Assembly (NCBI GenBank): GCA_002347485.1
Contig: DDXM01000037.1
Location: 16,502-80,501, forward strand
DNA from: Anaerolineaceae bacterium UBA2260
Lineage (GTDB): Bacteria; Chloroflexota; Anaerolineae; Anaerolineales; Anaerolineaceae
Direction of reading: 5' to 3'
DNA: 64,000 bases
Under the pieces are notes generated by a model. It did no database searches. It had not been told where the DNA came from and saw nothing but the letters and a program-made list of their open reading frames with translations. Every line of letters begins with the position of its first letter. Within the stretch, counting starts at the first letter, position 1. Both the position numbers and the translations under genes were made by a program. Below are positions 1 to 64,000 of this stretch, piece after piece.

Positions 1-473
1 ATAATTAATACTGCAGCCACCAGCCAGGAAAGGAGATCGGAGGAAACTTCAACCCCACCGATCGTTGCGCCGTCGCTCAAAGCCGGGATAAAGTAGCTCA
101 GGTACCAGGCTGTCCACACCGGGTAAATGGAGACATCCACCCAGGACACCACCCAGTTCATCCAGCCTGACATGAAGCCGGCAAAGGGACCGAATGCCTG
201 TTTGACCCAGTGGTAGTACCCGCCTTCGACAGGCATCATGGATTGCATTTCACGCACCATGAGCATGTTCGGGATACTAAACACAAGCGGGGTGATCACC
301 ATTAATAACAGTGCCAACCCTGGGCCGGATAGACCGACCATCGGTTCCGCTCCGAACGCGCCACCACAAACGGTGAAATAGATCAACGCGAAAAGGGGAA
401 AAATGGTTAATTCCCTTTTCAGCTTTGATTTCTCAGTTTTGACGATACTGCCCTTCTCGACTTCTGGTGCCAT
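1..473 (-). CDS. APC-family amino acid/polyamine permease, N-terminal part (gene runs off the left edge)
   Basis: This gene is absent from the ORF track because the window edge cuts it. A reverse-strand ATG lies at 473-471, with GGAGGA on the reverse strand at 477-482. My hand translation is MAPEVEKGSIVKTEKSKLKRELTIFPLFALIYFTVCGGAFGAEPMVG...MPVEGGYYHWVKQAFGPFAGFMSGWMNWVVSW. The hydrophobic first helix with a GGAFG-type glycine motif and the following G(F/W)xxGW segment look APC-like. Confidence 0.6.
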   Translation of the reverse strand, partial: MAPEVEKGSIVKTEKSKLKRELTIFPLFALIYFTVCGGAFGAEPMVGLSGPGLALLLMVITPLVFSIPNMLMVREMQSMMPVEGGYYHWVKQAFGPFAGFMSGWMNWVVSWVDVSIYPVWTAWYLSYFIPALSDGATIGGVEVSSDLLSWLVAAVLI

Positions 474-574
474 AGTTCCTCCTTCAATTGAATATTGAAA
501 TTAAAAGATGTGGCTAATGCACACCCTTATCACCGGGGTAACTAATATCACCTGTAAAGTACCGATAACGCAAA

Positions 575-1036
575 CTAGTCCTTTTTGATCACGAAACTGG
601 GAATAGGCCAAATATGGTCATCTTTTATCTTGATTGGAACAAATGAGATATGGGTCTTTCGCACACCAGGAATTTTACCGACCACGTCAGTCACGAATTT
701 AAAGAGATCACTATTATTACGGGCAAATACCTGAATACTGATATCCGTATCACCGGTGGAATAAGCGATGTAACTCACGGATTCGAATTGCGCCAGGTGA
801 TTCGCTATCTCAAGCACCTGGGCAGGTTCGACTTCTATGAAAACATCTGCGCATACTGTAAGCCCCAATCCTTCAGCGATCACATTCCCCCGGACTGCAA
901 TGACCCCGTTTTTAATGAGCCGGTTGATACGATAGCGAACGGCTCTCTCGCTAATCCCCCCGATTCTTTCAGAGATCTTTGAGCAACTCATCCGGCCATC
1001 TTCGATCAATAAATCCGAAATCTTCTTATCAAGCAT
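575..1036 (-). CDS. Lrp/AsnC-family transcriptional regulator
   Basis: MLDKKISDLLIEDGRMSCSKISERIGGISERAVRYRINRLIKNGVI is the classical AsnC/Lrp N-terminal HTH, followed by an RAM-like C-terminal domain. The ORF track extends to 1081. I place the start at the ATG at 1036 because family members begin at the MLDxxDxxIL segment, but the start is uncertain. Confidence 0.85.
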   Translation of the reverse strand: MLDKKISDLLIEDGRMSCSKISERIGGISERAVRYRINRLIKNGVIAVRGNVIAEGLGLTVCADVFIEVEPAQVLEIANHLAQFESVSYIAYSTGDTDISIQVFARNNSDLFKFVTDVVGKIPGVRKTHISFVPIKIKDDHIWPIPSFVIKKD

Positions 1037-1206
1037 GTCGATTTTTATCATATTGGTAATATCCGATGCTAAAATATACATAAATTATAGATATTTTTTC
1101 CGAAAATGCAAGTTTTTTAATAAATTCACCAATTAATTTAAGAAATCCGACAATATTGAGAGCTGAAAATTAAACCCGTAACTGTGAAAAAAACACCCAA
1201 ATTAAC

Positions 1207-1234
1207 TTGACATGAGAAATTTTTTTGCAATAAT
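1207..1234 (+). promoter_or_regulatory. Candidate sigma-70 promoter for the patA-SSF operon (TTGACA, 16-nt spacer, TGcAATAAT)
   Basis: TTGACA lies at 1207-1212 and TGC+AATAAT at 1226-1234, inside a very AT-rich 306-bp divergent intergenic region. The site is about 150 nt upstream of the ATG at 1388. Confidence 0.4.
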
Positions 1235-1387
1235 AATCACAAGGGAAAAATAGACAATTTCCTACTGCTTCCCTTTTATATCGGTACAAAACAATTGAAT
1301 ACAGGGTGAATTCGGCAATATTTTTACTTTCTTAGCTCCAAAATTGTATTTTCAAGTCAACCACCAATTTTTTTCCAAGGAGGAGAA

Positions 1388-2740
1388 ATGCCACAGAATT
1401 TACAAGATGCAATTTCCTATTCAAACCGATGGTTAGAACTTATAGAAAAACCTGAAGTCACTGAAACGGAAGGTAAGCAGATCATTGAAGAGAGCAAGTT
1501 TAATTTTGCTGAGTACTTCAACAAAAACTGGCTTGAGTACCGCAAGTCAGTGACCGAAGCTGGCGACTGGGCTTGCGTCGAGTGGACCGGTCGGGGAGCG
1601 ATTTTCAAGGATGTGCTCGGGCGCGAGTACATTGACTGCCTGGGCGGCTACGGCATGATGGACCACGGTTGGAGCCACCCGGACGTTGTAAAAGCGGTAG
1701 CCGCGCAACTACGCCGCACCCCTATGCCCAGCCAGGAACTGATCGACCCGCTGCGCGGTGTGCTGGCTAAGTTGATGGCGGATATCACCCCCGGGGATAT
1801 CAAGTATTCCTTCTTCTGCGCGAGCGGGACGGAAGCCATCGAAGGCGCGATTAAGTTGGCGAAGATGTACTCCAAGAAATCAGCCTTTATCGTTGCCACC
1901 AAAGCGTTCCATGGCAAGACCATGGGTTCGCTCTCCATGCTTGGCAAGGCGGACTATCGTGTGCCCCCTGGCTTGCTTTATGCTGGTCCTGTATACCATG
2001 TGCCTTACGGCGACGCGGCCGCGGTTGAGCGCCAGTTGGAGATCTGCGACCAGGTCGGAATTGGTGTGGCGGCGGTGATGATGGAGCCCATCCAGGGTGA
2101 AGCCGGCGCGATCGTACCGCCGGATGATTTCTGGCCGCGCATCCGCAAGGCGACGAAGGAACATGGCGTGCTCCTGATCGCGGACGAAGTGCAGACCGGG
2201 CTTGGCCGCACCGGCAAATTGTGGGGTGTGGAGCACTGGGGAGTGGAACCCGATATCATCGCCGTGGCGAAATCACTGGGCGGCGGGGTTATGCCGATCA
2301 GCTCCTTCGCTTCCACTGAAGAGATCTGGCAGTGCATGATGTATCCGAATCCGTTCATTCACACCACCACCACTGGCGGCGGCGCGCTGGCTTGTTCTGC
2401 GGCGATCGCGGCGATCAATGTCGCGCTGCGAGATGACTTCCCCAAGCAGGCACAGGAAAAGGGTGATTACTTCTTCAAAACTCTTAAAGAGCTCGAAAAG
2501 AAGTACTCAAACGTATACGACTACATTTCAGGCAAGGGTCTGCTCATCGGTCAACACTTCAAGGACGCTGAGGTTGGTTACAAAGTGGCAGCCGGCCTGT
2601 TCAAGCGCGGGGTACTGGTTGCCGGCACACTCACGAGCGCCCACACCATCCGCATCGAACCGCCCATTGTCATCACCTATGAACAGATCGATGAAGTACT
2701 CAATCGATTGGAAGATACGCTTAAGGATGTAACACGGTAA
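1388..2740 (+). CDS. patA: Putrescine aminotransferase (class-III PLP aminotransferase, PatA/YgjG-like)
   Basis: The product aligns along its full length with my recollection of E. coli YgjG. Matching segments include NWLEYRKSV, IDCLGGYGM, SQELIDPLR..LAK, YSFFCASGTEAIEGAIKLAK, MEPIQGEAG, DEVQTGLGRTGK, PDIIAVAKSLGGGVMP, HTTTTGG and RIEPP. GGAGGAG sits 2 nt upstream of the ATG (1380-1385). Confidence 0.85.
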   Translation: MPQNLQDAISYSNRWLELIEKPEVTETEGKQIIEESKFNFAEYFNKNWLEYRKSVTEAGDWACVEWTGRGAIFKDVLGREYIDCLGGYGMMDHGWSHPDVVKAVAAQLRRTPMPSQELIDPLRGVLAKLMADITPGDIKYSFFCASGTEAIEGAIKLAKMYSKKSAFIVATKAFHGKTMGSLSMLGKADYRVPPGLLYAGPVYHVPYGDAAAVERQLEICDQVGIGVAAVMMEPIQGEAGAIVPPDDFWPRIRKATKEHGVLLIADEVQTGLGRTGKLWGVEHWGVEPDIIAVAKSLGGGVMPISSFASTEEIWQCMMYPNPFIHTTTTGGGALACSAAIAAINVALRDDFPKQAQEKGDYFFKTLKELEKKYSNVYDYISGKGLLIGQHFKDAEVGYKVAAGLFKRGVLVAGTLTSAHTIRIEPPIVITYEQIDEVLNRLEDTLKDVTR

Positions 2741-2779
2741 CTGACCACCCCATTTTTTTAGTAGGAAAGGATGTGAATT

Positions 2780-4447
2780 ATGGTTCTCGAAGGTTATCAG
2801 TACGCCTGGCTGGTCATCCTGTTTATCGCGCTTTTCTTTGCCGTTCGCATCATTGTAGGTGTGTGGGCGAGCCGAAAAGTTCAAGATAATACAGATTACG
2901 TTGTGGCTGGCAGAAGACTGCCCATCCACATGGCAGCGGCATCCATCATGGCAACATGGTTTGCGGCTGAAACACTGATGGGCGCATCGGAAACTGCGTA
3001 CGATTACGGTTTCCAGGGTGTGGTTTTTGACCCGTTCGGCGCTTCAGTCTGTCTGTTCCTGTCTGGTTTTCTGTTCGTGCGCCTCATGCGCCGGGCAAAA
3101 TACCTGACCATCGTCGACTTCTTTGAGCGAAGGTATAACAAGCTGACCACCGTTCTGAGTGTTATTGCGGAAATGTTGACCTACTTCTCATGGACAGCGG
3201 CGCAAATTGTGGCGGGTGGCGCGATCGCCCAGGGAATCTTCGGTGTCGATCCGGTGATCGGGATGGTCATCATCATCGTCATTGTGGCTGGTTACACCAT
3301 GATGGGCGGTCTGATGGCAGATACTATGCTGGACTTCTTCCAGATGTTCCTGACTTCGATTGGTATTACCCTGGTTTTCATTTTTATGCTGAAGGCAGTT
3401 GGAGGCTTCCCGGGCATGATCGAAGGCGCGGGTTCCACCTATGTCTCTGAGCCTTTCAACCTGCTGCCCATCAAGGGTGAAGGTTACCTGGGTTACACCG
3501 GCGCTACTGGCTGGATGTACTGGCTGGCAGCCTGGATGGCGATCGGGCTCGGATCTGTAGCTACCCAGGACCTCATGCAGCGCTCAATGGCTGCCCGCAA
3601 CCAGGCAACCTCGGTCTACGGCTCCTACTTTGCTGGTGTGTTGTACCTTGTCTTTGGCATCATGAGCCCGTTGATCGGTATCATGACTTATAAGCTTTCA
3701 CCTGGGATGGAGGATACTAGCTACCTGTTGGTAAATGCCGCCATGGACCACATGCCTGCGGTGCTGACTGCCATCTTCATCGCCGCGCTGGTTTCCGCCC
3801 TAATGAGCACCTCAGACAGCTCGCTGCTGGCAGGCGCTTCGGCGGTGACGGAGAACCTGATCCCGTTGATCACCGGAAAGAAACTGGAAGGCAAGAAAGC
3901 GCTTTGGGCAACCCGTATCATGGTGCTTGTCAACGCAGCAATTGCGTTGGCAATCGCGTTGTGGGCGCAAACGATTTATGAACTATCAGTTGTCGCGTGG
4001 ACGTTGTTGCTGGTAGGCCTCTTCACGCCGTTCGCGTTCGGTATGTACTGGAAGAAAGCCAACGCGTCCGGCGCAAATGCAGCCTTCATCGGCGGTTTCG
4101 TCATTTGGATCCTTGCGACCATTTTCTTCTTCAATACCGGTTTGGGTGGTCAATCGACCGCTCTCGTGTGTGAATATGCACCGGACGCGACGATCTCGGT
4201 CTTCGCGAATGATGGCTGGTGGTGCGCCTTCTGGGATGCGGTATATGTAGCCTCCTTTGTGGCGTTCTTCTCTGCCATCATTCTGATGGTGGTGGTATCA
4301 CTTGCCACGCAGAAGAAGGATCCCGCCAAGAAGCTGGTGGACTACTACGGCGAGCCTATCGACATGAATCCCAAGCTGCACCTGGGCATCCTGCCGATCA
4401 AAGACGCTTTCCGCAAGATCTCAGCAGAAGAGAAGGAAAACACCTAA
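2780..4447 (+). CDS. Sodium:solute symporter (SSF) family transporter
   Basis: The 555-aa product has 13 or more hydrophobic segments. The N-terminal DYVVAGRRLP and the TWFAAETLMG segment are typical of SSF (PutP/SGLT-type) transporters. It is probably co-transcribed with patA. Confidence 0.8.
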   Translation: MVLEGYQYAWLVILFIALFFAVRIIVGVWASRKVQDNTDYVVAGRRLPIHMAAASIMATWFAAETLMGASETAYDYGFQGVVFDPFGASVCLFLSGFLFVRLMRRAKYLTIVDFFERRYNKLTTVLSVIAEMLTYFSWTAAQIVAGGAIAQGIFGVDPVIGMVIIIVIVAGYTMMGGLMADTMLDFFQMFLTSIGITLVFIFMLKAVGGFPGMIEGAGSTYVSEPFNLLPIKGEGYLGYTGATGWMYWLAAWMAIGLGSVATQDLMQRSMAARNQATSVYGSYFAGVLYLVFGIMSPLIGIMTYKLSPGMEDTSYLLVNAAMDHMPAVLTAIFIAALVSALMSTSDSSLLAGASAVTENLIPLITGKKLEGKKALWATRIMVLVNAAIALAIALWAQTIYELSVVAWTLLLVGLFTPFAFGMYWKKANASGANAAFIGGFVIWILATIFFFNTGLGGQSTALVCEYAPDATISVFANDGWWCAFWDAVYVASFVAFFSAIILMVVVSLATQKKDPAKKLVDYYGEPIDMNPKLHLGILPIKDAFRKISAEEKENT

Positions 4448-4520
4448 TCTTTACGATAAGTGGTGTTTCCTTGGCAGCTTTACAGCGCTGTCACAAAAAA
4501 AGGTTTTCTAAGTATAATCA

Positions 4521-4553
4521 GTGGCGTTCATGTGCAACTGGCATGAACGCCAC
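4521..4553 (+). terminator. Perfect 12-bp hairpin downstream of the SSF gene (no T-tract)
   Basis: GTGGCGTTCATG (4521-4532) pairs with CATGAACGCCAC (4542-4553) around a 9-nt loop. It is not followed by a U-run, so it may be a weak terminator or an RNA-stability or processing element. Confidence 0.3.
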
Positions 4554-4591
4554 GCCTATCTTCCTCCGTACCCATGGAGTAAAAATTTCTC

Positions 4592-5125
4592 ATGTCTGAA
4601 TTTAATCCGGCTGAACTCAAGTATTACGCGCTGATCTTTGGTGTCATCCTGCTCATCGTTTTTGCTTACCGAAAAGCCATCAAAAAAGTACAAAATAAAC
4701 AGCAAGAGCAATTAAAAGAAAAAGATCGGTATAAACCCGCTGTCCAGGCGGAAAAATCCGCCATGACCGAGGAGCAATTTAACCGCTCATGGAAAGCTTT
4801 ATCTTACTTGCTGCTGCTGGCTGGCGTGGGTAACCTTTACATGGCTTACACAGCACTCAAAAATGCTACGCAGGCAGGTGGATTGTGGGTGTGGTGGGTT
4901 GACGCCATTTTCAGTATCCTGGCTGCATTTTTCGCGTTTCTCGTCTGGCGAAAAAGATCAAAAAGCTGGGTTTTTGCATATTTCATCTCCACGTTGATCC
5001 CTGTATTTATTTTCATGTCGATAAAGGGTTCGGTGTTTAAGATCAGCGCGATGATCCATCTTTTCCCGCTGGTATTACTATATTTTGTTTTGAAACCGGT
5101 ATGGAACAATATGAAGGTGGAATGA
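4592..5125 (+). CDS. Small integral membrane protein, unknown function
   Basis: The 177-aa product has one N-terminal helix, a charged linker and about 4 further hydrophobic helices. I recognise no motif. Confidence 0.5.
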   Translation: MSEFNPAELKYYALIFGVILLIVFAYRKAIKKVQNKQQEQLKEKDRYKPAVQAEKSAMTEEQFNRSWKALSYLLLLAGVGNLYMAYTALKNATQAGGLWVWWVDAIFSILAAFFAFLVWRKRSKSWVFAYFISTLIPVFIFMSIKGSVFKISAMIHLFPLVLLYFVLKPVWNNMKVE

Positions 5126-5136
5126 GCCTTTATACG

Positions 5137-5176
5137 AACCCCCCCGCCGAAAAATTCGCGGGGGGTTGATTTTTTA
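5137..5176. terminator. Rho-independent terminator between convergent genes
   Basis: AACCCCCC(C)GC (5137-5147) pairs with GCGGGGGGTT (5158-5167) around a 10-nt loop, followed by GATTTTTT. It lies between the stop at 5125 (+) and the stop at 5190 (-). Confidence 0.7.
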
Positions 5177-5189
5177 AATCCAAATCGCT

Positions 5190-6542
5190 CTATTCCAATA
5201 TCTGGCTGACTGCCTCGCGGAAAACTTTGGTGTGGTAATCAATATCCGCTGCAGTAACGTCCGGGGCGATCAGAGCCATGTTGTGGAAGGGGGTCATCAG
5301 GATACCCCGGTTCATGGCTGCCAGGTGCATATAGCGGTCCAGCTCTGAATCCACCGCGGCTTCAGCGTCCCCACCGTTACGCGGCAGCTCAGGGCAGAAC
5401 CAGTACTCTGCGCGGCAGCCGAGACGGTTAATGACCCACGGCAATCCAAACTCATCGATCGCTCGCTTTACGCCATCGGTGAAACGAACCGCCAGCGGGA
5501 TAGTGTGGTCAAAAGTCTCTTTGCTCAGCGTGGAACGCAGCGTGGCGCGCATAGCCGCCAGCGAGAGGGCGTTGCCGGCAAGGGTGCCGCCGATGCCGCC
5601 CACGTCGGATTCGTCCACCTTGATGCTCTTTGACACTTTGTCGCCAACCTCTTCGCTCAATCCATAAACCGCCGCGGGCACACCGCTGCCGATCGTTTTC
5701 CCGACTGTTAGGATATCCGGCTCGAGCCCGGCTTCTCCCGTGTACCCACCGGGACCGGCGCACATGGTGTGAGTTTCATCGATGATGAGCAGCGTGCCAT
5801 ACTTGCGGGTCAGTTCGCGCAACGCGTCATGATATCCAGGGTCGGGATGGATAATGCCGATATTGGTCATCACCGGCTCAGCCAACACGCAAGCAATGTC
5901 GCCGGCAGCCAGCGCCTGCTCCAGCGCGGGGATATTGTTCCATGGGATGACGCGGGTGGTAACCACCGGGTTCACCTGCGGGCCAATCGCACCCGGGCGC
6001 GGACCCGGAATGCCGTCATTGATGGTGATGAAGGTCTCGTCCACTGAACCGTGATAACAGTAGTCATAAACCAGCACGTAGGGCCGTTTGGTGATGTGCC
6101 GGCACAGGCGCAGCACAAAGCGATTGGCATCTGTGGCGGTGAGGGTGGTTTGCCAGTACTTAAGTTTGAAGCGTTTCTGAAGTTCCTCGCCAACCCAGAT
6201 GGCGTCTTCTGTGGGCAGCATGAACGTGATGCCCTTATCCAGCTGCTTTTTGATTTCCGCCACTGGTGCATCGGGAGAGTGGCCGACCATCGCGCCAGTG
6301 TCACCCAGGCAGAAATCGAGGAACTCCTTGCCATCGGCGCAGGTGAAATGCGCCCCCTTGGCATGCTCCACAAAAATTGGGAACCCGCCCGCCCAGCGCA
6401 CCATCCAGTTCATCGGCACGCCATCCAGCAGGCAGCCCTTGGCACGCTGATACAGCGCATAGCATTTGGGGTGTTCCCTGGCAAAAAATTGTATTTCCTG
6501 TTCCAGCACTTTTTCCAGCTTGTCACGGTTGATCGTAGCCAT
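5190..6542 (-). CDS. Class-III (glutamate-1-semialdehyde-aminomutase-like) PLP-dependent aminotransferase
   Basis: The 450-aa product has the fold-type-I class-III pattern: GDTGAMVGHSP, TATDAN, HGS, LIIDETHT and the lysine in LTVGKTIGSG. Substrate cannot be assigned from sequence. Confidence 0.8.
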   Translation of the reverse strand: MATINRDKLEKVLEQEIQFFAREHPKCYALYQRAKGCLLDGVPMNWMVRWAGGFPIFVEHAKGAHFTCADGKEFLDFCLGDTGAMVGHSPDAPVAEIKKQLDKGITFMLPTEDAIWVGEELQKRFKLKYWQTTLTATDANRFVLRLCRHITKRPYVLVYDYCYHGSVDETFITINDGIPGPRPGAIGPQVNPVVTTRVIPWNNIPALEQALAAGDIACVLAEPVMTNIGIIHPDPGYHDALRELTRKYGTLLIIDETHTMCAGPGGYTGEAGLEPDILTVGKTIGSGVPAAVYGLSEEVGDKVSKSIKVDESDVGGIGGTLAGNALSLAAMRATLRSTLSKETFDHTIPLAVRFTDGVKRAIDEFGLPWVINRLGCRAEYWFCPELPRNGGDAEAAVDSELDRYMHLAAMNRGILMTPFHNMALIAPDVTAADIDYHTKVFREAVSQILE

Positions 6543-6696
6543 AGCGCTCCTCTTAAATTTTGGATGGGAATGAATTAATTATAATCAGACTGAAAAAATG
6601 CAAAAGCATTCAAGCTATAATAATTATCAGTTGTGGCGCTCTTTTAACTTGATGTTGATGACTGGTTAGAGATTGTGAGATTTCAGGAAGTAAACT

Positions 6697-8424
6697 ATGA
6701 AAATATTGACCTTAGATCAGGAAAAAGTATTACAGCGCGAGCGGAACTTTCTCAATGACCTGCGCCTTAAATTTGTGGAGTATAACGCTGCACGCGAGGA
6801 TATCGAATCCCTCGGTCAATCCATCCGTCAGCTTGATGATCTGTTCCTGCTGGTCATTGTTGGCGAATTCAACGCCGGCAAGAGCGCGTTCATCAATGCA
6901 TTGCTGGGAGAAAAATGGCTCAAGGAGGGCGTGACGCCCACCACCTCGCAGATCACTATATTACGATATGGAGAAACCAGCCAGACCAGCCTGGTCGAGG
7001 AGGGACACACACTCATGCTCTTCCCGGTTGATCTGCTCTCCGAGTTGAGTATTGTTGACACTCCCGGAACCAATGCGGTGATCCGCCAGCATGAGGAACT
7101 GACCACGCATTTCATCCCACGCGCTGACCTTGTTCTCTTTGTCACATCGGCCGACCGGCCTTTCACCGAAAGCGAGCGTGCGTTCATGGCGCATATCCGC
7201 GATTGGGGCAAGAAGGTTGTCATCATTCTCAACAAAACCGACCTGCTGCAGGACGAATCTGAACTTAACCAAGTGCTGGAATTTGTGCGTGAGAATGCCC
7301 ACGCCCTATTGGGTAGCAGACCGGAGATCTTCCCGGTGAGCTCGCGCCTGGCGCTGCGCGCGAAAACTGGCGAACCACAGCTCTGGCAGCCCAGCGGATT
7401 CGAGGCGTTGGAAAACTATATCCGCGAAAACCTTGACCAGGCTGAACAGATCAGGCTCAAGTTCCTCAACCCGCTTGGCGTGGCCGGGCATCTAACCGGC
7501 CGGTATTTTGAGCGGGCGGAAAACCAGCGACAGATCCTCGCGGAAGACATCAGCATGCTTCAGAACGTCGAACGCCAGCAGGCGGTGTATAAAACCGATA
7601 TGCAAAAGGACTTCACTTATCGTATGTCGGATTTGGAGAACATTTTTTATGCCATGGAGAAGCGTGGAGATGAGTTTTTTGAAGACCGCTTCAGACTAGC
7701 CAGGGTGCTTGATCTACTGAAAAAGGAACGCATGCAGGAAGATTTCACACGCCAGGTCATCGCGGATCTACCGCAGCAAGTGGAGACGCGGGTCAATGCA
7801 TTGATCGACTGGCTGGTTGAGTCAGACTTGCAGCAGTGGAAAGCCATCACCGGTTACCTGGCAGAAAGGCAACGTGAGCACAAAGAAAATATTATTGGCG
7901 AGGGGATCAATGCCAACTTCCGCTACGACCGCAACCGTCTGCTGGATGCGATTGGCGGAGAGGCGGAGCAGGTGGTAAATAGCTATGATAAGAAGGCTGA
8001 AGCGCGCGGGATCGCCGAGCACGCAGCGAACGCGGTAGCCGCTTCCGCCGCGGTCGAAGCGGGCGCGATCGGGCTGGGCACGCTGGTGACGATTCTAGCC
8101 ACCACAGCCGCCGCGGATGTTACCGGTATCCTGGCAGCCAGCGCGGTGGCAGCGTTGGGTTTCTTCATTATCCCGGCCCGCCGACGTAAAGCCAAGAACG
8201 AACTGCATGTTAAGCTGACCGACCTGCGAAAAGATATGGTGGACTCGCTTAAACAGGAATTTGAAAAAGAGATCGATGGTAGCTTGAAACGCATCGAGGA
8301 GGCGATCACCCCCTACACGCGCTTCATCCGTGCTGAAAGCGAGCATACTGATAAGGTCCAGCAGGAGCTAAAAGCCGCTCAATTGGAGATCAGCCAGTTG
8401 CGCGCGCTGATCGAAAGCTGGTAA
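6697..8424 (+). CDS. Bacterial dynamin-like GTPase with C-terminal membrane paddle
   Basis: G1 is GEFNAGKSAFINALLG, G3 is DTPGTNA and G4 is NKTDL. These are followed by long helical stalk regions and a hydrophobic hairpin (AIGLGTLVTILATTAAADVTGILAASAVAALGFFIIP). Confidence 0.8.
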   Translation: MKILTLDQEKVLQRERNFLNDLRLKFVEYNAAREDIESLGQSIRQLDDLFLLVIVGEFNAGKSAFINALLGEKWLKEGVTPTTSQITILRYGETSQTSLVEEGHTLMLFPVDLLSELSIVDTPGTNAVIRQHEELTTHFIPRADLVLFVTSADRPFTESERAFMAHIRDWGKKVVIILNKTDLLQDESELNQVLEFVRENAHALLGSRPEIFPVSSRLALRAKTGEPQLWQPSGFEALENYIRENLDQAEQIRLKFLNPLGVAGHLTGRYFERAENQRQILAEDISMLQNVERQQAVYKTDMQKDFTYRMSDLENIFYAMEKRGDEFFEDRFRLARVLDLLKKERMQEDFTRQVIADLPQQVETRVNALIDWLVESDLQQWKAITGYLAERQREHKENIIGEGINANFRYDRNRLLDAIGGEAEQVVNSYDKKAEARGIAEHAANAVAASAAVEAGAIGLGTLVTILATTAAADVTGILAASAVAALGFFIIPARRRKAKNELHVKLTDLRKDMVDSLKQEFEKEIDGSLKRIEEAITPYTRFIRAESEHTDKVQQELKAAQLEISQLRALIESW

Positions 8425-8448
8425 AATTTGCGTTTTTCGATGACTGGT

Positions 8449-8488
8449 GATCCTGGTGGTAAGTTGACCAGGATCGCTTTTTATTTTT
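8449..8488 (+). terminator. Rho-independent terminator of the dynamin-like gene
   Basis: GATCCTGGT (8449-8457) pairs with ACCAGGATC (8467-8475) around a 9-nt loop, followed by GCTTTTTATTTTT. The T-tract overlaps the stop of the convergent ABC gene. Confidence 0.7.
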
Positions 8489-10307
8489 CCATGAACTGAC
8501 GTTCATACAACTGCGCGTAGAGACCTTTTCGCTGCAGGAGTTCATCATGTGTACCCTGTTCAACGATGCGGCCGCCATCGATCACATGCACCTGGTCGGC
8601 GTTGCGTACCGTGCTTAAGCGGTGGGCGATCACCAATGCGGTGCGGCCGTGCAGCAGCCTGGCGATAGCGTCCTGTAACAGCGCTTCGGTCACTGAGTCA
8701 ATGTTGGCGGTAGCTTCATCGAGGATCAGGATGCGCGGGTCAGTGAGCAGCGCGCGGGCGATGCTGATCAATTGCCGCTGCCCCTGCGAAAGGTTTACAC
8801 CGCCTTCGAGCACGCGGGTCTGGTAGCCATCCGGCAGGCGGCTGATGAATTCATGCGCGTTAGCCTGACGGGCAGCCTGCACCATCTCCTCATCGCTGGC
8901 ATCTGGATTACCATACTTGATGTTTTCCGCCAACGTGCGCGAAAACAGGAAAGGATCCTGCGAGATCACCCGCACCTGTTTATGCAGCGAAGCGGTTGTG
9001 ATCTGACGCAGGTCGACACCATCGATGGTGATGGCTCCCTCGGATACCTCGTAGAACCGGGCGATCAGGTTGGCGATGGTGGTCTTACCCGCGCCGGTCG
9101 GTCCGACCAGGGCGGCGGTTTTTCCCGCCGGGATGACCAGGTTAATATTCTCAAGCACTTCAGGCAGTTCCGGCCTGTATTTAAACGACACATTCGTGAA
9201 CCGGATCTCTCCGTGCTTGATCTCAAAAGGCCGCGCTTCCGGCGAATCACCGATCTCCACTGGCGTATCCAGCAGGTTCACAACCTGTTCACCACCCGCC
9301 ATGGCAGATTGGAAAGTAGTGTAAATGCGGCTCAATTCCTGGATTGGTTGGAAAAAGCGCGATACATAGGTTAGAAAAGCGACCATGATGCCGAGGGTGA
9401 CCTCACCGCCCAACACGAATTTTCCGCCGAACCATAGCACGATCACAGTTGCCAGCATGCCGAGGATTTCGATCGTTGGCAGGAAGATAAAAGATAAGTT
9501 CATTGCCTTGATATAAGCGTTGCGATTGTAGCGGTTCACCTGCTCGAAGCGGTCCTGGCTGGTCTTTTCGCGCGTGAAAGCCTGGATGGCGCGGATACCA
9601 TTAATGTCTTCAGCCAGATCACCCACAACCGCTGCCACGCTGGAGCGGGTCTGGCGGAAAGCTTTGCGCGCCTGGCGTGAAAAGAGCCAGGTAGCCAGCA
9701 CCATCAGCGGCAGCACGATGAAGGTGAGCAAGGCGAGCTTGGGGCTCATGCCGAGCATGATGATGATGATCCCCACCAGCACCACTATGTCACCCAGCAG
9801 CGTGATGACGCCCTGCGAAAGCAATTCATTGATCTCGGCGACATCGTTGATGACGCGTGAAACAGTCACGCCGACGATGCGCTGGTCGTGGTAAGCGAGG
9901 GGCAGGCGCTGCAGATGGCGGAAGAGATCTCCGCGCAGGGTGGCCAGCACGCGCTGCCCGACCCACGCCAGCGAGTAGTTTTGGATCGAACTGACGACGA
10001 ATAACAGGGCGAAGGCAAGAGCGATCAACACTGAAATGCGCCCCAAACCAACCAGGTCGCCGGGGGTGATGTACTGGTCGATCGCCACTTTGATCAGGTA
10101 AGGGGTGAGCAGGGTTAGCCCCGATTGAACCAGCGTGAGCAGGAACGCGACGAACATGCGCCATTTGTGAGGGGCAAGGTAGGCGAGCATGCGCCGCACC
10201 ACGCGCGGATTATAAACATCACCGCCCTTGATTTCTGCACTGCCAAAATCTTCAAGCAGCGAGCGGGGTCCGAGGCCGAACGAAGAGGGTCCGATGGAAA
10301 AACTCAT
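8481..10307 (-). CDS. ABC exporter, fused permease/ATPase (type IV exporter fold, MsbA/MdlB-like), subunit B
   Basis: A six-helix TMD is followed by an NBD with Walker A GPTGAGKTT, signature LSQGQRQ and Walker B ILILDEAT. The start overlaps the upstream partner by 4 nt. Confidence 0.9.
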   Translation of the reverse strand: MSFSIGPSSFGLGPRSLLEDFGSAEIKGGDVYNPRVVRRMLAYLAPHKWRMFVAFLLTLVQSGLTLLTPYLIKVAIDQYITPGDLVGLGRISVLIALAFALLFVVSSIQNYSLAWVGQRVLATLRGDLFRHLQRLPLAYHDQRIVGVTVSRVINDVAEINELLSQGVITLLGDIVVLVGIIIIMLGMSPKLALLTFIVLPLMVLATWLFSRQARKAFRQTRSSVAAVVGDLAEDINGIRAIQAFTREKTSQDRFEQVNRYNRNAYIKAMNLSFIFLPTIEILGMLATVIVLWFGGKFVLGGEVTLGIMVAFLTYVSRFFQPIQELSRIYTTFQSAMAGGEQVVNLLDTPVEIGDSPEARPFEIKHGEIRFTNVSFKYRPELPEVLENINLVIPAGKTAALVGPTGAGKTTIANLIARFYEVSEGAITIDGVDLRQITTASLHKQVRVISQDPFLFSRTLAENIKYGNPDASDEEMVQAARQANAHEFISRLPDGYQTRVLEGGVNLSQGQRQLISIARALLTDPRILILDEATANIDSVTEALLQDAIARLLHGRTALVIAHRLSTVRNADQVHVIDGGRIVEQGTHDELLQRKGLYAQLYERQFMEK

Positions 10308-12130
10308 GGGTTGCCCTCCTGTTTTTTGAGCTGCTGATTGTAGATGGAACGATATACGCTTGAGGTGGCCAGTAATTCTTCGTGCGTACCGCGCGCGGTT
10401 ATGGCGCCGGAATCCAGCACCAGGATCAGGTCAGCGTTGCGCACAGTGCTGAGACGGTGCGCGATCAGGAAGGTCGTACGCTCCTTGACCAGCTCTGCCA
10501 ATGCCAGTTGGATGAGATGTTCTGTCTCGGTATCCACCGAAGCGGTGGCGTCGTCGAGGATGAGGATGCGCGGATCTAGCAGCAGCGCCCGGGCGATGGC
10601 AATACGCTGCTTTTGCCCGCCGGAAAGGGTGACGCCGCGTTCCCCCACCTTTGTGTCATACCCATCCGCGGTTTGCAGGATGAAATTATGCGCCTGCGCG
10701 GCCTTGGCTGCTCTCACCACTTCCGCATCGCTGGCGTTCTCGTTGCCGAAGGCGATGTTCTCGCGGATGGTCGCGGCGAAGAGTGTGGTCTCTTGCAGCA
10801 CGATACCAATCTGCTCACGCAAGGATTTCAGCGTGACCTTGCGTATGTCGACCTCATCCACCAGGATGCGTCCGGCGGTTGGGTCGTAAAACCGTGGAAT
10901 CAGGTTGATGATGGAGGATTTTCCTGAACCGGTGAGCCCCAGTAAGGCTACTTTCTGACCGGGTTGGATATCGAATGAAATGTTATCAAGGATACGGTTG
11001 CGCCCGTAACCGAATGAAACGTTTTCGAACCGCACCCGCCCGCGCACATTTTTCAAAGCGATGGCGTCTGGGGCATCGCGTACTTCGGAAACAGTATCCA
11101 GCACATCGAAGATGCGTTCTGATGCCGATCCGGCAATGGCTACCGCGGGGATGATCATCCCCAGGCGGCGTACCGGGTCAACTAGCTGACCGACGTAACT
11201 GATAAAGGCGACAATGGTGCCGATGGTGATACTTCCCTCGATCACCTGCGATCCGCCGTAGTAAATGATGGCGACCATGCCCAAGTTGGCGATGAGAAAC
11301 AGCAGAGGCAGGTTGAGTGACTGCATGCGTGCGGACAGGTTGGAGAGGCTAAACCAGCGGTCATTTTCCCGGTCGAAACGCTCGATCTCCGCTTCTTCCT
11401 GGTTGTAAGCCTTCACCACCCGCGTACCGCGCAGGTTCTGCTCCACCGTGGTGGTGAGCACGGCGAGCTGCTTTTGCACCAGCATGGAAAGCGGGCGGAA
11501 GCGTGCGCCAAAGCGTAGCGCCTGCAACACCAGCAGGGGCATGGTGAGCAGTACCAGCAAGGCCAGTTTCATGTCCATGGTTAACAAGATGACCGCGGTG
11601 ATCACCAGCATCAGGCTGGCTTCGAGGATACGCAGGGTGGCACGCCCGGTGAGGAAGCGCACGCGCTCAACATCCTGCACGGCACGCGAAAGCAGCTCCC
11701 CGGTTTCAGATTGATCGTGGAAGGAAAAGGATAGTTGCGTCAGTTTACGCTGCAGGTCATTGCGTAGGTCGAAAGCCACGTTCTGCGAACTGGTTTCTGT
11801 GAACAGTCCCTGGAAATAATTGAGTACGCCTTTGATGAGTGTCAACACGAGCAGCGCGAGCACTGACCAGGTGAGCACGTTCAGTTGCTTGCCAATAATT
11901 CCCTGGTCGATGATCCAGCGGGTGAATTGCGGTATCGCCGCGTTGATGGCCAGCATCAGCAGCAACGAGACATAGGCACCCGCTGTTTGCTTCCAATACG
12001 GGCGCAGGTAGCCATACGCTCTGCGTAGGACTTGCAACAATGGCGCGGACGGCATGGGCAACGCGGCTGGTTGATTTGGACGTAGGTAACTGTTCTTTTT
12101 ATCTTTCATCGGACAGGGAAAAGAATACAC
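10304..12130 (-). CDS. ABC exporter, fused permease/ATPase, subunit A (heterodimer partner)
   Basis: Walker A is GLTGSGKSS, the signature is LSGGQKQ and Walker B is ILILDDAT. The pair has the same length and is translationally coupled. The start is either the GTG at 12130 or the ATG at 12109. Confidence 0.9.
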   Translation of the reverse strand: MYSFPCPMKDKKNSYLRPNQPAALPMPSAPLLQVLRRAYGYLRPYWKQTAGAYVSLLLMLAINAAIPQFTRWIIDQGIIGKQLNVLTWSVLALLVLTLIKGVLNYFQGLFTETSSQNVAFDLRNDLQRKLTQLSFSFHDQSETGELLSRAVQDVERVRFLTGRATLRILEASLMLVITAVILLTMDMKLALLVLLTMPLLVLQALRFGARFRPLSMLVQKQLAVLTTTVEQNLRGTRVVKAYNQEEAEIERFDRENDRWFSLSNLSARMQSLNLPLLFLIANLGMVAIIYYGGSQVIEGSITIGTIVAFISYVGQLVDPVRRLGMIIPAVAIAGSASERIFDVLDTVSEVRDAPDAIALKNVRGRVRFENVSFGYGRNRILDNISFDIQPGQKVALLGLTGSGKSSIINLIPRFYDPTAGRILVDEVDIRKVTLKSLREQIGIVLQETTLFAATIRENIAFGNENASDAEVVRAAKAAQAHNFILQTADGYDTKVGERGVTLSGGQKQRIAIARALLLDPRILILDDATASVDTETEHLIQLALAELVKERTTFLIAHRLSTVRNADLILVLDSGAITARGTHEELLATSSVYRSIYNQQLKKQEGNP

Positions 12131-12268
12131 CCAAAAGGTAAAATATTCAAAGTGTGGTTTGTTATGTTTATTTGTCTCCTATGGTCACAAAAAAACGTTT
12201 GTGTAAATCAAAATAGGTCGAACCGGGAATAAGATATACTTTATTGAGTCAGTCCGATATTCGATGAG

Positions 12269-13357
12269 GTGAAGTGGGTGCGGATCGCGATCGTGCATGA
12301 CGCGTTGTGTGTAGCGGGAGGCGCGGAACGCCTGGTGTTGTGGATGGCGAAAGCCTTCCCTGGCGTGCCTATTTACACGTCCGTTTACCTGCCTGCTGGT
12401 ACGTTCTCAGAGTTTCGGCATAGGGATGTGCGGGTATTACCGTTGGCACGCTTTATCCGCTCGGAGCGGCAATTTAAATTGCTTTATCCCTTGTGGCTGT
12501 ACCTCATTCAGCGGTTGGATTTTCGTGATTTTGATGTCGTGTTATCCTCCTCCACCTACCTGGCGAAATTCATCACACCTGCCCCTGGCGTGAAACACGC
12601 CTGTTACCTCTATGCGCCGTTTCGCCTGTTGTGGAAACCCGAATCCTATAGCGGGGAGAGCCTGCCAACCCCGGTGGCAGCTTCCGGCATGGTCAAGAGA
12701 ATTGTTCCGTTGCTGCGCAAGTGGGACCTGCGCCGCACCCGCGCCATTCCAAAGCTGGCCACCTCCTGCCGCAACATGGCGGACGAGATCCAGAAGGTCT
12801 ACAGTATGCCCGCGGCCATCCTTTACCCGCCGGTGGAGATTCCCGCTGAGATACCCGCCAGGGAGGGGACGGAGTATTACCTCTCGGTCTCGCGGCTCAT
12901 CTCCCACAAGCGGGTTGACATTGCGGTTAAGGCTTGCGCTCAAACAGGCCGGAAACTGGTGGTGGTCGGCGACGGTCCGGAGCGGGCAAAGCTTGAGCAG
13001 ATGGCGGGCGAGGGAATCACCTTTGCGGGCAGGGTGAGTGATGAGCAGTTACAAGCGCTATACCGCGGCGCGAAAGGGCTGATCTTCCCAAGTTATGAGG
13101 ATTACGGCATTGTGCCGCTGGAGGCGCAAGCTTGGGGGGTACCTGTGATCGCGTATGGGAAAGGCGGCTCACTGGAGACCGTGCAGGAGAGCATCAGTGG
13201 GATGTTTTTTGACCGCCAGGAGGTGGATTCACTGGTGGAGGCGTTGAACAGGTTTGAAGCCGCTTCGTTCGATCCGGAGCAGATCCGCCGCTGGGTAAGC
13301 CGGTTTGATGTGAAAAGTTTCATGCGCGGGTTACAAGAGTTTGTCATGCAGGACTGA
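12269..13357 (+). CDS. Glycosyltransferase family 4 (GT-B, retaining type)
   Basis: The start is GTG. The N-terminus reads VHDALCVAGGAERL. The C-terminal EX7E region reads EDYGIVPLEAQAWGVPVIAYGKGGSLETV. Confidence 0.85.
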   Translation: MKWVRIAIVHDALCVAGGAERLVLWMAKAFPGVPIYTSVYLPAGTFSEFRHRDVRVLPLARFIRSERQFKLLYPLWLYLIQRLDFRDFDVVLSSSTYLAKFITPAPGVKHACYLYAPFRLLWKPESYSGESLPTPVAASGMVKRIVPLLRKWDLRRTRAIPKLATSCRNMADEIQKVYSMPAAILYPPVEIPAEIPAREGTEYYLSVSRLISHKRVDIAVKACAQTGRKLVVVGDGPERAKLEQMAGEGITFAGRVSDEQLQALYRGAKGLIFPSYEDYGIVPLEAQAWGVPVIAYGKGGSLETVQESISGMFFDRQEVDSLVEALNRFEAASFDPEQIRRWVSRFDVKSFMRGLQEFVMQD

Positions 13358-13409
13358 GCCAGATAATAAACCTGACATCTGTTGTACAATACCATCAGGA
13401 TAAAAAGGT

Positions 13410-14876
13410 GTGACATTGGGGCTTTCCGGTAAAAAGACGAATCCCGGTCTTGGGATCACGAACGAATATAAACCTCTATTGGTTTCGGGCTTGCTTCTGG
13501 CTGCAGACCTGGTTGCCATCGTGCTGGCGTTCTTTATTTCATTCTTCGCGCGTAAGTGGCTCATTGGTCTAATCGGCGGGGTGTTGAGTTTTGAGCAAGT
13601 TGCCCCGCTCTTTTTGCTCGTTATCATTTTCATCCTTGTCATCTTCGTATTCGCTGGCTTTTACCCCGGGCATGGGCGCACCGGGGTGGTGGAGTTCCGG
13701 GAGATCGTTTACATTGTTTCCTTTGCACACATCATCGTCGGGCTCATAATCTTCATACTTGGGTATGGGCCGCGTTTATCCAGGCTGGTCTTCCTCTTTA
13801 ATTGGATCCTGTCGCTCCTTTTGATCACATCATTCAGATTGATCCTGCACAACCGCGGATCGTTGCAGTCCTGGTGGGGTCAACCGGCGGTGATCATTGG
13901 CGGCTTACAGGATGCCAAAGCAGTTATCTGCCACCTGCAATCAGCGCGGCGCATCGCCTACCGGCCTGTGGCGGCAATCCTCCTTGATCGGGAGGAGTTT
14001 GAAAAATCGATCCTTGGAGTACCCTGCTTTGCGTACTCTGAAAGCCTGCTGGTAGAGATGCGCAAGCTGGACATTCGGTTGGCGATTTTCACCAGCCGCA
14101 CCACATCCGCGCATTTGGGATTCCGCAAATATTTGCAGAACCTGAGCCTGGTCTTCCCGAAACTCATCTATGTGTTGGGGGATTCCCCGCTCAACATGCT
14201 TGCCATGAAAACCATGGATCTCGACGGACACCCCGCGCTGCTTGTTCAATATAATCTGCTCAGCCCGGCGTCGCGTGTGCTGAAGCGCGTTTCCGACCTG
14301 CTGCTCAGCCTGGTATCGCTTGTCATCACTTTTCCACTTTTTCTTTTTTTTAGCCTGTTGATCTGGATCGATTCACCCGGACCAATCATCTACACCCAGC
14401 AGCGAATGGGAAGGGGTGGCAGGATCTTTAACATCTATAAGTTCCGTACAATGGTGGTAGGCGCGGAGGAAAAATTAAAAACCCTGGTCGAGGAAAATGA
14501 AGCTTTGCGCGTGGAATATGAGACCTACCATAAACTGCAAAACGATCCACGTGTCACGCGTGTGGGCAAGTTCCTGCGCAAGATCAGTTTTGACGAATTC
14601 CCCCAGATCCTCAATGTGATCAAGGGTGAGATGAGCTGGGTGGGCCCACGCGCTTACCTGCCCTCTGAACTCGAGCAGATGGGAGATTCGGCAGCGATCA
14701 TTCATCGCGTTTCGCCAGGGTTAACCGGTTGGTGGCAAGTGATGGGAAGGCACAGTTTGAGTTTTAGCGACCGTTTGCGGCTCGATGAATATTACATCAG
14801 CAATTTCTCGTTACTGATGGATGTTTTCATTATCTTAAAAACTTTTTTCGTCGTGATCAGCGGGCGCGGCGCCTGA
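13410..14876 (+). CDS. Polyprenyl-phosphate sugar-phosphate transferase, WbaP-type (TM block, Rossmann-like domain, C-terminal catalytic domain)
   Basis: The C-terminal Bac_transf signature is [26 protein letters not shown] ... [21 protein letters not shown]. It is preceded by about 4 TM helices and an IIGG...ILLD nucleotide-binding-like domain, which is the canonical large-PGT order. Confidence 0.9.
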
Positions 14877-14942
14877 GTGGAATTTACCTTCCAGCGAATG
14901 CCATGTTCGTGAACCGTTTGATCAGTTCAGCGAGTTTGGTAG

Positions 14943-17477
14943 ATGAAGTCAAAGCCTGAGCGATTATTTAATCTTTTCCTCTTGGTCTCGATCATCGAGG
15001 GATTCATCGTTGCAGCAGTCATGCTTGCCATCCCTGGAGACCCCAAGAACGCCTTCCTTTTCGGCTATTCAAAAAATCGCCTGGTTCTAGTTGCAGCGGC
15101 CTTGGTCATTCTGACCATACTGGTCATCGCGTTATTCAACAAGAGAATTTATAACAGCTTGGTCCAACTTGCGAGCCGTTCAAAAAACATGGCGCGCGGC
15201 GCGCCGTGGTTTGGCGGGTTAGGCGCTTTGATGCTCTGGCTGACCGTTTTCACACCCGCTTACCGCCTTGAAGAGTTGGCTGCCAGTTTTACCCGCCTGC
15301 AGCCACTACTCATCTGGGTTGCCCTGATCATTGTCCAGTTCGCTCTGCTGGTCTGGCTCATAACTGGTGAAGGTAATTTCGTCAATATTAAGGCTGAGCT
15401 CAACCCTTATCGGCGGCTGATCTTTATTGGGTTCGCAATATTTGTTGCAACCTCGTTGGTTTTTCTTGTCCTCTCGCTCGCGGGAGGGGATTTTTCAGGC
15501 AATCAGCTGTACTTCCCACCCGGTGCTCCTCTTTCAGCGCTGCAGGTGATGGCTGCGTGGGTGGTCTTCCTGCTGCTGCTGATAGTCGAAAAGAAATACA
15601 GGCTTGGTAAAGCGTGGGCTCGGATTCTGCCAGTGGTTTTCTTTATCGCCATCTGGGCAATCACTTTCGTTACCTGGCTTTCCACCCCGCTGGCCTGCAC
15701 CGATGACCGCCCGGGTCCGTACCCGCCCAATTATGTGTGTTACCCGCACGTAAATGACGCGGTGTACAGCATAGGGTCGCATTACATCACCCTCGGGCAT
15801 GGGGTGAACAATCACTGGTTGACCGACAAACCGCTTTACATGGCTTTTCTCGCCCTCGGTCAGGCGGTGGCAGGTCCGGGCATTGAGGATTATTTGATCT
15901 TCCAGGTAGCAGTGGTAGCGCTGTTGCCAGCGCTACTTTACTTTGCCGGGCGAAAAAAGGTTGGCAGTGCATTTGGGTTACTGCTGGCGGGGTTGGCAAC
16001 TTTGCAGGGGGCTTATAGTCTGTTGCTCTACCGTGCCGTGGGCAGCGTCAATGTCAAACTCGAAAATCCGGAAGTGCTCACCGCGCTTGTTTTGCTGGTT
16101 TTTGGCTTTACCTTGTTCAAATGGTTATCTGATCCAGATGATTTGAAGTGGGCGATCTTATCCGGCGGAACCCTGAGCCTGGCGACGCTGTTGCGATTCA
16201 ACCCGGTGTTTATCATCCCTGTGCTCCTGCTGGTTTTGATCCTCGCGAACCGCAGGCATCTCCGTGGCGTGATTAAACCCGCGCTGTTATTCCTGCTGGC
16301 TTTTGGGCTGGTTTTTACGCCCTGGTTCCTCGCCGCGACCGATCGTAATGGGCGGAATCACTACTTTACGAAAATCGATGAAGTGATCTCGAGCCGTTTC
16401 GGTTCCAACCAGGACACCGCGCCGCAATCAGACAGTATTTCACCGGCAAAGAAAACAACGGCAGCGAAAGACGACATAATCACTTATCAGCTGGGTGCCA
16501 TTGACAAAGCCGGCGTGGAAGGCATTCTTTTCCATTTTCTCAACAATTACTACGGTGGATTGGCGAAATTACCCACAACGATTTTCCTGCATCCTATTGA
16601 AGAACAGGTGAATGAAGGAATCTGGGATATCCGGAGCGCGCAACCGCTGTGGAAGAAAAATCTACGAGTAGAGAATCTGCTGGCATTAGCGCTCAACCTG
16701 GCGCTGGTGCTGGCTGGCGTGATCGCAGCGTGGAAGAAATATGGCCTCGCCGGACTAACCGGCATCATCATTCAGGCAGGTTATTACGCCGGGAACGCGG
16801 TCTCGCAGACTTCGGGCGGCAGGTACCTCGAGCCGGTGCATTGGGTCACGCTGGTATATTACTGCCTGGGAATCCTAACCCTCACGCTGTTGTTGTTCAG
16901 AGTTTTCTCCCGCCAAAGTGAGATATTCGGCGAAATTCCTTCTGCTAACGGATCGGCACCCCTGAAGCGCTCATACGGAAAAAGAATAATATTTTCCCTG
17001 CTGGGGTACTGCCTGCTGATTGGGCTGGTGCTGCCTGCGCTGAATCTGTTGCCCTCTTCGCTGCCGGCGGAAAATGACATTGCCATAGAGGAGAAGGCTT
17101 ATACCGTCCTCTCAACCGCAGGTGTCGTCACCGAATCTCAGTGGACGGCATTCCTGGCTAACGACGATCATGTGCTGGTGCAGGGGGTGGGGTACCACCC
17201 GCGTTACTATCGAAGTAATTTTTATCGCGCGGGGAATTTGAGCTTTGAGTTGATGCTGCTGGCAAAGGATCACGTTTTCGTCGGTTATTCCCCCCGCATC
17301 GAGCCGCGGGAAACCTTCAGCGACGGCAGCGGGGTGATATTGGTGGGCTGCCGCATCGGAGAGGATACACTTTGGGCAGCCGAGCGGGTGATCCTCGAGT
17401 CGATTGCCGTGATCCAGCTGGACTACGAGGAACAACTTTTGCTGGATGGACAGCCGGATTGGAACTGCGGACAGTAG
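14943..17477 (+). CDS. Large polytopic membrane protein, candidate GT-C-fold (ArnT/PMT-like) glycosyltransferase or glycan ligase
   Basis: The 844-aa product has 15 or more hydrophobic helices. A loop HVNDAVYSIGSHYITLGHG sits where GT-C enzymes carry the acidic DE/DxD loop after an early helix. The C-terminal soluble domain is about 140 aa. The family assignment is tentative. Confidence 0.4.
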   Translation: MKSKPERLFNLFLLVSIIEGFIVAAVMLAIPGDPKNAFLFGYSKNRLVLVAAALVILTILVIALFNKRIYNSLVQLASRSKNMARGAPWFGGLGALMLWLTVFTPAYRLEELAASFTRLQPLLIWVALIIVQFALLVWLITGEGNFVNIKAELNPYRRLIFIGFAIFVATSLVFLVLSLAGGDFSGNQLYFPPGAPLSALQVMAAWVVFLLLLIVEKKYRLGKAWARILPVVFFIAIWAITFVTWLSTPLACTDDRPGPYPPNYVCYPHVNDAVYSIGSHYITLGHGVNNHWLTDKPLYMAFLALGQAVAGPGIEDYLIFQVAVVALLPALLYFAGRKKVGSAFGLLLAGLATLQGAYSLLLYRAVGSVNVKLENPEVLTALVLLVFGFTLFKWLSDPDDLKWAILSGGTLSLATLLRFNPVFIIPVLLLVLILANRRHLRGVIKPALLFLLAFGLVFTPWFLAATDRNGRNHYFTKIDEVISSRFGSNQDTAPQSDSISPAKKTTAAKDDIITYQLGAIDKAGVEGILFHFLNNYYGGLAKLPTTIFLHPIEEQVNEGIWDIRSAQPLWKKNLRVENLLALALNLALVLAGVIAAWKKYGLAGLTGIIIQAGYYAGNAVSQTSGGRYLEPVHWVTLVYYCLGILTLTLLLFRVFSRQSEIFGEIPSANGSAPLKRSYGKRIIFSLLGYCLLIGLVLPALNLLPSSLPAENDIAIEEKAYTVLSTAGVVTESQWTAFLANDDHVLVQGVGYHPRYYRSNFYRAGNLSFELMLLAKDHVFVGYSPRIEPRETFSDGSGVILVGCRIGEDTLWAAERVILESIAVIQLDYEEQLLLDGQPDWNCGQ

Positions 17478-17496
17478 ACTGAAACTATTCGCGTAG

Positions 17497-17512
17497 ATGA
17501 AATCGATTTCAT
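17497..17512. promoter_or_regulatory. 16-bp perfect palindrome ATGAAATCGATTTCAT
   Basis: I read this directly from the sequence. It lies 20 nt after the stop of the 844-aa gene and about 130 nt upstream of the predicted gmd promoter. It could be an operator or a short hairpin. Confidence 0.3.
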
Positions 17513-17639
17513 GTTGCCCCCACCTACGCAAGTCCTTTATCGATGATGCGCGGACAGGTCTTCGATTGTTATTTTCCGATCTGACGATCAAACGACATCA
17601 CGTCTGGGTGATATGGGTACTCGTCAGCGCGGTAAAAAT

Positions 17640-17648
17640 TGATACAAT
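17640..17648 (+). promoter_or_regulatory. Extended -10 promoter TGaTACAAT for the gmd-rml operon
   Basis: TGATACAAT lies at 17640-17648, about 37 nt upstream of the GTG start. GAGGGA sits just before the start. Confidence 0.4.
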
Positions 17649-17684
17649 AAAAGGCACTAAAAAAACTTCTCACTGTGAGGGATT

Positions 17685-18668
17685 GTGAAAAGAGCGCTCA
17701 TCACTGGCATCACCGGGCAGGATGGCTCCTACCTGGCTGAACTTCTCCTTGGCAAAGGCTATCAGGTGCATGGGGTTGTACTGCGCAGCGAGATCGAAGA
17801 CCCCGGTCGCTCGCTGGCGCGCCTGGCGGGCTTCATCGATCAGCTCACATTACATGTGGGTTCGATCGAATCTTATCCATCGCTGCAGGGCATCATGGAG
17901 AAGGTGGACCCACACGAGTGTTACCACCTGGCAGCGTCATCGTTCGTTTCCTATTCCTTCGATGAGGAATTTGCGATTTTCGATACCAACATCAACGGCA
18001 CGCATAACGTGCTCTCAGCGCTCAAGAATTCCGCGCCCCAGTGCCGGTTCTATTTTGCCGGTTCCTCCGAGTTGTTCGGCAGGGCGAAAACTTCCCCGCA
18101 GAACGAAGACACTCCCTTCAATCCGCGTTCCGCGTATGGCATCACCAAGACAACCGGTTATTACCTGACCTCGAACTACCGTGAGAATTACGGCATCTTT
18201 GCCTGCACCGGCATCGCCTACAACCATGAATCACCCCGCCGTGGTTTTGAGTACGTTACGCGCAAGATCTCACGCGGGGCTGCGCAGATCAAATTGGGTG
18301 TGATGGATAAGCTGGCTTTGGGCAACCTCGACGCGGTGCGAGATTGGGGCTATGCCCCCGACTACGTCCGCGCCATGTGGTTGATGCTGCAGCAGCCCGA
18401 CCCGCGCGACTACGTCATCGCGACGGGTGAGGGTCACACCATCCGCGAATTCTGCGAACTGGCTTTCGCCCGGCTCGACCTTGATTATCGCGATCACGTG
18501 GTGTTCGATGAAAAGTTCTATCGACCGGTGGAATCCGTGCTGCTCATCGGCGATTCCTCGCGCGCCCAAGCAGAATTGAACTGGAAACCCACGGTCCACT
18601 TTGAGGAATTGGTCCGACTTATGGTGGACGGGGATTACGAAAAGATCAAAGAATCCAAAGGGGAATGA
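17685..18668 (+). CDS. gmd: GDP-mannose 4,6-dehydratase
   Basis: MKRALITGITGQDGSYLAELLLGKGYQVHG, SSELFG, PRSAYGITK, FNHESPRRG and LGNLDAVRDWGYAPDYV match Gmd along the full length. Confidence 0.93.
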   Translation: MKRALITGITGQDGSYLAELLLGKGYQVHGVVLRSEIEDPGRSLARLAGFIDQLTLHVGSIESYPSLQGIMEKVDPHECYHLAASSFVSYSFDEEFAIFDTNINGTHNVLSALKNSAPQCRFYFAGSSELFGRAKTSPQNEDTPFNPRSAYGITKTTGYYLTSNYRENYGIFACTGIAYNHESPRRGFEYVTRKISRGAAQIKLGVMDKLALGNLDAVRDWGYAPDYVRAMWLMLQQPDPRDYVIATGEGHTIREFCELAFARLDLDYRDHVVFDEKFYRPVESVLLIGDSSRAQAELNWKPTVHFEELVRLMVDGDYEKIKESKGE

Positions 18669-18806
18669 CCACACTCAAAATTAAACTCCAGCCGGGATGC
18701 GTCGTCTCCCGGCGAAGTGATTAATATTATAATGTGTTGATTGGTTTGAAATCCTGCCTTCATCCGGTGTCTAAACGGTAATCCTTAAAAACCGCAATTT
18801 TAAATA

Positions 18807-19367
18807 ATGGAGTCCAGTTTGATTTTTTCGCACACCGCCATCCCCGAAGTGATCCTGATCGAACCAGAAGTTCACGGCGATTCGCGTGGATTCTTTATGG
18901 AAACTTACCAAAAACGGCAATTCGCCGCCGCCGGCATCGATCACGACTTTGTACAGGATAACCACTCGCGTTCAGCGCAGGGAACTTTGCGCGGGTTGCA
19001 TTACCAGATCATGCACACACAGGGTAAGTTGTTCCGGGTTATCCTCGGCGAGGTGTACGATGTGGCGGTCGATTTGCGCCGCTCCTCGCCAACCTTCGGC
19101 AAATGGGTGGGTTACACCCTGTCCGCTGAAAATAAATGCCAGCTCTGGATCCCGCCCGGGTTTGGCCATGGATTCTACACACTTTCCGATACTGCTGAAG
19201 TGGTCTACAAAGCGACCGATTATTACTCACCAGAGGATGAACGCTCGCTCCTGTGGGACGATCCGGATATCAATATACAATGGCCGTCGTTAATCAAAGA
19301 AAAGCTTATCCTCTCACCAAAGGATGCGTTGGGCAAGACATTAAAAGAGGCGGAGGTCTTTGCATGA
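18807..19367 (+). CDS. rfbC: dTDP-4-dehydrorhamnose 3,5-epimerase
   Basis: [52 protein letters not shown] and [12 protein letters not shown] are the RmlC cupin signature. Confidence 0.93.
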
Positions 19368-20452
19368 AATTTTCGCGCGTAATGGTGACCGGTGGGGCGG
19401 GATTCATCGGTTCGAATTTCGTGAGATATGTCCTCACGAATTACCCGGAAGTTTTTATTCTTAACGTGGACATGCTTACGTATGCGGGCAGCCTCGAGAA
19501 TCTGAACGGGTTGCCGGACGACGCCAGGTACCAGTTTGTCCAGGCGGATATCTGCGACCAGGGAACTATGGCCGAGTTGATGCGCGCGTACGGGATCGAA
19601 GCGGTGGTGCATTTCGCCGCTGAATCACATGTGGACCGCTCCATCCTGGGTCCTTCGGCTTTTATCAACACCAACATTCTGGGTACTTTTTCTCTGCTCG
19701 AAGCCGCGCGCGAGGTATGGCTGACACAAAAACATTTGGTAACTGACGGGGTCCGCTTTCACCATATCTCCACCGATGAGGTGTTTGGCTCGCTGGGTCC
19801 CGGCGATCCTGCATTCTGTGAGACCACGCCATATTCCCCAAATTCACCTTACGCAGCCTCCAAAGCCAGCAGCGACCACCTGGTGCGCGCTTATCATCAC
19901 ACCTATAAACTACCTGTTACACTCACCAACTGCTCCAATAATTACGGTCCGTACCAATTCCCGGAAAAACTGATCCCCCTGATGATCCTCAACGCGCTGG
20001 AAGGCAAAGCCCTTCCCATTTATGGAGATGGCATGCAAATCCGGGATTGGCTCTACGTGGAGGACCATTGTGAGGCCATCTGGCAGGTGCTCAACGAAGG
20101 CAGGCTGGGTGAAAGCTACAATATCGGTGGCAACAATCAACCACCCAATATTGAGATCGTAAATGCCATCTGTGAGCTTCTCGATGAATTTAAACCGGAC
20201 TCAATATATAAGCCGCACCAGAAATTGAAGCAGTTTGTCACCGATCGCCCGGGCCATGACCGCCGATACGCGATGGATATCTCCAAAATCGAGCGCGAGT
20301 TGGGGTGGGTTCCAAAACACGATCTCAAGACCGGGCTGCGCAAGACAGTTGAATGGTACCTGGCGAATCCAGCCTGGATCACTGCCATCCGGCAGCAAAA
20401 GCAATTCAGCGAATGGGTGGATAAAAATTATTCCCGGCGAGGTGAAAAATGA
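19364..20452 (+). CDS. rfbB: dTDP-glucose 4,6-dehydratase
   Basis: The ATG at 19364 overlaps the rfbC stop (ATGA). [63 protein letters not shown] and RPGHDRRYA match RmlB. The longer track ORF starting at 19253 is an upstream in-frame extension. Confidence 0.93.
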
Positions 20453-21321
20453 AAGGCATCATTCTGGCTGGAGGGAAGGGTACCCGGCTTTTTCCACTCA
20501 CATTGACCATCAGCAAGCAATTATTACCGGTATTCGATAAACCGATGATCTACTATCCCCTGTCGATGTTGATGCTGGCGCATATTCGCGAGATCCTGGT
20601 CATCAGCTCGCCGGAGGATCTGCCGAATTTCAAGCGCCTTTTGGGGGACGGATCGCAATGGGGAGTACGCTTTGATTACGCTGAACAGCCCACCCCGCGT
20701 GGGCTGGCGGACGCTTTCATCGTGGGAGAAAAATTCATCAACGGCGAGCCTTCCTGCCTGATCCTGGGGGATAACATCTTCTTTGGCCAGGGACTACCTG
20801 AAAAATTACGCCAATCCGCCCAGCTCACCAGCGGAGCGATCGTGTTCGCTTACCCGGTGCGCGACCCGGAGCGTTACGGCGTTGTCGAATTCGATGAAAA
20901 TGGCCGAGCCATCAGCCTCGAGGAAAAGCCCGCCCATCCCAAATCGCGTTTTGCGGTACCGGGGCTTTATTTCTATGACGGAAATGTGGTGGAAATAGCC
21001 AAATCGCTAAAACCTTCACCGCGCGGGGAGATCGAGATCACTGACCTGAACCGCATTTACCTGGAGCGTGGCGAGTTGGCTGTACAGCAAATGGGGCGGG
21101 GCACCGCCTGGCTGGACGCCGGCACGCACGAATCCTTGTTGCAAGCCTCAAATTTCATCCAGGCGGTCGAAGAACGACAGGGGATCATGATCTCCTGCCC
21201 GGAGGAAATCGCCTATCGAATGGGTTTCATCGACCGCGCAAAATTCCTGGAGGTGGCGAAAAAGTACGCAGGCAATGGCTACGGCGCTTACCTGCGACAA
21301 TTCATTGAGAGCGTGCCGTGA
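20449..21321 (+). CDS. rfbA: Glucose-1-phosphate thymidylyltransferase
   Basis: [47 protein letters not shown] and [15 protein letters not shown] match RmlA. The start overlaps the rfbB stop by 4 nt. Confidence 0.95.
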
Positions 21322-22193
21322 AATTCTTACTGATCGGCAATAACGGACAGCTTGGCTGGGAACTCCAGCGCACGTGCTTGACCCTGGGAGAGGTTGTAGC
21401 GGTTGATTACCCTAAGATCGATCTTTCTCGGGTTGATGGGATACGCGAGCTGGTGCGCTCGGTCAAACCTGATATTCTGCTGAATCCAGCCGCATACACC
21501 AATGTCGACAAGGCTGAAAGCGAGCCCGAGTTAGCCCACGCAGTTAACGCCATTGCCCCGGGGGTGCTGGCGGAAGAAATGAAAAAGCTAGGCGGAGCCC
21601 TCATCCATTACTCTACTGACTATGTGTTTGATGGCGAAAAGGGAAGCTCCTATACTGAAGAAGATGCGCCCAACCCCATTAATGTCTATGGTCAGACCAA
21701 GCTGGCAGGAGAACAGGCGGTACAGGGTGTGGGGGGGGTTGTGTTGACCTTCCGCACAAGCTGGGTGTACAGCCTGCGCATTGGCGGGTTTGTAAACAAA
21801 GTGCTCACCTGGGCGCGACAGCAGGAAGTGCTGCGCATCGTGGATGACCAGATCGGCAGCCCAACGTGGGCGCGCATGCTTGCGGAGGCGACGGCACAGG
21901 TAATCGCGCGCGGCGGGGATGACCCATTAGGCTACCTGCAGCATCACAGAGGTCTCTATCACCTGGCGGGCGCTGGAACTGCCAGCCGCTATGAATGGGC
22001 GCGCGAGGTGATCGAACGGGATCCGCACAAAGATGAGCAGTTGGTGAAGCAGCTGCTGCCGTCAAAATCAAGAGAATATATTACTCCTGCGGATCGGCCA
22101 TATTACACGGCACTGGATTGCAAGCTGTTCGAGTCCACATTCCATTTGAAATTACCTGAATGGAAGGAATGCGTCAGGCTGGCATTTTCCTGA
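21318..22193 (+). CDS. rfbD: dTDP-4-dehydrorhamnose reductase
   Basis: The product has RmlD length and pattern: [44 protein letters not shown] and DQIGSPT. Confidence 0.92.
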
Positions 22194-22233
22194 GTTCGAA
22201 TCCGTGAAAACCTGAAGTTTAAATTAAAGAAGC

Positions 22234-22267
22234 GGGAATGGTCTTGTGACCATTCCCTCCATTTTTT
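22234..22267 (+). terminator. Rho-independent terminator of the gmd-rml operon
   Basis: GGGAATGGTC (22234-22243) pairs with GACCATTCCC (22248-22257) around a 4-nt loop, followed by TCCATTTTTT. Confidence 0.75.
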
Positions 22268-22278
22268 GTCTGTATCAC

Positions 22279-24144
22279 CTATTTGCTGGGAGATAATCGC
22301 GCGTTGACTGACCTTCTGCGTTCTTCAATCCTGGCGACGCGGGTATTCAAAGTACCGGGATTCATCTCACACGCAGGAATCGTATCGTAGGTCAGGTTCG
22401 GTGAGAAATAACCGTCGTCGACTTCCAACCAGGGTTTTAACACTTCATATCCCAGTTGAATGTCCGGGGTGGGCGTTTCATAGCCGCGGGAACTGCCCTC
22501 AAAATGAATGAGCTGGGCGAAAGGAACATACAGGTTTCGGAAACCCGCTTCGGTGACGCGCAGGCAGAAATCGATATCACCAAAGGCGAGACGAAAGCGC
22601 GGTTCATATCCGCCGACTTTCAGGAATACCTCCCGCCGGAAAGCCTGGCATGCGCCGGTTAGCGCGTTGAAATTGCGGTACCAGTTCGCCGATCCGGCGA
22701 GTCCGAGATAATCCTCAGGGGCGTTCAGGTACAGGTGTCCGATAAAACCATTCATTCCAAGGATGATTCCGGTATGCTGTATCGAGCGGTTTTTATGAAG
22801 CAGCTTTCCGCCAACCACACCGATCTCCGGGCGTATTGCCCATTGGACAAGCTCCCGCAGCCAGCCGGGTTCAACGACGAGCATGTCGTTATTGAGAGTC
22901 ACCACCACCTCGCCATCAGCGTTCGCCACACCAAGATTCACAGCAGTGGAATAGTTAAAGGGTTCATCGTAATGAATGACCCTGGTGCCCGGTCTATGTT
23001 CCAATTCGGTGAGCAGGCGCAATGCTTCCGGCTCACTGCTTTGGTTATCAACGATGACGATGGAATAATTGGTGTACGTCGTAATCACAGCAATCGATTC
23101 CAGTAAACCGCGCAGTAATCTGCCGTGGTCTTTATTCAAAATGACAAGTGAGACGGAAGGTTCGCTGGTCAACCAGTTCACCCGGCGCGAGCCGCGCGAC
23201 CAGCTGACTGTAACAGGGGTATTAATTATCTTCTCCAAATGTCGTGAAATCACCTTATCGAAGGCAGAATTCATATCCGGTGTAAGTTCATCAAAACGGG
23301 CGAGTATAGCCGGGATGTGATGCATTAAAGCCTGTCTGTGAAGGAGATCCAGGCAAATCCCATATTCCACAGCTTGCAGGTTCATCTTATCAATTGATCT
23401 GTCGTCCAATTCCGCCAGGTGGCTGCTGCGGATAAACGCCCTGGTGAGGTAATTCAGCGAGAGCATTAATTCGGGTGATGGGGAGGAGGGCTTAAAGAAC
23501 GGTTGGGAATCTCCACTAACGGGGTTAAAATACTCGCAATCAAAGTAATACAGGTCGCCTGCCGGATGGCTGCCCAGGGCGAGATAGAAGTGATCCAGAA
23601 GGGTGGGATCGAAGCGGTCACCAGCGCTGCAGAATACGATATAGTCAGTACGCAATTGCTCGATCATTGGGCGCAGGCCGGTAATTTCTCGAACAGGTGG
23701 GAAGATGCGCGAATCAGGCAGAGTGTCATTAACCGAATCCCACTTCACGCCGGCAGCCAGCACAGGGATAACTCGCCAGCCCCGTTGGGTCAGGCTGGCG
23801 AGGGATCGCAACGTTTCCAGTGCATCATTTTCCTTGCCTGCTTCGACTGCGAGAAGAAAGGTAACCGCCCCGTCCGCTGGAGTTGCACTGACAACCGGCA
23901 ATTTTGGTCGTGAGGTTTTCCAGACTGAATATGAGGATTTTGCCTTTCGTACGCGGGCGTTGACGAATGGCCGGGTGGCGTTGAGGCGGTGATACAAGGT
24001 TCTTAATGCGAGTTCGAGACGGCTACCCATGGGGATCAGATTGCGTGGAAGCGGGTTGGAGAGGATATTAATGATCTTCAAGGCAATTTCCCGGCTGGTA
24101 TGGTTTGAATGAAGGAGGTTAATGCCGGATTGAAAAGAAACCAA
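22279..24144 (-). CDS. Large glycosyltransferase: about 330-aa N-terminal domain of unknown function plus a GT2 (GT-A) domain
   Basis: The GT2 core reads VSLVILNKDHGRLL ... IVIVDNQS ... LNNDMLV (DxD-like) ... GACQAFRREVF ... GDIDFCLR. The N-terminal half has no motif I recognise. The start is a TTG at 24144 and is uncertain; an ATG at 24030 is possible. Confidence 0.8.
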   Translation of the reverse strand: MVSFQSGINLLHSNHTSREIALKIINILSNPLPRNLIPMGSRLELALRTLYHRLNATRPFVNARVRKAKSSYSVWKTSRPKLPVVSATPADGAVTFLLAVEAGKENDALETLRSLASLTQRGWRVIPVLAAGVKWDSVNDTLPDSRIFPPVREITGLRPMIEQLRTDYIVFCSAGDRFDPTLLDHFYLALGSHPAGDLYYFDCEYFNPVSGDSQPFFKPSSPSPELMLSLNYLTRAFIRSSHLAELDDRSIDKMNLQAVEYGICLDLLHRQALMHHIPAILARFDELTPDMNSAFDKVISRHLEKIINTPVTVSWSRGSRRVNWLTSEPSVSLVILNKDHGRLLRGLLESIAVITTYTNYSIVIVDNQSSEPEALRLLTELEHRPGTRVIHYDEPFNYSTAVNLGVANADGEVVVTLNNDMLVVEPGWLRELVQWAIRPEIGVVGGKLLHKNRSIQHTGIILGMNGFIGHLYLNAPEDYLGLAGSANWYRNFNALTGACQAFRREVFLKVGGYEPRFRLAFGDIDFCLRVTEAGFRNLYVPFAQLIHFEGSSRGYETPTPDIQLGYEVLKPWLEVDDGYFSPNLTYDTIPACEMNPGTLNTRVARIEERRRSVNARLSPSK

Positions 24145-24227
24145 CTAAACCGGCTTGTCACTGTTTTCAAGATTGCTTATTTCCATAATTTCAAATACAA
24201 TTACTGATTGTATTTATCCTTGAGCAT

Positions 24228-25082
24228 TTGGATTGGATCGAAAGATTGGAAAACCACACTGTTACAATATATGATAGTACTACATCTATAACATTCCCAC
24301 AATATCTTGTAAAAACGGTCAGAGATATTCTTCAGTACAGATTCGCCTGGTCGAATTTCGTAAAAACCGGCCTGCGAATTCGCTACCGCAGATCGGTACT
24401 GGGATTCTTTTGGAGTTTGCTTAACCCATTAATCAGCCTGGTCGTGATCGCTACCGCGTTTTCATTTCTATTTAACCGGGATATTAAGAGCTTTGGGATT
24501 TTCCTGTTCGCGGGAATGCTCCCCTACCAGTATATCAGCACCTCCATCCAGCAGGCGACGCTCTCCTTGATCAACGCTGAGGGTTACCTGAAGAAGGTTT
24601 ACCTGCCCCAGATGTTATTCCCGCTGATCACCGTCTCGATCGAAACGGTCAATTTTATTTTCAGCCTGTTCGCCCTTTATATCATCGCCCTTTTCTTCGG
24701 CGCAACTTTCTCGCCGACGGTATTCCTCCTCCCAATTGTCATCTTGATCTTTTTTTTCTTTAATTTGGGCTTGGGCATGTTCCTGTCCGTGTTGAATGTT
24801 TTCTTCAGAGACACACCCAATATCGTGACCGTCCTGTTCTCAGCGCTCTTTTATGCCACCCCGGTTATATACACCCTGGACCGACTTCCCGAAAACCTGC
24901 AGAGGATATTTAAACTCAATCCCCTCCTATATTTTGTAAAACTCTCACGCCTGGTAATCCTGGGGGATGCGCCGATGCACTTTTGGGATTGGATGATTCC
25001 GATCATATTTGCGCTGGTGGCATTATTGATCGGATGCTGGATGATGATGAAGAGCGAAGGAAAGGTCGTTTACAGACTATGA
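24228..25082 (+). CDS. wzm: ABC-2 type polysaccharide/O-antigen export permease (Wzm-like)
   Basis: The 284-aa product has six hydrophobic helices. The N-terminal RYRRSVLGFFWSLLNP motif is characteristic of ABC-2 (Wzm/TagG/KpsM) permeases. The start is TTG. Confidence 0.85.
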   Translation: MDWIERLENHTVTIYDSTTSITFPQYLVKTVRDILQYRFAWSNFVKTGLRIRYRRSVLGFFWSLLNPLISLVVIATAFSFLFNRDIKSFGIFLFAGMLPYQYISTSIQQATLSLINAEGYLKKVYLPQMLFPLITVSIETVNFIFSLFALYIIALFFGATFSPTVFLLPIVILIFFFFNLGLGMFLSVLNVFFRDTPNIVTVLFSALFYATPVIYTLDRLPENLQRIFKLNPLLYFVKLSRLVILGDAPMHFWDWMIPIIFALVALLIGCWMMMKSEGKVVYRL

Positions 25083-25885
25083 TGCCAATCATCGAATTTG
25101 AAAACGTGTCGGTCCAGGTCCGCGCGTATACCAATCCGACCCCAACGCTCAAAGAGACCTTCGTTTCACTTTTTGCGAAACATAAAGGCGCCACCAGTTA
25201 TGCCGAGTTCTTCGCCTTGAGGGATGTCAATCTCAAGATCTATGAGGGTGAACGGGTGGGAATCCTTGGCTTGAACGGGGCGGGTAAATCCACCATGCTT
25301 AAGGTGATCGCAGGGATTTACCGCCCTCATACCGGGCGTGTGATCGTGCGCGGCGAGGTGACCCCGCTGCTCGAAACAAGGGCAGCGATCAACCCTGAAT
25401 TGACCGGGCGCGACAACATTTACCAGTACGGGGCGATCCACTGCATCCCGGCGGAATACGTGCGCTCGAAGGAACAGGAGATCATCGACTTCTCTGAACT
25501 GGGTGATTTTATCAATGTCCCGGCCAAGTATTATTCAACGGGAATGTTCTCGCGGCTGGTTTTTTCGATCGCTACAATGATCGACCCGGATATCCTGATT
25601 ATCGATGAGGTATTCTCGGCAGGAGATTCGAGCTTCGTCGAAAAAGCGACCAACCGCCTCTTGGGCTTGCTGGATAAATCACGCGCGGTGTTTTTTGTTT
25701 CGCATAACATTGAGCAGGTTTTGCGTATCTGCGACCGCATCCTGGTACTGCAGGAGGGAAGGGTTATCAATGATGGTCCCTCAGTCGAAATGGCACAATT
25801 CTACAAAGAGAATATAATTTCCAAGCGCAAGATCGGCATGGTCAACCGATTCCTGGTAGAAAAGCTTAAGGAAAGGAACGGCTAA
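25079..25885 (+). CDS. wzt: ABC-2 polysaccharide export ATP-binding protein (Wzt/TagH-like), no C-terminal carbohydrate-binding domain
   Basis: The ATG at 25079 overlaps the wzm stop (ATGA). Walker A is GLNGAGKST, the signature is YSTGMFSRL and Walker B is ILIIDEV. At about 268 aa it is an NBD only. Confidence 0.88.
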   Translation: MMPIIEFENVSVQVRAYTNPTPTLKETFVSLFAKHKGATSYAEFFALRDVNLKIYEGERVGILGLNGAGKSTMLKVIAGIYRPHTGRVIVRGEVTPLLETRAAINPELTGRDNIYQYGAIHCIPAEYVRSKEQEIIDFSELGDFINVPAKYYSTGMFSRLVFSIATMIDPDILIIDEVFSAGDSSFVEKATNRLLGLLDKSRAVFFVSHNIEQVLRICDRILVLQEGRVINDGPSVEMAQFYKENIISKRKIGMVNRFLVEKLKERNG

Positions 25886-26103
25886 ACTCGTAACGGAACT
25901 GCAGAGTTCCCGGGTTTGGAATCCACGGGGATTACAGAATTCTGCGATGAAATAGATAAGCTGGTTTGTAGATAATTCACCTGCTTTATTACACTCCCAG
26001 GGTCAATAGCTTTTACGAAGTTGACCCTGTTTTCATCGCAGCCATTCATTTCCTCTATACGCAACACCAAACAGAATGCCAGAAACCAGGCGGATTTTCG
26101 GGA

Positions 26104-26112
26104 TGGTATAAT
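26104..26112 (+). promoter_or_regulatory. Extended -10 promoter TGgTATAAT upstream of sulfotransferase-like paralogue 1
   Basis: The block TTCGGGATGGTATAAT(A)AAAAA is duplicated almost exactly at 27753-27775. It lies 97 nt upstream of the ATG at 26209. Confidence 0.5.
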
Positions 26113-26208
26113 AAAAAAACGCGTAGGGATTCGCTGATTTATTGTGACAATCATTGTCCCGATGGCGCGCATTCCACTCAGCTGCTAAGGATATTGAATC
26201 GGATCGAT

Positions 26209-27654
26209 ATGACTCTGCAAAAGCCGACGTTGTACCTGCATGTTGGAACGCACAAGACCGGTACGACTGCTTTACAAACTTCTTTGCAAGCTAGCCGACA
26301 ATTGCTCCTTGACCAGTCTATTCTTTATCCTGAAGGATTATATTGGGGGGGGCATCATGACATCGCCAGGTACATAAAAAATAATTCATACTTGAATTTG
26401 GTTGAAATATTTTTCGAAAACATTAATTCAGAATGTCAACAAAAGAATATCAATAAAGTGGTGATTTCCTCTGAGGATTTCTTCAAGTTTACTAGAGCAG
26501 ATATTCGACGTGAAAAGGCAGAAATTGCCGAAGAATCCCTGGAAAATATGTATAAATTAAAAGAGGTATTGCCTAAAGGTTTTGATATAAAAATTGTTGC
26601 TTACATCCGCAGACAAGATCTAGCGATTGAAGCAAAATACAACCAGCGGGTAAAATTCAAGAATAATTTCACAATTACCGCCAAAGAGTTCAGGGATGAA
26701 ATGATGGACGATATCACCCTAAACTATGATTTTCTTCTTGATCTTTGGGCGAGTGTATTTGGAAATGAAAATATCATTGTGCGGGTATATGAAAAGCAGG
26801 AACTTCCTGATGGTACGGTAGTCGATTTCCTCAAGAAAGTTCTACAGATTACGGATGAGAACGTAATCAAGCAAATCGCGGCTTCTTCAACAATGGAAAA
26901 TCCGCGCTTAAACCGGGATTTACTTGAATATAAGCGAATCCTCAACATGATCTATAAAGATAATCCCCTGGATAGAAATCAGTTGTATCTTGATTTTCTT
27001 CAAGTTGCCTCAGAAATGGAAGGCAGCGATAACTTTAAGGATCTATATTCCATTGAAGAAAGAAGAGCAATTCTTGAACACTATTCTGAATGTAATGCTC
27101 ATGTCGCGAAGATTTTTCTGGGACGGGAAGATGGCAAGTTGTTTAGTGAGTTTACAGAACAGGAAGAAAATTACATACCATACCCCGGATTATCAGTTGA
27201 GAAGGCTATAGAAATTAGCCACAGATTGCAAAACATCAAAATATGTCGCGTCAAAGAGAAAGTCGATTATTTAAATGATTTGGTCACGAGCGTGCAGAAC
27301 TTTAGAGTGATACGAATTTTCCGCAAAATCTTTCATCAATTAAAAAGATCGCAAAATTCATTGCTAATTCACCGGATTGAAAAAAGCGGTTTATTTGACC
27401 AAGAATATTATTTGAATACTTACCCGGAAGTAAAGATCACGGGAATGGACCCCTTAACGCATTACATGGAATACGGGTGGCGGGAAGAATTTAATCCGAG
27501 CAGGAAATTTAATACGTCAATATATTTAAGGCGGTTTCCTGAACTGAGGAGCTCTGGATATTGCCCGCTAGTGCATTATTTAAGAGGGAAAAATAGGTTC
27601 AGAAACCAATCAAATGTTGACGCAATTGAGGAAATTGATCAAGAAGACTATTAA
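26209..27654 (+). CDS. Sulfotransferase-like protein, paralogue 1, with a C-terminal double FDxxYYL...NPLxHY repeat module
   Basis: The N-terminal loop LYLHVGTHKTGTTALQ is 5'-PSB-like, VVISSED follows, and AYIRRQDLAIEAKYNQ is 3'-PB-like. The C-terminus reads SGLFDQEYYLNTYPEVKITGMDPLTHYMEYGWREEFNPSRKFNTSIYLRRFPELRSSGYCPLVHYL. I chose the ATG at 26209 by parallel with paralogue 2. The track's TTG at 26194 is not conserved in paralogue 2. Confidence 0.6.
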   Translation: MTLQKPTLYLHVGTHKTGTTALQTSLQASRQLLLDQSILYPEGLYWGGHHDIARYIKNNSYLNLVEIFFENINSECQQKNINKVVISSEDFFKFTRADIRREKAEIAEESLENMYKLKEVLPKGFDIKIVAYIRRQDLAIEAKYNQRVKFKNNFTITAKEFRDEMMDDITLNYDFLLDLWASVFGNENIIVRVYEKQELPDGTVVDFLKKVLQITDENVIKQIAASSTMENPRLNRDLLEYKRILNMIYKDNPLDRNQLYLDFLQVASEMEGSDNFKDLYSIEERRAILEHYSECNAHVAKIFLGREDGKLFSEFTEQEENYIPYPGLSVEKAIEISHRLQNIKICRVKEKVDYLNDLVTSVQNFRVIRIFRKIFHQLKRSQNSLLIHRIEKSGLFDQEYYLNTYPEVKITGMDPLTHYMEYGWREEFNPSRKFNTSIYLRRFPELRSSGYCPLVHYLRGKNRFRNQSNVDAIEEIDQEDY

Positions 27655-27760
27655 CCAGGAAGTGGAAAATTTCCTTACTTTTACCATCAAATTGAAATTT
27701 TCAAGTTATAAACCCACCAATCACAACTGAATTTTGCTAAAAATCAGCTTAATTTCGGGA

Positions 27761-27769
27761 TGGTATAAT
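27761..27769 (+). promoter_or_regulatory. Extended -10 promoter TGgTATAAT upstream of sulfotransferase-like paralogue 2
   Basis: This is the same 17-nt block as at 26096-26112. It lies 98 nt upstream of the ATG at 27867. Confidence 0.5.
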
Positions 27770-27866
27770 CAAAAATGCTTCGGGTTTTAATTAGACTTGC
27801 ATAATTATTAATTGGCCTAGTGTTGAATAATCAACTTCATATCTAAGGAAATCGAATCGAATCGAT

Positions 27867-29297
27867 ATGACTCTGCAAAAGCCAACTTTGTACCTGCACA
27901 TTGGCACGCATAAGACCGGCACTTCATCCATTCAAATGGCTTTGCATACCCACCGCGAGGAACTGCTCAAGGCGGGTGTGCTTTACCCGGCGCTGAATAA
28001 TGCGTATAATCATTACGAATTGGCAGTTCTTTTAAAGTCACCTGAAGGGATGACAATAATCCAGAACTGGTTTGACGGGATCGTTGAAAAGGTCAATCAG
28101 CGCTCGATCAACAAAGTGGTAATTTCGGCTGAGGCGCTTTATTTCCTGAGGTTTATTGAGTTAGTTAGAACTAAGGATAATCCCCGAAATTCAACTATTA
28201 CTGAAGAAAACTACCGGGAAAAACTCAACAATCTGCGCGCTCTGATCCCGGATATTTTTGACATCAAGGTTGTGGTTTACTTGCGCCGCCAGGATAGTTT
28301 TATCCAATCAGGGTACAGCCAGTTAATAAAAGGATCAGAATACTTTTCTGGTTCCATCAGGGAGTTTATCGACGGCCTCGCAGTTTTCATGGACTATAGC
28401 TTCATGCTGAATCTTTGGGCGGAGATCTTCGGAAAAGAGAACATCCTGGTCAGAGTTTATGAGAAGCAGCAATTACCGGGTGGCAGCGTTCAGGATTTTT
28501 TGCGCGTGATAGAAATACCCACTGATCTCTCCAACATTATCCTTTCAACCACGGACAATTACAACATCCGCCTGAGCAGAGAGCTTTTGGACTATAAACT
28601 GATCTTGAACCAGCTCTTAAAAAATGAAGACCCGGTTCGTAAAGACCAACTGCACTACACCCTCCTAGAGAAATTATCCGAGCAGCCTGAATTCCGCCAG
28701 ACTAACGGAGAATTTCTGACCACTCAGGAAAAACGTGACATCATTTCCCGATATTCCGAGAGCAATGCAAAAGTTGCCCGGGAGTTTTTGGGGCGGGAAG
28801 ATGGGCGCCTGTTCTATGAAGCTTTACCAGAAGAAACAAAAAGTGACAGCTATCCAGGGCTCAGCGTTGAAAGGGCGGTGGAGATCGGCACCCGGTTAAG
28901 CTTCCTGGTCATTGACGGTTATGAGCAGAGAACCAAAATCAAATCCCTTCATTCGGTCCTGTCGTATCCGGAACTGCTTGACGCGCAGGGCTTATTGAAC
29001 ATGTTTCCAATGAAAATCCTCAAGAAGATCTATGTCAAAATCAAGAATGAAAAAGATATTCGGATTATACGGCGCAGCGGCTTATTTGATGCAGAGTATT
29101 ACCTGGCTTACAACCCGGATGTGGCAGCCAGCGGGGTCGAGCCGATCAGGCACTTCGCCTACTCCGGATGGAAAGAACTGCGTAAGCCAAATGATCTGTT
29201 TGATGTCAACGGGTATATTTTAGATCACCCCGAGATCATTCGTTCAGGTATGAACCCCCTGGTTCATAAAATTATTCACAGTAAAGTGGAACGATAA
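27867..29297 (+). CDS. Sulfotransferase-like protein, paralogue 2, with a C-terminal double repeat module
   Basis: Motifs are LYLHIGTHKTGTSSIQ, VVISAEA and VYLRRQDSFIQSGYSQ. The C-terminus reads SGLFDAEYYLAYNPDVAASGVEPIRHFAYSGWKELRKPNDLFDVNGYILDHPEIIRSGMNPLVHKI. Confidence 0.6.
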   Translation: MTLQKPTLYLHIGTHKTGTSSIQMALHTHREELLKAGVLYPALNNAYNHYELAVLLKSPEGMTIIQNWFDGIVEKVNQRSINKVVISAEALYFLRFIELVRTKDNPRNSTITEENYREKLNNLRALIPDIFDIKVVVYLRRQDSFIQSGYSQLIKGSEYFSGSIREFIDGLAVFMDYSFMLNLWAEIFGKENILVRVYEKQQLPGGSVQDFLRVIEIPTDLSNIILSTTDNYNIRLSRELLDYKLILNQLLKNEDPVRKDQLHYTLLEKLSEQPEFRQTNGEFLTTQEKRDIISRYSESNAKVAREFLGREDGRLFYEALPEETKSDSYPGLSVERAVEIGTRLSFLVIDGYEQRTKIKSLHSVLSYPELLDAQGLLNMFPMKILKKIYVKIKNEKDIRIIRRSGLFDAEYYLAYNPDVAASGVEPIRHFAYSGWKELRKPNDLFDVNGYILDHPEIIRSGMNPLVHKIIHSKVER

Positions 29298-29300
29298 ACT

Positions 29301-30689
29301 ATGTCCTCTATCAAACCAACCCTCTTCATCCATATCGGTTTACCAAAGACTGGAACTACGGCATTACAAACAGCTTTGTCCGCCAGTCAGAAGCTTCTTC
29401 TTGAAAACAGGATCTATTATCCCAACGCGTTTTTTTGGGGCGGTCACCATGATATCGCCCGCTGGTTGAAGCACGGGAGTGATGATACTTTGCTCATCAA
29501 TTTTTTTGATGAGATGAAATCCGGGTGTTTGGAAAACGCGTGCGAAAAGGTTGTCATTTCCTCCGAGGGTTTCTATTATCCGATCGCCAGCGAGATTGAA
29601 AGAGATAAGGCAACCTGCTCGCTCGAGATTCGGAAGAATCTTTTGAGGTTAAGGCAAGTCATTCCTGAGGACTTTAACGTGAAAATCGTGGCATACCTGC
29701 GGCGGCAAGACCTCGCCCTTGACTCCAACTACAATCAGCGCGTTAAGTACAGTCACTCTTTCACGCTTTCTCCAAGGGAATTTTTGCAACGCACTTTTGA
29801 ACGGTTCAACCGGGACTACGATTTTCTCCTGGATGCGTGGGCTGAGGTGTTCGGGATTGGAAATATTATCGTCAGAGTGTATGAAAAAGGGCAACTTCCT
29901 GATGGTACGATCGTTGACTTTTTACGGAACGTATTGCAGATCGAAGATGACGGACTGATCAAGAAGGTCACCGCTTCTTCAACCATCGAAAATCCCCGAT
30001 TGAGCCGTGACCTGTTGGAATATAAGCGTATTTTAAACAAGATTTATAGCAACCAGCCATTGATGCGCGATCAGTTGTACCTTGATTTCCTGCAAGTATC
30101 TCAGCAGATGGAAGGCGCAACGAAATCCGGGAACATCTTCACGGTTGAAGAAAGGCTGGAAATCCTCTCCAAATACCAGGAAGGCAACGAAAGAGTGGCA
30201 AGGAAATTCCTGGGTCGGGAAGACGGGAGACTGTTTTACGATCCCTTGCCGGATAAAGAAAAGGACCCTCCGTACCCGGGCTTATCCGTTGAAAAATCCA
30301 TCGAGATCAGTTGGCGATTGCATTTGCTGGAAATGAATCGCATCGAGAAGAATGTGGATGCGTTAAACGCCTTCATATCACAAATTAAAGGACTGTTTGG
30401 CGTAAGAGTATTCAGAAAGATTTACAGGTTTTTTAAAGAAAGGAAGGCTTCTGAAATTTATCGAAGAATCGAAAAGAGCGAGCTGTTTGATCGCGAATAT
30501 TACCTGAGCACCTATCCTGTGGTAAAGGAGACAGGTTTGGATCCCCTGCAGCATTACCTGAATCATGGATGGAAAGAGGGTTTTAATCCAAGCCGCAACT
30601 TTAACACGGCTGAATATCTCTTAAAATATCCAGATCTCGCCAGCAATGATTTGAACCCACTTGTTCATTACCTGCAAAATAGAAAGTAA
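29301..30689 (+). CDS. Sulfotransferase-like protein, paralogue 3 (closest to paralogue 1), with a C-terminal double repeat module
   Basis: Motifs are LFIHIGLPKTGTTALQ, VVISSEG and AYLRRQDLALDSNYNQ. Long near-identical stretches are shared with paralogue 1, for example NIIVRVYEK..LPDGT.VDFL, ENPRL.RDLLEYKRILN and QLYLDFLQV. The C-terminus reads SELFDREYYLSTYPVVKETGLDPLQHYLNHGWKEGFNPSRNFNTAEYLLKYPDLASNDLNPLVHYL. The gene starts 3 nt after the paralogue 2 stop. Confidence 0.6.
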   Translation: MSSIKPTLFIHIGLPKTGTTALQTALSASQKLLLENRIYYPNAFFWGGHHDIARWLKHGSDDTLLINFFDEMKSGCLENACEKVVISSEGFYYPIASEIERDKATCSLEIRKNLLRLRQVIPEDFNVKIVAYLRRQDLALDSNYNQRVKYSHSFTLSPREFLQRTFERFNRDYDFLLDAWAEVFGIGNIIVRVYEKGQLPDGTIVDFLRNVLQIEDDGLIKKVTASSTIENPRLSRDLLEYKRILNKIYSNQPLMRDQLYLDFLQVSQQMEGATKSGNIFTVEERLEILSKYQEGNERVARKFLGREDGRLFYDPLPDKEKDPPYPGLSVEKSIEISWRLHLLEMNRIEKNVDALNAFISQIKGLFGVRVFRKIYRFFKERKASEIYRRIEKSELFDREYYLSTYPVVKETGLDPLQHYLNHGWKEGFNPSRNFNTAEYLLKYPDLASNDLNPLVHYLQNRK

Positions 30690-30727
30690 TGAAAATTGAT
30701 GCCTAATTATCCTAAAGGCTTGGAAGT

Positions 30728-32341
30728 ATGACGCGATTATTTCATCGAACGAGGAATACTGTGGAAGGTGGCGACAACATCGTTTATCTTCTTGATCGAT
30801 ACCTGTTTGAAAATGATTCGACTGTGATGATCGGCGGTTGGTGTTTTTCAAAACGGACCGGCAAGGTTTCTATTTCTGTCAGTGGCGTTGAGGCCAGGGT
30901 CACCAGGCATTACCGTGATGATCTCGCAAGGGATTTTCCCGCCTACAAGGAGCAGATTCGCAACAGCGGTTTTGAGATCAGGATCAGTAAAAAGGACGCG
31001 AACACAAAGAAATTCGGGATTACTTTCTCGGACGGAACTGAAACGGTGGATGTTCCCAATGACAGGCGGAAGATCTTTACCGTGATGCTGCGGAACCGGG
31101 TGAAGAAACTGATCAAAGGGGGGATTTTCCTGATCCTGGGCATCATAAGCGCGCTTGACCTGGGAAAGTTTAGAAGGCAATGGATCACCCAATTCAAGCG
31201 GCACGCGCAGTTGATCCAACCCGGTAAGGCTGAGGAGCCCGAAGGTGTTCAAAGGATCGATTCAGACATTAAATATGTTGCCTTTTACCTGCCGCAATTT
31301 CACCCGATCAAAGAGAATGACGAGTGGTGGGGAAAAGGGTTCACAGAGTGGCGTAACGTGGCGCGCGCGTTACCGATGTACGTGGGACACTACCAGCCCC
31401 ACATCCCCTCTGACCTGGGGTTTTATGACCTTCGCAACGCGCGAACGATCGAAAACCAGGTGAACCTGGCGCGCCGATTCGGGATCTATGGGTTTTGTTT
31501 TCATTACTATTGGTTCGGAGGAAGAAGACTGCTCGAAGAGCCCTTGGATATTTTCCTGGAGCACCAGGAGATCGACTTTCCCTTCTGCATCTGCTGGGCG
31601 AACGAGACATGGTCGCGCAGGTGGGATGGATCAGAAAACGATATACTGATGAAGCAGGATCATACCGAGGAGACGGATCTGCGCTTCATCCAGGACGCGG
31701 TGGAACTCTTCCGTGATAAGCGCTACATTCGTATCAACGAAAGACCGGTGCTCATCATTTACCGCCCTGATCTCTTCCCGTCACTGCCGGACACAATTGA
31801 GCATTGGAAAACTTACTGCAAAGAACAGGGTATGCAGCCGCCTTTCGTGATCGGCGCGCTGACCTTTGATATCGAAGATCCCACCATCTTTGGTTGCGAT
31901 GCAGGGGTCGAGTTCCCGCCTCACGGGTTGCGCTTGCGGCAGATCACATACAAGAAACGCATGCTGAATCCCAAATTCAGCGGGATTGTTTTTGAAGCCA
32001 GGAATATCATTCAAGATAAACTGTACCTGGAGAGCACTCCCTTCCTGAAATTCAGGACCGTCTTCCCGGGATGGGACAACACGCCGCGCAAGCCCGAAAA
32101 AGGCTTTGTGTTTGAACACACCTCTCCAGCGTTCTACAAAGAATGGCTTAAAGATGTCAGCCAATATACCAATACAAATATTGCGCCTGAGCATAGGTTT
32201 GTTTTCATCAACGCGTGGAATGAGTGGGCGGAAGGCGCGCACCTTGAACCTGATTTTCAATATGGGACGGGCTACCTGGAAGCCACAGCCGAGGTGCTCA
32301 AGGAATTGAGAACCAGAGGTGATCAACCTGCCGGTGAATAA
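30728..32341 (+). CDS. WbsX-family glycosyltransferase/glycoside-hydrolase-like protein with an N-terminal extension and one TM helix
   Basis: YVAFYLPQFHPIKENDEWWGKGFTEWRNV ... FCFHYYWFGGRRLLE ... CICWANETWSRRWDG ... INAWNEWAEGAHLEP is the WbsX-family (lipopolysaccharide biosynthesis protein) signature as I remember it. The first ~160 aa plus the helix IKGGIFLILGIISAL are additional. Confidence 0.75.
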   Translation: MTRLFHRTRNTVEGGDNIVYLLDRYLFENDSTVMIGGWCFSKRTGKVSISVSGVEARVTRHYRDDLARDFPAYKEQIRNSGFEIRISKKDANTKKFGITFSDGTETVDVPNDRRKIFTVMLRNRVKKLIKGGIFLILGIISALDLGKFRRQWITQFKRHAQLIQPGKAEEPEGVQRIDSDIKYVAFYLPQFHPIKENDEWWGKGFTEWRNVARALPMYVGHYQPHIPSDLGFYDLRNARTIENQVNLARRFGIYGFCFHYYWFGGRRLLEEPLDIFLEHQEIDFPFCICWANETWSRRWDGSENDILMKQDHTEETDLRFIQDAVELFRDKRYIRINERPVLIIYRPDLFPSLPDTIEHWKTYCKEQGMQPPFVIGALTFDIEDPTIFGCDAGVEFPPHGLRLRQITYKKRMLNPKFSGIVFEARNIIQDKLYLESTPFLKFRTVFPGWDNTPRKPEKGFVFEHTSPAFYKEWLKDVSQYTNTNIAPEHRFVFINAWNEWAEGAHLEPDFQYGTGYLEATAEVLKELRTRGDQPAGE

Positions 32342-32379
32342 GCATTTTCCCGGGCAAATAAAAAAAAGGTGGAAAAACC

Positions 32380-33111
32380 TTGTCTAATCGTCAGATCGTT
32401 CTCCATATCGGATTCAGCAAAACGGGATCCTCAGCGCTGCAGGTTTTCCTTTCTCAAAACCAGAACCTGCTGGCCAGTTACAACTACGGGTATCCCGAGA
32501 TCGATCCTTACCACTTTGAAAAGGCAAAAAAGGGCGAGATTTCGAGTGGAAACGCTCATTTGCTGCGCGAGGTACTTCACCAGGATACCCAAAACGCTTC
32601 CTTAAATCAATCCGCTCGCTTACTGACACATTTTCTTAGCGCCAATGGCCGCAATTCGACCCTTATTATTTCCTCCGAGAGCTTCGGGGTGATGACCGAG
32701 GAAGAGATCGCTTTTTTCTCCAGATTATTGAGACAATTTTCGCTTGATGTGAAGATCATCTGTTATGTGCGCCGGCAGGATCAGTATATCGAAGCGGCAT
32801 GGACGCAGTGGCAAAGCAAACTCTCTGATTCGTTGCAGCTTGATTTAAGAACGAACCCGGATGTTGTGAAATCTAGGATTGACCCGATCCGGCATTACGT
32901 AGCGAACGGGTGGCATGAAGGAAGGGACCCTGCGCCGGGTTTTTCCACGGCGAATTACCTGGCTGAACATCCGGATATCGCCGTATTAAAACTTAACCCA
33001 TTTGTTCAGTACATTCTAGACCAAAAAATAACTCTTTCAAAATGTTCACCGGGTGAATTTCAAAGGATCGATCCGGCTAGTACCAACCATCGGGAAAAAC
33101 ATAACAGGTAA
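32380..33111 (+). CDS. Truncated sulfotransferase-like paralogue 4 (N-terminal half fused directly to the repeat module)
   Basis: The TTG start lies 7 nt after AAGGTGG. Motifs are VLHIGFSKTGSSALQ, LIISSES and CYVRRQDQYIEAAWTQ. These run straight into LDLRTNPDVVKSRIDPIRHYVANGWHEGRDPAPGFSTANYLAEHPDIAVLKLNPFVQYI. The product is 243 aa against 460-480 aa for paralogues 1-3. Confidence 0.55.
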   Translation: MSNRQIVLHIGFSKTGSSALQVFLSQNQNLLASYNYGYPEIDPYHFEKAKKGEISSGNAHLLREVLHQDTQNASLNQSARLLTHFLSANGRNSTLIISSESFGVMTEEEIAFFSRLLRQFSLDVKIICYVRRQDQYIEAAWTQWQSKLSDSLQLDLRTNPDVVKSRIDPIRHYVANGWHEGRDPAPGFSTANYLAEHPDIAVLKLNPFVQYILDQKITLSKCSPGEFQRIDPASTNHREKHNR

Positions 33112-33114
33112 CGA

Positions 33115-36100
33115 ATGGCAGGGTATTCAAACGAGCGCAGGTTACACAAAGACATCAAGCTGATCAAAGGGTCAGGTTTGTTCGACGCCAGTTGGTACCT
33201 ATCCACTTACCCTGAGGTAGCAGGCAGCGGAGAATCCCCAGAATTGCATTACTTGTTGAGGGGGGGATTTGAGGGTTATGACCCGTGTGAGATATTTTCG
33301 AGCAGCGCCTACCTTGAACAATATCCTGATGTTCGGGAAGCCGGGATGAATCCTCTGGTTCATTATGTTACCTTCGGTAAAAAAGAAGGCCGTAGTGTCG
33401 AGGTCAGCGAACAAGCCGGCAATGTAGCAAAAGAACTGATCGCCACAAAACAGGAGTATTACCGACTGTTTGGCTGTTTACCGGATCTCACGGCCCCGGT
33501 CACCTTTTCAGAAAAGATCCTTGCGTATAAGTTGTTCTATACCGAACAAGACCTGGGCAGGTTTGTCGATAAGGGCAGGGTTCGGGAATTTGTGGCAAAA
33601 ACCATTGGGGAAAAATACCTCATTCCGATGATTGGGATCTTTTCCGATCCGGATGATATCGATCTTAAGGAATTGCCCGACCAGTTCGTTATAAAAGCCA
33701 CACATGGTTCTGGATGGAACGCGTTCTGTTCGAGTAAAGCAAATTTTGATTGGGCAGGTCAAAAAAAAATCCTCAGGGAATGGTTGAATAGCAATTTCTA
33801 CGACCGATTTTTCGAATCCGCCTACATGAATGTACCGCCAAGGCTTCTCATCGAACATTTCATTCACGATGAGTACGGGATTGTCCCCCGGGATTACAAA
33901 TTCTTCTGTTTTAACGGTGAGCCCGCTTTGATCCAGGTGGATTCAGACCGGTTTTCAGGACATAATCGAAATTTTTATGATCTTAAATGGAATCTGCTCA
34001 ATGTCAGGGGAAATTACCCAAATAACCAGGGAAGGTTGGAAAAACCCGCCAACCTGGCAAAAATGCTGGAAGTCAGCAGGTGTCTCTCCGCGGGTTTTCC
34101 TTTTGTGCGTGTTGACCTTTATGCTATCCCTGAAGTGTACTTTGGCGAATTGTCCTTTTATCCTGAAGCTGGATTCTTGCGATTGACGCCTGTGTCGTGG
34201 GATAAAAAACTTGGCGAGTGTTTTGAGATACAAAAGTACTTAGACGAATCTTGCATAAATTTAAACGGATCATTCGATCCATTGGACCTGTTCCGGGTCC
34301 GTTCAGAACGGTTCGGTTTCGATTTTTCCTGTCATCGACAGGACCGACCTGCATATACGGCGCTCGCTAATCAAGACCTGACCAGCTATTTGTTCAGGCA
34401 AATGGTCAGGGGGGTGAAGACGTATATCGACGCCGACGCCGGCTGCGGCTTCTACGCGTTGCTCGCTGCTAAAAGCAACCCGGAGCTCGATATCCATTGT
34501 TTTGAATCTGCGCCGGTCATGCAAGACCTATTGCAAACCAATCTTGCTGACAACCATGTACAGGCTTCTATCAACGATGAACTCCTGCGAGAAATCGTGC
34601 ATGGACCGGCGCTCATCCGGATGGACGGCGGACCTGGCACCTCGAAAACACTGGAAAGACTGAAAGGGACCATCGAACATACCGCTGATGTACGGCTCTT
34701 GATTCATGATCTTGATGCGAATTCAAATACTGCCCCCAGGTTCCTAGAGGGTATTTTCGCGAAATTGGAACAGTGGGGATTTGACCTGTTTGTGGTGGAT
34801 GAAGAAAACAGGATTTACCGAAGGTATCCTTCCGCGGAGGAGGATACGCGCGCAAACAAACCGGGTCCGCGCAGCCTGGTGGCTATTAAAAAAGAGCAAT
34901 CCTTGAATCTCCTCTTCTTCTCTCATTCGGCGAACCTGTTTGGAGCTGAACGCTCCCTGCTTGATCTGACTGCCAGCCTGACCAGGCGATTCGGCGTGCT
35001 GTGCACGGTGGCACTACCGGAAGAGGGTCCGCTCAAACAAGCGCTGGAGAGCGCAGGAGTGGCCACCCGGGTCATCCCGTACAGCTGGTGGTGCGCGCCC
35101 TCCGGGTACCTGCCGGCGGACAAGGACGGCATCGACCGGACACTGGCTGAAAGTTATCAGGCGATGAGGGAACATTCACAGGCGATCGCAGGCATCGGCG
35201 CTGACCTGGTGGTGACCAGCACAATGGTCATTCCCTGGGGGGGGCTGACAGCCAAAAACCTGGATGTGCCGCATATCTGGTGGGTGAAGGAATTTGGCCA
35301 GCTGGATCATGGACTGGAATTCTACCTGCCCTTCGAGAAGACGCTCGAGGTGATCGATGAAGCCTCGAACTACATTGTGGTTCCTTCCAAAGCGCTCAAG
35401 GATACTCTCTTTGAGATGGTCTCTGCTGAGAAAGCGATCGTAGCGTATAACCTCAAACCGGTTTTCACCGGGTCTGATAGGATGGATGAAACATTCTTTT
35501 TTGATGATCAGGCGCTTAAACTCCTGATCTTCGGGTTGGTGATGCCCTCCAAGGGGCATGAGGAAGCCATCCAGGCCGTTGATAGGTTGCTCCAGGAGGG
35601 ACGCAACGTCGAGCTTTGCATCCTGGGGGACTCCAGCAATCCATACGGCGAACACCTGAAGGAATACGTGCGGTCCATCGGCCGCGGGGATCAAATTCAT
35701 TTCCATGAATTCACAACGAACGTGCGCGGGGCGATCGAACAGTCGGATATCGGACTGGTATGTTCCAGGAATGAGGCTTTCGGCAGGGTAACCGTGGAAG
35801 CCATGATGCTGGGGAAACCGGTCATCGGCACAAGGTCAGGGGGGACCATCGAACTGATCGAAGATGGGAGTGACGGGTTACTTTATGACCCGGGCAATCT
35901 TGATCAATTGGTCGAGAAAATTGAGTTTTTCCTCACTTCACCCGGTAAGGTTGTCGAATTCGGGGAGAGGGCTCAACAAAACATTCTGAGGAAATTAGAC
36001 GAAAAGCCTGTGGATGACCTCATGTATCAGTTAAGTCTGGGATTGAAAAAGGGGAGAAACCCGGGTTCAGCAAAATTATCTGATCTCGCCGCGGAGTGGG

Positions 36101-36306
36101 AAGGCAACGTTCCCAAGGCTTTTAAAGCAAGGATTTCTGATCTAGAAAAAAAGATCAGCGACCTGGAAGGATCGATCCGCGAGATTGAATCCAGCAAAAA
36201 GTGGAAACTCGCATTGAGGTTGTACGGAATCCGGAATGCGCTCGTACCGGAGGGATCCCTGCAGGATAGAGTTATTCAGAAGATATTCAAAAAGCCAATG
36301 GGGTGA
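33115..36306 (+). CDS. 1063-aa multidomain glycan-modifying enzyme: double repeat module, TupA-like ATP-grasp, possible FkbM-like methyltransferase fold, GT4 glycosyltransferase, C-terminal coiled coil
   Basis: - aa 20-92: SGLFDASWYLSTYPEVAGSGESPELHYLLRGGFEGYDPCEIFSSSAYLEQYPDVREAGMNPLVHYVTFGKKEGR, the same module as in the sulfotransferase-like paralogues.
- aa ~125-375: FSEKILAYKLFY...DKGRVREFV...QFVIKATHGSGWN...DYKFFCFNGEP...FVRVDLY...YFGELSFYPEAG, matching the TupA-type ATP-grasp.
- aa ~430-540: YIDADAGCGFYALLAA...CFESAP...IRMDGGPG, a weak FkbM-like match.
- aa ~590-990: GT4 with EAFGRVTVEAMMLGKPVIGTRSGGTIELIEDGSDGLL.
- aa ~1010-1040: ISDLEKKISDLEGSIREIE, a heptad coiled coil. Confidence 0.7.
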   Translation: MAGYSNERRLHKDIKLIKGSGLFDASWYLSTYPEVAGSGESPELHYLLRGGFEGYDPCEIFSSSAYLEQYPDVREAGMNPLVHYVTFGKKEGRSVEVSEQAGNVAKELIATKQEYYRLFGCLPDLTAPVTFSEKILAYKLFYTEQDLGRFVDKGRVREFVAKTIGEKYLIPMIGIFSDPDDIDLKELPDQFVIKATHGSGWNAFCSSKANFDWAGQKKILREWLNSNFYDRFFESAYMNVPPRLLIEHFIHDEYGIVPRDYKFFCFNGEPALIQVDSDRFSGHNRNFYDLKWNLLNVRGNYPNNQGRLEKPANLAKMLEVSRCLSAGFPFVRVDLYAIPEVYFGELSFYPEAGFLRLTPVSWDKKLGECFEIQKYLDESCINLNGSFDPLDLFRVRSERFGFDFSCHRQDRPAYTALANQDLTSYLFRQMVRGVKTYIDADAGCGFYALLAAKSNPELDIHCFESAPVMQDLLQTNLADNHVQASINDELLREIVHGPALIRMDGGPGTSKTLERLKGTIEHTADVRLLIHDLDANSNTAPRFLEGIFAKLEQWGFDLFVVDEENRIYRRYPSAEEDTRANKPGPRSLVAIKKEQSLNLLFFSHSANLFGAERSLLDLTASLTRRFGVLCTVALPEEGPLKQALESAGVATRVIPYSWWCAPSGYLPADKDGIDRTLAESYQAMREHSQAIAGIGADLVVTSTMVIPWGGLTAKNLDVPHIWWVKEFGQLDHGLEFYLPFEKTLEVIDEASNYIVVPSKALKDTLFEMVSAEKAIVAYNLKPVFTGSDRMDETFFFDDQALKLLIFGLVMPSKGHEEAIQAVDRLLQEGRNVELCILGDSSNPYGEHLKEYVRSIGRGDQIHFHEFTTNVRGAIEQSDIGLVCSRNEAFGRVTVEAMMLGKPVIGTRSGGTIELIEDGSDGLLYDPGNLDQLVEKIEFFLTSPGKVVEFGERAQQNILRKLDEKPVDDLMYQLSLGLKKGRNPGSAKLSDLAAEWEGNVPKAFKARISDLEKKISDLEGSIREIESSKKWKLALRLYGIRNALVPEGSLQDRVIQKIFKKPMG

Positions 36307-36375
36307 TCGACGAGCCGGATACTGTTAAAGCTAATCCTGCTTGTGAAAGTCAGTTCGCGCGGCAATAATCCCAAA

Positions 36376-36618
36376 TCACTTTAATGTCCGGGTCTTTTCT
36401 TCGATGCTCGCCATCAGTTCACCCACGTTGGCGAAGTCCTGGATCTCGCTTTGATCGAATTCGATGCCAAATTCCAGTTCGATCGCGAGCATCAGGTTGA
36501 TATGCGAAAGGGAATCCCATTCGTCCACATCATCCGCCGTCAGTTGCGGCGTGAGCTCGATCGCATCGTTATCAAAAACGGTAACGAAAACCTGTTGTAA
36601 TCTCTCTTTAAGGTCCAT
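36376..36618 (-). CDS. Acyl/peptidyl carrier protein
   Basis: The 80-aa acidic four-helix pattern has the phosphopantetheine serine in DEWDSLSHINLMLAIE. It lies immediately downstream of the ligase with a 3-nt gap. Confidence 0.8.
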   Translation of the reverse strand: MDLKERLQQVFVTVFDNDAIELTPQLTADDVDEWDSLSHINLMLAIELEFGIEFDQSEIQDFANVGELMASIEEKTRTLK

Positions 36619-36621
36619 TGT

Positions 36622-38229
36622 TTACTCCATCGTGGAAATGTCGCCGGGGTCTTTCCCCTCGTAGACTGCTTTCAATACCCTGCGCAGAATTTTACCACTC
36701 TGGTTCTTCGGGATGCGATTGATAACGCGAAACTCCGCCGGGATCGCAGTGGTGGATACCTTGTTGCTGACGTAAATACGGCATTTCAATTCCAGTTCGC
36801 GGCTCCAGGCTTGTCCGTTGCGCAATTTAACGAAAGCGATGATTTTCTTGTGCAAAAGCGGGTCATCTGCCCCGATGACCGCCACATCCACGATCTCTTC
36901 GATCTCCAGCAGCGCGCTTTCCACTTCAAAAGGTCCCACCAGGTGACCGGCAGTGTTGATCACATCGTCCGCGCGGCTGACGTACCAGAAATACCCGTCC
37001 TCGTCGCGCCAGGCCAGGTCACCGGTGATGTAGATCTCTCCTTGAAATTTTTCCGCATATGCCGCGTCATTGTGAAAATAGCCGCGGAACATCGAGCCCC
37101 AGCCCATCCGCAGGCATAACAAACCCTGTTCGCCCGCGGGCAGGATATCCATATTCTCGTTGCAGATGAACGCTTCGGCACCGGAGCGTGGCTTTCCCAT
37201 CGACCCGGGTTTGACAGGCATGGGGGGGTGATTACCGATCATCATCGACCCCGTTTCCGATTGCCACCAGGTGTCATAGATCTCCACCTTGAAGGTCTTT
37301 CTTCCCCAATGGTAGATCTCCGGATTCAATGGTTCGCCGACGCTGTATATGCGTTTGAGGGATGAGAAATCAAGGGTAAGGAAAGCGTTTTCATCTTCCT
37401 GCATGAGCATTCTCAACGCAGTCGGTGCTGTGTACCACACATTGACTTTCTGGTTTTGCAGGATCTTCAACCAGCTGGCCGCGTTGTAACTCCCGCTGTA
37501 TTGTGCCTGGAGCGCGCCGCTGCTGAAAGGCGCGATCAACCCGTAGACGATGCCGGTGATCCACGCCGGGTCGGCGGTGCACCAATAGATGTCCCGTTCC
37601 TCCAGCTGCATGATATCGCGAAAGGATTGGCGCATATCACCTAAAGCGCCGTGAACGTGCAATGCGCCCTTGGGTTTGCCGGTGGAACCGGAGGTGTACT
37701 GCAGAAAAGCTGGTGTTTCTTTATCCACCATGTGGGGGTAATCGAAAAGTCCGCCGGTAACCGCAATCAGGCGCTTGAGGCTCAGGATAGTGTCGTCCTG
37801 GTGGTCGTCGAGATCGGTCACAAGTATCTTTTTCAAAGCGGGCAGCCTGTCCTTAATGGCGATGATTTTGCGCAGCAGGCTCCTGCGAGTGAGGATAATG
37901 CGAGTTTGGCTGTTGGAAAGCCTGTCGAGCAATCCCTCTTCGCCAAGCGTGCTGAAGAGGATGCAGGAGACCGCCTGGTTCTTTAGTATTCCGAAGAAAG
38001 AGTTGATCAGCTGCAAACTGCGGGGGAGGAAGATGCTGATCGTATCCCCTGGTTTTACATTGAGTTGTTTCAATACCGCAGCCAAACGGTTTGATTCGCG
38101 TTCAAAGTAGGCAAAGGTGAAGCTTTCAGTTGACAGGTCATTTTCGATCCAGCGCAACGCTTCGCGACGCTCCTGGCCATTTTCGACAAAGCGGGTTACG
38201 CATGCGTAGGCAATGTTCTCGACAAACAT
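36622..38229 (-). CDS. AMP-forming adenylating enzyme (acyl-CoA synthetase / acyl-carrier-protein ligase family)
   Basis: The ANL core motifs are LQYTSGSTGKPKG, YWCTADPAWITG, GEPL, TGDLAWRDEDGYFWYVSRADDVI and PKNQSGKILRR. I place the start at the ATG at 38229 (MFVENIAY...) because GGGAGGA sits 4 nt upstream. The track ORF extends to 38307. Confidence 0.85.
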   Translation of the reverse strand: MFVENIAYACVTRFVENGQERREALRWIENDLSTESFTFAYFERESNRLAAVLKQLNVKPGDTISIFLPRSLQLINSFFGILKNQAVSCILFSTLGEEGLLDRLSNSQTRIILTRRSLLRKIIAIKDRLPALKKILVTDLDDHQDDTILSLKRLIAVTGGLFDYPHMVDKETPAFLQYTSGSTGKPKGALHVHGALGDMRQSFRDIMQLEERDIYWCTADPAWITGIVYGLIAPFSSGALQAQYSGSYNAASWLKILQNQKVNVWYTAPTALRMLMQEDENAFLTLDFSSLKRIYSVGEPLNPEIYHWGRKTFKVEIYDTWWQSETGSMMIGNHPPMPVKPGSMGKPRSGAEAFICNENMDILPAGEQGLLCLRMGWGSMFRGYFHNDAAYAEKFQGEIYITGDLAWRDEDGYFWYVSRADDVINTAGHLVGPFEVESALLEIEEIVDVAVIGADDPLLHKKIIAFVKLRNGQAWSRELELKCRIYVSNKVSTTAIPAEFRVINRIPKNQSGKILRRVLKAVYEGKDPGDISTME

Positions 38230-38468
38230 TAATCCTCCCTCAAGGATTGGACATCCTGCGCCACTGGAAATGACGGGTGTGGAATCACCGGAGATCAGGT
38301 CATCCACTGCTACCCGTACCCAGGGTAGATCCAGAATGTGAACCGATGGTACGCCAACCTATTCTTGCGTTCCAACAATCCGGCGAGCAGACCTTCCATA
38401 GGGTTGAAGTCAAACCACCGTAACAGGACGCGGCGTAATTGCCATTATACTCAAAGTAAAGAACTGCA

Positions 38469-38477
38469 TGATAGAAT
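38469..38477 (+). promoter_or_regulatory. Extended -10 promoter TGaTAGAAT upstream of the NusG-like gene
   Basis: TGATAGAAT lies at 38469-38477, about 55 nt upstream of the ATG at 38533. Confidence 0.35.
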
Positions 38478-38532
38478 TTTCATCTGAGGAAAATTGCCTT
38501 AATCACCAAGGATATAGGACGCACACGAAAAG

Positions 38533-39057
38533 ATGACACTCGCCTGGCTTGTGATCCGTAGTAAACCCAACCGTGAGGATTTTCTCGCGCGTGAGTTGGA
38601 ATCCCGAGATGTTGAGGTTTTTCATCCAAGGTTATTGGCAAACCCGGTAAACCCGCGCGCCCGGCGTTTCAAACCTTACTTTCCGGGTTACGTATTTGTG
38701 CGCGTTGATGTTGAGAAGATTAATACATCTTCGCTTGAGCACATCCCCGGGGCGGCGAACCTTGTCTCATTCGGGGGTGAGCTCGCGTCCGTGCCGGATA
38801 ACATTGTTCATGCGATCCGTCGCAAGGTGGAGGAGACGAACGCTGCCGGTGGTGAAAAAGCCGCGACCTTGCATCCTGGTGACCTGGTTGAGATCGAGCA
38901 TGGACCTTTCGCCGGCTACACCGCCATCCTCGATGCCAGCTTGCCTGGCAGCGAACGCGTGCGAGTGCTCCTGCGCATGCTCGAGAAGCGGGAGCTTCCG
39001 GTAGAAATGCCTGCTGGGTTCATAAAGGCGAGAAAAACCCCAAAAAAGAAATATTAA
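38533..39057 (+). CDS. Specialised NusG paralogue (RfaH/UpxY/LoaP-like transcription antiterminator)
   Basis: The NGN domain reads WLVIRSKPNREDFLARELESRDVEVFHPRL...KPYFPGYVFVRVD...GAANLVSFGG..ASVPDNIV. The KOW motif reads PGDLVEIEHGPFAGYTAIL. The 174-aa product is collinear with E. coli RfaH as I recall it. Confidence 0.8.
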   Translation: MTLAWLVIRSKPNREDFLARELESRDVEVFHPRLLANPVNPRARRFKPYFPGYVFVRVDVEKINTSSLEHIPGAANLVSFGGELASVPDNIVHAIRRKVEETNAAGGEKAATLHPGDLVEIEHGPFAGYTAILDASLPGSERVRVLLRMLEKRELPVEMPAGFIKARKTPKKKY

Positions 39058-39090
39058 TTGTACGATCTGGTGAGACAATCTCAGATCGGT

Positions 39091-39136
39091 CCGTAGAGTC
39101 TCCGTAAAGTCTCCGTAAAGTCTCCGTAAAGTCTCC
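39091..39136 (+). repeat. Tandem direct repeat, 11-bp unit CCGTA(A/G)AGTCT x4 plus a partial fifth copy
   Basis: The copies are CCGTAGAGTCT (39091-39101), then CCGTAAAGTCT at 39102, 39113 and 39124, then CCAAA. The array ends 18 nt upstream of the TGaTATACT element. Confidence 0.9.
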
Positions 39137-39154
39137 AAACAATAGAGAAAATTC

Positions 39155-39163
39155 TGATATACT
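39155..39163 (+). promoter_or_regulatory. Extended -10 promoter TGaTATACT for the locus-B operon
   Basis: TGATATACT lies at 39155-39163. No recognisable -35 is present; the 11-bp repeat array occupies that position. The site is about 60 nt upstream of the ATG at 39225, which is preceded by AAGGGGA. Confidence 0.45.
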
Positions 39164-39224
39164 ATATTTTAAATTATTTCAATCCTCGCAATTATCTTGT
39201 TCTGTAAACAAATAAGGGGAAAAA

Positions 39225-40757
39225 ATGAGTCGAGCTGTCGATTTCTCTGATAAGCAGGTTTATAGGCAGGTAACTCTCACAGCGGCAACCCAAATTAGAA
39301 AGAGAGGGCTGCGATTTTTAAAACGCGCTTTGGATATTTTTGCGGCGTTTTGGGGCTTATTTTTCTCTTCCCCTTTGTTTCTTTTTATTGCCATACGCAT
39401 TAAACGAGAATCTCCCGGGCCTGTTTTTTACCGTGGTGACCGCGTCGGGAGAAATGGAAAGCCTTTTAAAATTCTCAAGTTCCGCACCATGTATGAATCT
39501 CCCGAAAATCACAACGGTTCAAGATTAACCGGCAAGAACGATTCACGCGTGACCCCGTTCGGTTCTTGGCTGCGCCGGACAAAGCTTAATGAACTGCCGC
39601 AGTTGTGGAATGTGCTGGTCGGAGAGATGAGCCTGGTGGGGCCGCGGCCGGAAGACCCGCACTTCGTGGAGCAATGGCCGGAGGAGGTGAGAGTAGAAGT
39701 ATTATCGGTGCGACCGGGGATGACCAGCCCCGCGTCCGTTACGTACCGGGATGAGGAAAACCTGCTAACCGGCAGTAGCGTTCTGGATGAATATTTACGC
39801 ACCATCTTGCCGGAAAAATTGCGCCTTGACCAGCTTTATGTCCACCATTACACCTTCTTGGGTGACCTGGACACCATTTTTATGACATTGGTGATGCTGC
39901 TGCCGGGGTTACGAACCAAGAAAGTCCGGGAAGATGTACTGTTCCAGGGTCCGCTGGTTAGTTTTGCCCGCCGATACGTTTCCTGGTTTTTGATTGACAC
40001 ATTGGTCGCATTTATCTCGATTTCAATAGTATCTTTGTTGGCGCGCATATCCGGCCCTTTCAATATCGGCTTTGGCCGCATGGTTGGGATCGCCTTGGGT
40101 CTGGCGTTTATCATGGGTTTGACGAATACATTATTCGGCCTGAAAAACATCTCGTGGCGGTATGCCAGCCCAACGCATGTGTTTGACCTGGGATTATCAA
40201 CTCTGGTTGGGATGCTGGTTTTCTCGTTACTGGTCTTGCCCGTCCTGGGTATTAACCTGCCTGTAATCTTACTGGTGTTATTTGGATTGATCACATTGGG
40301 TGGCTTCGTGACTGTACGCTATCGCGAAAGATTGATCACCGGGCTGGCTTCCCGTTGGATCCACTGGCGCAGTCAGAACAGCCTGATGGGTGAGCGGATT
40401 CTGATCATCGGCGCAGGCGATGCCGGTCAACTGGCGATCTGGCTGCTGGAAAAGAGCAATCTTTCGCCAGCTTTTTCGGTCGTGGGAATGGTGGATGATG
40501 ACTATAAAAAAGTCGGACAGCGATTTAACGGTTATGAAGTGCTCGGCACCACCCGTGATATACCGGAGATTGTGGTAAAAAAGAGTATCGGGTTGATCAT
40601 GTTTGCCATCACCCGGGTAAACAAAAAGGACAAGGAGCGCATTCTCGAAACCTGCCGTGATCTGAACGTGCACATGATCATGGTACCGGATCTGCTTAAA
40701 GTGGTCAGTGACTACATTACCCAGCAAACCCGCGAGGTGGTGGAAACTAATGAGTGA
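39225..40757 (+). CDS. Phosphoglycosyl transferase with permuted architecture (N-terminal Bac_transf catalytic domain, TM block, C-terminal Rossmann-like domain)
   Basis: The N-terminus has the re-entrant helix ALDIFAAFWGLFFSSPLFLFIAIRIK, then ESPGPVFYRGDRVGRNGKPFKILKFRTM and NELPQLWNVLVGEMSLVGPRPE. About 4 TM helices follow (aa ~250-370). The C-terminus reads ERILIIGAGDAGQLAIWLLEKS...VVGMVDDDYKKVGQRFNGYEVLG. Confidence 0.85.
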   Translation: MSRAVDFSDKQVYRQVTLTAATQIRKRGLRFLKRALDIFAAFWGLFFSSPLFLFIAIRIKRESPGPVFYRGDRVGRNGKPFKILKFRTMYESPENHNGSRLTGKNDSRVTPFGSWLRRTKLNELPQLWNVLVGEMSLVGPRPEDPHFVEQWPEEVRVEVLSVRPGMTSPASVTYRDEENLLTGSSVLDEYLRTILPEKLRLDQLYVHHYTFLGDLDTIFMTLVMLLPGLRTKKVREDVLFQGPLVSFARRYVSWFLIDTLVAFISISIVSLLARISGPFNIGFGRMVGIALGLAFIMGLTNTLFGLKNISWRYASPTHVFDLGLSTLVGMLVFSLLVLPVLGINLPVILLVLFGLITLGGFVTVRYRERLITGLASRWIHWRSQNSLMGERILIIGAGDAGQLAIWLLEKSNLSPAFSVVGMVDDDYKKVGQRFNGYEVLGTTRDIPEIVVKKSIGLIMFAITRVNKKDKERILETCRDLNVHMIMVPDLLKVVSDYITQQTREVVETNE

Positions 40758-41745
40758 GAAATGGAAGGATCGTAAAATTCTGGTTACCGGCGGCGGCGGT
40801 TTTATCGGCAGCCGGCTGGTAGAGGTGCTGATGAGGTCTGGCGCGCAAGTGCGCGCCTTTGTGCGCTATAACTCGCGTGGTGATTCCGGCCTCTTGCGCA
40901 CGCTTTCTCCTTACGTATTAGGGGAAATTGAGATCGTTCCTGGTGATCTGCGCGATGAGGACGCGGTGCGCAATGCGGTCAGGGATCGCGAGGTGGTCTT
41001 TCACCTGGGAGCGTTGATCTCGATTCCCTACTCGTACTTGCACCCGGCTGAGGTAGCCGAGACGAATATGATGGGCACGCTGAATGTATTGCTTGCCTGC
41101 CGCGACATGGGCGTGCAGCGCCTGGTCCACACTTCCACCAGCGAGGTGTATGGCACTGCCCGCACCGCTCCCATCAGCGAACGCCATCCCTTGCAGGGAC
41201 AATCGCCATATTCCGCCAGCAAGATCGGGGCGGATAAACTGGCGGAGAGTTTCTACTGCGCGTATGACCTTCCGGTGATCACGGTGCGTCCTTTCAACAC
41301 CTATGGGCCGGCGCAATCGGCGCGCGCGGTCATTCCCACCATCATTACCCAGGCGCTCACCCGCGACACCATTCACCTGGGCAATCTTGACTCTACCCGC
41401 GATTTCACCTATGTGGATGACACCGTCGCCGGCTTTCTGAGCGCGGCAGAAGGCAGCGCCGGAATTGGCGAGGTCTTCAACCTGGGCACTGGCGAAGAAA
41501 TTCGCATTGGCGACCTGGCTAACAAGGTCATCGCGATGGTCGGGCGTGATGTCAAAATTGATTTGCAACCGGAACGCCTGCGTCCGGAAAAATCCGAAGT
41601 GATGCGCTTGATCTCGGATAACCGCCGCGCGCGCGAGGTGCTGGGCTGGTCGCCGCAGATTTCCCTTGAAGAGGGATTGAAACGCACCATTCACTGGATC
41701 AGTGAGAATATCAACCAATATCGGGTCGGTAAATATGAGTTCTAA
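40750..41745 (+). CDS. NAD-dependent sugar-nucleotide epimerase/dehydratase (extended SDR; 4,6-dehydratase or UDP-glucuronate-decarboxylase-like)
   Basis: KILVTGGGGFIGSRLVEVL, STSEVYG and the YxxxK motif in YSASKIGADKL identify an extended SDR. I place the start at the ATG at 40750, which overlaps the upstream gene by 8 nt. Confidence 0.85.
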   Translation: MSEKWKDRKILVTGGGGFIGSRLVEVLMRSGAQVRAFVRYNSRGDSGLLRTLSPYVLGEIEIVPGDLRDEDAVRNAVRDREVVFHLGALISIPYSYLHPAEVAETNMMGTLNVLLACRDMGVQRLVHTSTSEVYGTARTAPISERHPLQGQSPYSASKIGADKLAESFYCAYDLPVITVRPFNTYGPAQSARAVIPTIITQALTRDTIHLGNLDSTRDFTYVDDTVAGFLSAAEGSAGIGEVFNLGTGEEIRIGDLANKVIAMVGRDVKIDLQPERLRPEKSEVMRLISDNRRAREVLGWSPQISLEEGLKRTIHWISENINQYRVGKYEF

Positions 41746-42463
41746 GCAAAGCAAAATTCGCGCAGTAGTGCTGGCGGGCGGAAAGGGAACACGGCTCGCG
41801 CCCTACACCCGCATTTTCCCCAAACCGCTGATGCCGATCGGGGATTTCCCCATCCTCGAGATCATGCTGCGGCAAATGAAACACGCCGGTATCCGGCATG
41901 TAACACTCACCGTGGGCTATCTCGGGAATATGCTGCGACTGTTTTTCCAGGATGGCGCGCGGTTGGGCATACAGATCGATTATGTCGATGAGAATAAACC
42001 GCTCGGCACATCGGGACCGTTAGCGAACGTGGAAGGCCTGGAGGATACATTCCTGGTGACCAACGGTGATGTTCTCACCGACCTTGATATTATCGATCTC
42101 ATCACTTTTCATCAGCAGCAGGGAGCTGTCGCCACCATCGCCACGCACAAACGCAAAGTCAACATTAACCTGGGCGTGGTCGAATTGGATAAACAGAATA
42201 CCGTGGTCGATTATCTCGAAAAGCCGAGCATCGATTACCTGGTGAGTATGGGGGTTTACGTGTTCGAACCGCGCGTTCTGCAGTACATACCGAAGGACGA
42301 ATATCTCGACTTCCCTGACCTGGTGAAAATACTGGTCGCTGCCGGAGAAAAGGTGAGCGGCTATGTTTTCAAGGGGTATTGGGAGGACCTGGGCAACCAG
42401 GACGATTACGCCCGCGCAACGGCGGATTTTGAAAAAGACCGATCCCGCTTTTTAAAGGAGTAA
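41735..42463 (+). CDS. Sugar-1-phosphate nucleotidyltransferase (GT-A NTP_transferase fold; specificity unknown)
   Basis: [33 protein letters not shown] ... ENKPLGTSGPL ... VTNGDVLTDLD matches the fold. I place the start at the ATG at 41735, which overlaps the SDR gene. Confidence 0.85.
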   Translation: MSSKQSKIRAVVLAGGKGTRLAPYTRIFPKPLMPIGDFPILEIMLRQMKHAGIRHVTLTVGYLGNMLRLFFQDGARLGIQIDYVDENKPLGTSGPLANVEGLEDTFLVTNGDVLTDLDIIDLITFHQQQGAVATIATHKRKVNINLGVVELDKQNTVVDYLEKPSIDYLVSMGVYVFEPRVLQYIPKDEYLDFPDLVKILVAAGEKVSGYVFKGYWEDLGNQDDYARATADFEKDRSRFLKE

Positions 42464-42466
42464 TGC

Positions 42467-43606
42467 ATGAATTGGGTCGTTCCATTATCGGATGTGAAAT
42501 TTGGCATCGAAGAAATCAACGCCGTGACTGCAGTGCTGGAAAGCGGCTGGTTGACGATGGGGGCGGTGACCGCCGAGTTTGAAAAGGAATTCGCCGCCTA
42601 TACCGGCGCGAAGCACGCGTTGGCGGTCTCGAACGCCACGGTCGCGCTGCACATGGCCTGCCTGGGACTGGATATCGGTTCGGGCGATGAGGTGATCGTC
42701 CCTTCGCTGACCTTTGTGGCGACCGCCAATGCTGTGCGCTACACCGGGGCGACGCCGGTTTTCGCCGATATCACCAGTGAGAACAATCTGACGATCTCGC
42801 TGGCATCCATCGAGCGCGCGCTCACCCCGCGCACCAAAGCGGTGATAGTGATGCATTACGGCGGTTACGCCTGCGACATGCCTGCCATCCTTGCCTGGGC
42901 TGAAGAGCGCGGGCTGCCGGTCATCGAGGACGCCGCCCACGCTGCGGGATCATTTCTGGATGGCAGGCACCTGGGTACCTGGGGGAAGACGGGGTGCTTC
43001 AGCTTTTTCTCCAACAAGAACCTCTCGACGGGCGAGGGGGGCATGATTGTCACCGATGACGACGCGCTGGCGGAGCGCTTTCGTCTGCTGCGCTCGCACG
43101 GCATGACCTCGCTCACCTGGGACCGCCACCAGGGGCACGCCTGGAGCTACGATGTGGTCGCTACTGGCTACAACTACCGCATCGATGAGATCCGCTCCGC
43201 GCTGGGGCGGGTGCAATTGAGCAAGCTGGAAGACAACAATACCCGCCGCCGTGAACTGGTCAGCCTGTACCGTGATCTGCTGATTGAGTTGTGCCCCGCG
43301 ATCAGTGTCCCCTTCCGGGATCACCCCGGGGTGTCCGCCGGGCATATCATGCCGGTGCTGCTGCCGCGCGGCGCCAACCGCTTGCGTTTCATGGAGGGCA
43401 TGAAGTCACATGGCATCCAGACCAGCATCCACTACCCGCCGATCCATACCTTCACCTCGTTCAGGGAAAGTGCCAGAGGCGCTGACCGGCTGCCGGTGAC
43501 CGATGACGTTGCCGCGCGCGAGGTAACCCTGCCGCTTTACCCCACGCTGAGCGATGAGCAGGTGAAGTTGGTGGTGGAAGCCGCCCGTGACTCGCTTGGC
43601 ATCTGA
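42467..43606 (+). CDS. DegT/DnrJ/EryC1/StrS-family sugar aminotransferase
   Basis: EFEKEFAAYTGAKHALAVSNATVALH, VIVPSLTFVATANAV, IEDAAHA and FSFFSNKNLSTGEGG (the lysine in SNKN) match the family along the full length. Confidence 0.9.
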   Translation: MNWVVPLSDVKFGIEEINAVTAVLESGWLTMGAVTAEFEKEFAAYTGAKHALAVSNATVALHMACLGLDIGSGDEVIVPSLTFVATANAVRYTGATPVFADITSENNLTISLASIERALTPRTKAVIVMHYGGYACDMPAILAWAEERGLPVIEDAAHAAGSFLDGRHLGTWGKTGCFSFFSNKNLSTGEGGMIVTDDDALAERFRLLRSHGMTSLTWDRHQGHAWSYDVVATGYNYRIDEIRSALGRVQLSKLEDNNTRRRELVSLYRDLLIELCPAISVPFRDHPGVSAGHIMPVLLPRGANRLRFMEGMKSHGIQTSIHYPPIHTFTSFRESARGADRLPVTDDVAAREVTLPLYPTLSDEQVKLVVEAARDSLGI

Positions 43607-43649
43607 GCGTTTTTTCGAAAGTTTCTAATCAACCGGATAACCATTCATT

Positions 43650-44497
43650 ATGAATCCGGATTCCCGACCCTCGCCTGACACGCTTTTCAAGATCCTCAAC
43701 CGGAATACTTTACTTGAGGATTTGCTCCCTACCATATCACCCAGGATCGGCTCGAGCTCGAAAAAGCGACGCAGGGGCAGGGTGTGTCTCTTTTGCTACA
43801 CAACCGTTTGTCGAAAGTGAAGTCGCTTGTTCCTTCCGATCTGAAACAAAACTTGCGCGACGCCTATTTGCAGGCGACTGCCCGTAACATGGTCATACTG
43901 CATCATGCCGGGACGGTGCTCAAAGCACTGAGCGAGCGCGGACTCGAGGTGATCGTGCTAAAAGGGCTATACCTCGCCGAGGTGGTGTATTCGGGCATCG
44001 GGCTACGTACCTTCGAGGACATTGACTTGCTGCTGCGACGGCGAGACCTGCCGGCGGCACTGGAGGTGATGCGCGGCAGGGGTGTGAACTGAGCACCTGG
44101 TATGACCCTGCTGATTCCAACCGCGATATCAAGCACATCCCGGCGCCGGTGAAGAAAGGCGCACCGATCGTTGAGCTGCACTGGACCATCCTGGAGGAAG
44201 AGGAACCGTTTTCAATCGATGTGGAAGCGATGTGGGCGCGCAGCGTGCCTGCTGAGATTGCCGGGGTGGGCGTGCGCGGGCTGAGCGTGGAGGACCTGCT
44301 GCTGCATCTGAGCCTGCACCTTACCTACCAGCACCGGCTGGTAGGGGGGTGAGGAGCCACTACGACATCGACGCGGTCATTCGTAACGGCGGCGTGGACT
44401 GGACGCGGCTGGTGAGCACTGCGCAGGAATGGGGCGTGGAGCGCGGGTGACCTGGTTGACGCTGCACATGTTGGAGGATATCGCTGGTACATCTTTA
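43650..44497 (+). pseudogene. Multiply frameshifted remnant of an 'uncharacterised nucleotidyltransferase' (NTP_transf_5-like) gene
   Basis: Family-like sequence is spread over three frames:
- MNPDSRPSPDTLFKILNR...
- ...QGVSLLLHNRLSKV...LERGLEVIVLKGLYLAEVVYSGIGLRTFEDIDLLLRRRDL...MRGRG (stop at 44090)
- ...STWYDPADSNRDIKHIPAPVKKGAPIVELHWTILEE...EDLLLHLSLHLTYQH (stop at 44350)
- ...VRSHYDIDAVIRNGGVDWTRLVSTAQEWGVER (stop at 44448)
- ...VTWLTLHMLEDIAG
One shift coincides with a G6 run at 44344-44349. Confidence 0.7.
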
Positions 44498-44890
44498 CCG
44501 CGACCCCGGTGTTCCCAACGGCTACGCATACCTTCACGGCTACCCAGGTGACCCTAACTGCGACGCATACCCTCACCGCTACCCCGGTGACCCCAACAGC
44601 GACAGCCACTGTTCCACTTGCTCTCTCATACACAATTTCCAGCACAGTGGTCGACGCACTAAGCGTGCCGCTTAGCGGAGTTACGATCCGGGATAATTAC
44701 GGACGTTCAGTCATTCAACGCGACCAGGAAGTACACCTTATGCCCAGGGTTCCCGGCAGGTACTTACACCCTCATGCCATAGCATGCGGGATATGGTTTC
44801 GCGCCTGAAACCCCAGAGGTTACCGTGATCGATGCTGATATTTCCGGGGTCAATTTCACTAGCACCGCGTATACGTATCCCTACTGATTT
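44497..44890 (+). pseudogene. Remnant of a secreted protein: Thr-rich linker plus a carboxypeptidase-regulatory-like beta-sandwich domain, frameshifted and carrying an in-frame TAG
   Basis: Frame A reads TATHTFTATQVTLTATHTLTATPVTPTATATVPLALSYTISSTVVDALSVPLSGVTIRDNYGRS. Frame B continues as ...YTLCPGFPAGTYTLMP*HAGYGFAPETPEVTVIDADISGVNFTSTAYTYPY. The TAG stop interrupts the conserved AGTYTLxP...GY.F.P pattern. Confidence 0.6.
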
Positions 44891-44931
44891 CACCGGCGCA
44901 TAAAACAAAAACCAATAATAACAATGTCGAA

Positions 44932-45735
44932 ATGGTGTGGAAAGCGGTGAGAAATACCGTCTACTATAAATTATTGATCAGAAAGGATGAAGCCTTCACT
45001 ACAAAGACCAAAGTGCTTGTCTACTCGGAGGGTACTGAGCTTCAAATCACTCGTTTGTTAGAGGATTTTCCTGATGGAAAATACTACTGGAAGGTGAAGG
45101 CGTTCTATGCTGGTGATGCCAAGAGCCTGTGGTCAGAGGTCCGGATCTTCAAAGTAGATTCTGTATCTCCTGCCGTGCCGAAGCTTTATAAACCCAACGA
45201 TAACAAATATAAGTTTTATTCCACCCCCACGTTATCCATCTACCCGGCGGCGGGGGCGAAGTATTATCACTACCAGGTTGCGACAGATAGCGCCTTCACA
45301 TCGTTCGCGGCGGAAAGCGACGACCTGGCGGGGCTTACCTGGACCGTGCCGGATGAGAAAGCGCTGAACTATGGCGAATATTTCTGGCGCGTGAAATCCA
45401 TCGACGCGGTCGGCAATGAGTCTGCCTGGTCTGATTGTCGCCGCTTGCTGATTAGCTTCCAAAAATTACCGAAAAATGGAACGATCACCACTAACACGAC
45501 ACCTACATTTGAATGGCTTGCAGTTACCGGCGCCGAAAACTACCAATTGGTGATATCGCACGATTTGCTGGAAGATCCGGGAGACATCATCTCTGGCAGC
45601 TTAGCCGGATTGACATCCTTTACGCTTCCAAAAGAAAACGAACTTGTGATCGGTAATCACTGGTGGAAGATGATCGTGACTGTTAGCGGCGAGGAATATC
45701 ACACACCCTGGAGCCTGTTGACGATCACCTCCTGA
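44932..45735 (+). CDS. Three FN3-like YYW(K/R)V modules; no signal peptide, possibly the surviving tail of the decayed upstream gene
   Basis: Three ~85-aa modules end in KYYWKVKAFYAGDAKSLWSEVRIFKV, EYFWRVKSIDAVGNESAWSDCRRLLI and NHWWKMIVTVSGEEYHTPWSLLTI. The same frame is open upstream of the ATG (..LLISPAHKTKTNNNNVE-MVWKAV), and that stretch matches the beginning of a module. Confidence 0.5.
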   Translation: MVWKAVRNTVYYKLLIRKDEAFTTKTKVLVYSEGTELQITRLLEDFPDGKYYWKVKAFYAGDAKSLWSEVRIFKVDSVSPAVPKLYKPNDNKYKFYSTPTLSIYPAAGAKYYHYQVATDSAFTSFAAESDDLAGLTWTVPDEKALNYGEYFWRVKSIDAVGNESAWSDCRRLLISFQKLPKNGTITTNTTPTFEWLAVTGAENYQLVISHDLLEDPGDIISGSLAGLTSFTLPKENELVIGNHWWKMIVTVSGEEYHTPWSLLTITS

Positions 45736-45773
45736 TCCTACTTTTCTTCAGAGCAGTTTGTCATTAACAACAT

Positions 45774-45805
45774 GCCTGGTAGATTTTTCTACCGGGCGTT
45801 TAATT
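45774..45805. terminator. Hairpin terminator between convergent genes
   Basis: GCCTGGTAG (45774-45782) pairs with CTACCGGGC (45789-45797) with one G.U pair and the loop ATTTTT. It is followed by GTTTAATTT. Confidence 0.45.
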
Positions 45806-45822
45806 TGTGATGGCAGTAATGA

Positions 45823-47742
45823 TCACCAATGCCCGCTGGGGGTATTGGTAGGCGTGGGTGTATTGCTGGGGGTCGGCGTGTTGGTGATCGTGGGCGTCGC
45901 GTAGGTTCCCGTGGGGGTAATGGTCAGCGTACCGGTGGGGGTTTTGGTCGCGGTTGCTGTGGAGGTAGGCCGGGTGGGGCGGGGTGTTATTGTGGGGCGC
46001 GGCGTGGAGGTTGGAACCATGGTTGAAAACACGGGGATCCTGGCGGTATCGCCTTCGGAAATATCATAGATATAATCCACAGCGCCCTGGCAGGCGGGCT
46101 CAAGGTTGGTCGCCACGTGCAGCCAATCCAAAGGATCGCCGGCTTTCCATGTTCTGGCCATCGCAGTCCAAAGGCAGCCGGGTCCCGCGTTGTAGTTGAC
46201 CAACGTGAAGCGCCACAGATCCGTGTAACTGCTCATCAATCCGGAGGTCTGGCTGGTCAGGTTATAGAGCATGCGGTCCACTTGCGAGCAGTTGGCGACC
46301 AGGGTTTCGCCGAAGATCTGTACGCTATTATTCGCCTGTGTCAGGTCGATGCCCAGCGGGCAATCGGCGCAAGTCGCGTTCACCTCTTGCACCAGTACGG
46401 CGCGCAGGATCGACTTTTGACTCTCAGGTAACGTGCCGTAACCCTGGCGGCAGGTCGACTCGAGCAGGACCAGCGGGCAGAACTGGTTGTAAAAATCAGG
46501 GTTCCACAACAGCGTGGTGTCAGCGCCTTTTTCGGTGAGTTGTCCCAGACCGGCTTCTTCGATGTCGTGGTAAATACCCGGCCATAACTGGCTTTCGCGG
46601 GCAAACATGTTCTTCATCAACTGTGCCGGAATGCCAGTGTCCAGTGATGTGAGCATGATCTCTTCATCGAACTGGTTCTGCCACTCGACCAACGCCGCCG
46701 CAGCTTTTTCCACCCCGCACAGGTTAGCCGCGGTCGGGTAGTCAAGTCCACCGTTGGGACAATCACTGGCATCCACTTCACCACGCTGGATAAGCATGGC
46801 AGCCAGGTAATGCAGAGATAAGGAAGATGAGAGGTCAGAAATATTATTCGGCGTGCCCAGCCAGGCGGGAGCGCCTTCCACTGGCGGGAAGGATTGCCAG
46901 ATGCTGGCGCAGGCGCTGTGAGATTGACCACGCCATTGCGGGCTGACGATGTCAATGTAGTATCCCACATGCTGCGGGAGCTCAATTTGTTCTGAATTTT
47001 CACCCCAGGGTAACACCCTCAAGTAAGCCGTGTATTCCTCGGTCGTATCGCCAAAGCTTGATTCTCCTTTGAAGGTGAGCGTCACGCCGTGATCGCCAGT
47101 CGCATAGACTGGCAATTCGCAAACCTCACTCTCGCAGGAAAAACTTTTTCCGTCCAAAGTACCAGAAATTCGGATAATGCGCTCATTGGCGAGTTTTTCT
47201 TCGCCCGTGAGGATGATCTTCGGTTCACCTGCCCACTTATTCCCGGTGCCTTCGATCAAATTTCCCTTTATGGAAATCCATACTTCTGGTTTGGGGAGCG
47301 CTACCTGGATCTCGGTGGTGCCTGCCTGGCTCAGGTTCTTTTGCAAATAAAACCCGGAACAACCCGAGGTATCTGATCCATCTTCTGCGGCAGAGCAGGG
47401 TGGAGTAAGCACCCACGCCTCGTAAAGGGCGTAACCACAAATGTTCTGCATGTCCAGGGAAGTGGGAAATCCATCGTGGTCAAGGCTGAGCTGGCACGCG
47501 ACGGTATTGTTAGCCCAACGCACCAGCCACCACTCATGTTCTGTGGCGTCGACGGTGACCCAGGCCACGCGTTCGGGTTCCTCTTGCGCAGAAGCGGGTG
47601 AAACTGAATTGCGGGCAAGGTAAATTGCAAGCACGACCGACGTTAAAAGCAATAACGCTACCAGTGCTTTTCGATTCAACCGGTAAAAAACCCCACTCGA
47701 GTGCATTCGCAGAATAATGTTCCTAGCTAAGAAGGATAGCAT
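45823..47742 (-). CDS. Membrane-anchored lytic transglycosylase (SLT-domain) protein with a C-terminal Pro/Thr-rich tail
   Basis: The N-terminal anchor reads ALVALLLLTSVVLAIYLA. The SLT motifs appear in order: FARESQLWPG (catalytic Glu-Ser), EAGLGQLT and VNYNAGPG. The C-terminal ~70 aa are almost only P, T, S and N. Confidence 0.65.
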   Translation of the reverse strand: MLSFLARNIILRMHSSGVFYRLNRKALVALLLLTSVVLAIYLARNSVSPASAQEEPERVAWVTVDATEHEWWLVRWANNTVACQLSLDHDGFPTSLDMQNICGYALYEAWVLTPPCSAAEDGSDTSGCSGFYLQKNLSQAGTTEIQVALPKPEVWISIKGNLIEGTGNKWAGEPKIILTGEEKLANERIIRISGTLDGKSFSCESEVCELPVYATGDHGVTLTFKGESSFGDTTEEYTAYLRVLPWGENSEQIELPQHVGYYIDIVSPQWRGQSHSACASIWQSFPPVEGAPAWLGTPNNISDLSSSLSLHYLAAMLIQRGEVDASDCPNGGLDYPTAANLCGVEKAAAALVEWQNQFDEEIMLTSLDTGIPAQLMKNMFARESQLWPGIYHDIEEAGLGQLTEKGADTTLLWNPDFYNQFCPLVLLESTCRQGYGTLPESQKSILRAVLVQEVNATCADCPLGIDLTQANNSVQIFGETLVANCSQVDRMLYNLTSQTSGLMSSYTDLWRFTLVNYNAGPGCLWTAMARTWKAGDPLDWLHVATNLEPACQGAVDYIYDISEGDTARIPVFSTMVPTSTPRPTITPRPTRPTSTATATKTPTGTLTITPTGTYATPTITNTPTPSNTPTPTNTPSGHW

Positions 47743-47908
47743 AAAAGGAATAATTCGTAAATGGAGTATGGTGGAGCCCGGGACAGCCTGGATATTGTTT
47801 TTACATCAGACCTGGATTTATCATATACTGTTAATAAAAAGCGATGTACAATTAAAAAGTTCCGTAATTTGATCTATACTTTATCAATTAATCGAGAAGG
47901 GCGGGTGT

Positions 47909-49642
47909 TTGTATATGGACAACGATTTCGAGGAACGCAGCAGCCTGGAAAGCCTCCTGGATTACTCCCAAACGCTGTGGCGCTGGCTTTGGCTTTTGTT
48001 ATTGGTAGCCATCCTGGCTGGGGCAGTGGCGTATTTCATCTCTGACCAGCAACCGCGGGTCTACCAATCTTCATCGCAGGCGATTGTGAACGTCGTGTCT
48101 CGCTCGGATTACTATGACCCGTATACTGCCAATTATTCGAGCCAGCGCCTGGCTGAGACTTACGCCCAAACTATGGTGACTGAATCCCTTCTTCAGGCTG
48201 TTTCCGAAAAGTTAGGGTACCCGGTAACCGGAACAGTCAAAGCAACATCGGTGGAAAATTCCCCAATATTTACCGTGACCGTGACGGATTCCGATCCACA
48301 AAAAGCAGCGGATACGGCCAATGCCGTGGTTGCCGCTTTCGCGGAAAAGGTAGTCAGGGACCAATCCTCCAGGTTCCAGGAATTAAAATCCAGCCTTGAG
48401 GTCGAGATCGCGACGTTGGATGAAAAATTATCAGAGATCTATTATGAGTTATCCTTGCTCGAAATGAAAGACCGGGAATATCAGGAAGCGCTTAAGAGAA
48501 ATGCAGAACTTGAAAATGCCGGCCTCGAACCAGTAAATGTAGAAAAAGACCCCCAGGATTATGTCAAGAAGGCTGAACTTGAGTTGATCAAGTCACAGTA
48601 TCAGTCCAATCGCTCATCGTTATTTACGAACCTGCAATCCATCCGGCTAACCGAGGTACAGTCCGCAACCACGATCAGCCAATTAAACCAGGCGGTTCCA
48701 GTTTATGACCCGATCCAGCCTCAACCCATGAAGAGCGCTGGTCTGGCTGCCCTGGTGGGGTTCATGCTCGCGGCTGGCGTCGTGTTCACGGTCGCTTTCC
48801 TGGAAGACGAGATCCGTGACCCGAGCGAGATCACACACCGTTGGGGCGTACCCGTGATTGGCATTATTACCAATTTTGGCTCAGACGAAACCCCTTTGAT
48901 CACTATGAGCAAACCACGTTTACCTGTCTCCGAAGCTTTTCGCTCCTTACGCACCAACCTGCAGTTTAGTGGTATCGATTCTCCCTTAAAAACTTTGCTG
49001 GTAACCAGTCCATCACCTGCGGATGGGAAATCATCAGTGGCGGCCAACCTGGCGACTGTGTTGGCGCAAAATGATAAAAATGTGGTGGTGGTGGATGGGG
49101 ATATGCGCCGCCCCACCATCCACAAGATTTTCAAACTCTCCAATCGGCTGGGTCTGTCTGATTATTTTCTCCGCGCGCCGGAGAAGATGTCAGGTGTTGT
49201 GAAGAAAACCCCGGTGAACAATTTGAGCATTATTACTTCCGGCAGCCTGCCGCCCAATCCTTCAGAGCTGCTAAGTTCGACCAAAATGCGGGACGTGGTC
49301 ACACTACTGGCGAAGCATTTTGATATGGTGATCCTGGACTCTCCACCGCTTCTGGCAGTCACCGATGCGCTTGTGTTGACCAAGATCGTGGATGGAGTAA
49401 TCCTGGTTGTTGATCCGAAAAAGACTAAACGCGCCGGTATTCGTCAGGCAATCGAGCAATTGCAGCGGGTTGATGCCAGGTTGCTTGGCGTGGTGCTGAA
49501 CAATATCAAGATCAAACGATCGAGCTATTACTATAATCGAGAGTATTACTACAGCAAGCATTATGGTAAAACAGGTGGCGATTCGTCACCCGAGCAGGTG
49601 GAAGCATCAGATGAATCAGGAACCAGTCAAGGGAGAGAGTAA
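47909..49642 (+). CDS. Polysaccharide co-polymerase (Wzz-type) fused to a BY-tyrosine kinase (Wzc / CpsC-CpsD-like)
   Basis: The N-terminal TM and chain-length-determinant region with a coiled coil is followed by a second TM. Walker A is SPSPADGKSSVAANLA, Walker A' is VVVVDGDMRRP and Walker B is MVILDSPPL. A C-terminal Tyr cluster SSYYYNREYYYSKHY lies at 49520-49564. The start is either TTG 47909 or ATG 47915. Confidence 0.88.
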   Translation: MYMDNDFEERSSLESLLDYSQTLWRWLWLLLLVAILAGAVAYFISDQQPRVYQSSSQAIVNVVSRSDYYDPYTANYSSQRLAETYAQTMVTESLLQAVSEKLGYPVTGTVKATSVENSPIFTVTVTDSDPQKAADTANAVVAAFAEKVVRDQSSRFQELKSSLEVEIATLDEKLSEIYYELSLLEMKDREYQEALKRNAELENAGLEPVNVEKDPQDYVKKAELELIKSQYQSNRSSLFTNLQSIRLTEVQSATTISQLNQAVPVYDPIQPQPMKSAGLAALVGFMLAAGVVFTVAFLEDEIRDPSEITHRWGVPVIGIITNFGSDETPLITMSKPRLPVSEAFRSLRTNLQFSGIDSPLKTLLVTSPSPADGKSSVAANLATVLAQNDKNVVVVDGDMRRPTIHKIFKLSNRLGLSDYFLRAPEKMSGVVKKTPVNNLSIITSGSLPPNPSELLSSTKMRDVVTLLAKHFDMVILDSPPLLAVTDALVLTKIVDGVILVVDPKKTKRAGIRQAIEQLQRVDARLLGVVLNNIKIKRSSYYYNREYYYSKHYGKTGGDSSPEQVEASDESGTSQGRE

Positions 49643-50536
49643 TTGGCATTCTTCAAGGCTTCCAACGGCTCAACCGAACCATCGCAGAATAAGGGGAACG
49701 AAAACGGTTTCTGCCCATTTATTGGCTTTGCAGATGATCCTGAAACGGCGCTAGCTTACCCTTCACCCTCTAACTTTTGTTACCACAGCAAACCGATCGC
49801 TCCAGTAAGCTTAAACCACCAGCGAAAAGTCTGCCTTACGCTGGGATATGGATTTTGCCCTGTCTACCAAAACGAAACCCAAGAACCCTTACCCAGGGAA
49901 TTACGCGGTACATTACCCAGCAGGCATAAACCAAACACCCGGATTCCCTTCGTAATCCTTATTCTGGTAATACTGGCGGGTTGGATCGTTTTATCACTCC
50001 TGGGTATCATTCGTATCCCTGGTCTTTCTTTTCCACATGTAGCACGACAAGCCACAGCGACATTCGTGGAACCCACTCCACACGTGGTAGTCTTTATGCC
50101 TTCACCCACGGCTACTCCTGTTGCTACGACTCAACCTACCGCAACGGAAACGAAAGCTCTCGCTACTCCATTTTTACCTCACGCGATAGAAACCCCATTT
50201 GGAGATAATCCCAAGCTGGTCATCCATCAGGTCCAGGCAGGGGAGGGTTACATTTTCCTCGCTGAACGATTTGGCACGACGGTGGAAGCGATCAAAGCCC
50301 TCAATTATGAGTTGCCAGAGTCTCTTTGGGTAAATACTATCCTTGTCATCCCGATCAACACGGATTCGGTCGACGGGCTGCCGAAATTTTCTGTACGCGA
50401 GATCACCACGGAGGGGTTAACGATTGAAGATTATGCGCAGCAGATGCAACTGGATGCTGGTTTACTGAAACGTTATAATGCTCTGCCGGACGAGTACCTG
50501 CTCGAGATGGGCGAGTTGATCATCATTCCAAATTAA
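49643..50536 (+). CDS. Membrane-anchored protein: N-terminal four-Cys cytoplasmic motif, TM helix, Thr/Pro linker, two LysM domains
   Basis: The N-terminus reads FCPFIGFADDPETALAYPSPSNFCYH...QRKVCLTLGYGFCPVY. The TM helix reads IPFVILILVILAGWIVLSLLGII. The LysM-like segments are HQVQAGEGYIFLAERFGTTVEAIKALN...ILVIPIN and TIEDYAQQMQLDAGLLKRYNAL...GELIIIPN. The start is a TTG directly after the wzc stop and is uncertain. Confidence 0.6.
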   Translation: MAFFKASNGSTEPSQNKGNENGFCPFIGFADDPETALAYPSPSNFCYHSKPIAPVSLNHQRKVCLTLGYGFCPVYQNETQEPLPRELRGTLPSRHKPNTRIPFVILILVILAGWIVLSLLGIIRIPGLSFPHVARQATATFVEPTPHVVVFMPSPTATPVATTQPTATETKALATPFLPHAIETPFGDNPKLVIHQVQAGEGYIFLAERFGTTVEAIKALNYELPESLWVNTILVIPINTDSVDGLPKFSVREITTEGLTIEDYAQQMQLDAGLLKRYNALPDEYLLEMGELIIIPN

Positions 50537-50561
50537 GGTGGCTGAACAACCAGAAGCCTGA

Positions 50562-52127
50562 ATGCCGAATATCCTCTTTGTGTGCAGCGCCAATCGTTTC
50601 CGCTCTGTGATCGCAGCAGGTTATTTCAAGTCACTTATTCAAAGTTTGAAACTTCCTGGTGATTGGGAGATCGGTTCAGCGGGTATTTGGGCGAGCGATA
50701 GGGCTCAGCCGTTGCGAGAAGCTGTGGATTTTGCCAGATCCCGTGGTTTCAATATCACTTCCGAAACATCCAGAGAAATTAATGAAAACCTGGTCAATAC
50801 GGCCGACCTGATCATTGTGATGACCAGTGGGCAAAAAGAAGCGATCGAGAATGAATTCAACCAAACCGTTGGAAAAATAACCCTGTTGAGCGATATATGC
50901 GTCGGACAGGTTTTTGATATCCCGGACCCGGTTTCCTCACCGGAAGAGGACGCAAACATCATCGCGAGTGAGATTTGTGATCTACTGCGAGCTGGATTGC
51001 CAAGAATCCTCACGCGTGTAGGGGTTCCATCCTCCACGAAAATGATCGCTCAACTACCGAATGAATCTGTTATCAAAACCAACGATTCGCCAGTAGTGGC
51101 GCAAAAAAAGAAGCGCAGGTGGTGGATCCTCGTTCTGATCCTGCTCATTATCTGCGCAGCCGGATATTATTTCTGGACGAACCCGATTCTCGGTCGACAA
51201 TTGCCGCAATTCACCGGTGAAGCAATAAAAACCTTCACACCTTTACCAGCGGTGCAGACTGCGCTTTCCGGCAATACTACTTCGAGCACCCAGCAATCTC
51301 CTGTAATTGAAAATACACAGAAGGACATGGAAGGGGTAACAAAGAAATCACAAGCGGTTTGCGGACAGACCGAACCGATGATCATTCTGGCTTTGGGGAT
51401 CGATGAGGTTGAGCAGGCGGATGTGATCCGTCTTGTGCGCGTCGATTTCACCGAACGAAAAGTCCTGATACTTTCCATTCCGCGCGATTTCTGGGTGCCC
51501 ATACCGGGCTTGGAGCAGTACGATATCACCCAATTCCGTATCAACGCCGCGTATGGTTACGGTCAATATTTTGATGGACCAGGACAGGGAGTGGTCAAGT
51601 TTTCCGAGACCGTCTACTACAATTACGGGATAAACTTTGACCATTACGGGGCAGTCCATTTTGAGGTCTTTGAGCAAATGATTGATGCGATCGGCGGGGT
51701 GGATCTCTATCTCGACGGACCGATCGGGGCGTACGGGAGCGCTGGGTACCACCACATGAATGGCGCTGATGCGTTGTTGTTCGCTCGAGAAAGGAATTAT
51801 GACCAGGATGCCTACCGGATCCAGCGTCAATCGGTCATCATCGCCGCATTTATCGACAAATTAAAAAAACCTGATTACCTGCCGAAGATCCCTGCCCTGG
51901 CGGCGCAGATCATTCAGGATAAGGGAGTTGTGACTGATATCTCTTTGAGCGACGTGTATACCTTTGTTTGTTTCATCCAGGAGTTGAATGAGGACTCGAT
52001 TGTATTCATGGACATGCCGGTGGAAACATACACCCCGATGATCACCAATTTGGGGAGTTACATCAAAGTACCTAAACCTGAAGCGACCGTCTATATCCAG
52101 GACCTTATCCTGAACGGGAACTATTAG
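50562..52127 (+). CDS. Fusion protein: low-molecular-weight protein-tyrosine phosphatase, TM helix, LytR-CpsA-Psr (LCP) domain
   Basis: - aa 1-150: ILFVCSANRFRSVIAAGYF (the CX5R(S/T) P-loop) and VFDIPDP (the Asp loop).
- aa ~187-205: TM helix WWILVLILLIICAAGYYFW.
- aa ~265-440: ILALGIDE...ADVIRLVRVD...LSIPRDFWVPIPG...RINAAYGYG...INFDHYGAVHFEVFEQMIDAIGGVDL...MNGADALLFARER...YRIQRQ, matching LCP. Confidence 0.85.
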   Translation: MPNILFVCSANRFRSVIAAGYFKSLIQSLKLPGDWEIGSAGIWASDRAQPLREAVDFARSRGFNITSETSREINENLVNTADLIIVMTSGQKEAIENEFNQTVGKITLLSDICVGQVFDIPDPVSSPEEDANIIASEICDLLRAGLPRILTRVGVPSSTKMIAQLPNESVIKTNDSPVVAQKKKRRWWILVLILLIICAAGYYFWTNPILGRQLPQFTGEAIKTFTPLPAVQTALSGNTTSSTQQSPVIENTQKDMEGVTKKSQAVCGQTEPMIILALGIDEVEQADVIRLVRVDFTERKVLILSIPRDFWVPIPGLEQYDITQFRINAAYGYGQYFDGPGQGVVKFSETVYYNYGINFDHYGAVHFEVFEQMIDAIGGVDLYLDGPIGAYGSAGYHHMNGADALLFARERNYDQDAYRIQRQSVIIAAFIDKLKKPDYLPKIPALAAQIIQDKGVVTDISLSDVYTFVCFIQELNEDSIVFMDMPVETYTPMITNLGSYIKVPKPEATVYIQDLILNGNY

Positions 52128-52208
52128 TTGCCCATAACTGATAATTATCCAAGCGAGCGGTATTGGATATCGTAAATTTTCCAGCGCATACATTCCATCT
52201 ACGATTGG

Positions 52209-52236
52209 TTGACAATACCCACTCCCTTGTTATATG
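52209..52236 (+). promoter_or_regulatory. Candidate promoter TTGACA, 16-nt spacer, TGtTATATG with a long (~190 nt) leader before the 1418-aa gene
   Basis: TTGACA lies at 52209-52214 and TGT+TATATG at 52228-52236. Confidence 0.4.
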
Positions 52237-52433
52237 TTTTCTTTCAAGGGTGCTCGCGACCGGGTTTTCTTTTTTTATATTGTTCTGCTATATTTATCTT
52301 AATCTCCTAACAGAAATCCGCAAGATCAGGCATGAGCAAGGAAAATGGAGTAGCTGGTTTCTGAAAATCCGGCAATAATTTTCAAACTCGACTGTTATTA
52401 AAACCACTGGAACATCGACAAGGAGTCAATGAG

Positions 52434-55400
52434 ATGAGAAATAAGCGTCGCTCAAAATCATCTGCACTGATCAATTTGGTGAGCATTTTCTTGTTTTTAG
52501 CAGGATGGGTTGGTGGAAACCAGGTTCAGGCCGCAGACGCCGTGCGAATCGTTCAGCCACCAGTGGCCTCTGATGGGAAATTGGAAATCGTTCAGGGCAA
52601 CTTGATCCATCTCTCCACCACAACGGGGGAAAAGGTACTCTTTACATTGGGGGTTAAAAACCCGGTTGAATCCACGAACTACTCCTGGTCTGTTTTATAT
52701 CCCCCTGCCTTTGGCGTAACCTCACTCAGTGAATTGGAAGAAGCCGTGACAGGGACTTATTCACCCAATACCGGCTATAGCGGGCGCGATCATTTTGTGA
52801 TTGAGGTCCGTGATCAGTCAGGAAATAGCGGGCGGATCGGCGTCGCCATCGAGATCTCCTCTATAGCCAGTAGACATGAACCTTTTTTGATTGGTACTGG
52901 TGCGTTTTCATTATTCAAGGAGTCAGCTCGTCAAGACGTGCTTCATAATTCCTTTATAGGGTTCAACAACCCAGGCTCCAGCCAGAAGATACCTTCCATT
53001 GATCGATCCACTAAATCTTCCGATGAAATGGGCGATTTCACTGACTTTGAAAAAGTTGAGCTTTCAGAGGGAAGTGCTATCGAGAGGTTCGTTGTCAACA
53101 GCTCAAATACGCCCCCAACATCCTCAATTGAAAATGAAGTCGATCCAAATGCCCCCGCGATTTCAGTCAACACGGTGCTTCTGACCGAGGTCCCGCGTTT
53201 CACATGGGTCTTTGGCTCCGCGGCTGTTTCTGCGGCTATGATCGCCGGGTACTACGACCGCACCGGTTTCCCGGATATATATACGGGTCCAACCAATGGA
53301 GGGGTGGTCCCTTTGACAGATACCCTATGGGGGAGCTGGATGGATGGGGCGGGTGTGACATATCCCAACAACCCATTGGTGGCGAGCAGGAAAGGCGTGG
53401 ATGGACGCACTACGCGGGGGACGATCAATGATTATTGGGTAGAACACTTCAGCGATCTACCGGACCCTTACCTCACCAACAGCTGGACGGAGCATACCTG
53501 GGGAGACGCAATTGGTGATTACATGTACACGAGTCAATCGGCGTGGGGCAATCTTGATGGGAATACCACATTTTATGGCAGGTCTGAATCGCCATTGCCC
53601 TTCACGTGTAATGAGATTGAAGCTGGATACATGGAAGAGGATGGAACTCTCGGCATGAGGCATTTTTACGAAGCGCGCGGCTATGATGTTGGAGCCTGTT
53701 ATTTTCAATTCACGGATACTACCTACGCGGGTGGCTTCAGCCTCGAGCAATACAAGGCTGAGATCGACGCGGGGTTTCCGGTGATGATCCACCTAAGTGG
53801 AACAAGCAACCATAGTATTGTGGGGGTGGGGTACGAGGCTGGCACCAATACGATTTACATACACGATGCGTGGTTGAATTCAGTGAATTCAATGGATTGG
53901 GGTGGGTCATACCTGAACTTTACTATGCGCGCGGTCAGCATCGTTCATCCGGGATTGGCTGCGGTACCGGAAAATGACGCGATCACCACACCCATCCGGA
54001 TTACGACCCTGCCTTTTACGAATACCCAGGATACCTCTCTCGCCACCCGCGCAGCGGATGACCCTGCCCTCCTTGGGTGCGGCGAAGCCGCGGGTAAGGC
54101 GAGTGTGTGGTACAGGTACTCACCCATAGCCGATGGCATGCTTGACCTTGATACTTTTGGCAGCGATTATGACACGATGATCGGTGTTTGGTCCGGTGCG
54201 CCAGGCAGCCTGACCGAGGAAGCCTGTAACGACGATTTTGATGGCCGGCAATCCAAAGTTTTCCTACCGGTTAAGGGCGGAATTGACTATTACATAGGTA
54301 TTTCAGAATTCAAAGAACTTTTATCACCGACAACTATTTCTTCCGATAATGCCAACAAGGAAGCGGAAACGGCAGATCTTACCATCAATAAAGGCGGAAT
54401 GATGGTTCTGCATGCCAGCGACATGGTCACAACTGTTCCCCTGATGGAAGTCAATCCGCTCACTGATGAGGTCTGGGGTTATCGCCTGATGCCCTTGAGC
54501 GAGGTAACGTTGGCGATTGGCGCATTTTCGACCATCAGGACAGCAGATGCAAATGGCGAAGTGTATTTTGATCTTAACGGCGTTGTGGATATCATTCCAG
54601 GCACGGTTATCACGATCAATGATGGATATGGAAACGGGACACACACTGTAGCGATCCTGGCGTTTACCAGGGTGAGTGACTATGACAACATGGTTTGGGG
54701 GACAGCAGGGTATAACGTGAATCCGATCTATGTTTATGCCTGCAACGATCTATTTTGCGCGCGGGATACCACGGGAACACCTTTGGGCGATAATCGATGG
54801 CTGGCAGATTTTAATGATATTCCTTATGACCTGATGAGTGGAGACCAACTGATCGCAACGGTGCCCGATATTGCGGGAAATCAGACATTTGTGACCTGGC
54901 GAATTTCAGATCCATATATGTTCGTAGATCCTCAAGAGGATATAGTCTATGTATACGATTGGTTCGTAGAGGAATCAGATGACCTATTGTACTCACATGT
55001 GCTGGAGCTGCGTATAGATGGTACGTTAGTCGAATCACAGCGAACTGACCCAGCCCTGAATGCAGTATTTCCGAAAATTCCAGTGGATATTGTAACCGGG
55101 CAGTTGTTGGAGGTGAGGGAGGACTACAAGATTATTCAACACACGGTGAAGAAACTAAAGATCAAACTGATTGATCCGATTACAGACACAATCCAAGGTA
55201 AAGCCAGTCCGGGGAGCATTGTGGTTGTTGCAGCCAGTGATGCCGTTAATGAAAATGTTGATTATGTTTCAGTGACGACCAACGCGTCTGGGGTCTGGTT
55301 GGCTGATTTTTCCGGCAGGGTGGATCTCGCCCCGGGGTCTGTTGTTCAAGCGTATGTATTTGACCAGGATGGTAGCGCCACATGGGTCTCCGGTCATTTC

Positions 55401-56690
55401 CCCGTTCCGGCTTTGAGCGTTGACCCGGGCTTGGATAAGCTCAACGGTTGGGATTGGACCCCGCGTGGAACTGTAACGGTAGCGATTGGATCTTTCAATG
55501 GATCATTCTTCGTGGATCAGTATGGCAGGTTCAGCGCTGACCTGGCCGGGCAGTTCGACATCCAACCAGGGCAGGCTGTGGTGGTAAGCGATGGATTCAC
55601 AACAAAAACGCATGTGACCCGACACCTATCCATCAATGCAATCGATGACATAGACGAGATGATTACGGGGAATGCAGATCCTGACAGCCTGGTGACGGTG
55701 GTCGCGTTCGATGAGGTATCGAGTGGAACTGCATTGAGTGTAGGTGCAGATACGTTGGGAAATTGGCAGGCGGATTTTTATGGATTGGAGGATCTCACCC
55801 GGGAAACCTGGGGTTGGGTGGAGCAGGAGGATGAAGACGGCGATAGGACAGAGATTGGGTTTTCTATTCCCACTTGGCCAATTTTAAACGCGATCAACCC
55901 AACCTTCGCGGTGGTTGGTCAGCCAACCATGACCCTTTATGTAGAGGGAGAAAACTATACCCCAACCTCTGTTGTCCGAATAGGGGATGTGATTAAGCCA
56001 ACAATATTTATCAGCAGTCAATTGTTATCTATTGAATTGACGGATGATGAGCTGGCGACGCCTTACGATGTCAATATCTCGGTCTTCACGCCTCCCCCCG
56101 GTGGCGGGGGCAGCGGGATTGAACGCTTCAGCGTAATCGACATCAGCCCCGCTTACGGCGAGAAATTGACCACTGACTATGTGATATTTGATTGGGGGTA
56201 TATCCCTGCACCTGGGTACAAAATCCAGCTTTCCACAACACCTGATTTCAGTACTCTTTTGTTGAACGCGAAAACAACAGAACCGTACTTTGCGGATTAT
56301 GTAACCCCATTAACACGCGGGCAGACATACTACTGGCGAATTCGTCCTCTCGATTATTCTACAATACTACCCTGGTCCGAACCTATACACTTCTACGCCC
56401 GCGACCCCCTCACGACACCTGTGCTGGGCGCGACGGTCGTAAATGGATACTCGGTGACATTGAACTGGTCGCCGGTGGATGGCGCGGTGAAATACAAGCT
56501 ACAGGTCGCTAAAGATGATACTTTTGCCAACCTAATCTTCAACGCGCCGGTGCTCAGCCCGGATACAAGCAAATTACTCAATCTACCGGAAAAAACCAAA
56601 ACCTATTACTGGCGGGTACGGGCGATTGATGGGGTAAATAGTAAAAGTGCTTGGTCTGAACCTGGTCAATTTACTGTACCGGTTTATTGA
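52434..56690 (+). CDS. 1418-aa secreted multidomain surface protein (C39/papain-like domain lacking an obvious Cys nucleophile, Ig-like repeats, IPT/TIG-like domain, two FN3-like YYWR modules)
   Basis: The signal peptide reads KSSALINLVSIFLFLAGWVGGNQVQA. A peptidase-like segment reads FTWVFGSAAVSAAMIAGYYDRTG ... FPVMIHLSGTSNHSIVGVGYEAGTNTIYIHDAW. Four or more repeats of about 100 aa have the form G(K/N)A.P.S.V.V....A...G.W.ADF.G..D..PG..V (about 54.5-55.7 kb). An IPT-like segment reads INPTFAVVGQPTMTLYVEGENY. The terminal modules lie at 56133-56687 (TYYWRIRPLD..WSEPIHF and TYYWRVRAIDG..SAWSEPGQFTV). Confidence 0.75.
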   Translation: MRNKRRSKSSALINLVSIFLFLAGWVGGNQVQAADAVRIVQPPVASDGKLEIVQGNLIHLSTTTGEKVLFTLGVKNPVESTNYSWSVLYPPAFGVTSLSELEEAVTGTYSPNTGYSGRDHFVIEVRDQSGNSGRIGVAIEISSIASRHEPFLIGTGAFSLFKESARQDVLHNSFIGFNNPGSSQKIPSIDRSTKSSDEMGDFTDFEKVELSEGSAIERFVVNSSNTPPTSSIENEVDPNAPAISVNTVLLTEVPRFTWVFGSAAVSAAMIAGYYDRTGFPDIYTGPTNGGVVPLTDTLWGSWMDGAGVTYPNNPLVASRKGVDGRTTRGTINDYWVEHFSDLPDPYLTNSWTEHTWGDAIGDYMYTSQSAWGNLDGNTTFYGRSESPLPFTCNEIEAGYMEEDGTLGMRHFYEARGYDVGACYFQFTDTTYAGGFSLEQYKAEIDAGFPVMIHLSGTSNHSIVGVGYEAGTNTIYIHDAWLNSVNSMDWGGSYLNFTMRAVSIVHPGLAAVPENDAITTPIRITTLPFTNTQDTSLATRAADDPALLGCGEAAGKASVWYRYSPIADGMLDLDTFGSDYDTMIGVWSGAPGSLTEEACNDDFDGRQSKVFLPVKGGIDYYIGISEFKELLSPTTISSDNANKEAETADLTINKGGMMVLHASDMVTTVPLMEVNPLTDEVWGYRLMPLSEVTLAIGAFSTIRTADANGEVYFDLNGVVDIIPGTVITINDGYGNGTHTVAILAFTRVSDYDNMVWGTAGYNVNPIYVYACNDLFCARDTTGTPLGDNRWLADFNDIPYDLMSGDQLIATVPDIAGNQTFVTWRISDPYMFVDPQEDIVYVYDWFVEESDDLLYSHVLELRIDGTLVESQRTDPALNAVFPKIPVDIVTGQLLEVREDYKIIQHTVKKLKIKLIDPITDTIQGKASPGSIVVVAASDAVNENVDYVSVTTNASGVWLADFSGRVDLAPGSVVQAYVFDQDGSATWVSGHFPVPALSVDPGLDKLNGWDWTPRGTVTVAIGSFNGSFFVDQYGRFSADLAGQFDIQPGQAVVVSDGFTTKTHVTRHLSINAIDDIDEMITGNADPDSLVTVVAFDEVSSGTALSVGADTLGNWQADFYGLEDLTRETWGWVEQEDEDGDRTEIGFSIPTWPILNAINPTFAVVGQPTMTLYVEGENYTPTSVVRIGDVIKPTIFISSQLLSIELTDDELATPYDVNISVFTPPPGGGGSGIERFSVIDISPAYGEKLTTDYVIFDWGYIPAPGYKIQLSTTPDFSTLLLNAKTTEPYFADYVTPLTRGQTYYWRIRPLDYSTILPWSEPIHFYARDPLTTPVLGATVVNGYSVTLNWSPVDGAVKYKLQVAKDDTFANLIFNAPVLSPDTSKLLNLPEKTKTYYWRVRAIDGVNSKSAWSEPGQFTVPVY

Positions 56691-56840
56691 GGTAACTTTT
56701 CGGGAAAATTTGCCCATAAATTACAATGCTATGAAGATCTTTCGAAAATGCATTTTTGAAAGGCTGGTCACAGGATTAAATTTGTCAATTTTTAAAAAGT
56801 TATCCTAATTATTCGTCGATTTAATCCCAGGAGAGCAGGC

Positions 56841-58370
56841 ATGGAGTTTATGACATTCAATGACATGTTGCGGCGGGCGGCGTGGCGTTTGCCGGATCAC
56901 CAGTTCATCTATTGGTCTGACCATAATCGCAGCATCAGCTACGCACAGGGTGAGATGTACGCTACACAGGCTGCCGGCGCGCTGGCGGAGCTTGGCGTGA
57001 AAAAAGGTGATCGGGTGGGCATCTTCGCTCACAATGGGCTTGATTATGTCATTGCCATGTTTGGTATCTGGAAGCTTGGCGCTATTTCAGCCCATATCAG
57101 CGTGCTGCAAAAAGATAACCTTGCTTACTTCATCCAGGACTCCTCACCAAAGGTTCTCATATATACAGGAGACATGCACGAGTTCATCGCCCAGGTAAAG
57201 GCGAATGACCTTGGGGTTGAGCACTTCATTTGTTTTGATGGGAGGCGTGAGTTCGCGCATGGCTGGGGTGAGCTGTTGGAAGCTGCACCTCCACCTCCCG
57301 CAGTAAAGGTGAGTGACCTCGATGCCGCGCATCTCTCCTATACCTCCGGTTCGTCAGGGCCACCCAAGGGAGCGCTGCTTGCCCACGGGTACACCGCCCG
57401 CGCCACGCACACGATCGCCGAGCGGCTAAATTTATCCAGTGCAGACATTTCACTTGGTGTCACCTCGCTTTCCAGCTCCTTCCACCTGGTGGCGAACCTG
57501 CTGCCGGGTGTCCACCGCGCGATGTCGATTGGCGTACGCAAGGAGTGGAATCCATACGATGCCTGGCAGGAAATGGATGACCGCGGGGTCACCTTCTTCG
57601 CGGGAAATCCTCTTGTGTTGGGCGATTTGCTCAAAATCTCGCGTGAAAAAGGCGCGAAACCCGTTGGGCTTTCGCGCTGCATTTCAGGCGGCGCACCCCT
57701 GCCGCCAGATGTAAAGCTGGCATTCAGCAATGAATTCGATGTTCACATCGTCGAATCCTACGGTCAATCGGAACTGGGTGGTTTTGTTGCGCTCGGTTAC
57801 CCGCGGCGCGAAGCGGGCAAACGCTTTTACGCCATTGGCCCAGGTCTGCCGGACCGGGAGACCATTGTGGCTGATGAATGGGGGAACGAGGTACCTGTTG
57901 GTCAACCCGGCGAGTTGCTCATCCGTAATAACGTGATGGTTGGATACTGGAATCTGCCAGAAAAGACTGATAGTGTGATCCGTGATGGTTGGCTGCACAC
58001 TGGCGACATGGGCGTGATGGATGAGGAAGGCTATTTCACGTTACTTGGGCGCTGGTCAGAAAGAATCATCATTCGGGGCAAGGTGATCTTCCCGCGCTAC
58101 ATGGAGGAAGCACTGGTGAAACATCCAACCGTGCATTATTCCGGTGTGATCGCGCGTGAGGATCACGAATCAGGGCAGATCCCTTTGGGCATCGTTGAGC
58201 TTTACCCTGGTCAAACAGTTACACCCTTGGAGTTGCTTGAGCACTGCCATGCCATCCTTGGAGCTGAAAATTCTCCAAATGAGGTATTGATCATCGAACA
58301 TATGCCCATGACCCCGACTGGGAAAATCGGCAAGCAGGAGTTGATCCGCTTGTTCGGGAAACCTTACTAG
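56841..58370 (+). CDS. AMP-dependent synthetase/ligase (fatty-acyl/aryl-CoA ligase-like)
   Basis: LSYTSGSSGPPKGALL, GGAPLP, ESYGQSE, HTGDMGVMDEEGYFTLLGRWSERII and PMTPTGKIGK are the ANL superfamily core motifs. Confidence 0.85.
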   Translation: MEFMTFNDMLRRAAWRLPDHQFIYWSDHNRSISYAQGEMYATQAAGALAELGVKKGDRVGIFAHNGLDYVIAMFGIWKLGAISAHISVLQKDNLAYFIQDSSPKVLIYTGDMHEFIAQVKANDLGVEHFICFDGRREFAHGWGELLEAAPPPPAVKVSDLDAAHLSYTSGSSGPPKGALLAHGYTARATHTIAERLNLSSADISLGVTSLSSSFHLVANLLPGVHRAMSIGVRKEWNPYDAWQEMDDRGVTFFAGNPLVLGDLLKISREKGAKPVGLSRCISGGAPLPPDVKLAFSNEFDVHIVESYGQSELGGFVALGYPRREAGKRFYAIGPGLPDRETIVADEWGNEVPVGQPGELLIRNNVMVGYWNLPEKTDSVIRDGWLHTGDMGVMDEEGYFTLLGRWSERIIIRGKVIFPRYMEEALVKHPTVHYSGVIAREDHESGQIPLGIVELYPGQTVTPLELLEHCHAILGAENSPNEVLIIEHMPMTPTGKIGKQELIRLFGKPY

Positions 58371-58378
58371 AAAAAGAA

Positions 58379-58402
58379 ACTCGCGGATATTTCTCCGCGA
58401 GT
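58379..58402. terminator. Hairpin terminator between convergent genes
   Basis: ACTCGCGGA (58379-58387) pairs with TCCGCGAGT (58394-58402) around the loop TATTTC. It is followed by ATTAATTT. Confidence 0.55.
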
Positions 58403-58496
58403 ATTAATTTAAGAAAATCGGTTACTAAATTTCTGTGATCACGGCGTAGATATGCTTAAGTATCTATTCACCGGCCCGTTCAGAACGGCGGACTCG

Positions 58497-59081
58497 TTAT
58501 ACGTCCTTGCCAAGCGGAATGAGGCGATCCTCAATGAGGTTGTACTGGTCAGCGCAAGTGGGGCAAAAATAGCGGTTTTCCTTGAGCCGCTTGAGCTGAA
58601 TGCCGCACTGGCACATCCAGCCATGCAGGCGGGCAGGGTTGCCGTAGCACAAGCCGTAATCCGGGATATCCCTGGTCACCACTGCGCCTGCGCCGACAAA
58701 GCAATAATTCCCCAGGGTAACCCCGCATATGATCGTCGCGTTCGCCCCGATGGACGCGCCACGCTTCACCAGAGTGGGGCGGTACTCGTGCTTGCGGTTA
58801 ACGTGGCTGCGCGGGTTGAACACATTGGTGAAAACCATCGACGGACCCAGGAAGGCGTCGTCTTCGACAGTTACCCCGGTATAGATTGAGACATTGTTCT
58901 GAATCTTTACGTTGTTGCCGATCACGCAATAGGGAGAGATGAACACGTTCTGCCCGATATTGCAGTTATCACCAATTTGGGATGGTGCCATGATATGACA
59001 GAAGTGCCAGATCTTGGTTCCTTTGCCGATCCTGGCACCATCATCTATATAACTCGATTCATGAATAAAAAAATCATTCAT
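58497..59081 (-). CDS. Left-handed beta-helix N-acetyltransferase, WbpD/WlbB-like (UDP-2-acetamido-3-amino-2,3-dideoxy-glucuronate N-acetyltransferase type)
   Basis: IHESSYIDDGARIGKGTKIWHFCHIM...IGQNVFISP...KIQNNVSIYTGVTVEDDAFLGPSMVFTNVFNPRS...EYRPTLVKRGASIGANATIICGVTLG..AFVGAGAVVTRDVPDY is collinear with WbpD as I recall it. A Cys-rich C-terminal tail is also present. Confidence 0.8.
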   Translation of the reverse strand: MNDFFIHESSYIDDGARIGKGTKIWHFCHIMAPSQIGDNCNIGQNVFISPYCVIGNNVKIQNNVSIYTGVTVEDDAFLGPSMVFTNVFNPRSHVNRKHEYRPTLVKRGASIGANATIICGVTLGNYCFVGAGAVVTRDIPDYGLCYGNPARLHGWMCQCGIQLKRLKENRYFCPTCADQYNLIEDRLIPLGKDV

Positions 59082-59352
59082 TTTTCCCCCATAATGTGTT
59101 TAACAATGGAATCGATTTATTACGAAGCCTGTATGGTAGCCGCTGATTCGATGGGCGGTGGCTGTCAACTCCATCGTCATCGGTGAAGAACCGGTTATCG
59201 ATTGTAAACTGATCGAGCGAGCCAGCCGAATCATGAGGGCTCATAGCAGTAGCTAACCAACTGCTTGTAACCCGGTTACCTTTCAAATGTCTGGGTGCAA
59301 TGTACTTTATAACACCAATGAGTGCAAAGTTCTTCATATAGTTATCATTCAC
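59074..59352 (-). pseudogene. Truncated N-terminal remnant of a WbpB/WlbA-like Gfo/Idh/MocA oxidoreductase
   Basis: The first ~55 aa are KNFALIGVIKYIAPRHLKGNRVTSSWLATAMSPHDSAGSLDQFTIDNRFFT. They parallel the WbpB N-terminus (..KNFALIGAAGYIAPRH...DS.G..D......FFT). The glycine-rich dinucleotide loop is degenerate (GVIKY). The ORF ends after 92 aa, against about 310 aa expected, and overlaps the acetyltransferase start. Confidence 0.55.
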
Positions 59353-59635
59353 TTGATTTTATCCCCATCAATTAATTATTCACTTGAGAAAAACTTAACA
59401 AATTCTTTCGGATAATCTCCTCATGTTTAGAGGATCATCTGGTTGTGAGCCGTGGTGTCAGCTGAAAAAGGTATTCAATGGATTTGTTGTCGATGATGAT
59501 CAGAATTTCTTTCACGAATAATAACCCCGGGGTGAAAAGGAATGGGGGAAAACAAGATATAAATATTATTACGAATTTGGATGCGTCTTGTTCAAATATT
59601 TTACCACTTTCTAAGGTCAGAAACGCTGTTAACAC

Positions 59636-59666
59636 GCTGTTGAAATTGGCAGTAAATTTCAGCAGC
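59636..59666 (-). terminator. 12-bp hairpin downstream of the cysN fusion stop (weak T-tract)
   Basis: GCTGTTGAAATT (59636-59647) pairs with AATTTCAGCAGC (59655-59666) with one G.U pair and a 7-nt loop. It lies 21 nt beyond the stop on the minus strand and is not followed by a clear U-run. Confidence 0.3.
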
Positions 59667-59686
59667 GTTAGGTCTACTTAAAAAAT

Positions 59687-61504
59687 TTATGGGGTAAAGA
59701 GCACTCCGCGTTTTTGCAGTAGATGTTTTACCATCACGACGCCCTCATCCAGGCTTTCGCGATCCTTCAGGTGAATATCAAATTTGATATCCGTCGTTAC
59801 CTTGCCACCGACCCACACCACATTAACCATGTCCTTATCGATGACCGTTTCCAGTATATCGAGATCATCCTGGGTAAATTCGATGGCTGTGACGATGAGC
59901 AGCATGCCTGCATCGAGGAAAAGGTGTGAAACCTCTGCAAAACGGCGCACGTGTTCCCGCCAACCACCCGGCGCGTCATGGCGTTTCAGATCGGCGTTGA
60001 CGCCGTACAGCAGTGAGCCAATGCCCAGGTAATAAACGAATTTTCCGTCCTTGAACAATTGTTTTTCCAACTTGCGGGCTAGTGTCTTGCGTCCGGCATG
60101 TCGGGTACCGGTGATGACGACGATGGATGAGCGCTGGTTATACATTTCAGCTCGTTGTGCCATCGTCACATCAGAGGGGATCCATTTTAAGTTGCGTGTA
60201 TATACGTCCTCACGCAGCTCGGTATCTTCGTCTGTCAGCGCCTCAAGGACGATCCCGCCGCCGCGGATCTCATATTCATCCACCAGCACGAAGCGGCTCG
60301 TTTCAGGGAAGACTTCGGAGGTATCAAACGAGATTGGATGCGCCAACCGGAAAGTGACTTCAGCCACGTCATGATGGCCGATAATGGTGCGGTCATTCTG
60401 ATTCTTGTAATCGGAAGCATCAATCACCTTGTGGATGGCTTCCACTCGCACCTTTTCGTGTGAGGTACCCAGTTTGAAAATGTAGTCCTTGCCCATGCTG
60501 AGCGGTTGCTTGCCAAGCCAGAAAATGCTGGCGCGCAACCGTGAACTGACAAAAGGCGGAGTATCCTGCACGTGCGTGGCGATCTGTCCGCGGTTGACAT
60601 AGATCTGCTCGGCCATGGTAAATCCCACCGACTGGCCAGTCACTCTTGAGGTGATCTTTGGCGTATTGAAGGACTCGATGGTTTTAACTTTTGTGCGTTT
60701 GCCTGAAGGGTAAAAGACCAATTCGTCGCCAATTTTTAATTGACCACTGGCGATGCTCCCGGCTACGATTCGCCGTTTGTCTCCGTAATTGTTGAATTTA
60801 TACACATCCTGCACCGGGATGCGCAATGGCAAATCAACGAGTGGTTTTTCCTTGGAGAAGAGGTCGAGCGCGTCGAGCACAGTCGGGCCGGTGTGCCAGG
60901 CGAGTCGCGGGCTTGGGTTGACCACGCCATCGCCCTCGCGGCCACTGACAGGGATGTAATACATGGGTTGGATGCCCAAGTCTGCGAGGTAATGCCCGTA
61001 TTCGTCAACGATGGAGTTGAATACCTCCTCGCTGTAATTCACGAGGTCCATCTTATTGACTACCACCACGATCTTCTTGATGCCGAGCATACCCAGCAGA
61101 TAACCATGCCGGCGTGAATTTTCCTGCACGCCTTCCTCGGCATCGATGACCAGGATGGCGGCTTCAGCGTGCGAAGCACCGGTGACCATATTCTTGATGA
61201 ATTCAATGTGACCAGGGGCGTCAATGATGATGTAGTTGCGTTTCTTGGACTGGAAGAACACGCGCGCCGAGTCGATGGTGATGGACTGCGCCTGTTCATC
61301 CTTCAACGCGTCAATCAGGTAGGCAAATTCGAAAGGTTTTCCGCTCTTGAGGGTCTTTTCCCGGATCGCTTCAAGCTTGCCCTTGGGCAGTGAATTGGTA
61401 TCCGCCAGCAACCTCCCAATGATGGTGCTCTTGCCATGGTCAACGTGGCCGACCACGACCACGTGCATTTGTTCCTTCGCGAGGTCCATTCCGTTGTCTG
61501 CCAT
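59687..61504 (-). CDS. cysN: Sulfate adenylyltransferase subunit 1 (CysN GTPase) fused to a degenerate APS-kinase-like C-terminal domain
   Basis: The GTPase motifs are [14 protein letters not shown] and NKMD, with EF-Tu-like domains II and III. The C-terminal 147 aa align with the stand-alone CysC in this window. However, the P-loop is [10 protein letters not shown] instead of [10 protein letters not shown], and LGIGSLL replaces LDGDNIR. Confidence 0.88.
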
Positions 61505-62386
61505 TTACATGTATCCTTCTCTGCGCAGCGTTTCCAATCCGCCACCGTCGTCCTTGTCTTGCGCACGGCCTGAGCGCTCGGCGATATTGGCGAACTTGCC
61601 CACGCTCAACTCGTCGATGATCTCCTGCACTGTTCGGGCTGTGGACTCAACGGGGAATGTGCACGGGTAGCAGCCGAGTGAACGGTAGCGTTTCCCGTTT
61701 CCTTGGTTGTAATACAGGCTCACAGTAGGGATGTTCTCCGCCTGGATGTATTCCCAGATGTTCAGCTCCGTCCAATCAAGCAATGGATGAATGCGCACAT
61801 TGGTGCCTGGCGCGAAATCTGTCTTGTACTGGTTCCAGAATTCAGGCGGCTGTTCAGCGATATCCCATTCATTCTGCCGGTCGCGCGGTGAGAAATAACG
61901 CTCCTTGGAGCGCGAACCTTCTTCATCAGCACGCGCGCCAACGATAACGCCAGTGAACGGTTCGGGATTGATCTCTTCCTCGTAGCGGTCGGTATCGTGG
62001 TTGAAAATACGGCGCCGGCCTTCACCATTGAGGGTTTGGCGCAGCGCGTCGGTCTTGAGGAGTTTGCAGCAGGTTAAGCGGTCCACCGCGCCATCCGGGA
62101 AGGTACGTTTTGCTTCGAGCGCCTCACGATTCTCCCCGATCACCATGGTCAGTTTCATTTCGCGCACCAGGCGGTCGCGGTACTCGATCATTTCCGGGAT
62201 CTTATAATGGGTGTCGATGTGGATCAGGGGGAAGGGGACATGCCCAAAAAAGGCTTTACGTGCCAGCCAAAGCAACACGGTGCTGTCCTTACCCATTGAC
62301 CACAGCATCCCCAGATTTTTAAAATTCGCATAGGCTTCGCGCAGGATATAAACGCTGCGGTACTCGAGTTCTCGTAAATGATCCAT
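61505..62386 (-). CDS. cysD: Sulfate adenylyltransferase subunit 2
   Basis: [42 protein letters not shown]-like and CYPCT-like segments match the PAPS-reductase-fold CysD along the full length. The stop abuts the cysN start. Confidence 0.92.
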
Positions 62387-62402
62387 TGGTAATAGAATTC
62401 CC

Positions 62403-63014
62403 TTAATTCGACTTTGTGATGACTTTATTCTCGATCATGCGCGCGATGATCATCTCAACGCACTCATCCACGCTGTATTTATCGCTTTGCACCTCAAGTT
62501 CAGGCGCGTCGGGCGGTTCGTAAGGAGAAGTGACCCCGGTGAACTCGCTGAGCTCTCCGTTGATGGCCTTTTGGTAAAGTCCCTTCGGGTCGCGCTGCTG
62601 GCAGATCTCAAGCGGGCAGGAGACAAAAATTTCCCAAAATCCTCCCTCGGGCAGCAAGGCGCGTACACGATCGCGATCCGTTCGGAATGGGCTGATAAAC
62701 GCGGTGATCACGATCAGCCCGGCATTATACATTAATTTTGCCACTTCGCCGATGCGGCGGATGTTTTCCCGGCGGTCTTCCTCTGAGAACCCCAAATCCG
62801 CGTTCAAGCCTGTGCGGATGTTATCTCCATCCAGCAGGCAGGTGTGTGCCTGGAAAGTAAGAACCAGTTTGTGTTCCAGGGCATTCGCGATGGTGCTTTT
62901 TCCGCTTCCTGAAAGACCAGTCATCCAAATGACGAGCGGTTGATGCCCTTTGACAAGGCTGCGCGCTTGCAGCGTTACCGTGTGCTGGTGAGGGTGAATT
63001 TCTTTTGAAATCAA
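62403..63014 (-). CDS. cysC: Adenylylsulfate (APS) kinase
   Basis: [80 protein letters not shown] and [10 protein letters not shown] are the canonical CysC pattern. The start is TTG. Confidence 0.92.
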
Positions 63015-63054
63015 TTTTTTTCAACAACCTTTCAGGATCGACTCGAACTTTTAG

Positions 63055-63804
63055 TTAAAACCAGATTTGGTACAGGGTTCTCAGCTGAAGGAAAACGATA
63101 AGAATTCCCACGATGATCATGATGGCTTTGCGTGGCAGTTTTTTGGTGACGAAAGCGCCGAGAGGCGCTGCGATCACACCGCCGAGAAGCAACCCGAGGA
63201 TGACCTTCCAGTGAGTGAGGCCGATCGTGACAATGAAAACTACTGATTCTGTAACGGTGACGAAAAACTCAGAAAAGTTGACCGAACCGATGGTTTTTCG
63301 CGGCGAATGACCGGTGGAGATTAAGGTTGATGTAACCACAGGTCCCCATCCACCTCCGCCAATGGCATCCAGGCTTCCGCCTGCCAGACCAAGCGCTACC
63401 AGCAAACCGGTTTTCGGTTCATGGTCGTGTTCGGGGGTCGGACGAAAAGCCTTCCAAAGAATGCGTACGCCCATGATCAACAGGTAGATCGAGATCCAAG
63501 GTTTGATCATATTTCCGTCAATAGTCGTCAGAATGTATGCGCCCAATCCACCGCCGATCACGCCGGGGATCAGCAAGCGCAGCACCATGCGTTTGTCGAT
63601 ATTTCCGAATTTAAGGTGCGAGAGGCCGGAAATTAAAGTCGTAACTACCTCTGACGCGTGTACGCTCGAGCTGGCAATGGCCGGGGAGAGACCGACGGTC
63701 AACAGGAAACTATTGGCGGAAACACCATAAGCCATACCAAGGCTGCCATCAATGATCTGGGCGATAAATCCAACGAGAACGAGCAACAAGAATGGAACGT
63801 CCAT
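63055..63804 (-). CDS. TauE/SafE-family (DUF81) anion permease, first gene of the PAPS operon
   Basis: The 249-aa product has 7-8 helices. An internal duplication is visible in GxxxGGLGAY / GxxxAPLGAF-type motifs (VIGGGLGAYIL and VIAAPLGAFV). Confidence 0.8.
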   Translation of the reverse strand: MDVPFLLLVLVGFIAQIIDGSLGMAYGVSANSFLLTVGLSPAIASSSVHASEVVTTLISGLSHLKFGNIDKRMVLRLLIPGVIGGGLGAYILTTIDGNMIKPWISIYLLIMGVRILWKAFRPTPEHDHEPKTGLLVALGLAGGSLDAIGGGGWGPVVTSTLISTGHSPRKTIGSVNFSEFFVTVTESVVFIVTIGLTHWKVILGLLLGGVIAAPLGAFVTKKLPRKAIMIIVGILIVFLQLRTLYQIWF

Positions 63805-63847
63805 GAAGGTCTCCCGTGTGATGAGAATAAGGGTAGATCACCCGCCT

Positions 63848-63853
63848 ATTATA
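63848..63853 (-). promoter_or_regulatory. Candidate -10 (TATAAT on the minus strand) for the TauE-cysC-cysD-cysN operon
   Basis: The minus strand reads GGGATTATAATAGG about 45 nt upstream of the ATG at 63804. GGGAGA lies just before the start. No clear -35 is present. Confidence 0.3.
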
Positions 63854-63971
63854 ATCCCTAAACTGAGGAGCGATTTACGTACAGCTGATAATGTAAGAGC
63901 AAAGTGATAATGTCCCTAATATGACAGAGCAATAAAATATCAACCACCCCCTTAAGATGGGTGCGTTTTAG

Positions 63972-64000
63972 TGGGGCGAGAGGGGGTCGAACCCTCACGA
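63972..64000 (-). tRNA. 3' portion of a tRNA gene (acceptor 3' strand and T-arm); identity not determinable, runs off the window
   Basis: The reverse complement of 63972-64000 reads ...GAGGG-TTCGACC-CCCTC-TCGCCCC-A. This gives a 5-bp T-stem, a canonical TTCGAnn T-loop, a 7-nt acceptor strand and discriminator A. No CCA is encoded. Confidence 0.6.

Follow-up and report, generated by a model that had tools for sequence, protein, structure and literature searches.

The window analysed here, a 64,000-nucleotide stretch of the genome of the uncultured Anaerolineaceae bacterium UBA2260, holds a glycan biosynthesis locus. Three co-directional genes on its forward strand occupy positions 47909–52127, separated by gaps of only 0 and 25 nt. 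The set opens with a Wzc-like BY-kinase (47909..49642, +), in which a Wzz-type membrane domain (Pfam Wzz) is joined to a kinase (TIGR01007, E 3e-60). Its sequence contains the Walker A GKS, the VDGDMRRP and ILDSPP motifs and a YYYNREYYYSKHY tail; read directly from the translation, the C-terminal tail SSYYYNREYYYSKHYG carries seven tyrosines, just as the first-pass annotation had it when placing such a kinase two genes upstream of the fusion. Next comes a bitopic protein (49643..50536, +) with a cytoplasmic four-cysteine motif, a transmembrane (TM) segment at residues 105–123 and a LysM domain on the extracytoplasmic side (Pfam LysM, 30.2 bits; cut-off 20.9), referred to below as the Cys4/TM/LysM protein. 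[quoted passage not shown] Kinase, phosphatase and LCP protein are thus encoded in one operon as a module, and the order kinase, LysM protein, PTP-LCP is kept in relatives at 59–74% identity. Exactly two BY-kinases in the genome score above cut-off, and both adjoin a PTP-LCP gene. Among 14 genome-derived Anaerolineaceae loci, the gene immediately preceding the phosphatase codes for a Cys4/TM/LysM homologue in 10, and a kinase is a neighbor in 5; the Cys4/TM/LysM homologue occupies the same position in a metagenome contig (L020).

Flanking this operon and divergently transcribed is a gene for a secreted, cysteine-rich protein of 639 residues (45823..47742, −; signal or TM segment at residues 25–43). 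Copies 68–80% identical sit at the same position in five other fused loci (L001, L013 and L015–L017). The protein may be lytic-transglycosylase-like, its SLT match being sub-threshold (19.7 bits against 21.3); it has no match in the PDB. Elsewhere in the window, an ABC-2 exporter is encoded at 24228–25885, and Pfam scans of 39 window ORFs returned no match to Wzx or Wzy, with the proviso that a divergent Wzy can escape Pfam. An ABC-2 exporter in the company of no detected Wzx/Wzy is unusual for a BY-kinase-controlled pathway.

The fused protein reads, from its N-terminus, as an enzyme, a membrane anchor and a second enzyme. Residues 1–150 (50562..51011, +) make up the cytoplasmic LMW-PTP-fold domain (Pfam LMWPc, E 2.5e-19), bearing the P-loop C8-S-A-N-R-F-R14-S15 (50583–50606, +) and a D119-I-P-D122-P123 loop (50916–50930, +). 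A variable cytoplasmic linker follows (residues 151–186; 51012..51119, +), ending in a basic KKKRR patch, and then a single TM helix (residues 187–205; 51120..51176, +; Kyte–Doolittle peak 2.15), an extracytoplasmic stalk (residues 206–265; 51177..51356, +) predicted from pLDDT to be disordered, and the LCP catalytic domain (residues 266–521; 51357..52124, +; Pfam E 1.8e-27, TIGR00350). An AlphaFold2 (AF2) model of the whole protein has a mean pLDDT of 81 and places a helix at 184–206, with confidence falling below 50 in the linker (168–182) and the stalk (220–262). Both connecting segments diverge among homologues: the linker is weakly conserved, differs in length always in frame and has no conserved internal methionine, and the stalk varies in length as well as sequence. 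Residues 187–205 form the sole hydrophobic segment, and the 15 residues on either side carry six lysines or arginines before it and one after. On this charge bias the protein is predicted to be bitopic, with its N-terminus inside and its LCP domain outside. The three-part frame and the inside-phosphatase, outside-LCP topology described from the first reading are therefore borne out, the latter as a self-consistent prediction, and every motif then quoted (VCSANRFRS, DIPDP, LGIDE, SIPRDFW, INAAYGYG, AIGGVDL, ARER) is found in the translation.

The N-terminal domain belongs to the LMW-PTP superfamily by profile (Pfam PF01451, residues 4–140; 70.3 bits, cut-off 23.2), by its C-X5-R-(S/T) and Asp-Pro loops, and by fold. 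Its closest matches of solved structure by sequence are 4egs and YwlE of Bacillus subtilis (E 2.6e-13 to 2e-11); by Foldseek they are 4egs (TM-score 0.86) and YwlE entries 4etn and 4kk3 (0.83–0.87), with bovine LMW-PTP at 0.81. In 14 fused homologues, the FVCSANRFRS and DIPDPV stretches are invariant, C8, N11, R12, F13, R14 and S15 included; counted singly, S9 is near-invariant. Asp122-Pro123, invariant among the fused homologues, aligns with the Asp-Pro of YwlE some 110 residues past the P-loop, in a loop modeled at low confidence (pLDDT below 50 at 122–127). In classical LMW-PTPs the P-loop reads C-x-G-N-[IVT]-C-R-S (C-[LVT]-G-N-[IV]-C-R-S in the phosphotyrosine-specific, Wzb-like enzymes) and Asp-Pro is followed by an aromatic residue; Wzb of Escherichia coli, for instance, is a soluble protein of 147 residues with the loop CVGNICRS. 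The domain described here resembles Wzb in being an LMW-PTP-fold enzyme with CX5R(S) and Asp-Pro loops encoded beside a Wzc-type kinase. It differs in being membrane-tethered, in its C-S-A-N-R-F-R-S loop and in the valine that follows Asp-Pro (D-P-V-S), and the NCBIfam Wzb and Etp models score it at only 18.6–19 bits against cut-offs of 243–247 (Wzb, 18.6 against 243). Its stand-alone relatives have C-[ST]-A-N-[RQ]-x-R-S in common. The domain belongs to an uncharacterized LMW-PTP subfamily with an unusual P-loop, C-[ST]-A-N-R-[FY]-R-S.

Two other identities were considered for this domain. An arsenate-reductase-type N-domain, which the first-pass annotation had named as one finding that would overturn its reading, does not hold up as an ArsC identity: cysteines occur only at positions 8, 113 and 139, none equivalent to the relay Cys82/Cys89, and ArsC models reach 31–32 bits against cut-offs of 174–215. 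Matches to ArsC structures span residues 3–90 only. In YwlE, a threonine in the P-loop confers phosphoarginine specificity. Despite its likeness to YwlE in sequence and fold, the present enzyme has Arg12 at this fifth loop position, YwlE is soluble, and the genome, 80% complete, has no match to the McsB arginine kinase (PF00217). A YwlE-type arginine phosphatase is hence unsupported.

The C-terminal domain is an LCP domain. It exceeds the cut-offs of Pfam PF03816 (LytR_cpsA_psr, residues 286–435; 96.8 bits against 24.6) and TIGR00350 (78.3 against 62.3), retains the conserved Asp/Arg residues and follows a predicted N-in single TM segment. Sequence matches in the PDB include LcpA/MsrR, TagV, Cps2A and TagT, and Foldseek gives TM-scores of 0.80–0.83 to TagV and LcpA. 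Across 58 homologues D281, D287, R290, R293, R308, D309, R411, R419 and Q423 are invariant and R409 is near-invariant (at least 90%). These Asp/Arg residues align with the motifs of LcpA and TagV, and going by the structures of Cps2A and TagT we take them to be the pyrophosphate-binding active site. None of the equivalog models (CpsA, TagU, LytR) comes anywhere near its cut-off, which precludes assigning a specific orthology. PBP transpeptidases are encoded in the genome, and peptidoglycan is therefore available as an acceptor. Both domains evolve under purifying selection, with dN/dS of about 0.1 for the PTP domain (0.10–0.14) and about 0.05 for the LCP domain (0.03–0.07).

A frame that joins two genes invites the suspicion that an assembly or sequencing error hides a stop codon or frameshift between them, the more so as the split arrangement is the commoner one in the family. 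That suspicion can be laid to rest. Contigs from four independent public runs (2013, 2017, 2024 and 2025) span 50400–52300, are collinear with the window and contain no indels, the 2024 contig differing by 3 SNPs; a check of the junction for a frameshift or missed stop, which the first reading had called for, found none. The same uninterrupted frame recurs in about 24 full-length protein clusters of 55–100% identity, drawn from JGI, ENA, NCBI and Logan assemblies and many of them present in several, as well as in five further Anaerolineaceae MAG species in GTDB, and a second fused copy lies on another contig (C11) of the same genome. Sequencing error is ruled out by the independent assemblies and the conserved frame, an artefact having become vanishingly improbable, and the fused gene is confirmed as real.

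The architecture appears confined to one lineage. In 151 genomes of the family, the fused state occurs only in the window's own genome. Among the best 150 relatives of the N-domain, out of 1.84 billion representatives, the only long protein is the representative of the fused clade, and a search restricted to the N-domain region found long proteins only in the same clade (22 among the matches listed). In a sample of 301 genomes of the phylum, the seven longest LMWPc-containing open frames lack an LCP domain, being a tandem LMWPc protein, an aquaporin-ArsC type of fusion or merely long GC-rich frames. These searches for independent LMWPc-LCP fusions are based on the matches listed, and divergent LMWPc domains would escape them. 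Literature searches found no description of a phosphatase-LCP architecture and no paper naming both Pfam families, in keeping with the earlier remark that no characterized example was known.

Relatives that encode the two halves separately show how the fusion arose. Four loci (L019, L023, L024 and L036) have split ptp and lcp genes in the same gene order, and their products are a soluble phosphatase of about 160 residues and an LCP protein of about 345–363. Two of the loci, L023 and L024, belong to the same genus as the fused locus. In L019, L023 and L024, identity to the fused protein is 43–48% over the PTP and 49–55% over the LCP domain. The junctions are tight: TAA, 16 nt and ATG in L019, an ATGA overlap in L023, and TAATG in L036. 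A tree of LCP sequences groups the fused proteins in a single clade (SH-aLRT 93), to which split lineages are successive outgroups, and one split form (P0027, from L036) is nested inside the fused clade. A stand-alone ptp was expected next to the closest LCP-only homologue (P0029) and is absent there; P0029 lies in a different glycan locus. Relatives carry the same operon with separate ptp and lcp genes overlapping stop to start; the merger of these coupled neighbors is therefore recent, restricted to one clade and, it appears, reversible. The fusion is then no deep design feature, as close relatives, two species of the same genus among them, encode the halves separately and translationally coupled. 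Its contribution may for that reason amount to little more than a tether and a set stoichiometry.

Set against known systems, the locus resembles the streptococcal set of CpsA (LCP ligase), CpsB (phosphatase), CpsC (kinase modulator) and CpsD (BY-kinase), in which an LCP protein, a phosphatase and an autokinase with a tyrosine cluster are likewise encoded in one operon of a polysaccharide locus, in a bacterium with peptidoglycan (PMC12220298). Several features set it apart from CpsABCD. Its phosphatase has an LMW-PTP rather than the PHP fold of the CpsB type and forms one covalent chain with the LCP protein; the kinase consists of one Wzc-like polypeptide; an additional Cys4/TM/LysM protein lies in between; and Wzx/Wzy were not detected nearby. 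The LCP half shares with TagT/U/V, LcpA (MsrR) and Cps2A a cytoplasmic N-terminus, one TM segment and an extracytoplasmic LCP domain of the same fold with its conserved Asp/Arg residues, a topology shown for MsrR (PMC2632651). The cytoplasmic tail of known LCP ligases is short, however, whereas here it is a complete predicted enzyme of 150 residues. An LCP survey of 2008 lists add-ons to the domain, such as the PAP2-LCP fusion EF_3245 of E. faecalis, and no LMW-PTP among them (PMC2632651). Both that survey and a capsule review of 2025 handle phosphatase and LCP protein as separate proteins (PMC2632651; PMC12220298), in agreement with what the first-pass annotation had said of described systems. 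The set is a variant of the CpsABCD-like kinase/phosphatase/LCP set.

The reading we favor, at a probability of roughly 60% for the whole, runs as follows. The conserved operon has the order Wzc-like tyrosine autokinase, Cys4/TM/LysM protein, ptp and lcp, and within one Anaerolineaceae lineage the last two, translationally coupled neighbors, fused into one frame. In the resulting protein the LMW-PTP-fold phosphatase would face the cytoplasm, with Cys8 as predicted nucleophile, Arg14 and Ser15 of the P-loop and Asp122 as general acid; the helix at 187–205 would cross the membrane, and the flexible stalk would present the LCP phosphotransferase domain outside. The phosphatase would take the role of Wzb or CpsB, stripping phosphate from the tyrosine cluster of the adjacent kinase, and the LCP domain that of CpsA, transferring the lipid-carrier-linked polysaccharide of the surrounding glycan locus to peptidoglycan. 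Fusion would hold the phosphatase at the membrane beside the kinase, 1:1 with the ligase. The sequence data establish the architecture and its conservation, the folds, the intact catalytic motifs, the purifying selection and the descent from adjacent genes. What each domain acts on, and whether one regulates the other, we infer; phosphotyrosine as the substrate of the N-domain is suggested by context, namely the adjacent BY-kinase. The earlier proposal, in which the fusion forms a physical link between dephosphorylation of the kinase and attachment to the wall, may describe its effect.

Where this reading could go wrong is in what the fusion does and in what the phosphatase acts on. The fusion, real as it is, might be functionally near-neutral, a shift of one base having joined two overlapping, co-translated genes, with the halves acting as their separate counterparts do and linked by co-expression only. 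A stop/start overlap of 1–4 nt, as in L023 and L036, means that a single indel joins or separates ptp and lcp; split and fused states do interchange among close relatives, as the same-genus split loci and the split form nested in the fused clade attest, so that being fused could in itself be close to neutral, and the weak conservation of the linker fits this too. Yet the fused state has been kept across lineages with 26–45% protein divergence, its frame is maintained despite varying linker lengths, one genome bin holds two fused copies, and even where ptp and lcp are split they stay adjacent, a conservation that speaks for a functional link. We regard near-neutrality as rather unlikely on this balance. 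Less probable still is that the N-domain is no phosphotyrosine phosphatase for the kinase, its target being phosphoarginine, a small phosphoester or some other phosphoprotein, for example a glycosyltransferase or the tail of the LysM protein. Such a target would suit the YwlE-type arginine phosphatases found as closest solved relatives, the atypical P-loop, whose specificity position is occupied by Arg, the lack of an aromatic residue behind Asp-Pro, and the Cys4/TM/LysM protein as the most constant neighbor, ahead of the kinase. Against it, a BY-kinase with a tyrosine cluster lies two genes upstream in every fused locus examined that had enough upstream sequence, an McsB-type arginine kinase was not found in the 80% complete genome, and the ArsC option fails on its absent relay cysteine and low scores.

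The favored reading, a kinase-directed phosphatase tethered to an LCP ligase, admits a bolder and more doubtful extension: kinase, Cys4/TM/LysM protein, C-x-A-N-R-x-R-S phosphatase and LCP protein could constitute one trans-membrane machine in which the tyrosine-phosphorylation cycle directly gates polymer attachment. If so, the fusion would be a "Rosetta stone" identifying phosphatase and ligase as physical partners, and the partnership could extend to CpsA/CpsB-type systems generally. The locus also draws attention to an uncharacterized subfamily of LMW-PTPs whose phosphate-binding loop is unusual, and to its constant partner, the Cys4/TM/LysM protein, in a little-studied phylum common in anaerobic digesters. 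More broadly, the fusion bears on how an intracellular tyrosine kinase/phosphatase cycle connects to the release or wall attachment of polymer on the outer face: a natural phosphatase-ligase fusion predicts both activities in one complex, and the split orthologues are natural controls for the fused version.

The fused gene (50562–52127, + strand) is a single open reading frame of 521 amino acids, in which an LMW-PTP-fold phosphatase is followed by a linker, a transmembrane helix, a stalk and an LCP domain. Both domains score far over the curated Pfam cut-offs (LMWPc, residues 4–140, E = 2.5e-19; LytR_cpsA_psr, residues 286–435, E = 1.8e-27), the protein exceeds the cut-off of the NCBIfam LCP domain model, and its one hydrophobic segment spans residues 187–205. 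This is the three-part arrangement that the first-pass annotation had recognized, and every motif it quoted is present in the translation. Six Lys or Arg residues occupy the 15 positions N-terminal to the helix and one lies C-terminal to it, a charge distribution from which the phosphatase is predicted to lie inside and the LCP domain outside. The phosphatase fold opens at the very N-terminus with its first strand, and all homologues begin alike, so the start codon is right. An AlphaFold2 model computed with 58 homologues as input (mean pLDDT 81) has high confidence for both domains and the transmembrane helix, and low confidence for the linker, the stalk (220–262) and the Asp-Pro loop. Foldseek against the PDB ranks an LCP group first (TagV, TM-score 0.80; LcpA, 0.83; then Cps2A and TagT) and an LMW-PTP-fold group second (4egs, 0.86; YwlE, 0.83–0.87; YfkJ and eukaryotic LMW-PTPs); PDB sequence searches return the same two groups. 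Cys267 (51360–51362) and Cys470 (51969–51971) do not vary across 58 LCP homologues from this group of Chloroflexota, and an extracytoplasmic disulfide may link them.

A single frame of this kind might conceal a missed stop or frameshift, as the first-pass annotation cautioned. Four independent public runs (a hydrocarbon metagenome of 2013, a bioreactor metagenome of 2024, and runs of 2017 and 2025) gave contigs that span 50400–52300 without one insertion or deletion, with three substitutions in the 2024 assembly. The frame is equally intact in five further GTDB species, all Anaerolineaceae MAGs. When 5.8 billion proteins were searched, ~24 clusters (518–532 aa, 55–100% identity) proved to combine the two Pfam domains in a single polypeptide, many of them recovered on several contigs (JGI, ENA, NCBI, Logan). 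Little or no variation is seen among 14 fused homologues in the LCP Asp/Arg residues, in the P-loop FVCSANRFRS (S9 kept in at least 90%) or in the DIPDPV loop (I120 likewise kept in at least 90%). The linker (151–186) differs among them both in sequence and, with the frame preserved, in length; no internal Met is conserved in it. Nei-Gojobori dN/dS among the fused genes is 0.10–0.14 for the phosphatase, 0.03–0.07 for the LCP part and ~0.2 for the linker, values indicating that selection maintains both halves in the fused state.

The other alternative was an arsenate-reductase-type N-domain, and this identity is ruled out: the cysteines of the relay are missing, and the scores of ArsC models fall far short of their cut-offs. 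With neither a hidden stop nor an ArsC-type domain found, the original observation stands. The superfamily Cys nucleophile, Arg, Ser and Asp-Pro acid are all present, and the nearest solved relatives by PDB sequence search are YwlE-type enzymes. Arg12 of the fused protein occupies the P-loop position held by Thr in YwlE and by Ile or Val in classical tyrosine phosphatases. Stand-alone relatives have a common loop, C-[ST]-A-N-[RQ]-x-R-S, and no aromatic residue is conserved in them after Asp-Pro; by these sequence features, the phosphatase represents an uncharacterised subfamily. No McsB-type arginine kinase was found in the genome. The assignment of the domain as the phosphatase of the adjacent kinase is based on operon context.

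The PTP–LCP fusion is rare. Among 151 genomes of the family, this phosphatase subfamily occurs in 74 and is fused only in that of UBA2260, and of the best 150 relatives from 1.84 billion representative proteins, only the representative of the fused clade is long. A search limited to long proteins whose N-domain is similar likewise recovered members of the fused clade only, and no other LMWPc–LCP fusion appeared among the long frames inspected in a 301-genome sample of the phylum. Unusual architectures of other kinds do occur. A different membrane-tethered phosphatase from the same family (genome G112, L022 2724–4262, − strand) is a 513-codon open frame that joins an LMW-PTP domain of the classical type (CTGNICRS) to a polytopic membrane region without a Pfam match; a 476-codon open frame from the same phylum (genome G219, L038 2074–3501, − strand) carries a pair of LMWPc domains in tandem (CRANQCRS, CLGNTRRS) and, after them, a C-terminal region without assignment; and the Chloroflexota metagenome proteins P0099 and P0100 are LCP proteins fused to HEAT/armadillo-type repeats.

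The origin of the fusion can be read from its relatives. The kinase, LysM and PTP–LCP genes recur, with a divergently transcribed gene for a 639-aa secreted protein, in metagenome contigs and GTDB MAGs at 59–74% identity; more distant relatives retain the gene order, but their phosphatase and LCP are two separate genes. In an Anaerolinea sp. (L019), a 160-aa phosphatase ends in TAA, 16 nt before the ATG of an LCP gene in another frame. In L023 and L024, from two species congeneric with UBA2260, a phosphatase open frame of 168 aa precedes the gene for an LCP protein of 345 aa, and in L023 the two overlap by ATGA. In a fourth locus, L036, the genes for a phosphatase of 159 aa and an LCP protein of 363 aa have a TAATG overlap. 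A maximum-likelihood phylogeny of the LCP portions groups the 24 fused proteins in a single clade (SH-aLRT 93), within which the split L036 protein is nested. Outside it branch, in order, an LCP-only clade located elsewhere than in this module, the split clade of L019 type and the split clade from the same genus. The most parsimonious account is a single fusion of two neighbouring, translationally coupled genes, followed by one or more separations or by another fusion event, and a one-base shift is enough to fuse or separate such a coupled pair. The fused genes at L015 6001–7593 and L017 6001–7593 are mosaic, their synonymous difference being 0.009 over the first ~800 nt (phosphatase to stalk) and 0.33 in the LCP part, which points to a recombination breakpoint close to where stalk and LCP domain meet.

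The fused gene closes a compact set of three genes on one strand. The first encodes a Wzc-like BY-kinase (47909–49642, + strand), in which a Wzz-type membrane domain and Walker motifs are accompanied by a tail with seven Tyr, SSYYYNREYYYSKHYG. The second encodes a bitopic protein (49643–50536, + strand) composed of a cytoplasmic four-Cys motif (CPFIGF...NFCYH...QRKVC...FCPVYQ, also in a homologue at L019 5085–5978), a transmembrane helix and a LysM domain. Where the LysM gene ends (50499–50536), a 38-nt unitig reaches 8–50× the depth of flanking contigs in two metagenome runs, consistent with a stretch common to several copies or strains. Exactly two BY-kinases in the genome exceed the model cut-off, and a PTP–LCP gene adjoins each. 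The second kinase/LysM/fused PTP–LCP copy, on contig C11 of the same bin (L007 1–2355) and cut by the contig end, is 89%, 65% and 66% identical to the respective window proteins; it may be a genuine paralogue or may stem from a relative whose contig was placed in this bin (contamination ~4%). In 14 genome-derived Anaerolineaceae loci of this phosphatase subfamily, the LysM/TM homologue is a more frequent partner (directly upstream in 10) than the kinase (nearby in five) or the LCP gene (directly downstream in four), and metagenome contig L020 likewise pairs it with a stand-alone phosphatase. The divergently transcribed neighbour (45823–47742, − strand), a Cys-rich secreted protein of 639 aa whose tail is rich in Thr and Pro, is kept beside the module in all fused loci with enough flank (68–80% identity). 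Its motifs ARESQ, GLGQLT and NYNAGPG resemble those of lytic transglycosylases; Pfam SLT scores 19.7 bits, under the cut-off of 21.3, and the PDB gave no match.

The whole window is a glycan biosynthesis region, with sugar-nucleotide enzymes, several glycosyltransferases, sulfate-activation genes, two Bac_transf initiating transferases (13410–14876, 39225–40757) and an ABC-2 exporter (24228–25885). Despite the BY-kinase, neither Wzx nor Wzy is Pfam-detectable in it. The ORFs at 26194–30689 have no Pfam match and no hydrophobic segments. Penicillin-binding proteins are present in the genome, so peptidoglycan is available.

Functionally, the set resembles streptococcal CpsA (LCP), CpsB (phosphatase) and CpsCD (kinase), and the Wzb/Wzc pair. 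A 2025 review treats phosphatase and LCP as separate components (PMC12220298), and a 2008 survey of 1,079 LCP proteins describes add-on domains, such as the PAP2–LCP fusion E. faecalis EF_3245, with LMW-PTP not listed among them (PMC2632651). Full-text literature searches found no paper naming both domains together, in keeping with the earlier statement that no characterised example was known. In public annotation the fused proteins go under one of two names, 'protein-tyrosine phosphatase' or 'LCP family protein'. The fused architecture is clade-restricted and recent, derived from adjacent coupled genes. Mechanistically, the fusion may add little past tethering, and it supports a functional partnership between phosphatase and ligase.
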